Below, piece after piece: positions 1 through 64,000 of a stretch of DNA of 64,000 bases. Numbering within the stretch: position 1 is the stretch's first letter; each line of letters starts with the position of its first letter. The stretch spans positions 124,001 to 188,000 of the forward strand of contig JAIVFI010000044.1 in NCBI GenBank assembly GCA_025558095.1, read 5' to 3'. The translations under genes and the position numbers were made by a program. Source of the stretch: Hyaloraphidium curvatum SAG 235-1. Taxonomy: Eukaryota; Fungi; Monoblepharomycota. Below the pieces are notes generated by a model that saw only the letters and a list, made by a program, of their open reading frames with translations, had not been told where the DNA came from and made no database searches.

Positions 1-2322
1 GACGCGTACGCGAACGAATCGCGGCGGCTGGCTGAGCTGCCGTTCGCGGCGCCGGCGGAGAACGCGGCGGCGGCGGCGCGGTTCACGGCGTCGCTGCTCG
101 ACGCCGCGCGGACGTTCGTTCCCCCGCCGGAGGAGGAAAAGGCTCAAACAAACAACACCGATGACGCCGACGCGCGCATCGCCGGCCTGTGGAAGGCCGC
201 GTTCGGGGCCGCGCCGCCGCCGGAGCCCCCGCCGACCCTGGACCTGCCGGTGGTGCTGCCGCTCATCGAGCGCTCGCGGAACCGGACTGTTTCGCGGTTC
301 CTGCCGCCGCGTATATACTACCGCAACCTGAGCTCCACGTTCACCGGGAAATGGACGTCGGTGCGGCTCTCGGAGCACTTTCCGGACCTGGGGAAGCCGA
401 TCCAGCCGGCGTTTTTCCGCCGTCGGGGTGTTCCTCTCAATTCTTCTTCGAATGCAACGACAGGAGATGCTCGACAGAATGAATCGTCGGGTGGGCAGCA
501 GTTGACGCAGCAGCTGAGCCCGAGGAACGCGTCGGCTATGGACGGGGAATCCGCAAACGGCACGGCGCCGCCAAACTCGACCGCCCTGTCGCCGTACGTG
601 CCGAACCCGCTGGATGTTTTCAACGAGACTGCGGCATCGACGCGGCGGGGCACGGTCCTGGGCTCGCCGCAGCTGGGCTCGGGCTCGCTCTCGCTCACGC
701 TGTTCGGGAACCAGACCATCACGGACGAGGTCGATTTCGTCAGCGCCCACCTCCTCCTCCGCACCGGCGACCGCTCGGCCTCGGGCGACCCCAAGCGCGA
801 GGCCGCCTTCGTCGGCTACGGCGTGCACGTGCTCGAGGAAGGCGCCGTACGCTTCCTCCTCGTCCCCCCCGGGCGCGACCTCCCCCTCGAGGAGCTCCTC
901 CGGCTCATGCCGACGCAGGGCACCTTTACCCGCGCGCGCAACGCCACGCGTCGCTTCCTGGAGGGCAAGGTGGCCCAGCTCCGGCGGCGGATCGAGGCCG
1001 AGGGCCCAGACGCCTACGAAATCTTCGACTCGGGGTCGCGCCCGTTCGCGTTCGGCGCGCCCATCGTGCCTCCCGACTGCAGCTTCCAGCTCCACCTGCA
1101 GCTCTCCCCCCTCGGCCACCCGCACACGGAGGAGGAGCTGCTCGAGTACACGGCGCAGATGCACGGGGGCACCTACGACGGCCGCGCGCTGCCGCACCTG
1201 CCCGCGCCGTCGGCGTCCATGTTCCTCTACTCCAGGGACTGCCTCCTGGCGCTGGAGGCGCCAATGACCAACGGCATGCTGCTCCCTGTGTTCTTCTCGC
1301 GGCTGAACGCGCTCGTCGTGGCCGTGTCGGTCGCGACGGCGGCCGAGATGGTCGGGATCGTGAGGCAGTTTGGGCACACGCAGACGCTGGGCAGGCTGGC
1401 CAAGGTCAGCCTGTGGATGCTGGGCGTCGGCGCGGCGTGGGACGCGATGCTAAGCGCCGTCGCGCTGATGGGAGCCATGGTTCTCGGTGGGTTTGCCTCG
1501 TGTTCCGCGGGTTCTCCTTGCTCACAACCCCTCCGTGCGACAGAACCCCTACTCATGCCCCTCCTGGCGCTCGCCTTTCTCAAACTCTCCTCCTGCGCCA
1601 TCTTCCAGGGCCGCTACATCCTCCTGGTGCTGCGCGCGCGCCACATCGACGTGACCCCGGCCGGGTTTCAGCGCGTCTACGTGCTCTGGGTGCTGGCTAT
1701 GGCCGTGGCCTGGGCCGTGGTTAGCCTGGGGGGATGGGTGTTTTGGACGCTGATCGTGGCATCGCTGGGGTCGATGATGCCAGGGCAGATCGTCATGTGG
1801 GTGGCTTTCGCTGTCGGCCCGATCGTTGAGCTGGACTGAAAGAGAGGGTGCTCCCACAGGAACGCCCGCCGCAACAACCGCAAAACCCTGGACCACGCCT
1901 ACATCGTCTCCACGATCGTCTCCAAGTTCTTCCTGCCCATCTATTACCTCGGCTGCCCCGGCAACGTCGTCGTCCCCGACGCCGGCGACACCCTCCCCTT
2001 CGCCCTGGCCCTCGGCCTCCTTGCCGGGCTCCAGGTCGCCGCCCTCCTTTCCCAGGACGCCTGGGGCGGCCGTTGGTTCCTCCCCCGCGGCCTATTTCCC
2101 CCCTCGTACGACTACCACCGTCCCCCTCCTCCGGACCTCGAGGCGGGCGAGGCGTCGTGCGCGATCTGCTACACCCCGCTGGACGTCGGCCCGGCGGGCA
2201 AGGAGGGGAGGATGATCACCCCGTGCGGGCACCTCTTCTGCACGGGGTGCCTGACGACGTGGATGGAGGAGAGGATGCTGTGCCCCGTGTGCAGGCAGGC
2301 GCTGCCGGGGGTGGTGGAGTGA
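1..2322 (+). CDS. TUL1: Transmembrane RING E3 ubiquitin ligase, Tul1/Dsc1-like (5' end outside window)
   Basis: Frame open from base 1. Luminal region with many N-glycosylation sequons, then several TM helices. Introns 1487-1543 and 1797-1859 give ...IVMNARRNNRKTLDHAYI..., then QDAWGGRWFLP..YDYH and a RING CAICY...PCGHLFCTGCL..W..ERMLCPVCRQALP, stop 2320-2322. Confidence 0.85.
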
Positions 2323-2394
2323 ACTCATGTGGGCGACAGGGGTCTTCTGGTTCATGGCGTGGGCGGTGCAGGAAATCTGGGTCGTGCAGTGGCA

Positions 2395-2830
2395 TCATTT
2401 GTCGAGAGTGCTACAATCTGATTGTCTTCCTTCTGGCTTTTCCTCATGGGGAGCGAGCAGCCACTCCCGGAAGCCTTCCTTGTCGTCCGGCGGAAGCGGC
2501 GGCATCTCCTTCCCGCAGATCTCCTTGTGGCGCTCGTTCCAGTCCTTCTTCTGGTGCTCCTTGCAGCAGTAACGGACCGATCGGCACCGCGTGCATCCGG
2601 GCCAGGGGGGGCTGTCTGGTGGCGGGAGCCGGAGGCAAGAGAGCTCGGCGCGTCGCGTCGAGTCCCGAAGATAGATGCGATCGACGCCCGCACAGAATGC
2701 GAAAGCCCCCGTCGTATGCCTCTTGTGCCAGGCAGCGCGCGGCGGGTTCCACACTGGCAACCTCGGGGTGGAAAGGATCGACGGGACTAGCCATTTCATG
2801 GAAGCCTTCTTCAGCTTCGCGACTCAAGAA
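2395..2830 (-). pseudogene. MYND zinc-finger gene, probably degenerate or 5'-disrupted
   Basis: GCTRCRSVRYCCKEHQKKDWNERHKEICG is the MYND C-terminal half. The first CxxC pair is incomplete and an in-frame TGA lies just upstream at about 2824-2826. Confidence 0.6.
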
Positions 2831-3137
2831 GGGTATTGCATCGCGTTCGGGGATTGCGACCAGATGTTCCACCGTCGCCGCGAGCATTTCCGGCCGCCCC
2901 ATCTTATCCGCCAGACGCGAATAAGGATGGAAGACGAACGGAACACTAGCGTTGGCGCCGCCTGTGGAGGAGACGGACGCATCGTTGGGTTGTGTGCTAC
3001 GCGACGCCTCGCAAGCGGCAGACGTCACCAGCATTACAACATTCGCTCGAACCTCCCGTATCTGATCGATCATCATTAATTCTTGATTCATCATCTACAG
3101 GTATCTTCTTTTGGTATCCCGGATATCTCATGTCCCT

Positions 3138-5838
3138 TCAGGGGTAGTAGACGACCCCCCTGTCCCACTCCCTCAGCCTCCTCTCCTCGTCGCTCCCGAG
3201 CTTCCCGTCCCCGGCCTCGACGGGCGACCCGGAATGCAGCGTCGTGTTGCTCCCCTCCTCCTCCGACGCCGCGAGCGCGGTGCCGGCCCACAGGGAAGCC
3301 CACTCCCCGCCGCGGATCTCCTCCTCGTCGCCATCGGAGTCCGAGCCGAGCGAGTGCGACGACGCCTGGCGGGGAGCCGCCGGCACGTACGAGAACCGCT
3401 TGGGATCCGCCGCATACGAGTTCCTGTTGGCGCTGGCCCCGGCCTCGACCACGGTCTGCTGCCGCTGCGGGGGAGGCCGAGCCTGCGGCTCCTTGCGCAC
3501 GGCGGGGAGCGAAATCATCCGCTTGACGGCCCCGCCGACGCCCGAGAACCTCGTGGTGGGGTCCCTCGCCGGGGGAGACTCGATGTAGGTCGCGCTCTCG
3601 GGGCGGCCGTAGAGGGAGAGGCGCTTGTAGAGCGAGGTCCGGTTGGCCGCAGGCGGCGCATCGTCCTGCACCACGGCGGAACCGGAAGAAGTGCGGCCAA
3701 AGACGCGACCAAAGCCCGTGGATATCTTGCGCTTCAGCCGACCCTGCAAGGAAGTCAGCTTCGTCCCTATGCAGCAAGGGGCAACCAAAACCCACCATGA
3801 TCCCGACGGCGCCCCTGACCTCGTCCTCCCCGACCTCCACGACCCCGCCCCGCTCCCCCACGAAACCGAGCACCCTCGCCACCCAGGCATCCCTCTCCAC
3901 CCTCTCCATCCCCTCGGTCGTCCACGGCCACAGCGCGATGCGCTCGAGCCCCCACCTCGCGCGCGGATCCTTCTCCATGGCGCCCTCGAGCAGCTCCCTG
4001 CACCCGCGCGACAGGGAGCGGTCGATGTCGGGGGTCTCGGTGCGGATGCGCCGGAAGAGGGCCCACTCTGTCGCGCCGGAGAAGGGCGTGCGGCCGTGGA
4101 GGAGGCAGTAGAGGGCGCAGCCGAGGGCCCACACGTCGGCGGCGGGCGAGGGCGGGTCGGGTTCCGGGGCCGGGGTGGGTTCGGGCTCAGGAAGCGAGGG
4201 AGCGGAGGGGAAGATCTGGAGCTCCGGCCTGGAGGGGGCGTCCGAAGGCGAACGGGTGACGACCACCTTGGGCAGCGCGAGTCGTTGCGGCGCCGGCTCA
4301 GGCACCTCGGGTGCGCCGAACCCGACCATCTCGGGCGCCCAGAAAGCCGGCGTGCCCTCGGTGCCGCGCTCCTGGCCGCCCTCGAAGAGCGAGGTGCCAA
4401 AGTCGGTGATGCGCACGCGGCCGTCAGCATCCAGAAGCAGGTTCGCGGGCTTGATGTCGCGGTGCACGATCCCCCTGGAATGCAGAAAGGCTAGCCCGAG
4501 GACCACGTCTCGCAGCACGGGCCGCACGGAGTTTTCGTCCCAGAAAGGCCGCTGGGGCACCGCTACCTCGCTGTTTGCCGAGTCGGCACCGGCCGGCACG
4601 GGAAACGAAACCGCCGACGCGGAGGGGTCCAGCTGCCACCGCACGGGCCCGCCGGGCATGTACTCGAGCACCAGGTAGGTCTCGCCGGCGTCGCGGTCCT
4701 CGAGCACCTCGAGCAAGCCCACGCAGCGCTCGAAGCCAGAGACCTTTTTCAGCACGGCGATCTCGCGCGCGGCGCCGTCGCGTTCGCGGTTCCCGGCGGC
4801 GGCACCCGACGAGGAAGGAAGCGCGGGGCGCTTCTTCTTGCCGAGCACCTTGACCGCCACCGTCCGATCCAGTGTGTTGTCGTAGGCCAGGTGGACGGTC
4901 CCGTGCACGCCGCGTCCGAGCTCGCGGAGGAGGAGGTACTGGTTCACCTGCGTCGTCCTCTGCTTGGTCTTCTGCACGGTGGGTGTGTGCGGAATGTCGG
5001 GTTCCGCAAGGGCCGACGACGGAGGCGGCGTGGGCAAGGTGTCGGCGGGCGGGATGGCGGGCATGAAGAGCGAGTACGGCCTCGGCTTGGGCTTGCGCTG
5101 ACGTTGTAGCGGGAGCGGAGGACGCTCCTCGGCCGCGGTCGACACCTGCGGCGCCGTCTCCTGCCTCTTCAGCGGCCACCGGAAAGCCTTGAGGGAGAAC
5201 TTGCGTGACGTTTTCCTCGGCTTCTGCGAAAGGTCGGCGACGGGCTCCACCGGCTGGGCACCACCGAACTCAGGTCCACTTTCCACAGACGCCCGTAGGG
5301 ACGACGCCAGGCCCTCCGCATCCAGTGGCGAGAGAACTTCAATGTCTCCGTACTCGACCACCGAGTCCCTGACAGACCCGGTCGCCGTGCTGTGGACAAT
5401 GATCGAAGGCAGGGAGTCGTCCGAGCCAGAAGGCACCTCCGGGATAGCCGTGGGATGCTCCTTCAGCTCCTGCACGGCGGGTATCGGGGCATAGCGCCGC
5501 TGCGGCGGTGCTGCGGTCCTGTCGCGGTCGTCCGCGGGGTACACGTATTCGAAGCCCTCGTGTCCGGCGTGGTCCGCCCACACGGCGCCTTCGGCTGCAA
5601 AGGCCTCCTCGGCGTCGACTTCGAACGAGGCCGACGAGCCGTCGTCGCCCAGGGTAAACACTGCGGGCGGCGTCCGTGCCGGGGCCTGGTCCGCTCCGAC
5701 AGGTGCACCCGCCGGCGGAATCCCGCCACTCGGCCGCTCAGAACCTTCGTTTCGCACGGCTTCCGTGTTTGCCGAGTTGATTTCCAGGTCCGCCAGAGCA
5801 CTCGCCAGCGCGAGGTCCGCCGAAGCGATCCGCAGCAT
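3138..5838 (-). CDS. Ser/Thr protein kinase, CaMKK/Sak1/Ssp1-like
   Basis: VNQYLLLRELGRGVHGTV, VAVK, REIAVLKK, HRDIKPANLLL, DFG, GTPAFWAPE, DVWALGC. Intron 3744-3795 moves into the frame ending ...DRGVVYYP*. Start taken as MLRIAS (5838). Confidence 0.88.
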
Positions 5839-6300
5839 TGTTGTTTGGCGCGGCTTCCCGCGAGCGCAGGTGCGACGGGGAGCGGACCGTGCGGCCAATG
5901 GGGCGGCGGAGCAGAAAAAACGCGCTTCAGAGCGGCATCGCGGTGGCCGGTAAGGTCCGCGGCATGGGTGGGTGCGAGCGCGGCCGTGTTTGGGACTGCG
6001 TCGGACGGCCGCACTCCGCTTGGCCAAGCGCACGCGGAAGCTCCAAAACAGAGTTCCTCCGCGGACGCATTCCAGCAGGTAGCAAGCACGGCAGACGACA
6101 GTGGTTTGTAAGTACTGTCTTTTTTCGTTTCGGGGCCGAGACAGAACGGATTATGCACGTCTCCGTGCCAAGGGGCGTCGGCCTGCGGGACAGGTATGCC
6201 CGTGGTTGGAACAGGCAATGTTTGTAATGCCTTGCGGCCCACTTATGGTCAAAATGTACTATATATGGGCACTAGCTGGATAAACAGGAGGGAGGAGACG

Positions 6301-6816
6301 TGCAGGGACTAGCGTCTCCTGCGGCGGGCCGCCTCGCAGTCGGTGAGTTCCTTCTATATTGCACCCGGGATCGACATCACCAAGGATCCTCTCGAAGTTC
6401 AGGGGGACATCAATGTCTACTGCCTTGAGCAGTAGTGCGTCGACTCGGTTGCGGCCCGGAACAAAGACCTGCGGAGGCAGCATGTTCAAGAAGGCCGGCA
6501 GGAAACCCCCTCGTTCGGCTGCTTCGTCTGCGGTTGCGGTCCGGAGCCCGGGGGCAAACTCAGGCTATACACCCGTTGCCGCGGCATCCACTACTGCTCG
6601 AAGGAGTGCCAGGTCCAGAACTGGAGCCAGCACCGTCAAGTCTGCGGCTCTGCAGCCGGCATGGGGTCGGATTCGGGGCCCAGCAACCCTGATGGAGAGC
6701 ATGCTGGTACGGCGGACGATGCTGGTACGGCGGACTATGCTGGTAAGGCGGACGATGCTGCGGTTCCCGAGATAGCTTGTGAGCTCGCAGGGCTTTCTTT
6801 GGGCGTGAATGAATGA
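6301..6816 (+). pseudogene. MYND zinc-finger pseudogene
   Basis: Frame from 6481 reads CFVCG...LRLYTRCRGIHYCSKECQVQNWSQHRQVC, with one Cys ligand replaced by Tyr. In-frame TAG stops at 6310 and 6433. Not in the ORF track. Confidence 0.65.
6701..6760. repeat. 18-nt tandem repeat (ATGCTGGTACGGCGGACG, about 3.3 copies)
   Basis: Seen directly. Encodes AGTADD/AGTADY/AGKADD in the tail of the MYND pseudogene. Confidence 0.9.
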
Positions 6817-6877
6817 AGAGATCGCACGAACTGCGTAGCCTTCTGTAAATCTGCCACCTCTCTAATGAATGTTGCTG

Positions 6878-6963
6878 CACAAGAAGTATGCGGGAAGTAG
6901 ATGCCTCCTCTGCCGCCGGAGAACGAGGAGGGCATCCGCGCGTGGATGTTCGCGGGCCCCTGA
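6878..6963 (+). pseudogene. 3'-terminal relic of the MYND family found at 2395 and 12487
   Basis: Reads H(K)EVCGK*MPPLPPENEEGIRAWMFAGP* with a 1-nt frameshift and a TAG at 6898. Matches the HKEICGKEMPPLPPDDKEGFREW tail. Confidence 0.65.
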
Positions 6964-7145
6964 AGGCCCGTTCGTGGATCTATCCGAAAGAGATCTAGTG
7001 TCGCCGACCCCATCGTCTTCCTTGCCCTTCATTTCCCTCGAGTCTCTAAGGGTCCGCCGTGCTTTCCAAAGCACCCGTGCTCCCAGCGCACCTCTGCATT
7101 CGAGCCTCCCTCGGGCCGCATCAGACCTGCCGCCGTCCTCCCCCG

Positions 7146-9164
7146 TCATCCACCTCCCCCGCCTCCCCCTCCCGCATCTGCCATCCCTTCTGGCTCGCCC
7201 AACCTTTCCCTGACCTCCCTTCCGCACGCCTCGGTGAACGCAGCCGCCCACATGCCCGCCAGCGGCCATCCTCCCCCCATGTTGTCGAAGAACCCCGCGT
7301 AGGCCGTCAACCGGGATGCAGCACCGTACGCCGACCCGGGTGCCAGCGCGAACGCTGCAAGGTCGAGCATGGCGAGGGTGTACACCGCGCGGGGCACGTC
7401 CGGGGTGGGGAACGACAGGTTGGTCGGCAGCAAGGGGAGAAGGGCGGCGCCGGCCGCGCAGTGTTCGTAGCACCTGAGCACTCCATTAGCGGCCACCGCC
7501 GCGTTGCCCGCCGCCGGCCCCAGCGCCTGCGGATCGAGGGTCGGGAGAGCCAGCCAGGCCGCGATGCGCGCACGGGCCTGCGGGTCGCCAGCGAGCGCGG
7601 GGCGAAGGTCCAGCGCGGGGCAGAGCGAGAGGGCAAGAAGACCGCGGAGCGGCAGAGCGCGCAGCGCTGGGAGGGCGTGTGGCGGTAGCGGGGCGCCGCC
7701 AGGGAGGTGAGCGGGGTCCAGTGGCTGGGGGTGCGCGGGGTTCGACGGATCCTCCGCCGCTAGCAGGCGCACAAACAGCCCCGAAGCGCGTTCGCGGGCT
7801 TCCACTAGCTCGGCGGGGAGGATGTGGTGCCCGCCCTGCCGAACATTGTGCCGGTGGGCAGCCACGGCCGCATCTGCCATGCGGCGCACAGCGAGCGCGA
7901 GGAAAGCCTGCCGGACCGTCCCCGTAGGCTCGGTGGCCACCAGAGTCTCAAACCCCGCCTCGAGGTCGGCCAAGGAAACCGGCCCGGTGTCCTCGCGATG
8001 TGGGATGCACAGGCACAGGTCGGGAGCGTGCCGAACGCCCAAGTTCGGCCCCGAAGGCGAGCTGAGCAAGGAGTCGAGAAGCAGATGTTGTTCGTGCGCA
8101 TGCGCTGCCCACCCCAGGGTCCTCTCACGGGTGGTTGGCGGGTTACGCCTCCCGGATGGCCCGCCCCGTGACTCGTCGTCGAGCCCCAGCTCGCGCAGCA
8201 AGGAAGCCAGCCGATCTGCGTACGCCTGCGCTGCACGGTGTCGCGCCGGGTCGGCTGACAGCGAGAGCAACAGCGAAAGGCACAGCATCCCCAAACACGC
8301 CTCGAAAGTCGGAGACCTGGAACCCGAGTAGAATGGTTCTGCCGCGCGGGCCAGCCTCGCCCGGAGCGCATCCGCCAGCGCGAGCTGCGTTGCCTGCTGC
8401 CCAGCTTGCCCCGGGCCCACAGTCTGGGCGTGGGCGGGCCCGGCCGCGTGGAGCGCCGCCAATGCCGCCATGCACAGTCGTGCCAGGGGCCCCAGCTCCC
8501 CTGCCCCGTAAAGCAGGGTATCGGGGAGGATACGATCGCGCAGTTCGCGCCTGTAGGCGGTGCTCAGGGCGTGTACAGCCGCCTCGGGCACTCCATCGTC
8601 GACCACGTGCCCGGAAACTTGGGGCTGAGCGAATGGCTGCTGCCCCACGAACCCAGCCGGCACCTGCCCGGAATACCCTGATCCGCTGATCGGCAGTCCG
8701 AACCCGGGCAGCGGGGACTGCGGCGATCCAAGGATGCCCGGCGAGACTGCCACGCCGGGCGAGCTCAGCATGCCCGAAACAAGGCCGGGAGCACCACCCG
8801 AGGGGGCGGCCAAACCGTGGGGCCCTTGCAGCACTGGCGATCCCTCGGAGGAAGAAGTCCGACCGACGCCGACCATCGTCTGTGCCTGGGGCGCGTCAGT
8901 GGGCTCGCTCCTCAGGAAGGTGCACTCCCGTTCGCGGCGGGCACACTGCGAGCATGGGACCGCCTGGACGGCGTCACATCTCAGCTTGCTGGAAAAACAG
9001 AAATCGCCTGTTTGGGGGTGGAAATGTCACCAGGGACGCCAGAGGGCGCTAGCCGTGCGGCCCCGGGAGGAGGGAGGGCACCCACAGGCTTTAAGCTTCA
9101 TCCGTCGCGAAGAGCCGTCCCGGCCGCCCGGCCCCGGGCTGCCACCGCGCTGCAAGGACGCCAT
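7146..9164 (-). CDS. Zn(II)2Cys6 fungal transcription factor
   Basis: Splicing intron 9008-9085 gives KACDFCFSSKLRCDAVQAVPCSQCARRERECTF, in frame with the 7146-8876 ORF (helical middle region). Confidence 0.88.
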
Positions 9165-9877
9165 GTGCCGCCTTATCGCGGCCGGGGTCCGCCCGGTGTT
9201 GCCCTGCCGGGCGGGTTCCGCAGCGGGCGGTTGTGGCCCCGGAACGGCCTCTGCCCACGCCTGTCTCGCCGCCTCCACCCCGCTCGGGCCGAGACGCCTG
9301 CTCACAGCCGCCGGGGGAATCCGAAAGCGTCCGGCGGGGTGGAGGCCGCTGCCGGGCCGCCAGGTGCAAACGGGGGTGGCTAAAGTGGCAGCCACCCTCG
9401 GCCGGGACCCCCGCCGCGGCTCGGCGGCTCGGGGGCTCGGGAGGGACACGCGGCGGCAAGCGGGCGAACGCATCCCGCGGGCTGGCGGTCTTTTGCTTAA
9501 ACCAGTTTGTTGGCTGGTGAATTCCACGAGCATGTCGGTCGGCTGTGTATGGGAGGTGTCCCCACGGAGCCGACGGCGACAGGCAAGATCCACCCCCGAT
9601 TTTCCGGCTTTCGCGGCATCCCAATCGCGCCACCACCGCGTGTGGCAAAGAGCCGTGAATGCGGACGGCGTCCGCACCTGCCAATCGCAGGATGCACTGC
9701 GTTACCAGGGTTGATCGCCGAGTCGGTGCCTTGGATTGCACCGGCCAGTGTTTCCTGAAAAATCGCGGTGCACATGCGGAGCGTCTGTTTGTTTACCCCG
9801 CGGACCGACCAACCACACGCACCGCCCCACGGCCGCTTGCCTCGCACACCGGCGCAGACGCGTGTAGCGCGACGGAC

Positions 9878-10695
9878 ATGTTGATCGCGGGTCGGCTGGC
9901 CGCGTGTCGGCCCCGCTTGGCTCCCCCCTGCCCCTCAGTCTTCCATACCGTCCTCCTCGCGGCTGCACGCGTCTTCCCGCTTCCCCTCCGCCATCCCGCC
10001 CTCAGAGCTCTCTCCTCGCTCCCCACGAAACCTCCAACGAAGCTTGTCTACGAAGGGCCCGCATCGAAGCCCCTGCGCACGCTCAAGCGCGTGTCCGTGA
10101 CCACGCTGGGCGTGAGCTGGGGCATCGCGCCGCTCATGGCCCTGCTGGACTTCACCCAGATTTCCCCGGCGTTTGTCGCCGCCCTCGTGGGCTCAGGTGG
10201 ATCCCAGCCCGCTCTGCTCTCCGGAGAGGCGCTGACGGCTCTCGCCTTCCCCCATGAACAGCCCTCTTCACTTCCACCGCCTCCACCCTCCTCATCTACC
10301 TCTTCACCAAACCCTACGTCGTGAAACTGTACCACCATGGCCCTGCTCCCTCGGGCGACGGCCCGCTGGTCACCCTGACCACCCTCGACCTCATGGGCAA
10401 CCCTGTGCACACCACCCTCCCCGCTGGCCGGTTGGCCCCCTCCACGAGGCCGTTTACGACCTATGCGGTGCTCCCGGGGACCAAACCGTGGCCGCAAGCG
10501 CAGCGCGACCCCGCGCATGCTGCGTTCTTGAACAGCTTCCTCCCCGTGGGGGAGATTCCGCGGGGACCGTACAAGGCGAGGGACAGGTTCTATATGCTCG
10601 AGGACAGGGGCGCGGGGAACGAGGCCGAAGGCGCGGGGGAGGAGTTTGGGCAGATTGTTGGGGCGGCGTCGAGGCCGAAGAAGGGGGTTGAATGA
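9878..10695 (+). CDS. TMEM70-family mitochondrial inner-membrane protein
   Basis: Arg-rich presequence, LVYEGP...LKRVSVTT, two TM helices, FTKPYVVKLY, TLTTLDLMG...RPFTTY. Intron 10197-10261. Confidence 0.7.
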
Positions 10696-10780
10696 AGAAC
10701 GCGACTGGATGCGCCACTGCCAGGTGGTTGGAGTCGCTGACACGCTGCATTCCCTTCCCGTTCCCGGAACGTTGTTGACG

Positions 10781-12481
10781 ATGTTGACGATGTCCGTCGT
10801 GGACACGGCCGAGCTCTTTAGCTCATTCGTCCGAGATGCGGGCGGCCAGACGGACCCGGGAGCGCTCGTTGCCGAGTTCCGGCGCGCCCACCCCAACGTG
10901 CCGTTGCCCCCGCCCGGGTTTTCCGGCGCGCGCGACTTTGTCGTCCGCGGCTGCCCGGAACTGCTTTGGAAGGACAAAGGCGGGCAGGCGGACCCCGTGA
11001 GCGGGAAGCGGAGGGGCGTGCTGCGCTACGTGGGACCGGGAGCGGATTCTGCAAACACGGGAAAGCGGAAGAGGGACGACGACGGCTGGGAGACGGCGGA
11101 CGAGGGCGGGCCGGAGACCGATGAGGGCAGAATCGGGACGCTCCTGGACGATGGGATGACGAGGCGGATTGTGGTGGCCGTCGACCAGACGCTGGATGAG
11201 CGGCACGTGTTCGACGACGGCTTGGGCGGGCCCGGAGCCGACGGCACGACCGGCCAAGCTGTCATGCCCCTTCAGTGGCGTGGACAACGTCAGGACAAGC
11301 GCAACCGGCGCAAAATGGGCGTGGTGCCAAAAGCGCTGCTGCTTCCCGACCTGCCACTCGTGGACGACGTCGTCGACAGCGTGCGAGTCGACTTCCCGGC
11401 TTCGCCGCCCGCCGATTTTGACGAGTTCCTCGCCATCTTACCCTCGCCTATCGCGGATCATCTCCGCAGCGGTCCGAGCGAGCACCGCGACGGGTTCGTC
11501 GAGCTCGTGCTGGACCTCGGCCGGCCTCCGCAGCTCCACTACCAACCCCCTGGCTCCCAATCTCTCGCCACGGCATCGCTTCCCCTCCCTCCCGCGGACC
11601 GCTCCCTCCTGGACTCCATCCGCCTCCCCTTTGCCTCGGACAACCGCGCCGGCATCCCCGGCACGCTGCACCGCGTCTCGCGTCGCCCGAACCGCTCCGG
11701 CCAAGCGATCGGGTACACCCTCCGCGCCGGCCGCACCGCCGGCTCGCTGCACGCGCTGATCACCCCGGAACTCGACGCGGGCCTGTCGGTGCTTCTGATT
11801 GGCAGGCCCGGTAGCGGCAAGACGACGCTGCTCCGCGGTTGCGCTGCTCACCTCGCGCGGACCAAGCGCACGGAGATCGTCGACACCTCCAACGAGATCG
11901 CCGGCGACGCCGACGTGCCGCACCCGTCCGTCGGCGGCGCGAGGAGGATGATGGTCCCCGACCGGCGGCAGCAGCACCGCACCATGCTCGAGGCCGTGTC
12001 GAACCACACCCCGCAGGCGCTCATCGTGGACGAGGTGCAGACCGCCGAGGAGGCGTTGGCCGCGCGGGACATCAAGGAGAGGGGGGTGCAGCTGCTCGCG
12101 TCGTGCCACGGGGGCGGGATCGGGGACGTGCTGGCGGGGCCGGTGCTGGGGAGGCTGCTCGGGGGGTCGCACGCGGTGGTGCAGAGCGGGGAGGAGCCAA
12201 AAGAGCGGGGGATCAAGGGGCGGGCGGAGCACACGCCGGGGAGGACGGTCAGGGAAAGGGTGGGGGAGCCGGCTTTCGACGTCGTGGTGGAGATACGCAG
12301 GCAGGGATGCGTGGTCGTGATCGACCCGGCGAGGGATGCCGTCGATCACCTGCTTGCCGGGCGGCCGTTCGAGGTCGAGGTGCGGCGAATGGGGAGCGGG
12401 GGGGAGGTGGAAGGGAAGAGGGCGCTGATGAACTGGACGCGGACCCAGGTCGGCGACGGAGGCGTCGCCATGCTGGACTGA
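10781..12481 (+). CDS. Ycf45/SpoIIIAA-family P-loop ATPase with N-terminal extension
   Basis: ELVLDLGRPP, DNRAGIPGTLHRVS, GRPGSGKTT (Walker A), VDTSNEIAGD, EAVSNHTPQALIVDEV (Walker B), ERGVQLLASCHG. Apparently intronless. Confidence 0.88.
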   Translation: MLTMSVVDTAELFSSFVRDAGGQTDPGALVAEFRRAHPNVPLPPPGFSGARDFVVRGCPELLWKDKGGQADPVSGKRRGVLRYVGPGADSANTGKRKRDDDGWETADEGGPETDEGRIGTLLDDGMTRRIVVAVDQTLDERHVFDDGLGGPGADGTTGQAVMPLQWRGQRQDKRNRRKMGVVPKALLLPDLPLVDDVVDSVRVDFPASPPADFDEFLAILPSPIADHLRSGPSEHRDGFVELVLDLGRPPQLHYQPPGSQSLATASLPLPPADRSLLDSIRLPFASDNRAGIPGTLHRVSRRPNRSGQAIGYTLRAGRTAGSLHALITPELDAGLSVLLIGRPGSGKTTLLRGCAAHLARTKRTEIVDTSNEIAGDADVPHPSVGGARRMMVPDRRQQHRTMLEAVSNHTPQALIVDEVQTAEEALAARDIKERGVQLLASCHGGGIGDVLAGPVLGRLLGGSHAVVQSGEEPKERGIKGRAEHTPGRTVRERVGEPAFDVVVEIRRQGCVVVIDPARDAVDHLLAGRPFEVEVRRMGSGGEVEGKRALMNWTRTQVGDGGVAMLD

Positions 12482-12486
12482 TTCTA

Positions 12487-12680
12487 TCAATGACTTGCAA
12501 ACATCCATGCCCGAAACCCTTCCTCGTCGTCCGGCGGCAGCGGCGGCACGTCCTTCCCGCAGATCTCCTTGTGCCGCCCCTTCCAGTCCCTCTTCTGGTG
12601 CTCCTTGCAGCAGTAACGGACCGATCGGCACCCGGTGCAGCCGGGCCAGGGTGGGCTGCCGGGATCGGGGAGGTCGGGAC
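12487..12680 (-). pseudogene. 5'-truncated MYND-finger fragment, paralogue of 2395-2620
   Basis: PGSPPWPGCTGCRSVRYCCKEHQKRDWKGRHKEICGKDVPPLPPDDEEGFRAWMFASH*. No start codon or first CxxC, and little room before the next gene. Confidence 0.75.
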
Positions 12681-12783
12681 GCGAGGCCCCGAATCCACCA
12701 GCGAAACAACCACGAGAAAGGGAAGCGGTCTAATATGCTGGTCTACGGTCTACAGCGCATGCTGCTCCATTTTCAACGATATT

Positions 12784-15608
12784 CTATTGGGCAATAAGGA
12801 GCAACATCAATACGGCTGATCCCCAACGCCTCCATCGACCGCCGCGCACGCTGCCGGCCGAACCCGAAGGACGGCTCGCCGTTGACGACGTAATCGAGGT
12901 CGCGGCCGCTGAGCTCGTCGAGACCGTGCTTGTTGCGGGGACCGACGTGGTGCTGCTCGCCGCCTCGGTGGTTCGGGAGGAGGTCGTTGGCAAGGCGCCG
13001 CAGGTTTCCGCCGCGGGCGGAGGGCCATTGTCGGAACCCTCCCCGCCATGGACATCCACCCTGCCGACCTGGCCGTAGTAGGTTCCGCAGCCGGCTGGTC
13101 CGCAGGGCGGGCCGATCAGGCCCTCCCCGCGCCAGAAGAACGAGTCGCGACTCCCCTCGGAGAAGCCGAAGCGCAGTGCCCCCCGAGGCAGTCTCACGCG
13201 ATCCATGCCGGTGCCGTTTACAATGGCCAGGGCCGAACCGATGCGCGCCCCGAGCGTGGGACCGACGGAAAGGGAGTAGGGAGCGATCAGGCCGCCGCTC
13301 GCGCCGAGCAGGAAGTAACCGCCCCCGGGAGGGACCGCGGCGCCGCCGGAGCTCACCCCCGGCGAACCCGGCGGTCCCACGATCGGTGCCGAGGCGACGA
13401 CCGCCAGGGACCCGCCATCCACCACGGTGAGGGATGTGCCGTGTTTTGCCCCGCCAAAGGAGCCTTCGTCGACCGTCAGGATGATTCCCAGCCGGGGTTC
13501 GCCCGCATCCGCGTATGCAAAGGCATCGAAGACGAAAAGTGCGTAGGAAGCAAAGGCCTTTCCATAATTAAACATGGACTCACCATAACCGATGAACTAC
13601 TGGCTCTTTCAAATCTTGCTCATCTCCATTGTAGTGAGCGGGCTTCTAGTTATGACAAGTCGTTCTCCCGAGGGGGAGGTCTAGGTACAGCAACTTCTGC
13701 GTAATCAGATGCCATGGTCTCGGCGACGGCGACAGCAGCGGGAGCTGGAAATTCGTCCGCCACGTCTCCTTGGCGCAGGCACCGGGGCCGTCGAAGCGAA
13801 TGAGCCACGATCGGCCCCCTTCCTCCTCTTGACGGTAGCCCCGCTCCTCGTGCACAACGAAGCGCGTAGTGCCCCGGCCGGCGACGACGTGGGCGTGCCG
13901 CGGGTACTTCTCGCCCTGCCCAGTGGGGTAGAAGATGGGTACCTCGGCTTGGGAGGAGAGGTCCGCGGGGAAGCGCAGCATCGCGGGCAGCGGCCAGGGC
14001 GAGGACCGCGGCCCCGGCTGAGAAACCGCCATCCACAGCGGCGTGTCGCCGTCGCCCGCGTTGCAGGCAAGGGGGTCGTCCAGCTTCTCGTAGCCGTCGT
14101 CCATGTCGACGACGAGCCTGCTGGCCGTCTCTCGGCCCGAGCCGGGGTCGAACCTCCACACGAGGCTGCCTTGCTCGCTGGCACCGCTGTGACTCTACAC
14201 CGGTGCGCGGACGGCCAGTGACTCTAACTCGCGCGGCGGAAGTCTGATCCGCGTCCCCAGCGCTGGCTCCCTTGCTAGCTTTGCCGCGGAGCGGCCCCGC
14301 GAGCGCCAGCGAGCCCCGCGCCAGCGGGCACGTACCCACGCCGAAGGCAGGCACGTTCCCCCGCCGCTACCTGCCAGCTAGCTTCACGCGGAGCGCGCCC
14401 CGAGCGTCAGCGCGGCAAACGGGGCGGTGCAAATCGCCGCGGGAAGTGCGGGAGGCGGGCCGGAGGTGTCGCGGAGCTCGGGAAACGGCGGGGCGGGGCC
14501 GGGACGGGAGTCCCGGCCCGCCGCCCGTGCTAGCTCGGGGTTTCGGACATCGCCCATTTCTCGGCCGCAACGCATCGTACGGGCCCGGACGACCCCGGAA
14601 CGTGACCGCAGGGGGTCGGTTCCACGCCAAAAGTGGTGTCAGATTTCAAAAATACCCACTGCCCGTTGTGATGGCCGGGGAGCGTTGCGGGCGTGCGGAG
14701 GAGGGCGGTGCGCACGCCCAAAACCCCGAGGGGCAGCCCCCACAGACCGACCGCGTCCGAGGCACGCAGACCCCCGACGTGGCTCGGAGGACGCGCTCCA
14801 TTGCGCTGCGCGGGCGGGGCGGGCGCGGGAGACGTGCCGGGAGGGGTGGGAGGTCGGCGGCACCCCTCGGCTGTAGCTCACCCCGCCCTCCCTACCTACT
14901 GCGGCAGGGCCAGAAAATCGGCGGCGGAGTGGGCACGATGGAGGACGGCAAGTTGGACGGCGCGGGCGCGGCGGAGCGGGGGTGGGCGGGCGGCTGCGCG
15001 GTGGCGGGACCTCGGTCGCCTTCTCACCCCGCCGCACCCAACGCGCGCGCAGGGACGCCGAGGAGCCGCGAAGACGACTGGGTGCTGACGGTCAGGGGCC
15101 TCTGCCTGCATCTGCCAAAGTCGCGCGTGTATGTTGTGGGCAAAGCCTGCATGTGGGTGACGGGCGAATGATGGGGATCAGGAAGGGCCGGTAGGCCTCC
15201 CGGGCCGGCGCTCACGGTCCAGCTGCCCTGGCAGTGCAATCGATGACCTTGGTGGCATCGCGTAAGTTCTTGGAGAGGAGGACGAGCTCCACGCGCTTGT
15301 AGGTCGCGGGGAGGGCGGCCATGGTCGCGAAGGGGGGCCGCGCGGCGGGGTGGGGAAAGAAATGAGGCCTCGACGCCGGGCAATAAGGAGAACCAGGGCA
15401 CAAAGCCCCGGGCGTACACGCCGTCGGCACAAGGCGCGAGCGCGCTGACGGCCTGGACACGGTCGCCCAGCGCTTGGAACGAGACATTGGCGTTCGACAC
15501 ATTCACTGCCCAGACGGAGCTAAGCGAGAGCGCCGCGCGGGCAGGCGCTGGCCCCGTGGCAACAAGGAGCAGGAAGAGAGTCACGAAGAAGGAACAAGTC
15601 CGGGACAT
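12784..15608 (-). pseudogene. Secreted, probably GPI-anchored cell-surface protein gene, apparently interrupted
   Basis: Signal peptide MSRTCSFFVTLFLLLVATG at about 15608, a beta-rich middle segment (14190-13650), and a C-terminal segment with a Ser/Thr stalk and hydrophobic tail (13575-12784). The pieces are separated by stops and unrelated sequence; linking them is inference. Confidence 0.4.
15236..15323 (-). pseudogene. N-terminal fragment of a PTGR3/ZADH2-like medium-chain reductase
   Basis: MAALPATYKRVELVLLSKNLRDATKVID resembles the LP..xxLSxNFRxA start of that family. The frame stops soon after. Confidence 0.4.
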
Positions 15609-15739
15609 TGTGTTTGGAGTCATCGCGCCGTATGGCTGTGCCGGGAGGACGCTGCTACGCCACCTCATGCGTTCGGTTCCTTGTCCCGATTTTATGGCGC
15701 CCGCCAGCATCCGATTCCAAAACAATCATTAATTGCGCA

Positions 15740-17657
15740 TCACACCCGCTTGGGAACCACCTCCAGCCCATCCCGGATGCCCAGCGTCACGCCGACGATG
15801 TACCGGCCCTCCTTGGTCTCCGGGATGGCGTACTTGCTTGCCTTGTCCTCGTGCACGACGTCAAGGGTAAAGTCGCGGAGGATTGCGGCGAGGAAGACCA
15901 GGGCCTCCTGCGTGGCCACTGTTCGCGCCGGGAGCGTCAGGGCAAGTCGGAACGGAGCAGGGTGGCGGACCCACTGTTCATGCCGAGGCAGATGCGCGGC
16001 CCCGCGTTGAACACAGGCCACTTGAACTGGTTCTCCTTGATCAGGTTGCCTTTCTCGTCGAACCACCTGTCGGGCTTGAACTGCTTGGCGTCCGCGCCCC
16101 TATTGGGTGCCCTGCGTCAGCCGACCTCCTGCCAACGAACCCGACAAACCAACCAGATGCGCTCCAAGTGCCCCATGGCGTAGCTCGACACCTGGACGAC
16201 CTGCCCGGCGTAGATGCGGGTGCCGGTGCCCGGCATCACGCAATCCTCGACCACGTAGCGCTGCTGCACGGGGACGTTGGCGTGGATGCGAAGGGTTTCT
16301 TGGAAGGGGCGACCTCGTCAGTACTATGCGACGGAACGTTCGAGAAAGAAGCTACCGTTGAAAACGGCGGTGCAAAGCTTCAGGTCCTTGCATGCCTCGT
16401 ACGTGATCTCGCCGTCCTTGCCGACCGCCTCGAGGATCTCCTCCCTGAGCCGCTGCTCGATGTCGCGGTGCTGGGCGAGCTCCCATAAGGTCCAGGAGAG
16501 CGTCTGCGCGGTCGTGTCGCGACCTGCGAGGACTTTGCGGGGGATGAGCGGTGGATCGACTTTGGCGCCCACGGCTACCAACTGAAGTTGACGACCACGT
16601 CGCGGAGGTACTTGTCGTCAAACTCTTTGCCGTCGTCGTCCCGGAGTCCCATGAATAGGTCGAGTATGTCCCCCTCCCGGCCCGGCTTGGCCCCGCGGGC
16701 GCGCTTCTCGGCGATGAGCTGGTACACGAAGCTGTCGATCGTGGCGACGGCATCCTGCATCTTCTTGCGGCGGCCGTCGCGCAGCTCCGCCGTCTCCCAG
16801 AACGGATCGGTGGCCCGGACAGCGAGGAGGTGGGTGCAGACGTCGTAGGCGTCGGCGAACGCGACGGGAGGGAGGTTGTAGACGCCGTAGGGGTTCCCGC
16901 GGGCGTCAACGGCGCGGCCGGCGGTGTAAGGCACGTTGAGGGCGCCGATGTCCTTGCCCATCTGTTGGTATGGCGGTTGTGCAGCACCACGGGCCATGGG
17001 ACGGAGAAAGTGAGGCCACGCATCACGCATCGCAACGGGCGGAAGACAACGCACGGCCAGCTTGACAAACGAATCCGCAGTGCTGCGGAGCAAGAGCTCC
17101 TGCAAGTCGACGACGAGCCCGGCGTCACAGGCCTGCCCGAGGTGCCGGACGATGTCGCGGGCGTCGTGGAGGAAGACCGGGCCGAAAACGTCGCGGAAGT
17201 TGCGCAGGTTGAAGATGTTGCTCGCCGTCTTGCGCTGGAGCTTCCATCCGTCGCCGTCCTGCGTGAAGATGCCGTGGCCGGCAAAGTCGTGGATCCTCGC
17301 GCTGGTCATTTCGCCCTTGATGAACTTCCACGGGTCCCTGTAGATGTACTCGACGTCCGTCGGGTTCGTCAGGAGTACCGTGTCCATAATGCCGAACCCG
17401 GGGAAGTAGACGGTCTGGCGAACGGCCTCGCCATACTTTTCTGCGAGCTCCACGACCCGTTCGAGCCGGCGGCCGACGTTCTTCCTGATTGTCAGCAGGT
17501 GCCCGACAATCGGCAGGCCGCCGTCGGCCAGGGGGATGTCCCGCCGAATCTTGGCGAAGGGCACCGTGTTGGGCCACAGGATGAGCAGCGCGGCCACCGC
17601 GACGGCGGGAACGAGGAGCCACAGGGGCAGCGGCAGGGCCGCGAGGAGGCCTGACAT
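15740..17657 (-). CDS. Cytochrome P450 (resembles CYP86/704/52-like fatty-acid hydroxylases)
   Basis: N-terminal TM, GIFTQDGDGWKLQRKTAS, I-helix AGRDTTAQTLSW, ETLR (ExxR), FKPDRW, heme motif FNAGPRICLG. Several short introns. Confidence 0.93.
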
Positions 17658-18176
17658 GATTGCGGGGCCGGTGCCGGCGGCGACGGAGGACTGACGCGGG
17701 CGAGGCTTGGGAGACGGCCGGAAGGCGGAGTTTCCCAGGCGCGCGCCGCTCGGAGGGGACGGCTGCGCGGACGACCCTGAAAACGGCGTGGGAGACGACG
17801 CGGCGGGAAATAATGAGTGAGGAAGCTTCAGGACCTTCCGCAATGGCACCACCAGCCCCGACATCCCGACACCGCTAGCCGTCCGGAGCAAGGTAAGGAA
17901 TTGCGTTGTTTGGTGCCAAAGAAGAGCTATTGGGGTGCTTCCCGATTGCGCCGGCGACATCCAGGTCTGCTCTCTGCATCCATGACGCGCCAAGCGCTCC
18001 AGGCTTGCTGTAGATGGCAATCCTGCCCAGGTCCGATCAAGCGCAGCTCTAGTAGTGCTTGACTCTGGCATAATCAGCAATGGATCCGGGTGTAGGTGGT
18101 GAACGCCGGCGGGCTCGATCAGGCAACACGGGCGGCTGCCTATGCCGCTCGAGGAGTTTGCTTCCGCAATCACAAG

Positions 18177-20864
18177 ATGGTGACAACGCGCCGACGGGCC
18201 GCGCAGGACGCCGCCGGCGACGGCGACGTGGCGAATTCATCTGCCGCTGCTGCCCCCAATGGCGGCGGCGTCCGGCCCGCGAACGGCGCCGCCGCGCACG
18301 CAAACGGCTCCGCGGGCGCGGCCGCCGCACATTCTCCCGCACGGCCGCCCGGCTTCTTTTCCATGCTCGTGACGCTGGCGCGCCTGAAAATGGCCGTGTT
18401 CTCCGCCGTCACCTACTCGACCGCGTTCACGCTCGGGCTGCGCTTGGCGCGCGAACGGAGCGACGCGGCCGTCCCGTTCTCTCTCTCCGCCTTCTTCTCT
18501 GGCTGGCTGTTCATGTTTCTGTGCCAAATGTCGGCCCACCTGCTGGGCGAGTACTACGATCTCGCGTCGGACTCGCTGAACCAGGGAGGGCCGTTCACGG
18601 GAGGCAGCAAAGTCCTGGTCAAGGGCGGGAGCGATCCCGGAGTCGCGCTGGTTGGGGGCTGGCTGTCTACTCTGGCTGCAGTACTCGTCATGGGTACGTG
18701 TTGATCTGCCTTCGGGCACGGAAGCGAAGGAATCAGCTGACGGGCCGACCTGCAGTGACTCTGATACCTCACGACCTCTTCCTCTTCACCATCCCGATGC
18801 TCCTTATCGCACATCAATATTCCGCACCGCCGCTCAAGCTGAACCACCGCGGATTGGGGGAACTCGCTGCCTCAAAGGCCATGAACATCCTGACTCCCCT
18901 CTTTGCCATGCGCATGGCGTATCCGGGGCTACGAAGCCCCACCGCCGCGGCTGCGACAGCCATGGCGGACGGGATGGCGCGCCTCCTCATCGTGCCGCCC
19001 TTCCTGAACAAGGTCGCCATGCTGCTCATGCTAAACATCGCCGACCGCCTTCCCGATTGGGCCGCAGGCAAGGAAACGCTCGCGGTCAAGCTCGGCGACG
19101 CGCTTTCCGTGCGCCTCCACCTGGCGCTCATGGGACTCTCGATGCTCTCGGTGCTCTTCTGCCTGGACACCGGCCATTTCTCGTTCGTGCCGTTCCCGCC
19201 AAAGACCGGGGCTCCCGTTCTGGCCGCCATTGCCGTCCTAGCCGGCATACTACCCGGACTTGGAATCTCTCTCGACTCGGCCAGCTACCTCCCCGATCCG
19301 TCGCACCATGCCGCGACCACAAAGTGGCGGCCCGAGGTGGTCCGCACCGTCAAGCAGGCGCCGTACCCCGTTCTGGCCATCCTCTTTACCATGCTCGCCG
19401 AGGAGCTCGCCTTCCGCGGCCCGTCGATGCTCCTTTCCCCGGACCTGCACTTCCGCCTGCTCCCGCTCTACGTCTTCGCCTACAACATCCTCTCCGCACC
19501 GCGGCCTCCCCCTGCCAAACCCCAGGAATTCGCCTGGACCCCCCCGACCGAGCCCATCCTCATCGCCGGCGCCGGCCCCTCGGGCCTAGGCCTGTACAAC
19601 GCCCTGACCGCCCTCGGCTTCAGCTGCCGCCTCTTCGACCGCCGCTCCCGCGCGGACCTCAACACGGGTGCCGACGTCGGCCTCTGGCCCGGCGCCATCC
19701 GCGTGCTCGCCGCGTACGGCGTCGGCGGCGGGGGGTGGTGGGACCGCGAGACGTGGCCCGTGGCCACGGTGCGGATGGCCAATGCTCGTGGGAGGGTTTT
19801 CAAAGCCGTAGACATGGACGCGGTGAACCCGCCCGATGCGGGGGCGCCGGGCGGCGGGAGGTTCAGGCTGATCGGGAGGCAGCCGCTGATGGATGCCATG
19901 GTGGAGATGGTGGGGGAGGACAACATCGAGTTTGGGAGGGAGGTGCTGCGGTACGAGGCCGACGAGGGAGGCGTCACGGTCGAGGTGTCCCGCCCGGACG
20001 GGTCCGTCGAGACGGTCCGCGGGTTCATGCTCGTCGGCGCGGACGGCATCGGCTCGACGGTGCGCAAGCAGCTCCGCGGCAAGGCCGAGCGGCCGCGGTA
20101 CGCGGGCGAGGTGTGCCACCGCGGGGTGCTGGACATGTCGTCCGTGCCCAAATCGCTTGCCGGGCTGCTCGAAACCCCGCAGGGCGAGATGCGGCTGATC
20201 CATGGCGAGGGATGGAGGGGGAGCTACGGCCTCATGGCTCCAAAGCTCGGCTTCTGGTGGTTCAAGCACCCGCTGGCCGGCGAGCCCGCCCGTCCTACGG
20301 CCGAGGAGGCGGCAAAGTGGCCCGAGCCGTTCAACCAGCTGCTTGCCGGGACCCCGGACGGCGGGTACTGGGTCGAGCCCGTCCTCGATCGCGGCGACAG
20401 CTGGGCTTGGGGTGGCGAGAAGGGCAGGGTGATCTGCATCGGAGACGCAGCCCATCCAGTGACCCCCAACATGGCGCAAGGTATGCTCTCCGCATGCTTT
20501 TGGCGTTTTCTGCACTCACTTCCAAAACCCATTAGGCTGCACGACTTCGATCACCGATTCGCTATTGTTGGCCGTGCTTCTGCGGCGCCTCCTCCCGGTC
20601 CTCCCTCCGCCCCTCTCGCTCCTCGAAGCCCAGTACCAGCTCCACCTTCTGCGCGCCCCGCACGTGGGGGCCGTCGCCCGCACGTCGTACATGCAGGCGC
20701 GCATCGGGCAGTGGACCGGGCTTGCTGCGAAGTTCAGAGAATGGGCCATGAGCAAGGCGCCCCTGGAGAAAGGGCTGCGGGGCAACAGGGAAGAGCGGAC
20801 CGCCTCGTGGGTGGACGAATGGCTCGGTTACGCGGAAGAATGGGACCGCAAGACCGGAGCGTAG
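18177..20864 (+). CDS. Fusion of a UbiA/MenA-like prenyltransferase and an FAD-dependent monooxygenase
   Basis: Prenyltransferase motifs GEYYDLASDSLN, FTGGSKVL, YSAPPLKLNHRGLGE, NIADRLPDWAAGKETLAVKLG. Monooxygenase motifs ILIAGAGPSGL, LVGADGIGSTVR, IGDAAHPVTPNMAQG. Introns 18694-18755 and 20481-20535; the junction lies inside one exon. Confidence 0.85.
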
Positions 20865-20875
20865 AGCAATATAGA

Positions 20876-22069
20876 TCAGGACCTTCCTAAGCGCCCGAAG
20901 AAGCTGCTCGGGGTGCCTTCCACGTCCCTCGCCCTCTTGACAAAGGCGGTGAAGGAGCTCACGCAGTTCCCGACAAAGTGCGCGGCGTCGCTGGACGACA
21001 TGACGGCGAGCTCCACGAGCGGATCGGCGTCCGGCAGAGAAAGCAGCTCGATCGCGCGGGCCTTCAGCAGCGTTCGCAGGGCATCCACCGCATTCTTGTC
21101 GTCCGACGCAACGAAGGCAGCTTTTGCGCCGATCGGGGCCGCCACGTGGGCAATGTCGCGCGCCACGTCCTCGAGCGGCGGATAGCACATCTCCATCGTC
21201 ACGTTGCCCTCCCCCGGTGCGAGACACTGCGGGCTCGACATCCACTCGGGTCTTCCGACACCGACGCGGCACGCGCCGTCCCAGTCGCTCCCGTAGCGGA
21301 CGTGCGCCGCGATCCAGGGCCGCGGGAAGCCGGAAGTCGCCTGCTTTGCCTTGTCCGCGATCGCAGGCGCGAACGACAGGTAGCGTTGGAAGCGAATGTC
21401 CTCGGAAAGAACGGGAAACGGAACGGGAACCCCGGTAAAGACGAGGACGGGGTGCAGTTCCGCCGGAAACGCCCTCGCCCAGTCCTTGGCCCGGCCGCCG
21501 GAAACGAGAGCCTGCGGATACGCGGAGGAAGCCGGCGGCACGACCCCCGGTCCCAAAGCATGGCTCCAAAAGTCTTCCGCGGGTTGCCCCGTCCCGAAAG
21601 AGCACGTCCCTCCGCGGAGGAAAGGGCAGAGCGACAGAAAGCTCTCGAGGGGAAGTTTCCGGCTCCGAAACTCGCGCAGGGTAACGACGCGCCCGGCGTT
21701 CCTCAGCTTCTGCAGGTCAAATACGGTTTCCACGTCCGCGAACCGCCTGCCGGCCTCGTAGAAGATGAACGGGGGCACGACCAGCGTCCTATCCGCCCGC
21801 TTCGCGACGCCCAGCATCCCGAGCAGGTAGTCCGCCTGGTTCCCGAAGCGGCCCATGCACGGACAGTACATGATGTAGCCGGCTTCATTGTCGGGGTTGG
21901 ACGCGTTTAAGGGTTCTGCTGGAGCCCGAGTCGCGTCCACGTCCGTTCCGGCAGGCGAGGCAGGCGATGCGGAGCGTTCGTCGCCGCGCCCGAGGAACCA
22001 GGCGAGCACGGCCAAGAGAGCAGCGAGCAGCGATATCCGGAAGAACATTCGCGCTGACGAACTGAGCAT
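20876..22069 (-). CDS. POFUT1: GDP-fucose protein O-fucosyltransferase 1-like (GT65)
   Basis: GYIMYCPCMGRFGNQADY, RTLVVPP, HVRYGSDW..AC, MSSPQC, TMEMCYP, FVASD, HFVGNCVSSFTAFVKRARDVEGTPSSFFG. N-terminal signal/TM segment; single exon. Confidence 0.9.
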   Translation of the reverse strand: MLSSSARMFFRISLLAALLAVLAWFLGRGDERSASPASPAGTDVDATRAPAEPLNASNPDNEAGYIMYCPCMGRFGNQADYLLGMLGVAKRADRTLVVPPFIFYEAGRRFADVETVFDLQKLRNAGRVVTLREFRSRKLPLESFLSLCPFLRGGTCSFGTGQPAEDFWSHALGPGVVPPASSAYPQALVSGGRAKDWARAFPAELHPVLVFTGVPVPFPVLSEDIRFQRYLSFAPAIADKAKQATSGFPRPWIAAHVRYGSDWDGACRVGVGRPEWMSSPQCLAPGEGNVTMEMCYPPLEDVARDIAHVAAPIGAKAAFVASDDKNAVDALRTLLKARAIELLSLPDADPLVELAVMSSSDAAHFVGNCVSSFTAFVKRARDVEGTPSSFFGRLGRS

Positions 22070-22211
22070 GGAAGTCCGGCATTGGCCTTTCGCGTTCGCG
22101 GAGGGACGTGCGGCCCAGCTTCACTCGGGCGGACGCTGGACACGGAGGCATAAGTTCATTCGCATGAGCAATCAGCCTCAAATTGATTCCGAAACAGTTG
22201 GAGTAGCGGCG

Positions 22212-22954
22212 TCACTTGCCCTCTGCTGCCCGCTCCTTCCCTCCCCAGCTGCAGATTGAGGAAAGTCAGCGCACGCAACGAGATGCCGCGAACATCGAGA
22301 CACGTACTAGGTGTAGTTCAGATACCGGTATCCCTGAGTGAGTTGCAGGGCCTGAGGTGGAGGATTCGTTAGCCCGGGCGGAGAAGCGAAGCCGTGGCGG
22401 CTCCGAAGACTCTGGTCCGTCCCGGCCCATGGAACGGCCTTCCCCCAACGATTCCCGTCCAGATACAGAAGTCGGCACCGCTCTCCAAAGATTCCATCGC
22501 GAGGCTCCCCAAGACCACCTCCGCACCCCCCGAAACGCACCTCGTTCGTCGCGTGGCACGCAAACAGCAGCATGTTCCTCGGCTGCACCCTCCACGCGAA
22601 CCGCATGAACAGGATCGAGTAGACCACCATCGCCCCCGTCATGTTGGGCGAGATGATTTCCGGGGATTTGGAGAGGTCGTGGTAGGCCGCGAAGGGGAGG
22701 CCCCAGTTGGCCACGGGGCCCCAGAAGTGCGTGCTGCGGGACCACGGCAAGACACGGACGGTCGGTAATCGCGATCGACGGGCGAGGGAACGCAAGGTCG
22801 GGGACGATGCGGGTCAGAAGAGGGAACAGGGGAGGGAGACGCGTGCCCACCTCATGAAGTACTTCTGCGCCTCCTGGTTCGTCTTGAACCCGAACGTCCG
22901 CAGGAAGGAGTTGGCCGTGGCGGTGGCCGCCGCCGATGTCGCCGGCCCGCTCAT
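22212..22954 (-). CDS. MPC1: Mitochondrial pyruvate carrier subunit 1
   Basis: [60 protein letters not shown]. Three introns; ends [12 protein letters not shown]. Confidence 0.93.
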
Positions 22955-23094
22955 CCTCGAGCGCTGTCTACACGGGGGCAAGTTGAGGAGGGTGCGAATT
23001 CCCTTTGGCAGTCGACACTTAACTGACTCAAGTTTCGCTTCGGTGTTCGTTTGCTGGACCATTCCTGGTCCTCCGAGGTGCTCATTCGCTCCCG

Positions 23095-25271
23095 ATGGAT
23101 CTCCGAAACCGGAAACCCGGGTCCACGGAGCCCCACGACACCGCGGACCCGCCCTCCAGCGGCCCATCCAACGGACATGCCGCACACGGCAACGGACCCT
23201 CCGGCGGCGGAATGAAAACCGACAATGCCGCCGCTCGGAGCCCGAAGAAACAGGAATCGCGCCGCGGTGTTTCCCTCTGGCTGCTGTCTCTGGTCCCGCT
23301 CGCCGCCGCCCTAGCTCTGCCCCTGCTGAGGCCGGACCTGCTGCCGCCCGACTTTGCCGATTCGCTGGAAGATTTCCGCGCGGAGCTCGCCGACCGCGTT
23401 GCTTTCGGCTCTTACCACCACCTCGCGGTGCGCGACGCCGATTCCAGCTTCCCGACGTTCACCGATGCGGACTACGATGCCCCCGCCGCGGACCCGGGCC
23501 CGGACTGGATGCTGCGGTTGCGGTGGCGCCTTTCGGAGCGGGTGCGCGGGGAGGGCGATCCGGCCGACGATGCCCTGCTCGGCAACGCGCTCGTGGACGG
23601 GAGGTGGGACCTGCCGCGCCCCTCTCCTTTCCGGCACGCTCATCCGCCCCGCTCCGCAGCCTCCCGGACCCGGAGACGGACCCCGAGACGGACCCCCTCG
23701 CACTCCTCCGGCTGCACGCGCGGTTCTCCATGGACCGCGCGCTCTCCACCACGCGGATCCCCATCTCCTCGATCTCCCCCTGGGCCAAGGCGCTGCTGTC
23801 CCGGGACGGGACCGCGCTCCCCCGTGCGCTGCACCGCCTGCTCGCCGACGACGATGCGGAGGGGGAGGGGGTGCCGGCGGGGGACACGGTGGCGGTGTGG
23901 CGGCTCCGGTCGCACGCCAACCGGCTGTTTCTCAGGCTGCTGATGCGGGTCTGCCTCGCCACGGAGGAGCGGCTGGAAGCTTGCCGCAGGCGCGCGGGGG
24001 CGAAGGACGAGTTCGGGATGGACCTCGCGCTGCGGCTGTGGTCGGACGGCAACCTCGCCGGTGCGCGGTGGGCCGCGTCGGCGCTGGGCGCGCGCGCGGG
24101 GAGGGACGGGTGGGGCAGGGGCCCGCGGAACCTCACGTATGCGCGGTTCGTCGAGAATTCGCGGAAATGGGCCGCCGAGGGCTCCGATTGCGAGGTGCCC
24201 GTCGTGAAGATAACCTCGCTGCACGACCGCGCGGGGTTCGCCGAGGTGCGGAGGCTGATGGAGGAGAACGAGCCCGTGCTGATGAGGGGGGTGGGGTACC
24301 ACCTCCTGGGCGGGCCGAGGGTGCTGGGGACCGACGTGGGGAAGCTCGTGGAGAAGGTGGAGAAGGCGATGCGTGCCGAGGCTGCGGGGGAGAGCGTCGA
24401 GGAGGAGGAGGAGGAGCAGGATGAGGATGAGGAGGACGAGGAGAGGGAAGAGAGGGAGCGGTTGCGGGAGCTGGAGAACTGGGACAAGCGCGGCCCGGGG
24501 AGCGCGGGCAAGGAGGCCAAGCCGCCCGGCGTGGCGGTGGGCAGCGTGCCCTACGCCGGGTACTTTGCGCTGCCCACGCGGCGGATGGGCCTCTTGGAGT
24601 ACTACCGGCGGCACGTGGCGGCCGAGGGCACCGTGCCCGAAGCCGGGGACGGGGTGCCGTACGTGTTCGAGAAGAACCCCCGCGTGACGCGGGACGGGCT
24701 GTCGATGGTGTCGCAGATCCTGGAGCTGGTGTTTTACCGCGAGGACAGGGAGCGTGACGGGATGGTCTGTCCGGTGGCGGGTGGTAGGAACGGCGCGGGG
24801 GAGAGCGTGCATTTTTACCTGGGGAGGAAGGGGTCGGGTGCGCCGACGCACATCCATGCGGATGCGATCAATTTTCTCGTCAAGGGGTGGAAGCGGTGGT
24901 TCGTGGTGGGTGGATCCGGTGCAGGAGGCGGGCTTCCGACCGTTGCCTGACGCGCACCTGTTCAGCATCCGCCCCTGCAATCCCTCTATTCGCGCACGCC
25001 GGTGCCCTTCTACCCCTCGCTCCTGTCGGAGCACTACCCCACGCACCCCAAGCCCCTCGAGTGCGTGCAGAAGCCCGGCGACGCCTTCTTCGTCCCCTTC
25101 GACTGGGGCCACGGCGTGCTGAACGAGGCCGACGAGGTCGAGGCCAGGCTGAACCCCAAGAATGCGGGGACCAACTTCGGGTACGCGGTGGAGCTGGTCA
25201 ACAGGCGGTCGGTCGGGGCATTGCCCGTGCCCGGGGGGAAGAAGGGCAGGGGCGGGTGGGGGTGCGAGTGA
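23095..25271 (+). CDS. Membrane-anchored JmjC/cupin protein (JMJD8-like HxH..H)
   Basis: N-terminal TM, FYLGRKGSGAPTHIHADAIN..GWKRWF, PLECVQKPGDAFFVPFDWGHGVLN. Introns at about 23604-23659 and 24907-24966. Confidence 0.8.
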
Positions 25272-25597
25272 CGATCGAGATATACCCGGTGAATGCGACC
25301 CCTAGATCGACTAGAAATCAATTCTACGCCGAATTAGAGTTCTTTCTGTCGTCTTGTTTCCATTAACTTGGCGGCGAACACGGAGAGCGAGTGAGTCAAT
25401 CCGCGCACCGCCACCAACCGCCGTTCCTGATCCTGTTTCGGGAACGGCTATCGCCGCCGCCGCCCGTGGTCCGCACCGGCAGCCGCGGGCTCATTGAATG
25501 CTTAGAAGGGCCTGCGCCCCGTGCCGAGAGTGAGGCGCCCTTGGGACGGGCGAGGGCGCTGGCCGGTCGGGACGCCGGTTGCCGTCCCGCGGCCGCC

Positions 25598-26818
25598 ATG
25601 GCCGACACCGCGCCGACCGCCGTCGCGTACCTCGACTCCCCGGCGGACGACCGCCCGTCGGCGTCGCCGGCCGACACGGCGCACGACGCGGACGCCCACG
25701 ACGGCGACCCCGACTCGCCCGACGACGCGTCGACCGCCTCGACCTCCTCGACCGCGGGTGCCGCCCAGGCCCGGCACGGACAGAGGGGAGGACGGGCTCC
25801 CCGCGAGGGCACCAATCGACTGAACGTGCTCATCACCGGCGGCTCGTCCGGCATCGGCCGCTCGCTCGTGCTGCGCTTCGCAGAGGCAGGCCACCGCGTG
25901 CTCTTCACCTTCTTCAGCAACCCCGCCGGCGCCGCCGAGGTGGTCGCGCACTGCGCACAGGCTGAGGGCAAGCCGCTCGACGAGACCTCTGGTCTGCTGG
26001 ACACCCTCGCCGCCGCCCCCGGCAGCCCGATCGACCTCGCCGCCGCGCGGAACACCGTCCTCCGCGGCCCCGGCGGCGCCGTCACCGCCGCCTTCCTCGA
26101 CCAGGGCGACCCCGCCTCCACCTCCGCCATCTCGGACCTCGTGGCCACCTGGCTCCCGCCGGGCACCCACCTCGACGTGCTGGTGAACAACGCCGCGCTG
26201 GGCAGCCGCACCGTCGAGACCTACGTCCGCCTCAAATCCCCCCCCACCCCCGCGGACCCGGACTCGCTCCTCCCCCTGCCGTACCGGCACGACCTGGCCC
26301 TCCTCCGCGTCAACTCCCTCGGCCCCGTGTGGCTCACCTCCCGCCTCTCCCCCCACCTCTCCCCGCGCGCGCGCATCCTGCTCCTCGGCTCCGTGGGCGG
26401 CAACTCGGGCGTGTTCCCCGAGTACCGCGCGTCGGACCTCATGTCCAAGGCCGCGCTGGGGTACGCGGGGAAGCACATGGCCGCGCGGTGGATGGCGGAT
26501 ACCCCGGGAGGGGCGTGGGGACCGGAAGGCTACCCCGGCAACGAATCCGGCGCGTCCGGGGCCGGTTGGACCGTGATCACGGTGGCACCCGGTGCCACGC
26601 AGACGGCCATGTTCCGCGCGTCGAACCCCGCCGAAGCGGCGGGCAAGCACGCCGGCACGTTCCCGCCCAGGGGGAGGCTGATCGACCCCGAGGAGATCGC
26701 GGAGCTGGTGTACTACTGCGGCGCCGGCAAGGGCGCGGAGGTGCTCCACGGTGCGGTGGTGGATGCCAGCCTGGGGCTGGGGAGCAGGTGGGGGGTGCAG
26801 ACCGAGAGGCCGAGGTGA
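25598..26818 (+). CDS. Short-chain dehydrogenase/reductase with atypical active site
   Basis: VLITGGSSGIG, LDVLVNNAA, VAPGATQTAM, GAVVDASLG. DLMSK occupies the YxxxK position. Single exon. Confidence 0.85.
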   Translation: MADTAPTAVAYLDSPADDRPSASPADTAHDADAHDGDPDSPDDASTASTSSTAGAAQARHGQRGGRAPREGTNRLNVLITGGSSGIGRSLVLRFAEAGHRVLFTFFSNPAGAAEVVAHCAQAEGKPLDETSGLLDTLAAAPGSPIDLAAARNTVLRGPGGAVTAAFLDQGDPASTSAISDLVATWLPPGTHLDVLVNNAALGSRTVETYVRLKSPPTPADPDSLLPLPYRHDLALLRVNSLGPVWLTSRLSPHLSPRARILLLGSVGGNSGVFPEYRASDLMSKAALGYAGKHMAARWMADTPGGAWGPEGYPGNESGASGAGWTVITVAPGATQTAMFRASNPAEAAGKHAGTFPPRGRLIDPEEIAELVYYCGAGKGAEVLHGAVVDASLGLGSRWGVQTERPR

Positions 26819-26909
26819 CAGCGGCAAGGGGGTGAGGCTAAGCTATAGATTGTGAAGGCCCGCGCATTGCTAGACGGCCACCAACGAACATACGGCATCC
26901 GAGGCTGCG

Positions 26910-27806
26910 CTACACCCTGTTCCTCGCGTCGCGCTCCTTGCTCCCCACCGTCCCGACCGCCCGCTCCATCTCGGCGGCCGTGCCGTCCCACTCCCGCCGC
27001 ACCGCGCTCCGCTTCCCGGACATCCAGTCGGCCCATTCCGCCAGCTGCTCCGGGATCGCCGCGCGGATGGGCGCGATCAGGGCGTCGTGGATGCGCAGCA
27101 GCACGGGGAGCACGAATGCGAGGAGGAAGCCCTGCACGAGAAGCAACGGGAGGGTGTGGATGCCCGAGACCGCTGCACGGACGTTCCCCGTCAGCAACGA
27201 ACACCGTCCGGACGCCACGGAGCGCACCTTCGGCGATCCGATCGGTGCGGTACCAGTCCTCCTGCCTCTCCACGAACCACTTCCCTCCCTTCCTCCGCAG
27301 CTTCATCGTCGTGACCAGCCTCGCGTTGGCCGCGCCGTTGGGAGCAAGGGGGACGAGGAGGTGCCGGAACTTGTGGTGGAAGTGCTGCGTGAGGTCGACG
27401 AACCTTTCCGGCGGCTCGATCAGCATGGGAAGCGGCGGAGGGGGGGAGCGGGCTTACAGGGTGCGGGTACCCTCGTCGAACGCGATCGCGTTGAATTCCA
27501 CACGGAGGACCCAGTTCTGGCGGACCCACATCTCGTCTGCAGTCCGATCCCGCTAGCTGAGCCCAAATGGATGAGTTCTGCCACGCGAGAGGACCCACAG
27601 ATCCCGCAGACGGCGTCGACGCCCTTGACCACGAAAAAGGGATGGACGAAGGTCGCGTCGGGGAGGAACAGCTCCCTGACGGCGTCCCACCGCGATGAGC
27701 TGGCGATCGCCGCCGCGTCGGAACCGCCGTCCGCGGGCGCGGGGGCGTTGCCGGCGGCCAGGATCCGGCGTGCAAAGAGCGGGAAGTCCTTCGGCGGGTC
27801 GTCCAT
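26910..27806 (-). CDS. NTF2/SnoaL-like fold protein with C-terminal hydrophobic helix
   Basis: LFLPDATFVHPFFVVKG, VEFNAIAFDE, FVDLTQHF, RLVTTMKL, KWFVERQEDWY. About three introns. Confidence 0.65.
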
Positions 27807-28128
27807 GTCTTCGGATGCCCGCTTTCGCTTTCGTGGAGCGGAGAGGGCGCAGAGCGTTGTTGACGCGGTCCCCGCCGCGGCAAAACACGCCGCCGCTGAC
27901 CAACCGCGCCGCCCAAAAGCCGGTCCGGACGCCTTCCGGGCTTCAATCCCGGGAGCATATTGCTCCGGAAGTTCTGTTCCCGTCGGGAACCCCGGTCTCG
28001 CTGCTCCGCAGCGGCAGGCGGGCGCTCGCATTCTTCCGCGCCGCCGGACGATCCCGCACGCGCATCGCGGCGCCACCCCCCCCTTTTGCCCCTCTTTCGC
28101 CTCCCGACTGCTCCAATAGTTCAACAAC

Positions 28129-29919
28129 ATGTTCACGGGCATCGTGGAGCACGTCGGCGAGGTCCTCGCCCTGGCCGAGTCCAACGGAAACAAAATCGTC
28201 ACGGTCGGCAACGCCGGGCCCGTGCTGGCCGACACCAAGGTCGGGGACCAGCTGAGCGTCAACGGTTGGCCTTTTCTGCGCGGACTTCGGGGGGGCGAGG
28301 CTGAACGGGGTCGACTCTAGGCGTCAGGCTCACGGTGCAGTCGATTGACGAGGCGAGGACGTCGTTCACGGTCAATGTCACGCCCGAGAGCGCGAGGAGG
28401 TCCAACCTCGGTAGGTCGTCGCGTGCTCGTGCTTTCATCGGCGCTCATCTGCCCTTTTGCGGTCAAGGCGAGCTCGAGGTCGTGACCCCGACCAGCGGCA
28501 TCGTCGGCAAGGTCAACCTGGAGCGCCCTCTCCACAAGGACTCGCGCTTCGGCGGGCACTTCGTCCAGGGCCACATCGACACGACCTCAACGATCGTTTC
28601 CATCGCCCCGGACCCGCCGGGGAGCTCCAAGATCTACACCTTCGAGATCCCCGCCGGCGGGCAGCCCGACCCCTTCGCCTACATCGTCCCCAAGGGCAAC
28701 ATCACCCTCGACGGCGCTTCGCTGACGGTCGTGGCGGTCGACGCCGCCAAGCGCACCTTCTCGATCCTCCTCACGCCCTACACGGCCGCGCACGTGACCC
28801 TCGGCGTCAAGCCCGTGGGCGCCAAGATCAACGTCGAGGTCGACGTGGTGGGAAAGTACGTCGAGAAGGTCGTCGGCAAGCTGCTCCAGTCCGGCGCGGA
28901 GCAGGCGTCGAGCTCCGCCGCGGCCGCCGTGGGCCCCGTGCTGACGGCGGACAAGGTGTCGGAGAAGGTGCAGGAGGTCATTGCGAGCTTCGCCACCAAC
29001 GAAGGGGATTCCCTCGGGAGCGACGTTGCCGTGCGGAGGGTGCTGGAGAACGTCGTCGAGGGCACAGTCCGGAACGTCCTGGGGGAGAAGGTCGTGGACG
29101 AGAGCCCGCGCTTCACCGGTGCCGAGGCGGCCAAGTCGTACCAGGATTCGCTCAAGAAGGCCCACGAGGTGGACGAGTTTGAGTTTGACGACATGGATGA
29201 GGCCTTGGCAGCTTTCGGTGGGCACGGCGTACTCACTGGTTAGCCGACGGTGACTGATCCCGTTGTTCTTAGCCAAGGGCGACTTCCTCATTGTCGTCGA
29301 CTCGATCGACCGCGAGAACGAAGGCGATCTGATCGCCGCCGCGCAGTTCATGACGCCCCAGAAGATGGCTTTCATGGTCCGGCACACCACGGGCATCATC
29401 TGCGTTCCCCTGCTTGCCGAACGGTGCGCGCAGCTCGGCCTGCCCCTGATGGTCCCGCCGAGCGGAAACAAGGAGTACATGGGGACGGCCTTCACGGTCA
29501 CGGTCGATCTGAAAAAGGGCACCACCACCGGCGTGTCGGCCAACGATCGGACGCTCACGGTCAAGGCGCTTGCGGACGAGGCCATCAGGGGAGAGGACTT
29601 TGTGATGCCTGGACACATTTTCCCCCTCATGTACCGCAAGGGCGGTGTTTTGAAGCGGACTGGACATACGGAAGCCGGTGTCGGTGAGTTTTCCACCGCG
29701 CGGACCCATCTTCTATTCTGAACGCTCCTCGCAGATCTCTGTAAGCTCACCAACCTCTACCCCGCCGGCGTCCTCTCGGAGATCGTCCTGGACAACGGGG
29801 AAATGGCCCGGCGCGACGATCTGAAGAAGCTGGCCAAGGAATGGGGCCTCAAGATGATCAGCATCGAGGACATGGCCAAGTACAGGATCAAGCACGGGTT
29901 CACCGGCGAGGACTGGTGA
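28129..29919 (+). CDS. Fusion of a riboflavin synthase-like domain (Rib5) and 3,4-dihydroxy-2-butanone-4-phosphate synthase (Rib3)
   Basis: MFTGIVE, VNLER, FGGHFVQGHID, KGNITLDGASLTV, INVEVDVVGKYVE, then DRENEGDLI, TAFTVTVD, TTTGVSANDR, PGHIFPL, GGVLKRTGHTEAGVDLC. Introns 28265-28320, 28411-28467, 29218-29272, 29684-29734. Confidence 0.92.
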
Positions 29920-30289
29920 CCGGGGCCACGGGTGGCGCGGCCAGGCGCTGCCGGCAGCATAGACCATCTGTTCCCTTTATGAACATGCTGCCTTGCTGCT
30001 TGAGACGTCTCCCGAAGCTTTGTGCTTGTGGGCGAGAGTACAGATCGAAGTCAAGAGGTGCTGCCAAACACACGCCGGCTGCCAATTCTCTCGCTACCCA
30101 GACGGCCTCGTCGGCCCGGGAGAATCCCGCGCCCGGTCGTCGGAGTTTTTCGCTCGACCCCGATCGAAAGCTGCGGCTGCCCTTTGCGGGCCGCCCGCCC
30201 CGCGCCGCGCAGGGCCGGGGTCAACAAGCCGCGCGGCGCCCGGAGCGCAACACCCAAACCCGCCATCGCGCCCGGAAAAAGGACCGCTC

Positions 30290-33200
30290 ATGGCATCGTA
30301 CTCTCCTGGAAGTGGTCGCGGAGGGTGGTCTTTCGGCAGCACGTCGCCGGGCCGGGGAACGGCGGGGCAAACAGTGCAGTCCTTGAACGCTGCGTCGGCC
30401 GGCGCCTCACCCTCGTACGGCTGGCCGCGCCCGCACGGCTTTGAGGTTTTCGCCGCTTCGGACGCTCTTTCTTCGCCAATCGGGGCGGCCGGATACCAGC
30501 CTGACCGGAACTCGGAAGGCGCGTCCGGGTCGCGGGGCGGCTCCCCTACCATTGGCATCGAGACCGGAGGGGGTCAACGTGGGGGTGCCGAGTACTCCCA
30601 CAACTCTCCTATGTCTCCCGGGCCCGGTTCGCCTCAAACTCATGTCGCGCTCGGGGTGGCGACGCTGCTGCGCGACGAACCGGATGTTGCTCGGAACCGG
30701 GAGAAGATCGCCTTCCTTTCCCTTCCGTGCAAGCAAAACGGCAAGGCTCCGGACAGCAACACTTCGGGAGGCCTCATGTCGAAGCTGCTGAAGAAGTCCA
30801 AGGATGTGAGTTCTGTCCGTTCGTTCTTTTTCGGTTCCGCTGACAAGCTTGCGCTCAGTCCGGTCAGTTCAAGGCTTCCGGGGACGTGGATTTCAAATCC
30901 ATGCTCTTGCCTTCTATCTTGGAGGCGGCCGCCGCCCCCGTCTACCCGTCGGACGACCGACAGTCCCGCCCTGCCTCTCCGGCCCGCAAGTCCTCGCCGG
31001 TCAGGGCGCCGTCTCGCTCCCCTTCCCCCTTCTCCATGAGCCGACAAAGAGGCAAATCGCGCGATTTCATGGAGGATGGCTCGGAAGACGAAGACGACTT
31101 CGGACTTCCGCCGCTACCTGGAAGGGCGAGCCGGGTGAGGAACCCGTCGACGGCCGCCATCACCTCCCCTTCGCGACGAGTGTCGTACGGCGTGGCCTCC
31201 CCCACTTCCCCTTCTCGGGGTCCCGCCATTCCCGACGAGTCGCAGTGGTTGGCTCTGAACCAGCTCCGGATCCATGCCGGCACGCCGGAGCGGAGCCCGC
31301 GCGGCGTGGAGCGGATCCTGCAGTACTTTGCCCAGCTGGAGTACCTGGAGAAAAAGTTTCCCTTCGAGAGTGGGCACTCGAAGATTCACGGCGGATTCCG
31401 TTGGTTTGAGGCCTTCGCGGACCAGAAGAGTGAGTATTCTCGACGGGCCTTGCGACTGCCCGTGCTAAAGCTGACCTCCGTCGCCGCAGTGTTTTCTTCG
31501 AACGCGCTCATCACGGATTGTATCCAGTACGAGAAAGGCGCGACCCTGTACAACCTGGCTGCTCTCTACTCGCAGTTGGGGTGCAGCTCCAGGTTGTGGA
31601 CTCCCGAGGGCTTGAAGGAGGCCGGCAACTACTTCCAAAAGGCAGCCGGAGTGCTCACCTATGTTCGGAACTCCCTCCAACCGCGCTTCCGAATCAAGCT
31701 CGAGAAGAGCTCGGACCTAAGCGAGCCCAGTCTGACCGCGGCGATTCAGCTCTGTTTGGCTCAGGCTTGCGAGTGCTTCTACGAGCGTGCCAACAAAGGT
31801 GGGCATTCTTGTACTTGCTCGCGACCTTTTCTCACACCAATCCTTTCAGATCAAACCAGCAAGAGCCTTTGCAAGGTCGCAGCGCAGACTGCAGACCTGT
31901 ACGAGCAAGCTCTGGATACCGCCCGCTCGATGCAGTCCAAGACCTGGGCGCGTTTCCCGGCGGAGTGGTTCGTGGTCTTGAGGTGCAAGCGGCTCCTCTT
32001 CCAGGCCATATCGCTCCTTCACACGGAGAACTCGCTCCCGGACCCCGTCAACACCGCCGTCGGAGAACGTGTCGCCCGGCTGCGGCTCTCGGTCGAAGCA
32101 GCGGAGCAGGCCGCCAAGGAGGCCAAGGCTCTCAAGTCGCCGTGGTCTGCCGGCCTCAAGATCCTGGTGCAGGAGTACCTCGAGCTCATGCTTTCGAGCT
32201 TCATGCTCGCGGAATCGGCCAACATGCAGAACTACCACCAGACGGAGCCGGATCGCCGGCTGCTCGCGCCTCCCCCGCGGCCCAAGGCGTCGCTCGTGGA
32301 GGCCTTCGACTTCAAGAGGGACATGCTTGGGGATGACACCCGCTTCATCGACTTGCTGGAGGGCGTGAAGGCGCCGCAGGTTTGGGGCGACTTCAACGGG
32401 TTCGCACAGTCGGCCAAGGAGACGGCTGCGTGGGGGGTGTTGGAGCTGCGGAAGGCGATGGATCTCGTCGAGAGCCGCCTCGGGAAGCTGGACATCAGGC
32501 TGGCCGGCACCGGGCACTACGAATCGGCTCCTATCCTGAGCAACTCGGCCTTGCTTGCGGCGGCCAATGCCGCTCAAGCAGTGCGGCAGGAGACGGACCA
32601 GGTCCTGGCAAAGCTTGTGGAGGCGCAAGCGGAAGAGTCCATGCTCGCCAGCACCGACGTTGTCGCCAAGCTCGAGGAGTTGCAGAAGTGGACTTCGAAG
32701 AACGTGGATGAGGTGAGAGAACGCCGAAGATTGGATGACCAAGCTGACTCGTCTTCGACAGAGCGTCTATATCCTGGACCACATCGATACCTCCAGCTTC
32801 CCGCAGGATCCTTCCGTGTTTACCCACGTCGGCAACTTGCGCAGCGCGGTCTCGCGCATTTCGTCGGAGCTCGGGGCCCGTGCCGAGGCGATCGCGGCAC
32901 TCAGGAACGAGTTTGCGTCCGTGGACCTCGACGTGCTGGAGTGGAACGAGGAGAAGCTCCAATCTGTCATTCCCATGCTGCAAAAGTCGAAGGACCTCAT
33001 CAAGCAGCACGTCAAGAGCTTCGACAGGGAAACCTGCATGCAGCGCGCCGAGGAGATCCGCCAGCAGTGCGAGGTCAAGATCCAGGAGCTCGTGTCTGTC
33101 GAATCCGACATTGGTGAGGAGTTCTTGCTAATCAGCCAAAAGCAAACTTACCCTTTTCGCCACGCCAGATACGGTCGGCCCCACCACCGATCTCCACGTC

Positions 33201-35816
33201 CACCTCGGGTATCGTCGGCGCCAGCTCCAACTCTTGGAAGCCGATGTCGGCCGTATCGCGGAAAACGCCCAAGGACTTGCATCCAGGATCGACGATGTTC
33301 TCCGGAGTTTCGAGTCGGTCGCCAACCGTGTCCAGGAGGAGCGCGAGAGCAGGCAGATTGTCAAGGACTTCGACAAGGCCCTGTCTCGCTACTTCTCTTT
33401 CCGCCAGGAGGCCACAGTTGAGGTGGAAAAGGCGACGGAGCTGCGCAAGGAGAGTGCCAACGTGCTCGCCCGTTGCCTCAAGCTGCCGACGAAGCCGCGC
33501 GGCGGCGCCGGTTACGGTGGCGGGGTCAGCTTTGGCGGTTCTTCGAGCCCGGGCACCAAGAGGGATCCCCTCCTTCTTTCCATCCTGCAGAAGGAGTCGC
33601 GCTCGGCAGGCTCCCCCACGTCAGGCCCCGGATCGCCTTCGTCGCCGCGGGGCCAGCGGAGGACCAGCACGCAGCAGTCTCCGAGTCAGCGTCGGCGGGT
33701 CTCGATCAGCGACGACTTCATCGCCGCGATGCCCGAGGACGACGAAGAAATGCTGGCCTTTGTTGCGGAGTCGGAACGCCGGGGCCAACGTGCGTCGTCA
33801 CCCGCGGGGCGTCCCGTGCTGCATAAGACGGGAAGCCAGGCCGAAATCATGAAGCGGCTCCTCGTCAAGGCCGAGCTCATGCCCGCCGGGCAGCAGAACA
33901 GGCCCATGTCGAAGCCGGCCCCGATCGTCACCAGCAACGCCAAGATCGTGGAAGACGCTCTGCGCCAGCTGGCGCACGCGCAAGCCGAGACGCAGGCCTC
34001 CATTCAGCGCCTGACCGAGGACCAGGAGGTTGCCGCGCGGCCGTCGAGCGCAGCTGCAGAGGACTTCATGTTCATCTCGTCCGCCCGGAGCAACGGACCG
34101 ACTTCGGCTAGCCCTCTCAGAGGCCCATACAGTGCACGCTTGGAGCACACGCGGTCGCACCTGAAAGAGCTCCGCGAAGGAAGCCAGCACAACTTGGAGC
34201 AGGTGGAAGCCCAGCTGCAGCGCAAGAGGAGCCTCCTGAAGCGCATGTCCTCCTCGGCATCCAACATTGCGACGAGCACGATGCCCGACCTGGCTGATTC
34301 GGCGGGAGCTGCGATCAAGGGCGGGCTCAAGAAGCTCGTGGACGGTGCCAAGACCCTGGTGCAGAACGCCGCACAGTCGGCCGCCTCTGCGGCCCAGGCA
34401 AGCCGCGACGAGCGCGAGCGGCGGCAGCAGGAGCAGGCCGAGCAGCGCCGCATCCAGCTGGCTACGGACACCAGGGCCTTCCGGGACGCGTACGCCGCCC
34501 GGTCATCTCCCCAGGCCAGGGACAGCGGTGATTCGGACGCCAACAGCAGCTACTCGCATTCCTCCCCCTCGGTGCCTCGCCGGCCGCTCCAGCCCAAGGA
34601 AGCCTACGGTTTGCCGACCGTCGCGGTACTCAACGGACAGACTCCCAGCCCCACGTCGGCCACCAAGTCTGGATCGCCCGTCACCATCCCTCCCAGCGTT
34701 CTCCATCAGAAGTTTGAGCGGGAACGTGCGGAGCTCAACCAGCGCTCTGGATCCGGGCAGCTCAACCAGTGGATTCGTTCCTCGTTCGAGCGCGAACGGA
34801 CGACGCTCGATGGTGGAGCAGATGCCGCGCAAGGCAAGCGGAGGGTGACGGAGATCCCGGGCGGGGCGGCCGCACGGGACCAGCGGACCCCGCGGCAATC
34901 GGAGGAAGCCGCGAGGGAGGAGCGGATGGAGACCACGGTCCGCGTGGTCCGCCTCGAGACCCAGGCGGGGTCGATCGGCGCCCCGCTGGTGAACCGCCAC
35001 GTCGCGCAGCTCAAGGCCGAGGCGCCCAGCCGGAAAGCCAGCGGTGCCGCGTTCCTCGAATCCGACCTGTCGACCAGCACACTGCAGAGCGGGAGCGCGG
35101 TCTGGGGCAATGCGGGCCATGGGGCCGCGTCGTCGTCCTCCGCCGGGCACTCGTCTTCCGTGGCCCGCGTGCCCGTGGACCGCGTTTCGCTCGTTCCCGG
35201 ACAGAGCAAGGTGTTTTCTCGGGCGGAGGGGTCGCAGAAGTCGGACTTGGGGAGCAACGCCTCGGTCGCGTCGGCCAGCCGGATCACGTCGATCTCGTCG
35301 CAGGCCGCATCCTCGGCGCCTAAGCCCGTGGCTGCCCAGAGCCGGTTCGCCGGGTCGTCGATCGGGATCCCCGAAGCTCCGCGCGGAAAGGGCAAGGAGA
35401 GGGCGATCGAGCCGGAACCCGAGCTCGAGAGCGATGCCGAGTCGGATGCCGGGGACACCAGGGGTGCCGCAGCAGCCGACGAAGCGGCCGATCTCCCGCC
35501 CAGGTGGAACGCCATCATTGGCTCCGGTCCGTCGGCCGACGAGGACGACGGGCCCGCGAGGAGGGACGCTGAAGACGCGCCGATGCCCTTCCAGTTCGGG
35601 CGCTCGGGCGGGCTGCCGGTGCTGAACGCCTTTGCCATGTCGCTGGCGCGGGAATCTGCCGCCCGCGATGCGGATCGCGAGGTCGAGCACGAGGAGGAGG
35701 AGGACGGTCACGGGCCTGAGGCCAAGCCCGAGGAGGAGGGGCTCGGGCGGAGCCTGTCGACGGGGAGGAACGACCACTCCGGGTTCCAGAAGAAGAAAAA
35801 GAAGGGGAAGCGGTGA
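30290..35816 (+). CDS. BRO1-domain protein with helical region and long disordered C-terminus
   Basis: FRWFEAF, YEKGATLYNLAALYSQLG, LKEAGNYFQKAAG, DLSEPSL..LCLAQACECFYERA. Multi-exon; ends KKKKKGKR*. Confidence 0.8.
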
Positions 35817-35963
35817 AGAGGCGGCGATGGCGGAGGGACGGAAAGCTCCGAGCTCGGTCCAGGGTGCGGTATCGCGAGTTGATGATGTGGATTGATTGCG
35901 TGTCCCTTATGGTTCTCCTGTACACCGGACGAACGAGCAGTAATGACGCAGATGAGCAGCATT

Positions 35964-36791
35964 TCACCAGTACTTGATCGTGACCCCTTGCCGCGAGCAG
36001 GCGCCCTCCTCGACGCACTTGAGCATCAGGTCCGCGACGTCGGCGCGTGAGACGAGCAAGCCGAAGAGGCCGGGTCCGAACGTGTAGTTGCCCGTCAGGG
36101 CACCGTTGGTCAGTCCCGGCGGTCGGATGATGCTGTAGTCTGGTGGCCAATCGGAGCGTGAGGGTCACACCGCGCAGGGGCTGCAAGCAATGCCTACCGA
36201 GCCCGCTCTCGACCAGCTCCCGCTCCATGATCGCCTTGTCTGCCTGCACCTCCCTCAGTATGAAGTTGTTTGCCAGGTACGTCGCCGGCCACGCCCAGAA
36301 AGGCACGTCCGCGGCCGTCTCGCCGACCCCGATCGCCGACATGGCCACGATCCGGTCAGTCGCGGCCCCGGGCGACTTCATGGCCTTGATCATGTTGCGC
36401 ACGCCGAGGGAGTGGACCTGCGTGGGTGGGCCGGAGAGAATTTGAGTGCCTGGTTTTCCGAAACAAGGTCAGCACGGCTGGCTCCAGCGACGGAGGGAGG
36501 CCCACCGAGGCACGAGAGCACCGCGCCCGCCGGCCTCGCCGCCCGCCCTGCTGCCTCTTCCTCCGCCGAGTTGCCCGCGACGATGGTCCGCCGAACGTCC
36601 TCGTAGTTGGTCACGTCCCCCTTTATCACCGATACTCGGTCCGCGTCGGCCCGGAGCTCCGCGGGGAGCTTCGCCGGGTCGCGGACCAGGAGGGTGACCG
36701 GGTGGTTCCGATCGAGCGCCTGGCGCACGAGCACGCGGCCGGTCTGGCCCGACGCGCCGAAGATGGCGAGGCGGGGGAGTTTGGCGGCCAT
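35964..36791 (-). CDS. NAD(P)H-binding oxidoreductase (flavin reductase/BLVRB-like)
   Basis: LAIFGASGQTG, VTLLVRDPAKL, IKGDVTN, DKAIME, DYSIIRPPGLTNG, VSRADVADLM. Two introns. Confidence 0.85.
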
Positions 36792-37011
36792 CGTGGGCCA
36801 ATGTGGTCGCGAATCGATTATGGGACTTCGGGATCGCGGCCGAGGCACGGCCGAGGTCGGGTAAACACAGAGACGCTAGCCGACAGGGACGGAATCACGA
36901 AGCATGATCGAGCGAGCTAGGAAGATACGATGCCATAGTCTAGAGCCACCCAATAACATCCATCTCCGGCGCACGGAAGACCCCAACAGGCCATCCGTTT
37001 ACTGATCTCGG

Positions 37012-38146
37012 CTAAGGATCAGAATAAACCAGCTTTCCGTTCCGGAAGCTCATAAAGTACGGCTCGGCGACGCCGGAAAGGGACTCGCTCCAGATCTTCT
37101 CCATCTCGGCAGCCACCTCGGCAGGCAATGGGCCCTTCTTGCTCGCTTCGATGTTGGCCACGGCCGACTCGGGCTTCGACGATCCGAGAATGTAGCCTGT
37201 CCCGAGAGAGGGCATGAGATTCCCGAGTCCCACGAAGCTCGCGCAGGGAAGCCCACCGTCGCCCTTGCTCCCATCCAGATCCGAATGCCACGCCAGCCAT
37301 CGTATGCACGCCTCCTCGATCCCGCACCCGGCCTTTTCCGCGGCCTTGGCCAGGCTCCGGAGCGCGTCGAAGAACGGGTCCTTCCAGTACCGGTCCTTGA
37401 ACGCCGAGATGATCTCAAACCGGCTTCCCGGAATCACGGGCGATGCCGCTGTGAACCCGAGGTATCGCGAGGAAAGGAGCCCGCCCGCCAGGGGCGAGTA
37501 GGCGTAGAACCGGATGCCGTACTTCTTCAGGCACGGGAACAGCTCGTCCTCGGCGCTCCGGTCGATGAGGTTGTAGACGCCCTGGTAGACCGTGGGCTTC
37601 ACGAGGCCGAGCCGTTCCGCGGTTTCGACGACGGTGACGACCTCCCAGGCGGCAAAATTGCTCAGGCCGAACTCCTTAAACTTGCCCGCCTTGTGCAGGG
37701 CGTCGAAAGCCTTGAGCCACGTCTCCACGGGAACGGAACGGTCCGGCCAGTGCTGGAAAGTGAGTGCAAGTCAGCCCGACAGCCAAGGTCTGCCGAATGA
37801 GGAGATACTCGCGACGTAGAACAGGTCGACCGACTCCAGCTGCAGCTGCTTCAAACTCTCCGCGAAGGACGCCTCGATTTCGGCCGGCATGAGGCCGCCC
37901 CTTTTCATTGGGAACACCTGCCACGGGGCCGTTGAAACATGCCCTCACTCGGGGTTCCCCACACCCTACCTTGGTCGCAATCTTGACCTTCTTGGACCAG
38001 CCCGAGCTCCCAAGGTTGCCCTCCGACGGCCCGTAGGCCCGCGCCGTGTCGAACATGGAATCCGCACCGTAGGTTTTGGAGTAGAGCTCCAGGGGCTCGT
38101 CGGCGACGACTCCGCCGTAGATGACCGCGACGGGCTTCCGCGCCAT
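37012..38146 (-). CDS. Aldo-keto reductase, AKR7 (aflatoxin B1 aldehyde reductase)-like
   Basis: FDTARAYGPSE, IATK, GKFKEFGLSNFAAWEV, PTVYQGVYN, RFYAYSPLAGG, RWLAWHS. Several introns. Confidence 0.9.
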
Positions 38147-38556
38147 GACTGTGGCGACTATTGGCGCGTTGCCGTCGGGCGGGAGGGGCCGATGGCCGAT
38201 GTGGACGGTGCAAAGTCGGCCGGATCCACGCACGCTCGGGTGACGAAATCCGGGGACCGTGCGGCGGCATTTGCAAACACCCGCCTGGCCCGCAATAACA
38301 CCGGTGCTTCAGTTGAAGAGCCTCGAATCCGGGAAACGGCGCATCGGGTCGCGATCATGTTTGATTTCCGCCCGGCCGCTCCTCGCGATTGAGTCAGACA
38401 TGCCGCTAGGGCCACCGATCACGGCGAAGCAGAAGCAGCCTTCTTGCGGGACGATCACGTCGAGCAGATGGGACGAGGGAGGAAAATGCCACAGTCTAGC
38501 TCCTCTACATGCACAAGAGCTTTCCCGAACACATCCGCACCGATCCGGCCCGCCGA

Positions 38557-39960
38557 TCACCCGAACGACACCTTCTCTGCTCGCGGACCGATCAGCCCAC
38601 ACGTGTCCGGCCCGCGCGGGCGGTACCCACCGACGACGTAGTCCTTGCTCACGTGCAGGTTGAGCCTGTTGATCCTGAAGTCCATGGTCATGGCCGAGTT
38701 GGGGGCCAGGACACGGGTGGGCGCGGGGAGCTCGGATTCGAGGACATACTGCCCGACGGAGGCGGTCAGTGCGGAACGATCCGGGGAGGGAGGGTCTACG
38801 AACGGGCTTGCCGGCGGCGACGTCCTCGGATTCGCCCTTGGACTTGTCCATCACCACGCGGGCGCCGAGGAAGTGCTTCTCGAAGGGCACCACGTCCGGG
38901 GGGTTGCTGGGGTTGGTCGGGGGGGTGTAGTTCGGGGGCACGGGGGCGAGCTTGTTGCCTGCAGACATTCGGGTGAGAAAATGGAGTGGGAAAGGAAGGT
39001 ATAGTGACCCACCGGCGCCGTCTGCGCCGTCGTCGGCCTCCTCGAACTCGCCCTCCTTCTCCTCGGGGCCCTGGTCGGCCTCGGCCTCCTCCGCTTCGCC
39101 GTCGCCCTCGGCGGCCGCGCCGCCCTTGGCCGTGACGGCGGCCACGGTCTCCTTGGCCTTCTCGACCGCCTGCCCCGCCAGCGTCTTGGCGTCGTCCACC
39201 AGCGTGCCCTTCTCGTAGCTCTCAATCACCGCCGCGGCGCCCTTCTTGACGGTCTCGTTCAGGTCCGCCGCGGCCTTCTTGGCATCCTCGAGCGCCTCGC
39301 CGCTCTTGACCTTCTCGTAGACCTCCCCGGCCTTCTCCTGCACCGCCTCGACGGCGTCCCCGGCCTTCTCCCTGAGGTCGTGCGCGACCTTCTTTGCCGT
39401 CTCGAGCGCCTCCCCGCTGCGCACCGTCTCGTACAGCTCCCCGGCCTTCCCCTGCACGGCCTCCACCACGTCCTCGGCGCGCTCCTTTGCGCCCTCGTAG
39501 TACTCCCCGGCCTTGGCCGCCAGCTCCCCGGCCTTGGCTCCCACGCCCGCCAGCGCGGCCTTGGCGTCCTCCAGGGCCTCGCCCGACTGCACCTTCTCCA
39601 CCACGTCCTCGGCGCCCTCGTACAGGCCGGTGCCGGCGCTGTATAGCTTGCTGCCGACGGCGGTGGCTGTCGAGGCGATGGCCTGCACGATGGTGTTGGG
39701 CTCCTCGGCGAGCACGCCGGTCTTGTGTGAGTCGTTCAGGATGCCGTCTGCGGGGGAATCGCGGGTCAGCCGGGGCGGAAAAAGGGCGGACGATGCGTCC
39801 GCACCATCGGCGAGGTCGGCGGCGATGTCCGCGGCCTTCTCCAGTGCTGCTGCGGCGGCCTTCCGAATGCTCTCCTTTTTCGTTTCGGGCGGGCGGGCGC
39901 GGGAGGGAGGCGCCGGCGGGTCAGCGGGCGCGCGGAAACTGTGCGGACAACGCGCACCAT
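38557..39960 (-). CDS. LEA-like Ala/Glu/Lys repeat protein with C-terminal peptidase inhibitor I78 domain
   Basis: Repeats such as KAGELYE..SGEALEDAKK. Spliced C-terminus YVLESELPAPTRVLAPNSAMTMDFRINRLNLHVSKDYVVEKVSFG*. The start is a probable ATG micro-exon at 39960. Confidence 0.75.
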
Positions 39961-40202
39961 TGCGCGGGCGGCGAGATGAAGCGGGCGTACGGGCGGCGGA
40001 GTGCTAGCGGCCGAAAGTTGAAACGAGCGGGACCCCACCGAGTCAGGGCCCCGGGGGATTCCTTAGGGAATTCCGTATTTCCGTCCAAGCCCCGCCGGTC
40101 CTTAGCGCGAGATTAGCGAAATTCGTGCGTCCAACACGCCGCCTTCAGATCTTCCGTGACATTTCTCCGTCGCAGCTGGCCGCCCCGACGGCACAGGTCG
40201 AG

Positions 40203-41321
40203 ATGGCCTATCTCATCCCACGCAAATACTTCGAAAAACCGGAGGCCCCGCGCCCCAAGGCCCCCCCCGTCGACTGGGAGCAGGTCCGCCGCGACATGGG
40301 GCTCCCCGACCGCGCCACGCCGCCGCCCGCGGCCGACTCGCCGACGCCTTCCGCCGGCCCGATCCTGCCCGGCGAGGACGTCGACATCGTCGCCGTGGAG
40401 GGCGGGCCGAGGGCCGGGCCGGTGGCACCGTACAAGGAGGCAACGCACGACGTAATCGGGATCGCCAACGGGGTCAGGGGGGCGGCGGAGAAGATGTCGG
40501 GGGCGAGGTTCGAGACCTACGAGGTGCTCGGATTCCGCGAGCAGGCGTACGGCGGCGGAAAGAACCTCTTCGTCAAGGTGCGCCGCCCCATCTCCTTCCG
40601 TGTCGGCAAGATCTGACCTCTCGTCCCCTCTGGGCGACATGCAGGTCAAGACCTCCGCCTCCGGCGAATCCGCACACCTCCGCATCTACTCCCGCGCTGG
40701 CCGGAACCTCCTCACCGCCCTGCGGCACCCCCTCCCCGATGGCACCGCGCTCGAGCCCTTCGGCGGCCCCGAGGAGCGCGCGCTGCCCGCGGCAGCGGAG
40801 CCGCCCCCGCCGTACGACGCGGCGGTCGCTGCCGAGGCGGCGGCGGAGCCGGCGTCGCACGTGCACGTGGTGACGGCCAACGACACCGTCAACGGGCTGG
40901 CGATGCTCTACGGCGTTTCGGTGGGCCTCCTTTCTTGCGTTCCCCGTCGATGGAACCTGACCCGTTGCCCGCGCCACGACAGGCCGATGCCATCCGCACC
41001 TACAACAATCTGCACGGCCAGTCCCTCCAGGAACGCCGCACCATCCTCGTCCCGCCCACCGCCACCCGCTTCCCCGCGGCCCCCGCGCAGCCGCAGGTCT
41101 CGCTGCTCTCGCAGTTCATGAGCAGGACGGGGTGCACCGACCGCGACGAGGCGCGGAGCTACCTCGCGCGGTGCGAGGGGGACGCGGAGGCCGCGGCGGC
41201 GCTGTACAGGGAGGAGCTCAAGGCGGAGGAAGCGGCGAGGGAGGAGGGCAAGAGGACGCCGGCGGAGGAGAGGGAGGTGCAGCAGAAGAAGGAGAAGAAG
41301 AAGCGGTTCGGGATCTTCTGA
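40203..41321 (+). CDS. Multidomain protein: stefin (cystatin A/B)-like, PPxY, LysM, UBA-like
   Basis: KEAT..VRGAAEKMSGARFETYEVLGFREQAYGGGKNLFVKVK..AHLRIY..LEPF; PPPPY; HVVTANDTVNGLAMLYGVSADAIRTYNNL..ILVP; QFMSRTGCTDRDEARSYLARCEGDAEAAAALY. Introns 40578-40644 and 40921-40982. Confidence 0.75.
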
Positions 41322-41450
41322 GCGCGCCGCGGATTCGCTTCCACGATTGGACTTGGACTGGGAATTGTACACAGACTCTAGATCGCGTTTTCATTGTTGC
41401 GCGTACATCAATCACGATTCTTGCTATTGAACTCCCTCGCCCGCCGCCGC

Positions 41451-42595
41451 TCACTCGGCATCCAGCGGCGCCGTCTTGTCAACCTCCCCGAACGTGCTCC
41501 TGACCTGCAGTAGGTCCTCAGGCACCTCCCACGCCTCCCTGTCTCCATCCCTCCCCAGCCACAGCCTGAGCAGGTGTCTCCTCTTCCCCGGCCCGTCCCT
41601 GAAGGCCATCCGGTCGTGCAAAAGCTGGTGGTTGTGCACCAGCTGCACGTCTCCAACCTGGAGGTCCATCCGCAGCGCGACGGCCTCGCACGCGGCGTCG
41701 AGCGCGTCCAGCGCGGCGGTCTTCTCCGCCGTCAGCGGCGCGACGCCCGGCAGCCTCGCCGCGGAGCGCAGGAAGTTGCGGTCGTAGAACGCCGCCACCC
41801 TCCCCTCCCCCCCGTCCTTGGGCGGCAGGTAGAGCAGCACCGGGCTCACGCCGTAGGGCGCGTCCCCCGGTCCCTGCTCGTCCTTGCGGTCCCACACGAA
41901 GGGCTTGAAGAGGGTCTCGAGGGCCGCGGGGTCGTGCGTGCGGAGGTGGTTGTACACGGCCGCGGCGGAGGCGAGGAGGGAGCCGCCGCCCTCGGCGGCG
42001 GTCTGGAGGCACACGAGGCCGACGACGTCGGCTTCGTCCTGAACCGGGCGGGGTGAGCTGACCATTCGGTAAACAACCCTCGGGAACGCACCGTGTGGAA
42101 CATCTGCCTCTCCGCCGTCGCGTAGTAACGGACTGTGGGATCATTCGGGTCCCTCCCGAGGTCCTGCACGTGGCCGAGCAGGTGGCCCTTGCCGTTCTGC
42201 ACCAGCAGCTTCCCGAGCCGCAGGCCGATCCCCAGCGTCGCGGTGGCGGTCTCTTCCTTGGTCCACTGGTCGACGGGGAGGCCGCGGAGGAGCGCGAATC
42301 CGCGGCCGTGGAAGAGGTCGCGCTCCACGGCGGCAAGCAGGGATTCCGAGGCGGGGCCGAGGGGGAAGTCGGCGCGGGAGATGGCGGCGAGGGGTTTGCC
42401 CGACGCGAGGAAGGCACGGGAGGCGGCGAGCACCTCGGCGGCGACCTCGGGAGAGACGGGAACGACCCATTCCGTTGATTTCTCCATGTCCGCGCCGAGC
42501 CAGTGGTCGGGCGTGTCGAGCCGCGCGGGGAGCGCGGAGAGGGGAGGCGCGGGCCAGGTGGCCGCGGTTTTCGCGGACGAGGCGACGGGAGCCAT
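41451..42595 (-). CDS. TauD/TfdA-family Fe(II)/2-oxoglutarate dioxygenase
   Basis: GRGFALLRGLP, QNGKGHLLGHVQDLG, FHTD (across an intron at about 42040-42092), VVGLVCL, GDVQLVHNHQLLHDR, RHLLRLWL. Confidence 0.9.
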
Positions 42596-42752
42596 TGGTG
42601 CGGCGGGAGGCACGAAACGAGTGAAGTTGAGCGGGAAGGCGGACGGGCGGGGTCCAGCGCTCCCGTGGCGGAGCAGGCATGTTGCGCCCGAGGACAATCA
42701 CGCAAGCCGTGAGTAACTCTCTCCGTTCATCTAGAGCTTTGCAACTTCCACC

Positions 42753-44063
42753 ATGGCGAAGCTGGAAGGGACGAACTGCGGCACCGGGAACAGCCCGACT
42801 TCTTCTGAACCCGCAAGGTGCACGGTTGAGAAGGCGGATGCCGAAGTCCGGCGGGGAACCGCGATTGCCGCGATCGCTGGCGCCAGATCAGAGCTTTGGG
42901 TACCCGTTTGCTTGTTGAGCAGCTGGATGTTGTTCGCTTTTCGGATATTGTTGAGGCGCCTTTTTGGTGGCTTTGTATGCGGTCGATCTGCGTGAAAGGA
43001 AACAGAAACCGATACACCGGACCCTGACCCCAACGAAACAGAAACTGATGAGAGGTGGACACTCTCCCAACATGCACGCCCTACACTTACTGGCTCAAGT
43101 GTAGGAGGCCCACGGAGCATGCGCGAACTCCCTCTGATCTCCCCCGCAGCGCCCTGTCGCCAGAGACCAGCCAAGCGTTCGCGGTCGTCAACCCGCTCCA
43201 TGCCCACCAGAGACCGCTGGCTACGCCGAAGTCGCACAAGCCCGGGGCGGCGGGATCTACCCGTAAGCCGAAGCCTGCGCTCAGCGCCGCAGCTGCGGCG
43301 AACAAGAAAGACAGCGACGCGGCCCTCATGCGCCTCAAGACGGATACCTGGTGCACCATGAGGAAGGTTTTTACCGAGCATGAAATGGCCTCCAAGATGG
43401 CATACGAGAAGCACCCATATTGCTACTGGTTGGGTCGTGCCCATCTGGTCCAAGTGCTATTGGCTGACGGACCGCCGCAGCTACGCCGTCCTCTTGTGCC
43501 TCATGAACGAAGAAGATCTGGCGCCGGTGACCAACGGAAGCGGGCCGATCGCCTCGCCCACCCGAGGTACGTCACCTCGCTAGCTCTCGCCGTTCTTTCG
43601 CTGACCATCATAACGAGCAGAGAAGACGGTTGCCGTCAATGGGGCTTTAATGATGCTCTGTTCGGCGAGCACCAAGTGGGATTTTCCTGCCGATAAACTC
43701 CCAGGGAGCTGGGACGAGCACTGGTTCACCATCATCCGGAATCAAGTTATTGTGCCCCTGGGGATCGCAGTTTCCAGGAAGAAGCGTCTCGCCCATGGGG
43801 AGCTCAAGAAGTTGCTCGAGAAGGTGCGAAGCAGGGCCAAGATCTTTGACAGGAATGCGGCCGCCCTGGGCGAATGGCTCGGGGTCGCTCAGCATCAACG
43901 CGCCAAGCTGCTCATGGCCCTGGCGGCCGAGTTGTTCCGCTCCGGCAGGGGCGCGCGGCTGGAGGGGCTGCTCGACCCTGTGCTGCAGCCCTTCTTCGGG
44001 AGGATCCGTGAGAGCCACGAGCATTGGTACCAGACGTGGGTCAGCTATGTGATGCGTGGTTGA
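42753..44063 (+). CDS. Hypothetical protein (multi-exon, no recognised domain)
   Basis: Four plausible GT-AG introns join the ORF pieces in phase (...HPYCYCYAVLLCL..., ...PTREKTVAVNG...). The 5' exons are uncertain. Confidence 0.45.
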
Positions 44064-44150
44064 GTAGTAGCCGGATGCAACTGTCCTGCTGGCATGTACA
44101 CTAGCACTTTCGAAGAGCAGGTGCAGCTTGTCCTTCCTCCGACTCCGTCA

Positions 44151-45692
44151 TCATCCAGCCAATGGCACCCGAAACAGCCCCCGCAGCTCCTCTGCATCCA
44201 GCTCCCCGATCCTCCCCAGCCGATCAACCAGCTCTGCCGCCCGCCCCGGATCCCCGACCGCCAGCCCCGCTAGCCGCGCCCACTTGGCCGCGAGGATGCC
44301 GTCCAGGTCAGTTGTCCTGTTCCGGGCGTGGCCGGCAGGGTACATCACCAGACCGCTGTCCAGGGTGCGCCCGTCGTTGGTGATGACCGTGACCGAGGTC
44401 GGGATGCCATCCGGGTAGCGCGAATCGTACTCGGGCCCGCCGTGCTCGAAGGAGATGCGGGACATGAGGTCGCGCGTCGCAGAGTCCGCCAGCGCCGCGT
44501 CATCGTAGTCGGCGGGGAGCAGCATGAGGCTCTTCCAGAGATCGTCCGTCTGTGAGTCCCGATTGCCCGGGCCCTTGCCGCCAGCGTCCCTGTGGATCGC
44601 GTTGCGCAGCAAACGCCCGACGATGTACACCATGCTGTGGTCGGCGCTTTGCCGCGTCGTCGGGTTGCGCTTGGCGGGGTCGCCGATGATTGAGAATGCG
44701 GGCTCGTATGCCCTGATGACCACCCGCTCAATGACTCCGGGCTCACGTAGCTCCGAGTGCGCAGCAAGCAGATCCAGTATCCCCTGGATGGCCCCGGCCG
44801 ACTGGTGCTCGTACAGGCCGAGCTTAAAGTGCATCCCCATGACGGCAAAGTCGTCCCCGCTGTGGCTCAGCACGAGGTCGAATGGCGAGTCGCCGTCGGT
44901 GCGGACGAACCGCCTGAACATGGACTCAGGGTTCCGGAAGATGTCGCCCGGCCCGACGAACCCGTCCATCGCGCGCTTCACCGCAAGCACCGCCGCCTCG
45001 GAGCTGATTGCCGCCGACGCGCCCTTGCTGTCGCTCAGCTGCTCCCCCGCGCGGATCGCACGCCAGGGGACGTGGTGCGCGACAAAGATTCCCACGGCCC
45101 TCTCGATCTGACGCGCCGTGGCTCCCATCAGCGCACCGTACGCAGTCGCCGACGCGATGGCGCCGTGCACAACGTGGTCAATTTTGTGGGTCTTGAGGGA
45201 GAAGACCTCAGCCAGGCGGCCGCGGATCTCGTCAAGGAGCACCATCCCGCGGAGCGCGGCCTTGCCATCCAACCCGCGCTGCTCGCAGGCCGCCAGTACG
45301 ACGGGGTAGAAGTCGTTGTGTCCGAATTCGCCCGCCGTGTGGCCCAGCTCCGGCCTATACCCAAAGTTCGTTCCGTTGGAGTCCCACTCCCTCACCGCGG
45401 CGACGTTCGCCCCGACCGCCTTCTCCGGCTTCACCCTGGCGTCCGAGCCAAAGACCCCCGCGCCACGCGGGTCTGGATACCCGAGCGCCTCGCGGCGGAG
45501 CAGCGTCGGTGCGTTTGTCCGCAATGCGAGGGCGGAAAGTCCGCAGAGCGCCGCGTCGGCGTGGAACCGCACGGTGCGCGCGAGCACGGCTTCCGAGGGG
45601 CCGGGACCGAGGGCGCCGGAGACGAAGTCCAGGGCAAACTGGCCGAGGCCGAGGGCCTGGTTGGAGGAGCGTGGGAGCACGATGCGGTTCAT
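44151..45692 (-). CDS. prpD: 2-methylcitrate dehydratase, MmgE/PrpD family
   Basis: AVREWDSNGT, GEFGHNDFYP, SLKTHKIDHV, RAIRAGEQLSDSKG, FKLGLYEHQSAGA, PTTRQSADHS, YPAGHARN. Intronless 513-aa ORF. Confidence 0.9.
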   Translation of the reverse strand: MNRIVLPRSSNQALGLGQFALDFVSGALGPGPSEAVLARTVRFHADAALCGLSALALRTNAPTLLRREALGYPDPRGAGVFGSDARVKPEKAVGANVAAVREWDSNGTNFGYRPELGHTAGEFGHNDFYPVVLAACEQRGLDGKAALRGMVLLDEIRGRLAEVFSLKTHKIDHVVHGAIASATAYGALMGATARQIERAVGIFVAHHVPWRAIRAGEQLSDSKGASAAISSEAAVLAVKRAMDGFVGPGDIFRNPESMFRRFVRTDGDSPFDLVLSHSGDDFAVMGMHFKLGLYEHQSAGAIQGILDLLAAHSELREPGVIERVVIRAYEPAFSIIGDPAKRNPTTRQSADHSMVYIVGRLLRNAIHRDAGGKGPGNRDSQTDDLWKSLMLLPADYDDAALADSATRDLMSRISFEHGGPEYDSRYPDGIPTSVTVITNDGRTLDSGLVMYPAGHARNRTTDLDGILAAKWARLAGLAVGDPGRAAELVDRLGRIGELDAEELRGLFRVPLAG

Positions 45693-46022
45693 TCCGTCGC
45701 GCGTGGCCCGGATGCTTCAGAGACGCGTCGCGTTCGCGTGTTCGGGATGATCGGTGCCCCTTATAGGAACGCCAGCCTCGGATCGGGGCAGAGAGCTCAA
45801 TGAAATTGCAGGAATATGACCCCGATCAAGCGCACGGCGACTGGATTCGAAGGCTGCCACGGTGCAAGCAGCTTTGTTTGTGGCGAGGGTCGGAGGGTCG
45901 CCGCCACCAAGTCAACACGGGAGACAACGTGCGTGCGGAACCTCACTAGCTAGCCGGCTCTGGGGGCACGCCGAGCAACTCGGCCTTTAAGGACAGCTCT
46001 TACCAAGGAAAACCTCTCCAAA

Positions 46023-46895
46023 ATGTCCGCCAAACTCTTCTCGCTGGAAGGAGACGTTGCCTTCGTAACCGGCGCCGGCTCCGGAATAGGACAGCGGCTG
46101 GCAGTGGGCCTCGCGGAGGCCGGTGCCGACGTCGCGTGCTTCGACCTGAACACGGCGGGGATGGACGAGACGGTGGCCAAGATCACGGCCCTGGGGCGGA
46201 AGGCCGTGGCATTGGCAGGGAACGTTACCGTGAGGTCGGACCTCGACGCAGCCGTCGTCCGGGCGGAGCTGGAGCTCGGGGCCATTACCTGCGCGGTGAA
46301 CTGCGCTGGGGTTGTCGACGCGGCGCCGTCGGAGACAATGCCATTCGATCAGTGGAAGAAAGTCTTATCGATCGATCTGGACGGGATCTTCCTCACCTGC
46401 CAGGCGCTCGCACAGGTGCGTTGGATCCAGTCGAGTGTCAACGTGGCCCTGACACGCTTCCACCAGGTCATGCTCCCGAGGCAGAACGGCCGGATCGTCA
46501 ACATCGCCTCCATTTCCGGCACCGTCATCGTCAAGGACCTCTACCAGGCCCACTACAACGCGGCCAAGGCCGGCGTTGTGCAGCTCTCCAAGTCGCTGGC
46601 TGCCGAGTGGGCGACCAGGGGCGTCCGCTGCAACACCATTTCGCCCGGCTTCACGATGACCCCGATGAATACGCGGCCGGACGTGGCATCGGCGGTGGAG
46701 GGGTACACCAAGCTGATTCCGATGGACAGGTGGGCTCAGACGGACGACCTTGTGGGACCGGCGGTGTTCCTGTGCTCGAAAGCGAGCTCGTACGGTGAGG
46801 CTTGGCGATGCTCAACGCTCAATTTCGGCTGATGGTGATCATGCTCAGTCACGGGCCACGACCTGATCTGCGACGGTGGATTCACGCTCTGGTAG
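46023..46895 (+). CDS. Classical SDR (sugar/polyol reductase-like, bacterial type)
   Basis: FVTGAGSGIG, VNIASISG, QAHYNAAKAGV, SLAAEWA, PMNTRP, TGHDLICDGGF. Introns at about 46416-46466 and 46795-46848. Confidence 0.92.
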
Positions 46896-47128
46896 AAGCC
46901 AGTAGTATCCGCCGAACGCGTAAGAGATTCGCCGAGGGACGTGCATGGCCACAAACTCGACCCCTGCCAAACCTCCAATTCCGGTCCACCTGCACCATCA
47001 ACGCCCTTCATCGCCACCTGTCTGCCGGGCAAACGCGTCAATACATCACTGTCAAAGCGCTGCCGGGGTGCATCGAGGTGATTCCCCGGGCCTTGCCGTC
47101 TTGACTCCCCACTCACGCGCGACGCAGA

Positions 47129-48459
47129 ATGAGGTTCCCTCTCGCGTTTGCCCTCCTCTGCCTCGCAGTTCCAACCCTGGCGGCACCGCTGCAACCGACC
47201 AACATTCTCAAAATGCTGAACAAGCTCGGTGAGTTCCCAGTTGTGCCCGTCGACGGATCCGGAGCTGACCGAGGAACCCGGATCAGTCTCGCCCAACATC
47301 ACCGCCGGCTGCCGTTCGTCCCTCCTCTCCCTTCCCTCCCTCTTCAACCTTGCCCGAATGTGCAATGATCCCTGTGCCAGTGGCTGCGCCACGGGTGTCT
47401 CGGCGCACCTCAACGCGTCGTCCGGGGCGTGCGGGGACCAGGGCGTCATCGGCCTCGACGGATCGAGCCTGGCGGAGCTGCTTGGGCTCGTCGATGGAGT
47501 ATGGAAGCGCGCTGCAGAGAGGATGGATGAGGCTGGCTACCCGTTGCCGACGGCCGGTCTGTGATCTTTGCCAATCTCGCCGCCGTACCAGGCCCCAGTT
47601 GATCCAGTTCCACAGAACTCGTCCGCGACGTCCGCTTCACCACCAGGGACGTGGACAGCGTCATGAGACTAGCACTTGCTCTGAATTGCGCCAAGGATTC
47701 TCACGGAGAATCTTGCTTGGTGCAGACCGCGGCGCGACTCGGGATCAGCGAGCTGCTTTCTGTCGCTGCCGGGAGTGAGTTTGGCATATGCGATGCCATG
47801 CTGCCCTGTCTGACTTTCGTTCCCGCAGATGAAACCTTGCCGGCCTACTCGCACCTGCCCGTTGACGAGACCATCGCATATGCGCACAGCTCCGAAGTCG
47901 TTTGCCGCGAATGCTCCCGCTCGATGATTGAGATCCTCCGCCGGGCCGAGTCCGTCTTTGAGAAGGTGGCACCTGCCGTCAATGATGCAGTGAACCACTT
48001 TGAGAGTCGCTACCAGGTTTGAGATTTTGCTGATGGCGCGAAGATTCAGAAGCTAATGCGATCATGAACTTTGGTCAGCTGTGCAACGCTTCGTCCTCGG
48101 CAGCGACGGCCAGTCAACAGCTCCCTGCCACACGGACGGCCGACGCTTTTGCCGCAGCCGCATCCATCATCTACGAAACCGGTTTTGCATCTGTCGCTGC
48201 TGCCTTCGAGACGGAGGCGGCGTCGATCGCGGGTCTTCCCTCTTACTCCACTGCTTGGGAAATGGCTTCGGTCGCGGCGATCTACGAGACTGTGAACGCG
48301 GCCGAGTGGCATGCGTCGCGCACCATGGAGGTTGCAGGATCCAGGACCGCGCCAGCGACAACGCGAACCATTATGGAGACGATCAAGCCCGACATCCAGA
48401 CCAAGAAGACGAAAACGACAAAGCGACAGATGTCCGTGGCCAAGACCATGTCCGTTTAG
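47129..48459 (+). CDS. Secreted cysteine-rich protein with Ala/Thr-rich tail
   Basis: Signal peptide MRFPLAFALLCLAVPTLA, ACGDQ, DVDSVMRLALALNCAKDSHGESCLVQ, VCREC. Intron 48017-48078 links to the 48064-48459 ORF. Confidence 0.7.
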
Positions 48460-48659
48460 GCCGACAAATGTTGGACACAACTGCGTCCCGCAAGCGAAAA
48501 ACGAATGAAGCATCCGGCGCGGTGCACACACAGAAAAGGACAAAAGCGACGGCATGGCGGCGAAGGCCTAGAGTAGATCATGATTACCTCCTTGTATTGC
48601 TCTTTCTTGATTTAGAGATCAATGACTCCCTGCCTCAAACCCATTCAGCTGTCCACGCA

Positions 48660-49947
48660 TCAGATTTTGGACGCGTTGGGGTTCAGCCGGCCTTTCATCA
48701 CGTTCTGCCGCAGCCTCTGGTTGATGATCGCTGCCTCAGGATTTCCGCCCGCAAAGATTTGATTCGTGTCTTCGGACAACCAACGGTGAGCAGCTGTTTT
48801 GCCTCGGGAGCGCTCGGACTGACCTTCGGAAGACACGGCTGCCCTGAGGGAAGCGCCGTCCTGGACCAGGTTCTGGAAAAAAGGGGGAGACGAGTCAGCC
48901 AAGGGTGCAACGGAGAGCAGAGTTGTAATTCTCACGATGTTGCTCTTTGTCACAATGAGACCCTGCGAAGGAAGTCACTGATGAGCCGTGTCAATGACGT
49001 GATCTGCAGGAAGAACCCACCATGTGGCTCATCTCCAGCATGTCGCGAGCCATGCTACGGCCAGCGTCCTCGAGCTTGTCGGCAGGCACGATCTCGGACA
49101 CGAGCCCGGTGCGGAGGCAGCGCTCTGTCATCTAGAATCAGCTCCCTGAGTCAAGGGGCATGGCAATACTACTACTCACCGGCATTGATCCAGCGGAAAG
49201 AAAGCAGTATCTCCGAAGCGGCGCTCCATCCGCAGAGCCGCGGCAGCAGCCAGCCCAACCCGATGTCGGCGCCTCCAAGCCCCATCCGGTTCGCTCCGCT
49301 CGAAATCTGCAGCGTTGGGTCGCCGAACCGCACGTCCGCAGATAGCGCGTAGGCGAGGCCCGAGCCGACAATCTTGCCCTTCATCAACGAGATGACGGGC
49401 TGAGGGATGTTGCGCAGCTTGACCGAGATGAGGGAGTATTTCCTTTGGTTAAAGAAGAGCGTGCTATGGTCGGGCCCCGGCGTCTTGTTCACGTCGTCGA
49501 AGTCCTGTGGCACATCGAGCCCGTTTGAGCCAGGTTGCGGTGTTGCAGCAGCAAACTCACCAAGCCTGCCGAGAAAGCACGCCCCTCGCCCGAAAGCACT
49601 ACAACTCTGACCTTCCGGTCCAACAGCAGCTCGTCGAGGATCATGTGGAGGGCATTGTACATCTACTCGTCACAGCGAGGAACAGCGCCAAATGAAGGCA
49701 CGCAAAAGACACAGCAAATGAAGACGAGAAGCTCAGGACGAGAGACATCGGCAAGTGAAGACGCGAAGCGCACTTGCTGCGTAATCGCGTTCATTCGGTG
49801 CGGCCTCGCCAAGGTGATCCAGAGAACGCGTTCGTCCTCCTCAACTCGCAGCTTCAGTCCCACCACCGCATTGTACCGCGCATATCGGACACTAGGCGGT
49901 GCATCGTAGGGGTCCCAACCGCCGGGAACGTTGTCAGAAGGGGACAT
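48660..49947 (-). CDS. Enoyl-CoA hydratase/isomerase (crotonase) family, possibly peroxisomal
   Basis: ITLARPHRMNAI, VVVLSGEGRAFSAGLD, PQPVISL, ALSADVR, LLPRLCG, GLVSEIVP, EDTNQ. Six introns; ends -SKI. Confidence 0.85.
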
Positions 49948-50038
49948 TTTCCGAAGTTATCGGGCCGACTCTGTTCCGCGTCTCAGAGGCCGACGTGTCT
50001 GCACGGTTGCCGGCTGCTTTCCGCCACCTGCGATCTAT

Positions 50039-53000
50039 TTAGATCAATCGACCGACTACGCCCCATTCCCTGGCGGGTTTCGTCTTGTCCAGCTTGCTGG
50101 CATGCAGGAGGGCAGGATGCGCCGCACGCATCTGCCCGATCTCGGCCAGGATCCGCCCGTTCCACAGCCAGTTCTCGAAGCTCCACCAGTTGCCTGCGAG
50201 GGCGGTGTACTCGCCCGACATGGCCGCCGACTGCATCTTATCGTCCTGCGTGGCGCGGAACGACCAGTACTCTGACTCGGCGGCCTGCCGTTGATAGAAG
50301 TAGAGCCGTCCGAGCAGAATACGCAGCGGTTGGTGCTGATCCGCCACCAGCGACAGCGAGCGCAGGTGTTCAATGAGCTCGATCAGTGTCGGGTCGTTAG
50401 GCGGCGGTGCCAGAGGGTCCGGCAGGGGCAGCTTCAGCGCGGCGTTCACGTTGTTGCCGTTCCCAGTTTCCCAGCTGGCAAAGAGCTTCTTCACGTTCTC
50501 CCTGGGTGGCCCATCGTGCAAAGTGTCCAGATTGAAGCCGACGGGCGCCGGCGGCCGCTTCGGTGGGTTGCGGAGCTCCTCCTCGACGATGTCGGTCGCC
50601 GTCTTATACTTGGCCAGCGGATCCGGAGGTGTGTAGGTTTCGTTGAGCTCCTTGACCCTCCGAAGCATCTCGGCGAGAGTCCACTGAGGCGAATGTGTTA
50701 GGACCGTGACTTGAGAAGAGACGGTCGAGAGCTCACCTCGACCTCCACGTCAGCAATGCACCTGCGCACACGTCGCGGGGCCATGTCATACCGCCACGGG
50801 CGCTTCTTCGGAAGAGGAGAAGCTGAATCGCTCCTTGCCTTGACGTGCCCGGTGGCATCGACAATGCCCGTGAGAAGGTTGAGTGTGGAAGGGCCGTCCG
50901 CCTTTCGGATCTCCCGCCGCTGAATGTCCGTGACGACCTTGAACGCCTCGTCCAGAGCGGCGAGTGCTTGGTCAGGTAGAACAAGATCGCGGTAGAGAAA
51001 CGATGCGCTCAGCCAGAGGTGAAGGAGCAGGTCGTACGGCGCAAACTGGTAGGTGTTGGTCATGTGGTCGGCGACGAAGGGGATGGGCTTGAGCCTCTGC
51101 CGCGCACTGAAGGAGTTTGCGGCGGAAGGGAGAATCCCGGCGGAAGATGCACCGCCCGATGTGTTGATCGACGATAGTGACACTGTCCGGGAAAAGCCGG
51201 CTCCCACGCTGGAACCGAAAGTCGGGCTCGGAGCCCCCCGCAAGTCGGCCATCTCGACCTCGGCCGCCGCAGGGCCGCTCGCTCTCGTCGCTTCGCCGTA
51301 AATCAGCGACGTGCTCTCCTGCCTGGGCATCGTGGAGCCTGCCAGAGCCGCCACGGCAAGAGTTGGGGATTGAATGGTGCTAGAGTCGACGCTGGAAGGC
51401 GGCGCAGCGACCTTCCCTGACCGGAGCAGCGTGTTCAAGGTGCGTTCGTCCGTGGTCATCACCGAGGGGAACATCTTGGCAAAGAGCGACAGCAGGTGGC
51501 GGCATTCCTCCAGGGACTTCGTCGGTCCCTTGAATGCACGAAGGATCCACATCGCCGAGCAGCGCAGCTTCAGCAGCTCGACCTTTCTCGAGGTCGGTAT
51601 CAGGCTCCAAGTGTCGCCTTCGACGACGAGTTCCTTCCACGCCGTCTCGGCAAGAGTCCAGGCTTCCGGGATGGTCGAGGCTCCTTGCGCATTCCCGAGC
51701 TTTGTCGGAGAAGCACTGAGCGCGAGCACCAACAAGTGCCACACGGGGATGCTTGTCGGCTGCAGCTGCAAACACCGCCGCAGCAAGCCAATGGCAATAT
51801 CCACCTGCCCGATGGTGCAGCGACCCAGAGCCTGAGAATACAGGCACTCCCACTCCCGAGGTTCCCCTTCCAGCAGCTTCGTGGCCGCGGCAAGCTCGTC
51901 CAGACCCTCCTCGAGGGCGCGCGTCCGCTGTGCCGGATCCACCGTGCATCGGCTGGAGCTCCATTCGCAGAGGACGATGCCGAGGATCCAGCGTGCCTCG
52001 GCCTCGCACAACTCGTACTCCCGCTGGCTGGGCGCATTGGGTCTTGCCTTCAGCACGTGCGTCAATGACTTCCTCGCCAGGTCCAAAGCCCAGTCGTACA
52101 GGTCCGCGTCGCTCTGATTGAGCGTCCCGCTCGACGAGTTGGCGCAGATGAACATCCGCACCACGTCCCAGACCACGCCGAGGTAGCAGGGCAACGTTTC
52201 CCCGCTACCCTTGACGATCCACGCCAGGGGCACCGACGACTCGTACAGCGCCGCGTCGCCCGACGGCTGTTCCCGCACCATCGCAGCCGGCGATTCCTCC
52301 ACCGGAAGTCCAAGATCTGGAGGTATCGCAAAGTACGGCGGACCCTTGGCCGAGTGATCTTGTTCGGGCGGTGGATCATCTGGTACTGGGCCGTCGGCGG
52401 CCTCGTGTGCGTCCTTAGTCGTGGCTCCGTTGACAAGGCCGTTGGGCCTCGTCTCAGGCGTCAAGGCGCCGTTGGGCGCCGAAGGACCGGGCGTCGCGGG
52501 ACGGTCAGCCTCCGGGCCGACCGGTGTCGCCGCCTCTCCCATGCTCGCAGAAACGTTCGACTGCCAGATATCCTCGGCAAACTTGGAGCTCAGCTCCACG
52601 GGGAGATCGGTCGATGCCCGCGCCGGCTTGGGCCGCTGCGCCGAGAGCATCGACGTCGAAGGCTGCCGCCCGGCGGAGACACTCGAGTTACGGCGAGCGT
52701 GCTCCTCGTCCTCGAGCTTCTTCTTCGCCTCGACGAGCTCCTTCTGACACGCGTCGACCCAGAGCTGCAGGTAGGTTTCGACCATGCTGCGAACCTCCTT
52801 CTTGTCGAGGTCCGAAAAGCTGTCGGGAAAATGGTCCGCTAGGTATCCAAAGGAGTGAATGAGGGCACGAAAGAAGGGAAGGTGGTTGAAGGAATGGTAC
52901 ATTGCCCGGTATGATTCCTTTCGATCGGCAGGAACCGGTCAACAAAAGCCGGCATACGCGACTTTCTCTCGCTCACCTCGACGGTCAGCCAGGCCTTTCG

Positions 53001-54572
53001 CCATTTTTCAATTTCCGGTATCCGGGGCCCGCCGTAGTCCTCGTCGTCGTCGCCGTCCGGATCAAGAGTCGCTTCCCAGTTGACCATGGACCGCCATTCG
53101 AAGCACTCCTTGACGCGCGCGTACCGCTGCTCTTCCTTGTCGTCCCGGATCGCCTTGGGGAACTCGGTGATGCCCGTCACGCACTCCTCGTAGCTGACCA
53201 GCAGGGTTTGCGCTTCAAGTTCCCAGCTCCCGACCCGCTTCACGATCGTGTTCACGTTGGGCTTGATCCGGCCGCCGTGGGTGAGCCCGTAAACGGGGCT
53301 CGGCCTGCCCGATCCGACGACGCCGGACGGCGGGGTGCCGTTCTCGCAGAAACCGCCGAGGTGTGTGACGAGGTACTTGAGGCGCTCCCTCAGAGGCAGG
53401 ATGTACCGGCTCCGCATGAGCATCGTGCCCTTCGAGCTCTGCGCCGACGGCGGTGGAAACAGGTTGAGGTGCAGCGTCACGGCGTTCTGAACCTCATCCG
53501 GCGCGAAGCTGCCCGCCGGCATCGCGTCCGCCCCGAGCCTGAGGACCATCTGGACCAGGCGGCGCCACGAGGCTTCCTCGCACCAGTAGACCCACTGGTC
53601 CGCCACTGCGCTGACGTCCACGGTCGGCACCTGCGGCCTGTCCTCCATCGGAACGACGCCTGTCGACGAGACGCTCACGGTCGACGGGATGCGCAGGCCG
53701 CGGCCCGAGCCGGCCGACGAGGGGTCCAATGCCGCCGCGACGGGGGACAGCTTCTGGCAGTACCACCCGAATACGCGGTCGAAGCAGCTGAACGAGGCGG
53801 CAAACTCGCTCTGGAGGTGGTACGCGAGCCCGCGGAGGACCCAGCCCTCGGCGACGAGCACCTTCATCGCATTGGTCCACCCCGAGTCGGCGGGGGGAGA
53901 GTCAGGCAGGTCATCGGGCAGGTCCGCGACCTGCAGAGCGGTGAGCGCCGCCTGGGGATCGCCCTTGACCAAGAGGTCCATCTTTGCGAGGAGGATATGG
54001 CACTGCCGCACGACGTCCAGCGGCGGAATGCGGGGCGCCGGGGCCCCTGCCGGGACCGGGGCTGCCAGACCCGAGGGTGTGGTGATGGAGATGCTGGGTC
54101 CTTGGGATCCCGAGGGCGGGGGAGCGAGCGATGACCCTGCCGGTGCTGCGGCGTCGGCAGACGCGGCCGCCTTGTCCCCGCCGCTGGGGCTCCTTGGCCT
54201 CTTGATCGCGAACGTCTGGAGCGCCGCGTCCAGCTTCATGCTGAACTTCGTCCCGCCGCTCTTTTCGATTGCCTTGAGGAGCAGCTCCCGCGGCCTGGCA
54301 AAGTCCTTCGGGTTGGGCGCCCGCGGCAGCAGCGTCGGCGCCACGTCGTAGTCCGGGTGCTCCTTGAGCAGCGGCGAGAGCTGCTGCCCCAGGATGGCCT
54401 CCGCCGTGATAAAGTCCTTGAAGATGGCCTTGCCCGAGTACTTTTCGTGCTTCCCGGCGAGGCGGTCGCGGATCAGCGCCCAGTTGCCCTGGCACCGCGC
54501 CTGGTCGATCTGCTGCTCGTAGGCGAGCAGCTTGGCCGACTTGGCGCCGGAACCGCTGCCGCCGGAAGCCAT
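50039..54572 (-). CDS. YPP1: Ypp1/TTC7-like TPR protein (PI 4-kinase complex scaffold)
   Basis: N-terminal IDQARCQGNW and TPR segments AIGLLRRCLQLQPTSIPVWHLLVLALSA, HLWLSASFLY, WLWNGRILAEIG. Two introns. Confidence 0.75.
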
Positions 54573-54974
54573 CGCGAGCGATTCCGAGGGAACTGCGCCG
54601 TTTGTCGACGGGTCGCGGAGGTTCGGATATGAACGCGTCCAAACCGCTACCGACGCGGCATCCCGGCCAGCCCGTGGCTCCTCGGGCTCAGATTGGTCTC
54701 GTCGACGACCGTTCCGGCGCGCAGGACCGGCAGTCGGCTCCGCAGCGGGAGTTCTCGGTGCACCGTGCACCGACTCCTTTGCTAGGCGAAATTTCTGCGC
54801 TAGCGATCGCACACAACCTCCTTTGACCTTCCCCTTCCTGCCCCATCCGAGGTAGCAGGAACCTCGTCTTCCTCTTATTCTCGATCATTTCTGACTCCCA
54901 GCCGCCCTCCCCGCCGCCCGAACCCCTCCGCCCCCGCCAAACGTGCCCGGCCCGCCTTCCCTTCAGACGCCGCC

Positions 54975-55183
54975 ATGGAGGAGGAAACCCGGGACCGCAT
55001 CATGCGCCTCTTCGACTGGGGCCGGCAGATCTTCCACGTGGCCTACATCCCGCTGATCCTGTACCTCGGTGGGTCCCCGCCTCGCTTTGCCCGTGGGTTC
55101 TCGGGCTGACTTGCGCGGAAGGCTACACGCGGTCCAACCCGCGGCCGTCGCTGCTGAGGCTCATCTCGCCGCTGGCTTCGTGA
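54975..55183 (+). CDS. TOM7: Mitochondrial import receptor subunit Tom7
   Basis: Intron 55069-55121 gives MEEETRDRIMRLFDWGRQIFHVAYIPLILYLGYTRSNPRPSLLRLISPLAS*. Absent from the ORF track. Confidence 0.93.
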
Positions 55184-55751
55184 TTGCGGACTGATTGGGA
55201 GAGGGAGACGGGGCGGCCGTGCCCCGTTGTGCGGACTCGGTCGACGTGGCGTGGGGCCGGGGGACGTTAAGGCAGAGGACGCTGCTTGTCGTGGCTGGAA
55301 CCTGAATCGACGGTTGCGACGGGCGTGAACTTTGTTAGGAGCGACGGGACGGGCGGAGGATGCTTCGTGGCGCTTCCTGGGGTCTTCTTGGTTCGCCTCG
55401 ACAACTTGCTGGACTACCGCGATCAGACCCGCCGACTTTTGCCGTCCGCGGCCATCTAAACCCAGGAGCACAAGCTCGAGATGTTTCTTTGCCGCTTTCG
55501 GATGACGGATCTGTCCGTACGCCGCTCCAGGGTCACTGGGCTTCCTCTGAGCCGATCGGTCAGGTCCCTCCGGTCCGAGGCCGCGGGCCAACTGTCCGGC
55601 GCTCCGGCCGCCGCAATCTGCCTTCTACCTTTCTATCGTCGTCCTGCCTTCCAGAATAGCGGCATCGCGACGCATGAACTGATCGATGCCTCGCGGCCCA
55701 ACCTCGAAGCCGATCCGACGCCGCAATCCTGCACACTCCATCGTTCGCACA

Positions 55752-57669
55752 ATGTCCCGCCGACAGCGCCGCCGCGCCTCCTCCACGGCCCCGGCCCCTT
55801 CCGAGGCCCCCTCGGAGCCCTCTGCGCCCGAATACGACCTCGTCATCCTCGGCGCCGGCGTCGCCGGGCTCGCGCTCGCCGCGCGCCTGCGCGCCGAATG
55901 GCCCGACAAGAGGACCGTCCTCCTCGAAGCCCGCTCCCGGATCGGCGGCCGCGTCTCCACCGAGCCCGTCGCCGGGGTGCCGGTGGACATGGGCGCGGCG
56001 TGGCTGCACGATCTGTCGCGGGACAACCCGCTCGCGGACCTCGTGAGGAGGACGGGGGTCAGGACCAAAGTCAGCGACTACGGGTACGCGGGGGGGAGCC
56101 ATTGGGATCTGAGGCCGGATTGGGGGGAGGGGGAGGAGGAGCCGCCTGCGGGGGTGAGGCCGATGGGGAGGAGGATGCCGAGGGAGGAGGCCGAGAGGGA
56201 GTACGGGACGTACGAGAAGTTCGAGGGGGAGCTGAACCGGCTGCGGGAGGAGCTGTTCAATGCCGAGGAGGCGGAGGACGCGCCGCTGGCGGACCTGGTG
56301 GACGCGGCCAAGGACGCGCTCGGGCTGGCCGGGAAGCGGGCCGCTTGGCTCGACGAACTGGTCTATACCTCGGTCGAGGAGGTCGAGGCGGCGGATTGCG
56401 AGGAGCTGAGCGCACTCTACTTTGACGAGGTGGACGTGGACGTCAACGGGGGCGTGAACCTGCTGTTTCCCGAAGGAGCGTGGAGTCTCTTCCAAAGGTG
56501 GGTCTCCATCTGCCCCTGCCGGACCAGATGCTGACGATTCTCGCAGCCTCGCCGAGGGCCTGGACATCCGTCTCGGCGCCGAGGCCGTTTCCGTCACCCA
56601 CGACCCCCGATCAAAGGTCGTCGCCGTGCGCACCCGCTCGGGCGAGTCTTTCCGCGCCTCGACGGTGGCCGTCACCGTCCCCCTCGGCGTGCTCAAGGCC
56701 GACCGCATCGCCTTCACCCCCGCCCTGCCCAAGCGGCTCCGCGAATCGGTGGACAAGCTCGGGTTCGGCACGCTGGACAAGGTCATCCTCCTGTTCCCGC
56801 GCGGCGCGCTGGGCAGGCTGCTCGATTCGGGGAGCGAGATACTGTACCTGCACCACGACGCGGACGAGGAGCGGGACGGGTTCCGGATCGTGGAGATGTT
56901 TGCCCTGGACGGGTGGACGCGGCACCTGGCGCCGCCCCCGGAGGTGGACGGGCTGGTCGGGTTCGTCGCGGGGAGCGGGGCGCGGCGGATGGAGGAGATG
57001 GGCGAGCGGGAGGTGCTGGACGTCGTGATGGGGAAGCTGAGGAGGGCGGACCCGGGTTTGCCCGATCCCGTGGAGGTGCGAATCACGAGGTGGGCGGGTG
57101 GCGGTTGCGGGCACGTGATCGTCAGCTGACGTCGACTTTTCAGGTGGGCGACGGACCCGTTCTCCCTGGGCTCGTACAGCTTCCACGCGCCGGGTTCTCA
57201 TCCGTCGGACCACGACGCCTTTACTGCCCCCGTGAACGGATGGCTCTATTTCGCCGGGTGGGTGGCCTCCCCACCCCGGGCCCGCCATCCGGACGATCGC
57301 CTGACGCCCCTGCCCCAATCCAGCGAACACACTTCGGACGTGTATCCTGCAACGATGCAGGGCGCCTACACCTCGGGCCTGCGGGTAGCGTCGCAGATCT
57401 CGGAGGCGTGGCTCGCTCCCACCCTGCCGCCGAGCATGCGGGCGGCGCGCGGACAGGCAGCCCCAGCGCCCCTGCCGGGCCAAATTTCGTTAGGAGGCCT
57501 GCAGATGCCGGCGAGTGGGATTCCGGAGTCTATGGACAGGCAGATGGCCGCCGGAGCGCAAGGTTTTGGCGGGGGCCCGTTCGGGGGTCCTCCCGGGCCG
57601 GATGCGGAGGGCGGACCGAGCGGAAAAGACGATGCAGGCAACGATGGAAAACGTAGGCCGAAGCTCTGA
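55752..57669 (+). CDS. Flavin-containing amine oxidase (polyamine oxidase-like)
   Basis: VILGAGVAGL, LEARSRIGGRV, DMGAAWLH, VTVPLGVLK, GTLDKVIL, WATDPFSLGSYS, LYFA.EHTS..YPATMQGAYTSG. About three introns; ends -PKL. Confidence 0.9.
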
Positions 57670-58314
57670 TTGAATTAATACGATCAGATGGGGAGGTCCT
57701 AATCGACTGCGGCTGCTCAGGGTGTCGCTCCTTTGAGCTCCGCTCGAAAAGGCATATGACCGCGGCCCGCCCGCCCTAAAACGGCTTCACGAACAGGTCT
57801 CCCCCCCGGGCGTAGGCTCACGGCCGGAGGCGGGATAGCGTCTGCGAGCGCATTCGACCCGCGCGGAACCCGCGCCGGGCGTCTGCGGCGGCGCCGCCAG
57901 GCGGAGCGACACCCGCGCCGCCGATCCCGCACAAGGGCCCGCACCGCACCGCATCGCGTGCGGCGGGGCGCAGCGGCCGCGACTCCGCGGCGCGCGCGAA
58001 TGGCGGCGCCCGAGCGGCGGACTGTGCGGCGGCGGGGCGCGGACGGCGCGCCCCCGGTGGCCGGCCGGCCCCGCGCGCGGCCCGCGGGGACCGCCCACCC
58101 CTGCGCGCTCCCGGCGGGCCATCCGCCGCATACGCGCCGCGCACACCCTGACTTTGCTGCGGACGGCCCGCAAACACCGCCCGCCGCCCGCCGGGGCGTC
58201 GCTTTCGCACCGGCGGACCGGCCAAACACGGCCGGGGAGATAACAACGGACGCACTGCCGCCCCCCTTCGGCACCCCATCTCCGCCGCCCGCGCACCGCG
58301 GCGCATGTACGGGC

Positions 58315-59730
58315 ATGCGGACTATCCTGCCGCGCCGCCTGTGGGCCCGGGCGGCGCTGGTGTGCGCGCTGTTCGTATTGTTTGGCTGCCTCGTGCCCGT
58401 TTCGGACGCGGCCGCCGTCAAGCGCGAGCGCAGGTCCAAGGTGCCCGCGGCGAGCGCATCCGACGCATCTGTCCCGGGAACGCATGCGCAGGGCCGGCAG
58501 GCGGCGGTGTTTGCGGCGCAGGCTGCCGCATCGGCCGCATCCGCATCCAACCCTCCCCCCACCGCCACGGCGCGCTCGCTCGTCACCATCACCGGCACCC
58601 TGGCCGTCTCCGTGGCGCCCTCGAGGACCCCCACGCCCGAGCCGGACGACACCATGATGGACCTGCTGTCGGTGGTCGTCAACGAGGAGCTCTCGGACGA
58701 GTGCAAGAGCGCCCTGACCGGCCCGGCGTCGGTCAACGTGGTCGAGTCGTGCGGCCTCAAGGACTTCATCAACTCGGGCCCCGACGAGCACCTCGAGTTC
58801 CCGCACCTGGACCCGACCACGTACTCGTCCGAGCTGTCGCTCTCGCGCACGTGCTCCGAGTTTTCGGGCTGCCTCAACTCGCTCGAGGACTTTTACCAGA
58901 GCTCCGTCGACGCCTGCGGCGACCAGGTCATCTTTGACTTTTCCAACATCACGACCACGCTGGGCAAGGGCATCAACCCGTGGACGTCGGCGCCGATCGC
59001 CGGGGTGCCGGAAACCCTGGACGAGGACTACGACTCGCCGACCCCGGGCCGCGCCCCCGCCATTCCCCTCCCCCTCGCCCTCCTCATGCACCTGCCCGTC
59101 GTCCCGCAGCTGGCCAAGGTCAAGCTGACCATCGCCGACGTGCACTCTGTCGGCCGCTTCGCGCTGGCCGCGGCGTGCGCCACGGACCGCGAGGGCAACC
59201 TGTGCGTCAAGCAGCTCGTCAACCGCGTTTTGCCGGGCTATTACGACGAGAGCGACATGGCCATCGCCCCCAAGAACCAGAGCGAGCACGGCGACGGCGC
59301 CTCGCCGCGGGTCACGGAGCCCCCCGCCGCCGGCCACGCCGACGCGGAGCGGCCCTCCTTCTCTGACCTCCTCCGCCGGCTCATGCCCACCCTCCTCCCC
59401 TTCGACCTCCTGGACCTGCTCTCCAACTCGGACCTCCTCTGCTCCGAGTGCTTCCGCGTCGAGATGGCCGTCCTGGCCTCGCACTCGGGCGAGCGCATCC
59501 TCGACGCCCCCGCGCGCTCGTTCCTCGAGACGGCGTACCGCGCCACCCGCTCCGCCTGCCCGGGCTCGGGGATGGACCCCGACCTGGTGGTGGTGCAGCA
59601 CGCGATCGGGAGCGACGACAAGGGCAACGTCGACGGCCGCAAGATCAAGCGGCCCGCGCCGGCGGCGCAGCCCGCGCAGCCGAGGAAAAAGGGCGAGGGG
59701 TGGTGGGGCTGGCTGGCGAGGATGCTGTAA
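58315..59730 (+). CDS. Secreted cysteine-rich protein, paralogue of 47129-48459
   Basis: Signal peptide and dibasic KR/RR sites, LSDECKSAL, DACGDQ, DVHSVGRFALAAACATDREGNLCVKQ, LLCSEC. Confidence 0.75.
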   Translation: MRTILPRRLWARAALVCALFVLFGCLVPVSDAAAVKRERRSKVPAASASDASVPGTHAQGRQAAVFAAQAAASAASASNPPPTATARSLVTITGTLAVSVAPSRTPTPEPDDTMMDLLSVVVNEELSDECKSALTGPASVNVVESCGLKDFINSGPDEHLEFPHLDPTTYSSELSLSRTCSEFSGCLNSLEDFYQSSVDACGDQVIFDFSNITTTLGKGINPWTSAPIAGVPETLDEDYDSPTPGRAPAIPLPLALLMHLPVVPQLAKVKLTIADVHSVGRFALAAACATDREGNLCVKQLVNRVLPGYYDESDMAIAPKNQSEHGDGASPRVTEPPAAGHADAERPSFSDLLRRLMPTLLPFDLLDLLSNSDLLCSECFRVEMAVLASHSGERILDAPARSFLETAYRATRSACPGSGMDPDLVVVQHAIGSDDKGNVDGRKIKRPAPAAQPAQPRKKGEGWWGWLARML

Positions 59731-59925
59731 AGGCGCATGCATGCGGACGCGTTGGTTTTGGACGATCGCGATACCTGGCCCCGCAGGGGCGACGGACCGG
59801 AACGGGCGCTGCGACCCGGCCGGCCGACCTTTCCTAATCTGTAATGCTGCTGTTCTTCCGCGAGCCTAGATTAAGTAGAGCCTGGTTCTATTGCATCCGC
59901 GGGGCCCGCATGCGCCTGAATGCGC

Positions 59926-62900
59926 CTAGTCCGAGTCCGAGTCGGTCGGCGGATCCGCTGCTCGGGCGACCTCCTCCACCTTCCACCCTTGCTTCCTCCC
60001 CTTTGCCTTGCTCCCGGCCTTGCTTCCCGCACCGAGGAGCCCCATCAGCCCCGCATCCGCCGCCCAACCCCCGCCCTCTTTGGGCTTCACCGGCGGCCAC
60101 CTCGCAACGACGTGGCCCCTCTCGGGCTCGCTGTACCACGCCGCCGCCTCCTTCCTCAGGAACCCCGGCTCGCCCCTCCACGCATCCAGCAGCGCCGCCC
60201 TGGACGCGATCCCGCGGCGCGCAAGCGCCGAGACGAGGTCCGCGCACCGGGGGAGGTGCTTCCCCGCGTCCGAGACCAGCGTGCGCGCGGGCTGCACGAG
60301 CTTCGGCACGAGCAGGGCAAAGGGGTCCGTGCGGCCGCCGCCGGGAGGGGAAAAGACGAGGCCGTCGAGCAGGGCGAGGGCGAAGCGGCGGGAGCGCTCG
60401 GTGGTGCCGGTGCCGGGGGGTGCGTCGGGGCCGGTGGGGAAGGGGACGCGGAGGGGGGAGGGGAGGGGCCATTTGCCCGCGTAGGTGGCGCGGGCGCGGC
60501 AGAGGACGGCATCCGAGGCAGGGTCGTAGGCCGGAGGGGGGTCGTCGAGGATTGGGTGCATGGCGCAGAGAGATTTCGGTGCTAGAGCCGGTATCCAGGC
60601 TTCCTTGACAACGGTACAGGTCTTGAGGACCTGAGAATCGGCGGCGGAGGGGTCCTTGAGGCCGCCGCGGGCGTCGAGAAGGGTTTCGCCGTCAGCGCCG
60701 AGCAACTCGTCGCGTGCCGACGATTCGGTGTAAACGATCCAGTCCGCGGGCGGGCGTAGAGGATGTAGCACGGAAGACGCATGAATCCGCACGACTGCGC
60801 CCGGCTGGCTTTCCAGGGTGGCATAGTTGGGCTGCCTCGAGTTGGGCAGGGGAGAAAGGCGGGCCAGCTGGTCGGGGAAGCCGGCAAAGACGAGCTGGCA
60901 CAGCGCGCTGCGCTGCTTGGCGTCCGGAGGAGGCAGTCGTCGATCGCCGGCGAGGGCCGCGAGGTTCGCCTGCACATTCGCGGAAGCCGCTGCGTATGGC
61001 GCCAGCACCGTACGCGCGAGGGAAGTCAGCTGCCCGCGCAGCTTGGCGACCTCGGCCATGCTCTTGGGGTTGAGAAAATGGTCTCTGCAGAAGCGCTCCA
61101 ACGCGGATTCCGAAAGGTGGGAGCGGCGGTGGTGCTCGTAGGCACCGATCGCGCCCAGCACGCGGAGGTGATCCGAGCCGGCGTCCGGTCCGGCAAACAT
61201 GGCCATGGCACGCCAGAACTTGCCGTGCCGGTGCTTGCGCTCCTCCTTGGAGGGACCTTCGCCCTCGTCGTCCTCGGGGTCTGCCACGTCCGCGCCCGAG
61301 AGCACGTCCGAGGGCCGGACAAAGACCTCGCCGGGCACGCTCATGCCGGCGACCAGCGCGATCACGTGCGCCAGGACGTTGTTCTCGGGGGGTTGTTGCG
61401 CGGCGAGCACGATCATCTTGGAGTAGCGCGGGCTGACGGGGAGCTTGCCCATGATGCGGCCGACTGCCGTCGCAGACAGGCTAGACGAGGAAGGGTCGAT
61501 CGCGCCCAGGTAGGTCAGCAGCTTCTCCGCTGCCCGTAAACGGTCCCGATCGGGCGGCGTCGGGTACGGAAAGTTGGCGACCTGCGCGATTCCCATCGAC
61601 TTCATCTGCAGCACGACGCCTGCCAGAACATGTTAGCATCCTGAGCCGGCAGATGCACGACAGCCACGAAAACGCACCTTCGAGCGGCACACGAGCAATT
61701 TCAGGCTCAGTCCACTCCCGAAACTTGTCCCCAAAGACGGCGCTGCTAAAGAGCCGGTAGCAGTGGCCAACGCCGACACGACCCGCACGGCCGGCACGCT
61801 GGTCCGCGCTGGCCCGGCTCGTCCACCCGGTGACGAACCGCTGCACGCCGGTCCGAGGATCGTAGTCCCGCGACTTGACCTTCCCAGAGTCAAGGACGTA
61901 GCGGATGCCCGGGATCGTGAGCGAGGTCTCGGCGATGTTGGTCGCCACGACGACAAGGCGGTGGCCCTCTGGCACGTCCTTGAAGATGCGCATCTGCGCG
62001 GCGTTCGGCAACAGCGAGTGCAGGGGGAGGATATGCAAGGGCTGGATCTGCTCGCGCGGGGTCGAAGACGGCGTCCGCAGAGCCTCTTGCAAAGTCGGGT
62101 CGGCGGCGTCCTGGGACTCTTCGTCCTCCTCACCCTCCAGGACCGCGACCTCCTCCTCCGAGTCGTTGCCGTCCTCGCCGCCCGAATCGCTCGCCCCCCC
62201 GTCGTCGGCGTCCGCGTCGGCCCTGCCGAGTTCGGCGTCCAGCTGCCCGTCGTCCTCCAAATCCGCATCGTCTTGCACGACGAATCCCTCCCCGCCCTTT
62301 ACCCGGTCGCCAGCCTCCTGTTCCTCGAGCGCCTCCCTCTCGCGGTCCAGTATCCTCTTTTTCGGGTACTTTTCCCGCAGCAGCCGGACCAGTTCGTCGA
62401 TCTCGGCGCGCCCGGTGAGAAAGACGAGCACCCCGCCCGGCGGCAGCCGCTCGTGGATCTTGCACAGCTTCCGAAAAGCCTCCTTGACGTACGCCCCCGG
62501 CCCCGTCGGCGTCACGCGCTGGAAGTGCACGACGACCTTGTACTGTCGCCCTTCGACGTTGACCACTGGCGGCACGCTCTCAAAGAGCGTCCTGTTGCCG
62601 GCAACGTCCTGCACCCGGAGCGTGGCGCTCATAATGACCAGCCGCAGCGGCTTCACCCCCGACCGCCTGGCCTGCTCCGAGTTGCGCAGCTTCACGATCC
62701 GGGAAAGCCAGCCGATGAGGACGTCGGTCCCGATCGTCCGCTCGTGGGCCTCGTCGAGGATGATGCACGAGTACTGCTTCAACAGCAGGTCGCCGCCCCC
62801 CTGCTCCTCGTTGGCGGCGCCGGAAAGCTCCCGGAGGAGGATGCCGTCCGTGACGAACTTGATCCTGGCGTCCCCAATGCCCTCGGACTTGTCGTAGCGC

Positions 62901-64000
62901 ACCTGGTACCCCACGACCTTCTTTCCGACCTCGCCCATCTCTTCCGTGACGCGCCGTGCGACACCGATCGCGGCGACGCGCCGAGGTTCCGTTACGGTGA
63001 TCCCGCCGCTGAACAAGGGGTGGTCTGGGTTGCCGAAACCAAACTCGTAGAGAATCTGCGGGACCTGCGTGGTCTTGCCGGAGCCCGTCGAGCCGCAGAT
63101 GATGGTGACGGGGTTGTGCAGCACCGCGTCCAAGATGTTGGACTCGTACTGCATGATGGGCAGCTCCTGCCTCGCCAGGCTCATCGCCTCGGTCCGCGGC
63201 ACGTGCTGGATGTACTTGGAGGTCTGCAGGTTCGCGGGCGTGACCTGCTTCGGATCCGCGGTCAAGACCGGAGCGGCCGGGGTTTTGGGCGGCGGGCGCC
63301 AATCCAGGCTATCTGAATCCGAGTCCGAGCCGTCCGGCCTCTTGCCCTGGGCCTCCCTGGCGCGCCGCCGCGCTTCCTTCTGCCTCTTTCGCTGTTCCTG
63401 CCGCTTCCGCGCCTTTTCCTCCAAGAAGGCCTCCTCCTCCCTCTGCCTCTGCTCCGCCACGGCAGCATCAAAGGCGTCGACTTCGGCGGCGGGAGGCGGC
63501 CGCGGTTCAGCGGAAGCGGCCAACGGTGCGCCTTTCGGCTTGAGCGCCGAACCGAAACCGGGCCCCGATGGTGCCATCGTGCCGTCCTTCGGCTTCAATG
63601 AGCTTCCAAAAGCAGGGTTCGCGGACTTGAGGGCGCTTCCAAACTGTGCCGGGGGAAGAGCACCGCGGGACTCCTCGTCCCCGCCATCCGAGTCCGCCCT
63701 GAGGTCCCGTTCGAGGTCCGAGTCCTCGTCGAAATCAGAGTCCATCTCCACCTCGTTGGTGCCGCTGCCGTTCGGCGCCTCCCGCACGCCGTTCTGCGCC
63801 TCCGCGGCCGGGTCGATGCGGTCTCGCAGGGCGTTGGGCCTGCCGAGGAGCTTCGACGACAGGAGGAGGGGCTGGACCGACTTTGACTTCTCGGAGATTT
63901 CGGAAAGCTTGGCCATGATCTGGTTGTGCTCCTTCTTGGCCTCTTGCCGTTTCTGTCCACGGACAAAGTCCGTCAAGCTTCGAAAGACGCTCGTCGGCGA
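59926..64000 (-). CDS. DHR1: DEAH-box RNA helicase Dhr1/Ecm16/DHX37 (5' end outside window)
   Basis: GSTGSGKTTQVPQ, TEPRRVAA, DEAHER, MSAT, TNIAETSLTIPG, QRAGRAGR, NFPYPTPP (HA2). One intron at about 61621-61677. Confidence 0.93.

What the first reader, a model, noticed from the sequence alone, without database searches (positions are those of the whole stretch)
20876..22069. Animal-like POFUT1 (Notch/EGF O-fucosyltransferase) in a fungal genome
Seen: near-verbatim POFUT1 motifs (YCPCMGRFGNQAD; HVRxGSDW; MSSPQC; HFVGNCVSSFTAFVKRxRD..G.PSSFFG), including the catalytic Asn and Arg and the disulfide Cys pattern. Intronless, with no KDEL-like tail. Known: POFUT1 modifies folded EGF repeats and is regarded as mainly metazoan. 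Inference: ancient opisthokont retention or horizontal transfer, implying protein O-fucosylation of unknown fungal substrates.
Basis: partly seen in the sequence, partly recalled or inferred. Interest (0 to 1): 0.8.

Follow-up and report, generated by a model that had tools for sequence, protein, structure and literature searches.

The report
True POFUT1 enzyme in a fungus
The early-diverging freshwater fungus Hyaloraphidium curvatum has an intact, transcribed copy of POFUT1, the enzyme that adds fucose to EGF repeats in animals. The same genome also encodes EGF repeats carrying the matching fucose site and the genes that make GDP-fucose, so this protein modification is probably not confined to animals and their closest relatives.

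Summary
Window 20876-22069 (minus strand) is an uninterrupted 397-codon ORF. It matches Pfam O-FucT (E 2.7e-39) and the solved human, mouse and C. elegans POFUT1 structures (E 7e-60 to 4e-53, residues 62-392). No POFUT2 structure was matched.

The essential Asn (N77) and Arg (R258), the C-terminal GDP-fucose motif and all eight POFUT1 cysteines are kept. The protein has an N-terminal hydrophobic anchor and no KDEL-like tail.

The genome is Hyaloraphidium curvatum (Monoblepharidomycetes). NCBI already names the protein, but its model splices off the conserved C-terminus. Spliced RNA contigs run unspliced across the whole ORF and link it to both neighbouring genes.

The genome also has:
- at least 16 EGF modules, nearly all with C2-X4-S/T-C3 (mostly C-x-N-G-G-T-C);
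- two GDP-mannose dehydratase genes;
- two GDP-fucose synthase genes;
- a POGLUT1-like gene.

In trees the gene falls outside animals and choanoflagellates. It sits with two unnamed environmental sequences and a Paulinella protein. That excludes contamination and recent transfer from an animal. Ancient vertical retention and old transfer between protists remain unresolved.

It is a new member of a known family. Two other first-stage notes in this scan flagged EGF repeats with the O-fucose site elsewhere in this genome.

The parts
20876..22069 (-). Complete POFUT1 (GT65) coding sequence, 397 codons plus stop, with no intron. Met8 (22046-22048) is the start used by the NCBI model.
   Evidence: ORF; PF10250 at 136 bits; POFUT1 structures at E 7e-60; RNA contig collinear from 20534 to 22248.
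21992..22048 (-). N-terminal hydrophobic segment, residues 8-26: a signal anchor or signal peptide. It is followed by a Pro/Ser/Ala/Asp-rich stem-like stretch (about residues 27-62, not aligned to the POFUT1 structures).
   Evidence: It is the highest 19-residue Kyte-Doolittle window, 2.25 at residue 8. The topology is inferred.
21830..21868 (-). YCPCMGRFGNQAD motif (residues 68-80). It holds the first Cys pair (C69, C71) and Asn77, the counterpart of the essential Asn43 (C. elegans) / Asn51 (mouse).
   Evidence: Alignments; the role of this Asn is from PMC8631701.
21281..21304 (-). HVRYGSDW motif (residues 256-263). It holds Arg258, the counterpart of the essential Arg240 (C. elegans, Drosophila) / Arg245 (mouse).
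   Evidence: Alignments, where R258 is an invariant column; the role of this Arg is from PMC8631701.
20894..20980 (-). C-terminal motif HFVGNCVSSFTAFVKRARD..PSSFFG (residues 364-392), the most conserved block of POFUT1. The NCBI gene model removes it.
   Evidence: the RNA contig is unspliced here.
22249..22961 (-). Upstream gene on the same strand, resembling the mitochondrial pyruvate carrier. It has three introns (22249-22307, 22351-22539, 22734-22850) and sits on the same RNA contig as POFUT1. Context only.
   Evidence: Minus-strand GT..AG joints; translations. The family name rests on my recognition of the sequence and was not tested.
19500..20864 (+). 3' part of the convergent prenyltransferase-monooxygenase gene, with an intron at 20479-20533. 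Its stop lies about 11 bases from the POFUT1 stop, so the two 3' ends must overlap. Context only.

Best explanation
This is a working, host-adapted gene for a protein O-fucosyltransferase 1 (CAZy GT65) in the fungus Hyaloraphidium curvatum. The protein enters the secretory pathway through an N-terminal hydrophobic segment. Because it has no KDEL-type tail, it is probably held in the ER or Golgi as a type II membrane protein rather than as a soluble ER resident like the animal enzyme. [quoted passage not shown] It would transfer the fucose to the Ser/Thr just before the third cysteine of folded EGF repeats (C2-X4-S/T-C3), using the conserved Asn77/Arg258 active site. The likely acceptors are the secreted, partly mucin-like EGF proteins encoded across this genome. 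Shown here: family identity, conserved catalytic and structural residues, transcription without splicing, linkage to host genes, and presence of donor-pathway and acceptor-type genes. Inferred: enzyme activity, topology, and which proteins are modified. On origin, the gene belongs to a non-holozoan branch of the POFUT1 tree. It is therefore old in this lineage or came from another microbial eukaryote, not from an animal.
For: Family: PF10250 at 136 bits. Only POFUT1 chains are matched in the PDB, at E 7e-60 to 4e-53 over residues 62-392. An exhaustive phmmer search gave 553 relatives, 67 of them at E<=1e-30.

Residues: N77, R258, the GNCVSSFTAF block and eight Cys aligned with the eight POFUT1 Cys. 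Asn and Arg are essential according to PMC8631701.

Expression and linkage: run X1 contigs carry GT..AG joints, so they derive from RNA. One 4111-base contig covers the ORF unspliced and continues into both neighbouring genes. Contigs from a DNA run of another study match without substitutions, apart from two single-base indels in low-depth contigs.

Host-like composition: GC3 is 0.80 against 0.78 for the neighbouring gene.

Acceptors: 11 PF00008 matches over the cut-off on many contigs. The C-x-N-G-G-[ST]-C DNA pattern is found 16 times against 6 for the control. Nearly all modules carry C2-X4-[ST]-C3, and several of the ORFs begin with signal-peptide-like segments.

Donor: two GDP-mannose dehydratase genes match TIGR01472 exon by exon at 173-219 bits. 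A GDP-fucose synthase gene matches human 4e5y at E 2.8e-112, and a second copy at 1.5e-54.

Tree: Hyaloraphidium+P0119+P0120 has support 100/96. Adding Paulinella gives 96/93. Metazoa form a separate clade at 96/90.

Docking: enzyme with one of the genome's own EGF modules scored 0.54 against a best control of 0.01, which the tool rates weak support.
Against: No activity, localisation or glycopeptide data exist. The KDEL-like tail that keeps animal POFUT1 in the ER, where it meets folding EGF repeats, is missing. The N-terminal segment could be a cleaved signal peptide, in which case the enzyme might be secreted. The complex prediction is only weak support and may reflect memory of solved POFUT1-EGF complexes. 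Expression of the EGF genes was not checked. No GDP-fucose transporter was searched for. Contigs cannot exclude a minor spliced isoform like the NCBI model.
Confidence: 0.8

Rival explanations
1. It is a true POFUT1 homologue, but in this fungus it acts on something other than EGF repeats, or works mainly as a folding chaperone. Under this view the EGF consensus sites are coincidental.
For: There is no KDEL-like tail, so its compartment may differ from that of the animal enzyme. A survey of fungal O-FucT proteins proposed altered substrates for the fungal subfamilies (PMC10481521). The docking support is only weak.
Against: The catalytic and acceptor-side motifs are conserved as in animal enzymes. 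Nearly every EGF module found carries the C2-X4-[ST]-C3 site, mostly in the canonical N-G-G-T form. That pattern is hard to explain without selection by a POFUT1-type enzyme. This gene is not one of the divergent fungal subfamilies: the other PF10250 matches in this genome score only 25-34 bits.
Confidence: 0.12
2. The gene is animal contamination of the assembly, or a recent transfer from an animal.
For: All named database hits other than the gene itself are animals, apart from a few choanoflagellates and Paulinella.
Against: Identity to any animal protein is only 30-39%. In the tree Metazoa form a clade (96/90) that excludes it. GC3 matches the neighbouring gene. RNA and DNA contigs from separate studies of the same organism join it to intron-bearing flanking genes. 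It lies inside a 255-kb contig.
Confidence: 0.02
3. It is an inactive relic: a pseudo-enzyme, or a gene that is decaying.
For: It appears to be isolated among named fungi, which could mean a gene on its way to loss.
Against: The reading frame is intact. All residues known to be essential and all eight Cys are kept. It is transcribed. The fold is confident, with pLDDT 88-90 for this chain without an alignment. Two environmental relatives keep the same motifs.
Confidence: 0.04

Closest known systems
Animal POFUT1 / Drosophila O-fut1 (CAZy GT65; structures 5ux6, 5kxh, 3zy2)
   Same: The domain is the same over its whole length, at 33-39% identity. The GRFGNQ Asn, the HxRxGxDW Arg, the GNCVSSFTAF block and all eight Cys are kept. 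EGF repeats with C2-X4-S/T-C3 and the GDP-fucose pathway are present in the same genome.
   Different: There is no C-terminal KDEL-like signal. A longer Pro/Ser-rich stem-like stretch follows the N-terminal hydrophobic segment, which suggests a type II anchor. The gene has no introns. It branches outside Holozoa. No Notch or DSL ligand context is expected; the candidate acceptors are small secreted and mucin-like EGF proteins.
Choanoflagellate POFUT1 (Salpingoeca helianthica, Choanoeca flexa, Codosiga hollandica, Stephanoeca diplocostata; EukProt)
   Same: They are single-celled, non-animal carriers of the same enzyme, at 32-39% identity.
   Different: They form their own clade (92/90), separate from the Hyaloraphidium group. 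Their presence fits the published 'holozoan-specific' view (PMC2770060); the fungal gene does not.
Unnamed sequences P0119 (lake or other metagenome, 46% identical) and P0120 (79-kb contig from run SRR26194948, 38%), plus the Paulinella micropora protein P0149
   Same: They are the nearest relatives and share a clade with the fungal gene (100/96, and 96/93 with Paulinella). P0119 and P0120 also lack a KDEL-like tail.
   Different: The source organisms of P0119 and P0120 are unknown, and their contigs have 53-54% GC against 66% here. The Paulinella protein ends in an HEEL-like tail.
Fungal O-FucT (PF10250) subfamilies A-G of Orlowska et al. 2023 (PMC10481521), and POFUT2 (GT68)
   Same: They share the Pfam clan and the GT-B fucosyltransferase chemistry.
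   Different: Those families are divergent and were described against POFUT2 residues. This genome's own copies score only 25-34 bits on PF10250, against 129-136 for this gene. No POFUT2 structure is matched at E<=0.001.

Membership tests
POFUT1 / CAZy GT65 | O-FucT domain (PF10250) above the curated cut-off, spanning the catalytic region | tested here: met
   136.1 bits against a cut-off of 31.5.
POFUT1 / CAZy GT65 | Closest solved relatives are POFUT1, not POFUT2 or other fucosyltransferases | tested here: met
   Only four distinct PDB sequences are matched, all POFUT1 (human, mouse, C. elegans), at E 7e-60 to 4e-53 over residues 62-392.
POFUT1 / CAZy GT65 | Essential active-site Asn (Ce Asn43 / Mm Asn51) and Arg (Ce Arg240 / Mm Arg245) | tested here: met
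   N77 in GRFGNQ and R258 in HVRYGSDW align with them. Their roles are from PMC8631701.
POFUT1 / CAZy GT65 | C-terminal nucleotide-sugar motif GNCVSSFTAF..R.RD | tested here: met
   Residues 364-392 are nearly identical to the human sequence. The NCBI model lacks this block, but RNA supports the unspliced ORF.
POFUT1 / CAZy GT65 | Eight conserved cysteines (four disulfides) | tested here: met
   The ORF has exactly eight Cys (69, 71, 148, 156, 267, 282, 295, 369), each aligned with a conserved Cys column. The pairing is inferred from the solved structures.
POFUT1 / CAZy GT65 | Soluble ER-resident protein with a C-terminal KDEL-like retrieval signal (the animal form) | tested here: not met
   The protein ends in RLGRS, and its nearest relatives end in FFGD and FFGKVFG. 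This is a feature of the animal proteins, not of the catalytic family.
POFUT1 / CAZy GT65 | Branches within the POFUT1 tree | tested here: met
   Trees of 88 and 30 sequences place it in a well-supported clade beside the choanoflagellate and animal POFUT1 clades. The trees are unrooted.
POFUT1 / CAZy GT65 | Acceptors available: six-Cys EGF repeats with C2-X4-S/T-C3 | tested here: met
   PF00008 matches, a pattern count of 16 against 6 for the control, and module sequences.
POFUT1 / CAZy GT65 | Donor available: de novo GDP-fucose synthesis | tested here: met
   Two GDP-mannose dehydratase genes and two GDP-fucose synthase genes. A Golgi/ER GDP-fucose transporter was not searched for.
POFUT1 / CAZy GT65 | Binds a folded EGF module at the active-site face | tested here: inconclusive
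   Complex prediction scored 0.54 against a best control of 0.01 and was rated weak support. It may reflect memory of solved complexes.
POFUT1 / CAZy GT65 | Transfers fucose from GDP-fucose to EGF Ser/Thr | not testable with these tools
   This needs an enzyme assay or glycoproteomics.
POFUT2 / CAZy GT68 | Significant similarity to POFUT2 and use of a catalytic Glu | tested here: not met
   No POFUT2 chain is matched at E<=0.001. The active-site position holds the POFUT1-type Asn.

The most novel reading that the evidence does not exclude
EGF-repeat O-fucosylation, perhaps together with O-glucosylation, is not a holozoan invention. On this reading it was already present in the common ancestor of fungi and animals, or earlier given the Paulinella relative. 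It was then lost in almost all fungi and survives in Hyaloraphidium as a complete set: POFUT1, a POGLUT1-like GT90, GDP-fucose synthesis, and secreted EGF proteins whose repeats nearly all keep the C-x-N-G-G-T-C and C-x-S-x-P-C sites.
Probability: 0.35. Interest if true: 0.7.

Novelty: new member of a known kind. Interest (0 to 1): 0.55.

Why it matters
POFUT1 is known as the enzyme without which Notch cannot signal, and it has been listed as specific to holozoans (PMC2770060). The main survey of fungal fucosylation described only divergent O-FucT subfamilies and assumed that fungi lack EGF motifs (PMC10481521).

A fungus with an orthodox POFUT1, many EGF repeats keeping the exact acceptor site, and the donor pathway shows that the enzyme and acceptor module exist outside Holozoa. 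It also offers a simple Notch-free organism for asking what O-fucose on EGF repeats does in itself: folding quality control, secretion or adhesion. Either the module's origin moves back in time, or it documents gene transfer between microbial eukaryotes.

There is also a practical point. The public gene model removes the most conserved C-terminal block and should be corrected.

Tried and rejected
- **Finding other fungi.** I used three word-index protein searches: with the ORF, with a profile of the three-member clade, and with a profile of the non-holozoan group. None returned another named fungus. Each scored only the 8000 candidates sharing most words, and P0119 did not reappear although it was in the query alignments. 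Absence is therefore only moderately supported.
- **Exhaustive search.** It has no names, and I could name only about 30 of its hits.
- **Organism behind P0120.** Pfam on its neighbouring called genes gave nothing diagnostic, and the ribosomal S17e gene lies beyond the fetched flank.
- **Rooting the tree.** I dropped this because the only available outgroup, this genome's own distant O-FucT paralogue, would give an unreliable long branch.
- **O-FucT paralogue next to a fucose gene.** The idea that the O-FucT-like gene on contig 6 sits next to a fucose-pathway gene is rejected. Its neighbour is UDP-glucose 4-epimerase.
- **POFUT1 head-to-head with the JmjC-like gene.** This is rejected. RNA joints show a pyruvate-carrier-like gene on the same strand between them. 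Pfam found no domain in the 22707-24950 or 23095-23943 frames.
- **Fringe.** Only weak partial matches (23-41 bits, model positions about 86-168), so no true Fringe can be claimed.
- **Literature.** Searches for POFUT1/GT65 in Hyaloraphidium or chytrids found nothing specific. One paper lists GT65 in Ganoderma boninense from automated CAZy typing; I did not check that protein, and none from that species appeared among the listed hits.

Full report
**1. The observation**

The window has about 66% G+C throughout. On the minus strand, 20876-22069 is a single 397-codon ORF.
- YCPCMGRFGNQAD at residues 68-80;
- HVRYGSDW at 256-263;
- MSSPQC at 277-282;
- HFVGNCVSSFTAFVKRARDVEGTPSSFFG at 364-392.

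Pfam gives one family, O-FucT PF10250, at E 2.7e-39 and 136 bits against a cut-off of 31.5. A sequence search of all PDB chains returns only POFUT1. Human 5ux6 matches at E 7.2e-60, mouse 5kxh at 2.2e-59 and C. elegans 3zy2 at 4.3e-53. Each alignment runs from residue 62 or 63 to 392 and covers almost the whole crystallised chain. No POFUT2 (GT68) chain reaches E 0.001.

**2. Which organism, and is the gene really part of it?**

The best database hit is an NCBI protein named 'GDP-fucose protein O-fucosyltransferase [Hyaloraphidium curvatum]', on a 255-kb contig. Hyaloraphidium is a monoblepharid, an early-diverging fungus, so 'fungal genome' is right. The window is contig 44, positions 124001-188000, of a 31.9-Mb, 55-contig assembly.

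The NCBI model starts at Met8. It is identical up to Cys369 and then departs for its last nine residues. A predicted intron therefore removes the VSSFTAFVKR..PSSFFG block, the most conserved part of the family.

I laid public runs on 19500-25000. Run X1 is listed only as 'RNA?', but its contigs carry canonical GT..AG joints on the coding strand of each gene, so they come from spliced RNA. One 4111-base contig is collinear with the genome from 20534 to 22248, across the whole ORF with no joint. It continues on one side into the convergent plus-strand gene, whose intron at 20479-20533 is removed. On the other side it continues into a same-strand upstream gene, whose three introns (22249-22307, 22351-22539, 22734-22850) are removed.

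So the gene is transcribed, intronless, and physically linked to intron-bearing host genes. Contigs cannot exclude a rare spliced isoform.

Contigs from a run of another study of the same coded organism match without substitutions. The only differences are two single-base indels in low-depth contigs. GC3 of the ORF is 0.80, against 0.78 for the neighbouring gene. Contamination is not a tenable explanation.

**3. The protein**

An alignment with human-type, fly, nematode, choanoflagellate and Paulinella sequences, together with the pairwise alignments, shows three things:
- Asn77 sits in GRFGNQ and Arg258 in HVRYGSDW. They are the counterparts of Asn43/Asn51 and Arg240/Arg245, the two residues shown by mutagenesis to be essential (PMC8631701).
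- The ORF has exactly eight cysteines, each in a conserved Cys column. This matches the four disulfides of the solved enzymes; the pairing is inferred.
- ESMFold2, run without an alignment, folded residues 58-397 with pLDDT 88-90.

Two features differ from the animal enzymes. The protein ends in RLGRS, whereas the animal sequences end in EF or EL and Paulinella in an HEEL-like tail. And the only strongly hydrophobic stretch, residues 8-26, is followed by a Pro/Ser/Ala/Asp-rich stretch up to about residue 62, where similarity to the solved POFUT1 structures begins. That layout is typical of type II Golgi/ER glycosyltransferases (established knowledge; the topology here is inferred).

**4. Is the rest of the system there?**

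- *Acceptors.* PF00008 (EGF) gives 11 matches above its cut-off on nine contigs. A DNA pattern for C-x-N-G-G-[S/T]-C is found 16 times, against 6 for the reversed control, and 14 of the 16 have a real Ser/Thr codon. Reading the modules, all but one carry C2-X4-[ST]-C3, mostly as Q/L/S/N-N-G-G-T. At least six also carry C1-x-S-x-P-C2, the O-glucose consensus. Several of the ORFs begin with signal-peptide-like segments, and one is joined to a long Ser/Thr-rich mucin-like region.
- *Donor.* Two GDP-mannose 4,6-dehydratase genes match TIGR01472 exon by exon at 173-219 bits. One GDP-fucose synthase gene matches human TSTA3 at E 2.8e-112, and a second copy at 1.5e-54.
- *Other modifiers.* There is a GT90 gene similar to human POGLUT1 (E 6.5e-26). 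Fringe-family matches are only weak and partial.
- *Paralogues.* This is the only POFUT1-type gene. The other four PF10250 matches score 25-34 bits.

A complex prediction of the catalytic domain with one of the genome's own EGF modules gave a median score of 0.54 against a best control of 0.01, which the tool rates 'weak support'. In the tool's calibration the pass mark was reached by 51 of 78 solved complexes and 2 of 108 mismatched pairs. Scores of 0.60 or under came from only 5 of those 78 solved complexes and from all 4 mismatches that passed. The three runs agreed in at least 82% of their contacts, and the partner's pLDDT was at least 77. Because POFUT1-EGF complexes have been solved, this shows likeness more than it proves binding.

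**5. Relatives and origin**

The exhaustive phmmer search of 1.84 billion representatives found 553 relatives, 67 of them at E<=1e-30. The nearest are:
- P0119, 46% identical, on roughly 3.4-kb metagenome contigs with 53% GC;
- P0120, 38% identical, on a 79-kb contig assembled from run SRR26194948 with 54% GC.

Neither has a name. Other hits that I could name are animals, four choanoflagellates and Paulinella micropora, a rhizarian.

A careful maximum-likelihood tree of 30 sequences resolves three groups:
- Metazoa (support 96/90);
- choanoflagellates (92/90);
- a third clade (97/93), in which Hyaloraphidium+P0119+P0120 (100/96) joins Paulinella (96/93) and three environmental sequences.

The 88-sequence quick tree agrees. 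The gene is therefore not nested in animals or choanoflagellates.

The unrooted topology matches the species tree, so vertical descent from a pre-opisthokont ancestor with massive loss in fungi is possible. But only one named fungus and one named rhizarian carry the gene, so old transfer between microbial eukaryotes is at least as likely. I put these at roughly 45:50, with the remainder for other scenarios.

Three name-bearing searches found no other fungus. Their candidate lists are capped, so absence elsewhere in Fungi is only moderately supported.

**6. Comparison with what is known**

Gazave et al. 2009 list O-fut as specific to holozoans (PMC2770060). Orlowska et al. [quoted passage not shown] Hyaloraphidium is not in that paper (PMC10481521). 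I found no paper on POFUT1 in this or any other zoosporic fungus.

The automatic NCBI name shows that the family assignment itself is not new. Three things are new here: the corrected gene model, the matching EGF and GDP-fucose complement, and the placement outside Holozoa.

**7. Verdict**

It is a new member of a known family in an unexpected kingdom, with coherent supporting genes. Its evolutionary origin is unresolved and there is no biochemical proof. Interest is moderate to good.

Two other first-stage notes in this scan (s1-719294, s1-720605) flagged EGF repeats with the O-fucose site elsewhere in this genome. My own genome-wide search agrees with them.

Noticed in passing
window 20876-20965 (minus strand): The public NCBI model (371 aa) is identical to the ORF only up to Cys369 and then differs for nine residues. 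A predicted intron removes the conserved C-terminal motif, while the RNA contig is unspliced here.
   Followed up: yes
window 20534-22961: One transcriptome contig merges three genes: the convergent monooxygenase gene, POFUT1, and the upstream pyruvate-carrier-like gene. The two convergent stop codons are about 11 bases apart, so the 3' ends must overlap as natural antisense.
   Followed up: partly
window 22249-22961 (minus strand): A small gene resembling the mitochondrial pyruvate carrier, with three short introns (59, 189 and 117 bases), lies between POFUT1 and the JmjC-like gene noted earlier. Those two are therefore not head-to-head neighbours.
   Followed up: partly
window 22707-24950 (plus strand): Pfam finds no domain in either long frame of the gene noted earlier as a JmjC protein. 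RNA joints show introns at 23602-23657 and 24905-24964, so any JmjC domain would lie in other exons or be too divergent to detect.
   Followed up: partly
G000:C21:436941-437945 (L025): A GT90 gene similar to human POGLUT1 (E 6.5e-26). Several EGF modules in this genome carry the O-glucose consensus C-x-S-x-P-C, so a second EGF modification may exist. About 11 further GT90 matches are present.
   Followed up: partly
G000:C24:228142-229222; C18:323753-325062; C1:1314787-1315524; C5:903061-903918: There are two GDP-mannose 4,6-dehydratase genes and two GDP-fucose synthase genes. The contig 5 copy lies in an 872-residue open frame and may be a fusion.
   Followed up: partly
G000:C12:742528-745934 (L006/L007/L040): A gene with two EGF modules (both with the O-fucose site, one also with the O-glucose site) is joined to a long Ser/Thr-rich repetitive, mucin-like region. 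A separate family of small secreted proteins shares a 'YAYPDAPD..VACV.YP' module followed by one or two EGF repeats (contigs 4, 12 and 39).
   Followed up: partly
G000:C33:444971-448066 (L012): Four tandem EGF-like modules (C-x-T-N-N-G-G-C ... type), all with a Ser/Thr before the third Cys, sit in a 469-residue frame with Ig-like or adhesin-like flanks.
   Followed up: no
G000:C6:819626-822277 (L002/L029): A divergent O-FucT-like gene (PF10250, 34-40 bits) sits back to back with a UDP-glucose 4-epimerase gene.
   Followed up: partly
window 20309-20768: Two freshwater-metagenome runs from 2024 hold 151-base contigs with no or one difference from the window. This organism, or a very close strain, therefore occurs in those waters.
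   Followed up: no
P0149 (EukProt, Paulinella micropora): A rhizarian amoeba proteome contains a POFUT1 that groups with the fungal clade (96/93). It could be genuine or could come from prey or a contaminant in that data set.
   Followed up: no

Follow-up and report, generated by a model that had tools for sequence, protein, structure and literature searches.

The window analysed here, a stretch of 64,000 nucleotides of Hyaloraphidium curvatum SAG 235-1 (GCA_025558095.1 JAIVFI010000044.1:124001-188000), carries on its plus strand a five-exon gene at 28129-29919 (+), whose 1572-nt open frame (523 codons and a stop) joins a riboflavin synthase (RS) half to a DHBP synthase (Rib3) half. Exon 1 (28129..28264, +) runs from Met1 to the first base of Gly46 and opens with MFTGIV at 28129-28146, and exon 2 (28321..28410, +) encodes the middle of the N-barrel, from VRLTV to PESARRSNL, with ESARRSNL at 28386-28409. 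Exon 3 (28468..29217, +) completes the N-barrel, whose loop is longer here, and carries GGHFVQGH at 28551-28574 (+) and the C-barrel, in which DGASLTV lies at 28710-28730 (+). It goes on with the helix that in solved RS makes the trimer (from ~28836, +) and with the C-terminal tail of fungal RS (to ~29099, +); ~26 aa of connecting peptide (29100-29177, +) link this tail to Rib3, which begins with FEFDD.. (from 29178, +). The DHBP synthase core with DRENEGDL, GTTTG, PGHIFPL, and GHTEAGV is encoded by exon 4 (29273..29683, +), and its end by exon 5 (29735..29919, +), which closes with a TGA stop at 29917-29919. The four introns, all on the plus strand, of the GT..AG type, and in phase 1, lie within the Gly46 codon (intron 1, 28265..28320, 56 nt), in the Gly after SNL (intron 2, 28411..28467, 57 nt), in the codon after Phe325 (intron 3, 29218..29272, 55 nt), and in the Asp codon of GV/D/LCKL (intron 4, 29684..29734, 51 nt); here and below, slashes in motifs mark intron positions.

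A single public run covers this stretch; it is stored as contigs, and its RNA label is a guess. One of its contigs (1874 nt) aligns to 28000-29966, its end lying at 29966, with zero differing letters, and skips exactly the four introns of 56, 57, 55, and 51 nt. Because all four introns are missing from it, the contig derives from spliced RNA, and since this one spliced contig has one open frame, the RS and Rib3 parts are joined on one mature mRNA. Met318 may be an internal start for a stand-alone Rib3. The NCBI model of this gene, DFJ74DRAFT_598163 (P0004), is a "partial" hypothetical protein of 210 aa, which is identical to exons 1-3 except for another splice at intron 2, where it conflicts with the transcript; it ends within the RS tail and misses Rib3 entirely. 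The public annotation is hereby corrected from a partial 210-aa hypothetical protein to a 523-aa RS-DHBP synthase fusion. That the NCBI model is partial and splices intron 2 differently might suggest a sequencing error, a mis-splice, or a decaying pseudogene, but the identical transcript contig with its four defined introns, the frame open across 523 codons, the three orthologous loci with the same structure and the same Gln41 (see below), and dN/dS well below 1 leave practically no probability to such an artefact.

Searches of the window were run exon by exon; where the RS half was needed as one chain, P0004 stood in for it, with its wrong splice at intron 2 and eight residues fewer. Pfam Lum_binding was found in exon 3 (the C-barrel) at 62.8 bits, and the N-barrel exon gave 18.7 bits at exon level. 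Exons 4 and 5 contain a complete Pfam DHBP_synthase (188 and 48 bits, profile positions 9-191) in which the conserved DRENEGDL, GTTTG, PGH, and GHTE motifs are all present, and the best solved relative of the Rib3 half is that of C. albicans (1TKS, E 5e-41); the first-pass annotation, which had called the Rib3 motifs intact, was right on this point. The RS half matches S. pombe RS (1KZL) over its full length (E 7e-39, 42% identity). An AlphaFold model of P0004 has a pLDDT of 94 and a TM of 0.88-0.91 to 1KZL, with a C-terminal helix at 195-209 predicted with high confidence; a homotrimer prediction made with three copies of this mis-spliced chain scored 0.06 against a mark of 0.32, which speaks neither for nor against a trimer. 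The protein begins with a free N-terminal MFTG (ATG at 28129, then FTGIV, including Phe2), which all orthologues share. The RS half is a complete, well-folded RS and is not decaying, and the N-barrel half of its active site is remodelled.

With intron 1 removed, the spliced N-barrel reads GDQLSVNG/VRLTV. The alignment to 1KZL is gap-free up to residue 48, so that the CAG codon at 28249..28251 (+) and the AGG codon at 28326..28328 (+) correspond, in standard RS numbering, to Gln41 and Arg48; at these positions Ser41 and Cys48 are nearly invariant in RS. Both codons are present in the transcript contig, which reads AGG and not TGC at 28326, and the absence of Ser41 and Cys48 from the RS half, claimed in the first-pass annotation, is thus confirmed in DNA and RNA. 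All of the ~295 other RS-like proteins that we compared (fungal RS, bacterial fusions, and 150 cluster representatives at 50% identity) have Ser41 and Cys48. Two further candidate exceptions, P0193 and P0310, were rejected, as the regular expression had matched an earlier stretch and their real motifs are canonical. In RS, few residues are as strongly conserved as these two, whose roles are a matter of debate. The E. coli S41A enzyme of Illarionov et al. (work of 2001) was reportedly strongly slowed. The currently proposed RS mechanism uses a nucleophilic Cys (PMC13151069). A departure in a second motif had been noted as well: Thr67 and Leu68 are indeed replaced by Ser and Ala in ESARRSNL, but nothing else differs, and the departure is smaller than was claimed, as canonical fungal RS (Gonapodya) also read ..RRSNL.

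Three Logan assemblies contain open reading frames of exon-3 size, through which the syntenic loci L009, L010, and L011 were found; all three have the exon structure of the window gene, and a BRO1 gene lies downstream in L009 and L010. Their N-barrels read GDQMSVNG/VSLTV, GDQLSVNG/VSLTV, and GDQLSVNG/VCVTV, respectively. Gln41 is fixed in all four taxa, with synonymous codon variation (CAG/CAA). Residue 48 is Arg in the window and Ser, Ser, and Cys in the orthologues (codons AGC, AGC, and TGC), three states which imply at least two changes at this site. Judging from these sequences, Arg48 is lineage-specific, and because it is not conserved it cannot underlie a clade-wide new function. The expectation that the substitutions would be conserved in orthologues under purifying selection holds for Gln41, found in all three, but not for Arg48. 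An exhaustive, profile-free HMMER search with exon 3 returned four proteins at E 1e-30 or better and no further members of the Gln41 clade, and Gln41 is known from four taxa only, namely the window and the three Logan assemblies. The same fusion occurs in Gonapodya prolifera (M427DRAFT_51415; P0008, 490 aa), where it has the canonical GDSINVNGVCLTV and keeps both Ser41 and Cys48.

Hyaloraphidium curvatum, a chytrid-like fungus, belongs to the Monoblepharomycota; besides P0004, a second protein recorded for it is a 100% match to another locus of this genome. A six-frame Lum_binding search of its 31.9-Mb assembly revealed three loci: the fusion, a canonical RIB5, and, on contig 17, a strongly degenerate paralogue. 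The second, canonical RIB5, a possibility raised in the first-pass annotation, lies on contig 14, reads GDSICCNG/VCLTV and AETIRKTNLG (Ser41 and Cys48), and has two N-barrel introns that match introns 1 and 2 of the fusion in position and phase; the RS half of the fusion is redundant with it. DHBP_synthase is found in this genome in the fusion only, and lumazine synthase (RIB4) is present. A separate canonical RIB5 also accompanies the fusion in G. prolifera (P0005), and the L010 sample contains a canonical RIB5 with Ser41 and Cys48 (L012).

The architecture as such is less new than the first-pass annotation had implied, since RibE-RibB(-RibA) fusions are abundant in Micrococcaceae and the Gonapodya fusion exists with canonical residues. 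An ML tree places the RS halves of the fungal fusions within the clade of fungal RS (100/99 support) and apart from those of the RibE-RibB(-RibA) proteins of Rothia, Kocuria, and Curtobacterium. The canonical RIB5 of Gonapodya has introns at NG/V, NLG/, and VQ/GH, of which the Hyaloraphidium fusion retains NG/V and NLG/ and the Gonapodya fusion retains VQ/GH; two phase-1 introns of the Rib3 half (12 codons into Rib3, and at GV/D/LCKL) are common to both fusions. The stretch between barrel and Rib3 has a normal fungal RS tail (..RRVLENVVEGTVRNVLGEKV.. vs ..LENVVRRVVKEEVEKAL.. in RIB5), after which only ~26 residues are new. A transfer from the actinobacterial fusions is ruled out by the tree, by the introns shared with fungal RIB5, and by the fungal RS C-terminal tail. 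Judging from tree and introns, the fusion arose as a eukaryotic read-through of a duplicated RIB5 into RIB3, and, because its RS half groups with fungal RS and shares the RIB5 introns, it is independent of the actinobacterial RibE-RibB. The fusion predates the split of Gonapodya and Hyaloraphidium, and the change of Ser41 to Gln came later, because the Gonapodya fusion is still canonical.

To describe the constraint on the fused RS half, we took 195 reference RS, selected the columns with at least 93% conservation, and examined these columns in the four Gln41 taxa. All but two of the conserved columns of the inter-barrel region and C-barrel are kept in 4/4 taxa, the exceptions being one Ile position, occupied by Thr in each of the four, and a conservative Val/Ile. 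The conserved elements that are kept include NLER, Arg, GGH..VQGH.D, KG, DG.SLTV, and N.E.D; GGHxxxGH, whose two His are His97 and His102 in E. coli, and the C-barrel DGxSLTV are invariant in 4/4 taxa, and MFTG, Gly46, and Thr50 are also kept. MFTGIV and both His of GGHFVQGH had been described as retained in the window, and they are invariant across the four taxa as well. Almost all other changes fall in the N-barrel (Ser41, Cys48, Leu49 in one taxon, Phe61 in one taxon, Thr67, and Leu68), and 4 to 9 extra residues extend the loop that precedes VNLER in the Gln41 taxa. Nei-Gojobori counts summed per exon gave dN/dS values of 0.10-0.33 for the N-barrel, 0.05-0.15 for the C-barrel, 0.03-0.12 for the tail and linker, and 0.03-0.09 for Rib3, all of them rough, as dS is saturated; they indicate that the fused RS domain is under purifying selection. 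In a comparison of one pair of genomes, that of the window and that of the L010/L012 organism, dN is 0.214 in the fused copy and 0.126 in the canonical RIB5 for the N-barrel, and 0.121 and 0.096, respectively, for the C-barrel, so that the N-barrel evolved ~1.7 times faster in the fused copy than in the canonical one.

Such constraint may be read as that of a bifunctional enzyme which is still active, in which Gln41 would replace the role of Ser41 and residue 48 would be dispensable, and which would bring together two enzymes that each make one substrate of lumazine synthase (DHBP and the recycled pyrimidine); RIB4, the gene for lumazine synthase, is present in the same genome. The strictness of Gln41 despite synonymous codon variation points to function rather than drift and, together with the retained site residues, is the best argument for activity. 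With few exceptions the other highly conserved positions of RS are unchanged (MFTG, both His, and DGxSLTV among them), and dN/dS is well below 1. The independent bacterial fusions of the same domain order, which are presumably active, and the canonical Gonapodya orthologue are also consistent with an active fusion. However, none of the ~295 other RS-like proteins has anything but Ser41 and Cys48, residue 48, Thr67, and Leu68 vary only within the Gln41 clade, and the fused N-barrel is the faster one; moreover, a canonical RIB5 stands alongside in at least two genomes, which argues that the fused copy is no replacement for it. Weighing these points, we consider continued activity possible but rather unlikely.

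At about even chances, we favor the explanation that the RS half of the fusion, by itself, catalyzes dismutation weakly or not at all and has been retained on an active Rib3 as an RS-type module for ligand binding. The RS half descends from an intron-bearing fungal RIB5, and it was fused to RIB3, with Ser41 and Cys48 in place, by the time of the common ancestor of Gonapodya and Hyaloraphidium. In the Hyaloraphidium lineage the separate canonical RIB5 would supply the dismutase. The N-barrel half-site of the fused copy was remodelled, with Ser41 replaced by a Gln that became fixed. Cys48 would have been free to vary (to Arg in the window), with drift at Thr67 and Leu68 and growth of the loop before VNLER, under purifying selection on nearly everything else (MFTG, Thr50, both His, and the C-barrel positions bar two). 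The fused RS half would thus persist as a folded, RS-type module that accompanies an active Rib3 and still binds riboflavin or lumazine. We infer the loss of catalysis, the retention of ligand binding, and any role of that binding. Among the points against a weak or dead RS half, the RS reaction is largely a matter of substrate positioning, so that a Gln41 enzyme could keep useful activity, and a working enzyme would be equally expected to hold Gln41, MFTG, the two His, and the C-barrel site strictly constant.

A more specific role was proposed in the first-pass annotation, namely that of a pseudo-enzyme sensor, in which the RS half would sense the last intermediate or end product of the pathway by binding riboflavin, FMN, or lumazine and would allosterically feedback-inhibit the attached DHBP synthase. 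Inactive ligand-binding paralogues of RS do exist, as that annotation pointed out (lumazine protein, with Ser48; PMC8272222), and structures of lumazine protein are among the fold matches of the RS half. A sensor would also fit the ligand-site residues kept beside lost catalytic ones, and the domain sits on the only Rib3 of the genome, which catalyzes a committed step. But the connecting segment is just a normal RS tail plus ~26 aa, Arg48 is not conserved, and the remodelled N-barrel corresponds to the sole ligand site of lumazine protein, the C-barrel being the better conserved one here. Our literature searches found no precedent for such a sensor and nothing relevant on the fusion, nor on the riboflavin genes of Hyaloraphidium or Gonapodya. 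Taken together, we regard feedback inhibition of this kind as distinctly unlikely.

The good conservation of the C-barrel and the C-terminal helix, with only the N-barrel half-site altered, and the co-retention of canonical RIB5 also fit a mixed assembly, in which the fusion would enter heterotrimers with canonical RIB5 and thereby tether Rib3 to a working riboflavin synthase, the intact C-barrel of the fusion and the intact N-barrel of RIB5 together making an active site. As a variant of the sensor idea, recruitment of canonical RIB5 into such mixed trimers may yield a Rib3-Rib5 metabolon. A module that serves assembly alone would fit the data as well. To heterotrimers we give only a small probability, slightly below that of the sensor.

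Whichever of these explanations applies, the fused RS half is a natural, expressed, and selectively maintained RS without Ser41 and Cys48, and the canonical paralogue in the same cell and the Gonapodya orthologue with both residues offer a ready comparison for the roles of these residues. If the half is active, the "invariant" pair Ser41/Cys48 would be dispensable. If it is inactive, it would add a eukaryotic case to the catalytic domains that serve, inside a fused vitamin-pathway enzyme, as non-catalytic modules, and it could reveal a way of controlling or channelling riboflavin synthesis that is undescribed in fungi; should the sensor be true, a eukaryote would have a device that regulates riboflavin synthesis by feedback at the protein level.

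Compared with trimeric RS (RIB5/RibE/RibC; 1KZL and E. coli 1I8D), the fusion has the same two tandem lumazine-binding barrels, a predicted long C-terminal helix, and the same MFTG, Thr50, NLER motif, GGH..QGH His pair, and C-barrel DGxSLTV. It differs in having Gln41/Arg48 for the otherwise invariant Ser41/Cys48, in the changed Thr67 and Leu68, in the longer loop before VNLER, and in a C-terminus that runs into DHBP synthase. The fusion of G. prolifera, another monoblepharid, has the same domain order, a similar junction, and the same two introns in the Rib3 half, but it keeps Ser41 and Cys48, lacks the two N-barrel introns, and retains the VQ/GH intron. The bacterial RibE-RibB and RibE-RibB-RibA proteins (Rothia, Kocuria, and Curtobacterium) likewise have Lum_binding followed by DHBP_synthase and a free MFTG N-terminus, whereas all those sampled have Ser41 and Cys48, belong to a separate RS clade, and have no introns.

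The fold is also that of lumazine protein and the yellow and blue fluorescent proteins of luminous bacteria (TM 0.75-0.80). These proteins are enzymatically inactive RS paralogues which bind the RS substrate and lack Cys48; lumazine protein has Ser48 (PMC8272222), as have L009 and L010. However, lumazine protein is monomeric, matches the RS half far less well than solved RS do (20% against 42% identity), and carries its ligand in the N-barrel only, whereas the fusion keeps the RS-type C-terminal helix, has the N-barrel as its altered half, and is joined to Rib3; moreover, its host is a fungus without a lux context, unlike those of the lumazine and antenna proteins. In Arabidopsis, RIBA2 and RIBA3 are bipartite GCHII/DHBPS proteins of which one half is dead and for which a fully active paralogue exists (PMC3509567). 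Like them, the fusion is a fused riboflavin-pathway protein with one half lacking conserved catalytic residues, although their domains are GCHII and DHBPS, and the loss of activity was shown experimentally for them and is only inferred for the fusion. Because inactive ligand-binding RS paralogues and half-dead bipartite riboflavin enzymes are already known, the H. curvatum fusion is, on this comparison, best regarded as a variation on both rather than as a new kind of protein.

In NCBI, the fusion gene of H. curvatum (window positions 28129-29919) is represented by P0004 (DFJ74DRAFT_598163), a partial hypothetical protein of 210 aa, which continues across the donor of intron 2 to give ..SNLGRSGIVGK.. 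and from which the riboflavin synthase (RS) tail and the entire Rib3 are missing. Contrary to this model, the 523-aa fusion is backed by a transcript contig. The next gene after the fusion encodes a BRO1 domain, both in the window (30886-33117) and in two related assemblies (L009, 5325-6789; L010, 5453-6831), and this conserved fusion-BRO1 order confirms that the three fusion loci are orthologous.

The introns of the Gonapodya fusion (L014) and Gonapodya RIB5 (L015) were compared with those of the window fusion and the canonical RIB5 of H. curvatum (L001). The ancestral RIB5 apparently had three introns, NG|V, NLG|, and VQ|GH, of which the first two are retained in the Hyaloraphidium fusion and VQ|GH alone in the Gonapodya fusion, while the canonical RIB5 of H. 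curvatum is without the VQ|GH intron. The pattern among RIB5 and fusion copies apparently reflects differential intron loss.

A third Lum_binding paralogue of H. curvatum is located on contig 17 of its assembly (L003, 1096-1917), where an intronless frame encodes 274 aa (P0240, DFJ74DRAFT_671608). Almost all of its RS catalytic and ligand residues are substituted (MFSG, GDAVLLAGIAGTV, GWHLVRGR, and DGVALCAI), and the RIB5-like C-terminal ..ALKGKL is retained. No close orthologues of P0240 were found in any searched set. Because the genome is GC-rich, an open frame by itself does not prove that L003 is a gene.

Other RS-like architectures were also encountered. P0164, a 567-aa RibE-RibB-RibA triple fusion in the eukaryotic EukProt data set, is placed on a very long branch among bacterial-type fusions, and its presence there could therefore be due to contamination or transfer. 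P0247, an 870-aa protein of the representative library, matches an RS-like C-barrel at residues 712-857 and has a different architecture.

Follow-up and report, generated by a model that had tools for sequence, protein, structure and literature searches.

A transcribed riboflavin synthase-DHBP synthase fusion gene with an altered riboflavin synthase module in the fungus Hyaloraphidium curvatum

Riboflavin synthase (RIB5) and DHBP synthase (RIB3) are expected to be encoded by separate genes in fungi. In a stretch of 64,000 nucleotides from Hyaloraphidium curvatum SAG 235-1 (contig JAIVFI010000044.1, positions 124,001 to 188,000; hereafter the window), a sequence-only reading proposed instead that the two are joined in one protein, pairing what it called the last and a first step of riboflavin synthesis. 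This raises the question of whether the window encodes a single fused protein, how such a fusion arose in this member of the Monoblepharomycota, and what its riboflavin synthase half does.

The locus consists of a five-exon gene on the + strand at 28129-29919 of the window, which runs from an ATG at 28129 to a TGA at 29917-29919. Its exon lengths total 1572 nt, corresponding to 523 codons plus the stop, and its product is 523 aa long. Exon 1 (28129-28264) opens with the start codon and the MFTG motif and continues into the N-terminal lumazine-binding barrel (N-barrel), which is completed by exon 2 (28321-28410). Exon 3 (28468-29217) is the junction exon and holds the C-terminal barrel, the riboflavin synthase tail, a linker and the DHBP synthase N-terminus. 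The DHBP synthase core follows in exon 4 (29273-29683), and the C-terminus and TGA stop in exon 5 (29735-29919). For searches, folds and trees the exons were taken singly, and the public proteins P0004 and P0240 were used where longer rows were needed. Searched in this way against Pfam, exon 3 matches Lum_binding at aa 33-125 (62.8 bits; C-terminal barrel, 28566-28844), and exons 4 and 5 match DHBP_synthase at profile positions 9-141 (188 bits) and 143-191 (48 bits). Neither exon 1 (45 aa) nor exon 2 (29 aa) gave a Pfam match when searched singly; the N-barrel is seen through P0004, which covers exons 1-3 and contains two Lum_binding stretches (111 bits). Exon 3 is free of stops from the second lumazine-binding barrel to ..FEFDDMDEALAAF, and these residues at its end correspond to the first DHBP_synthase profile positions (the profile begins at P0240 residue 3). 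Because the junction lies inside a single exon, the fusion needs no splice guess, just as the sequence-only reading had argued; its coordinates and its account of the exon 3 content are likewise borne out by the Pfam matches and by the splice joints of a cDNA contig.

This contig comes from X1 (2018), the one public run in which the locus was found, stored as contigs. A single 1874-nt X1 contig spans 27896-29966 with zero differing letters relative to the genome. It lacks all four GT..AG introns: intron 1 (28265-28320, 56 nt, phase 1; contig joint 28263/28320, cut +1), intron 2 (28411-28467, 57 nt), intron 3 (29218-29272, 55 nt, phase 1) and intron 4 (29684-29734, 51 nt, phase 1). Its joints, among them those at the two ends of exon 3, fall on the predicted splice sites, and since the introns have been spliced out, the X1 run is cDNA-derived. 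The contig is unbroken from a 233-nt 5' untranslated region (27896-28128), in which no upstream ATG occurs, through both enzyme halves to a 3' untranslated stretch (29920-29966), where contig coverage ends and adapter begins. It was assembled from short reads and so falls short of proof for a single mRNA molecule. The fusion is nevertheless real and transcribed, and it is mis-split in the public H. curvatum annotation, which places two models here. P0004 (210 aa) is flagged as partial, has no stop, ends in ..KLLQS, and takes an intron-2 acceptor that differs from the one in the cDNA contig. P0240 (206 aa), annotated as DHBP synthase, begins at an internal Met (MDEALAAF) and is 100% identical to exon 4.

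Between the C-terminal barrel and DHBP synthase, the sequence-only reading had described a linker of about 90 aa. Alignment to standalone enzymes (alignment A1) replaces this description: of the 110 residues from the barrel to the start of DHBP synthase, about 80 belong to the riboflavin synthase tail, and the actual linker is about 29 aa. The tail comprises a first C-terminal helix (28845-28892), which aligns with the helix that forms the coiled coil of the trimer in solved riboflavin synthases and at which P0004 ends without a stop; a 43-aa insert present only in the Hyaloraphidium clade (28893-29021; one predicted helix); and a terminal helix (29022-29090) also found in standalone chytrid enzymes. 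In alignment A1, ..VLENVVEGTVRNVLGEK aligns to the last helix of the standalone chytrid riboflavin synthases, as does the end of a standalone enzyme encoded elsewhere in this genome, on C14, which finishes with ..LLENVVRRVVKEEVEKALKGKL and then a stop. The true inter-domain linker (29091-29177; 29 aa) leads into the DHBP synthase N-terminal helix (29178-29216), and within this helix lies the internal ATG at 29193 from which P0240 starts. AlphaFold models the exon 3 tail with low confidence as four helices followed by the DHBP synthase N-terminal helix, with pLDDT of 71-90 for the barrel and 40-65 for the tail helices; the C-terminal coiled-coil helix is aligned and predicted helical within this lower range. 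In solved riboflavin synthases, the C-terminal helices form a triple coiled coil (PMC13151069).

The DHBP synthase half was compared with its family and with the rest of the genome. P0240 matches almost the whole 191-position DHBP_synthase profile (Pfam PF00926; positions 2-191, 262.7 bits). The half keeps 56 of the 59 columns that are conserved at 93% or more, and the motifs RENEGD, PGH.FPL and GHTEA are intact. Its three exceptions are an Arg to Met change before PGH (where relatives have Gln), an Ala to Thr change, and an Asp whose codon is split by intron 4. By profile and motifs, this half is fully canonical. A profile search of the 31.9 Mb genome finds DHBP_synthase at one locus only, the fused gene; as the only DHBP synthase in the genome, the fused half must supply the four-carbon precursor for all riboflavin. 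Lum_binding, by comparison, occurs at three loci: the fused gene, a canonical standalone riboflavin synthase with Ser and Cys on C14, and a very divergent third paralogue on C17. Lumazine synthase (C21) and GTP cyclohydrolase II (C36) are separate genes, and Pfam finds PF00925 (GTP cyclohydrolase II) in none of the exons of the fused gene. The label Rib5 given earlier to the riboflavin synthase half thus belongs to the C14 enzyme; judged by these loci and by its residues Gln41 and Arg48, the fused copy is a paralogue and not the organism's RIB5.

Those two residues lie in the N-barrel. Numbered after S. pombe 1KZL in an alignment without gaps (E 7e-39), the fused module has Gln41 (CAG at 28249-28251, exon 1) in place of Ser and Arg48 (AGG at 28326-28328, exon 2) in place of Cys, its motif reading GDQLSVNG/VRLTV versus GDSICCNG/VCLTV in the C14 enzyme. 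Across 91 fungal enzymes and 40 bacterial fusion domains, Ser41 is 100% and Cys48 99-100% conserved. A sequencing error was considered as the source of Gln41/Arg48 and rejected, since the cDNA contig agrees with the genome at every letter and Gln41 recurs in three further genomes. In the Hyaloraphidium clade, position 41 is Gln in all four taxa, and position 48 is Arg in the window and Ser, Ser and Cys in the relatives (Cys in L009). The remainder of the module is well kept: the MFTG motif is present, the invariant C-barrel residues (GGH, QGH.D, KG, DG.SLT and N.E.D..GKY) are all intact, and only conservative replacements (M to L, I to T, V to I) are seen in three further conserved columns of the C-barrel. 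The riboflavin synthase active site sits between the barrels of adjacent subunits, the proposed mechanism includes a nucleophilic Cys, and the conversion of lumazine to riboflavin also runs without enzyme (PMC13151069). A literature search for mutagenesis of Ser41 or Cys48 found nothing relevant, and PMC10366380 does not cover these residues. As judged from the replaced residues, the riboflavin synthase site of the H. curvatum fusion is degenerate.

Selection on the gene was assessed in related genomes. Three related Logan assemblies (L007, L008 and L009) carry the same fused gene; the junction exon and the downstream BRO1 neighbour are kept in L007 and L008, and L009 is a short contig of 2.2 kb. 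Between the two public models, dN/dS across the four taxa is 0.04-0.12 with dS saturated, all indels are in frame, and GC3 is 0.89, compared with an intron GC of 0.57-0.66. The terminal helix shows 91-100% amino-acid identity, again with dS saturated, and the linker has dN/dS of 0.13-0.36. Frame continuity across the junction is preserved in all four taxa and in Gonapodya. In small samples, the N-barrel exons have dN/dS of 0.06-0.37 (at least 0.14 in most pairs), compared with 0.05-0.12 in the C-barrel and 0.02-0.09 in DHBP synthase. The N-barrel evolves at about 2-4 times the rate of the C-barrel; purifying selection still acts on it, and it must therefore do something.

The combination of Lum_binding and DHBP_synthase was then sought in other organisms. 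Among named fungi it occurs, besides H. curvatum, only in Gonapodya prolifera JEL478 (M427DRAFT_51415; P0007, 490 aa), a member of the same phylum whose protein likewise has two Lum_binding domains followed by DHBP_synthase. All other named fungal matches carry Lum_binding or DHBP_synthase alone (Rickenella mellea adds SH3 domains), in agreement with the earlier statement that RIB3 and RIB5 are normally separate in fungi. The UniRef name of P0007 is "3,4-dihydroxy-2-butanone...". As in H. curvatum, the junction of the Gonapodya fusion gene lies in one exon, two of its introns equal H. curvatum introns 3 and 4 in position and phase, and a standalone riboflavin synthase paralogue is present alongside the fusion. 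However, the Gonapodya fusion retains Ser41 and Cys48, its linker is about 10 aa rather than 29 aa, and most of the 43-aa insert is missing from it.

The same architecture is found in 118 of the 120 best matches to P0007, mostly from Rothia and Kocuria. All 118 bacterial fusions among these best matches have riboflavin synthase before DHBP synthase, and Ser41 and Cys48 are both kept in each of the 95 with a readable N-barrel motif. They are typically about 434 aa long (Rothia, Kocuria, Curtobacterium); triple fusions with GTP cyclohydrolase II reach about 620 aa. In these actinobacterial RibE-RibB fusions, a single chain likewise carries riboflavin synthase followed by DHBP synthase. Unlike the H. 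curvatum gene, they keep Ser41/Cys48, lack the fungal terminal helix and introns, have a low-complexity linker, and form clades of their own for both domains. The earlier suggestion of an unusual fusion therefore stands for named fungi, where Gonapodya is the only companion, and fails for bacteria, in some of which the architecture is common. A literature search found no published description of a riboflavin synthase-DHBP synthase fusion, and a 2026 review names only RibBA and RibD as bifunctional, the words "fusion" and "fused" never occurring in it. The architecture is already in the databases, unremarked.

Better-known systems offer partial parallels. RibBA and plant RIBA also join DHBP synthase to another riboflavin pathway enzyme, but the partner there is GTP cyclohydrolase II and DHBP synthase is N-terminal, whereas in H. 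curvatum it is C-terminal. Of the three RIBA isoforms of Arabidopsis, two have lost one activity following duplication (PMC3509567), a parallel to the degenerate module of the H. curvatum fusion. The fused module shares MFTG, two barrels and, by alignment and prediction, a C-terminal helix with trimeric riboflavin synthases (EC 2.5.1.9; S. pombe 1KZL, E. coli 1I8D, yeast Rib5), and differs from them in Gln41/Arg48 for Ser/Cys, in the 43-aa insert and in the attached DHBP synthase. A module of riboflavin synthase type that only binds has a precedent in lumazine protein and yellow fluorescent protein. In these free-standing antenna proteins the ligand is bound in the N-terminal barrel, whereas in H. 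curvatum that barrel is altered and the module is fused. Both proteins come from luminous bacteria, belong to the riboflavin synthase superfamily and bind lumazine or flavin without catalysis (PMC8272222).

Several explanations of the locus have to be weighed. If the public models were right, the locus would encode two separate proteins, a riboflavin-synthase-like one and a DHBP synthase made from the internal ATG at 29193 through an internal transcription start or by cleavage of the linker; P0004 is partial, P0240 starts at MDEALAAF, and a contig lying over two genes would not prove one transcript. This is very improbable: there is no in-frame stop between the models, P0004 stops short of the conserved terminal helix of that module of riboflavin synthase type, the mere 102 nt from the end of that helix to the ATG are coding by dN/dS and GC3, the frame is kept in four taxa and Gonapodya, and the X1 contig is continuous across the junction. 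Strong purifying selection on the stretch between the models, seen in four related genomes, makes it almost certain that the two-gene split is wrong. A second account, that a bacterial RibE-RibB fusion gene arrived ready-made by horizontal transfer and gained its introns later, we regard as improbable, though somewhat less so. It would explain the identical domain order in the 118 bacterial fusions, and some Acidimicrobiales DHBP synthases are 64% identical; the DHBP synthase tree, moreover, is nearly a polytomy in which the monoblepharid domain cannot be placed. AU tests tolerate uniting the monoblepharid and bacterial fusion domains (p 0.099 and 0.32, not rejected), but the trees contained no standalone bacterial enzymes, so that these tests reduce to a question of rooting. 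Against transfer, both fusion modules match Gonapodya standalone and chytrid enzymes best, at 223-231 bits, compared with at most 147-171 for bacterial fusions. In the C-barrel tree the fused and standalone monoblepharid sequences form one starred clade (97/98) inside the chytrids and the bacterial fusions a separate one (100/99), the bacterial fusion DHBP synthase domains also form their own clade (99/92), and the fungal-type terminal helix of the monoblepharid fusions is absent from the bacterial junctions. The one-exon junction of the Gonapodya gene and the two intron positions and phases that it has in common with H. curvatum point the same way. These comparisons make it very likely that the fungal fusion is independent of the bacterial one, their likeness probably being convergent. 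Within the fungi, the data are consistent with a single ancestral monoblepharid fusion: grouping the five monoblepharid fusions as one clade is not rejected (AU test, p 0.53), although the riboflavin synthase trees do not settle the order of fused and standalone copies within the monoblepharid clade.

Given one fused protein of fungal origin, the riboflavin synthase module could either still catalyze or have taken another role. A truly bifunctional enzyme would make riboflavin despite Gln41/Arg48 and couple the step before lumazine synthase to the step after it. The intact MFTG, C-barrel site and both tail helices would suit such an enzyme, as would purifying selection on the N-barrel, the Cys48 kept in the relative L009, and the presence of both Ser41 and Cys48 in Gonapodya and all bacterial fusions, which makes a bifunctional ancestor probable. 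Some residual synthase activity is possible, since the reaction proceeds without enzyme and the E. coli S41A riboflavin synthase is reported to be strongly slowed but not dead. However, both replaced positions are 99-100% conserved in 131 sequences, position 48 drifts (R, S, S, C) among close relatives, the N-barrel evolves faster than the C-barrel, and the canonical standalone enzyme removes the need for a fused activity; we therefore consider a bifunctional H. curvatum enzyme unlikely. That the module has become a non-catalytic sensor or scaffold in the Hyaloraphidium clade is a tentative reading, which we likewise hold to be less probable than not. Here the intact C-barrel would bind lumazine or riboflavin, and the trimeric module and the dimeric enzyme would together build a higher-order assembly that controls or positions the sole DHBP synthase. 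The broader reading that we favour as likely is that the gene makes one 523-aa polypeptide, in which the canonical and sole DHBP synthase carries an altered riboflavin synthase paralogue as a putative oligomerizing, ligand-binding appendage.

The following course of events would account for such an appendage. Most likely, a fungal riboflavin synthase was duplicated and one copy was fused to RIB3 in the ancestor of the Monoblepharomycota, a date suggested by the presence of both the same fusion and a standalone enzyme in Gonapodya. This ancestral, Gonapodya-type fusion was probably bifunctional. In the Hyaloraphidium clade, the substrate site of the N-barrel would then have changed while the C-barrel site, MFTG and the presumed oligomerizing helices were kept. 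The fused module would no longer be the main riboflavin synthase, catalysis being covered by the C14 enzyme; together with the altered N-barrel site, this is why we read the module as an oligomerizing appendage that may bind lumazine or riboflavin. The appendage might either place DHBP synthase beside lumazine synthase and riboflavin synthase, or let end-products of the pathway modulate DHBP output. Lumazine synthase is fed by DHBP synthase; its product is consumed by riboflavin synthase, two lumazines at a time, and the pyrimidine goes back to lumazine synthase (PMC13151069). The two fused activities thus flank one enzyme. Both enzymes of the pairing first described as the last and a first step are indeed present, but the pairing is less arbitrary than that wording implies, because the steps lie directly before and after lumazine synthase.

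These results correct the public annotation of H. curvatum, in which one gene had been divided into a stop-less fragment and a DHBP synthase with a truncated start. The two enzymes are familiar ones, and the correction has a modest practical impact. The H. curvatum fusion is a lineage-specific variant, probably reached by convergence, of an architecture common in some bacteria. Riboflavin synthase and DHBP synthase were thus probably fused on two occasions, once in Micrococcaceae and once in monoblepharid fungi, which would mean that selection has repeatedly brought together the enzymes that precede and follow lumazine synthase. Such repetition is relevant to the long-standing question of whether substrates are channelled and complexes formed in this very slow pathway. 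In bacteria, ribB is controlled by an FMN riboswitch; should the fused module prove to be a sensor or scaffold, it would be a counterpart of that riboswitch at the protein level, and an enzyme domain would have been captured as a regulator of its own pathway. Finally, the fusions form a natural series, from Gonapodya with its catalytic residues, through L009 with Cys48 only, to the window gene with neither, which allows the loss or change of function to be studied in a fused duplicate enzyme domain.

The public H. curvatum models split the fusion gene into a partial riboflavin synthase (P0004) and a DHBP synthase (P0240), and they conflict with the 1874-nt cDNA contig of public run X1 at window positions 28411-28467 and 28893-29192. 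The intron-2 acceptor of P0004 (..SNLGRSGIVGK) differs from that of the cDNA contig, and the model ends at ..KLLQS without a stop codon. For P0240, the annotated start codon is the internal ATG at 29193. Within the DHBP synthase module, the codon before PGHIFPL (window 29273-29683) encodes Met in H. curvatum and Gln in three relatives; the same position is a 96% conserved Arg across DHBP synthases.

Upstream of the fusion gene lies a divergent ORF (27420-27806, minus strand) for which no Pfam match was found. Approximately 90 nt lie between its start and the 5' end of the cDNA contig, a spacing that suggests a short bidirectional promoter. Directly downstream, on the plus strand, lies a BRO1-domain gene (30886-33114; 191 bits), used here solely as a synteny marker, which also follows the fusion gene in two related genomes, L007 and L008.

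Other unusual riboflavin synthase architectures were observed among the database proteins. Five triple fusions (P0122, P0124, P0148, P0164 and P0211), about 570-680 aa long, combine riboflavin synthase with both DHBP synthase and GTP cyclohydrolase II. P0164 looks bacterial despite being filed in EukProt, and the riboflavin synthase part of P0122 is, among the matches listed, nearest to Gonapodya (54%). Rickenella mellea P0022 (320 aa), with annotated SH3 domains and Lum_binding, is another unusual fungal architecture.

Elsewhere in the H. curvatum genome, a canonical standalone riboflavin synthase with Ser41 and Cys48 is encoded in three exons on the plus strand of contig C14 (about 105263-106241; L001:939-1917). 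Its -KGKL ending is common to the Gonapodya protein P0006 and to a 314-aa ORF on the plus strand of contig C17 (about 2722-3666; L003:976-1920), the third riboflavin-synthase-like sequence of this genome and a very divergent one. The C17 ORF, which closes with ..ALKGKL as in the canonical enzyme, has an internal MFSG where MFTG is expected and has lost the majority of invariant residues, and Pfam recognises the second half of one barrel only (47 bits). It may be another non-catalytic paralogue.
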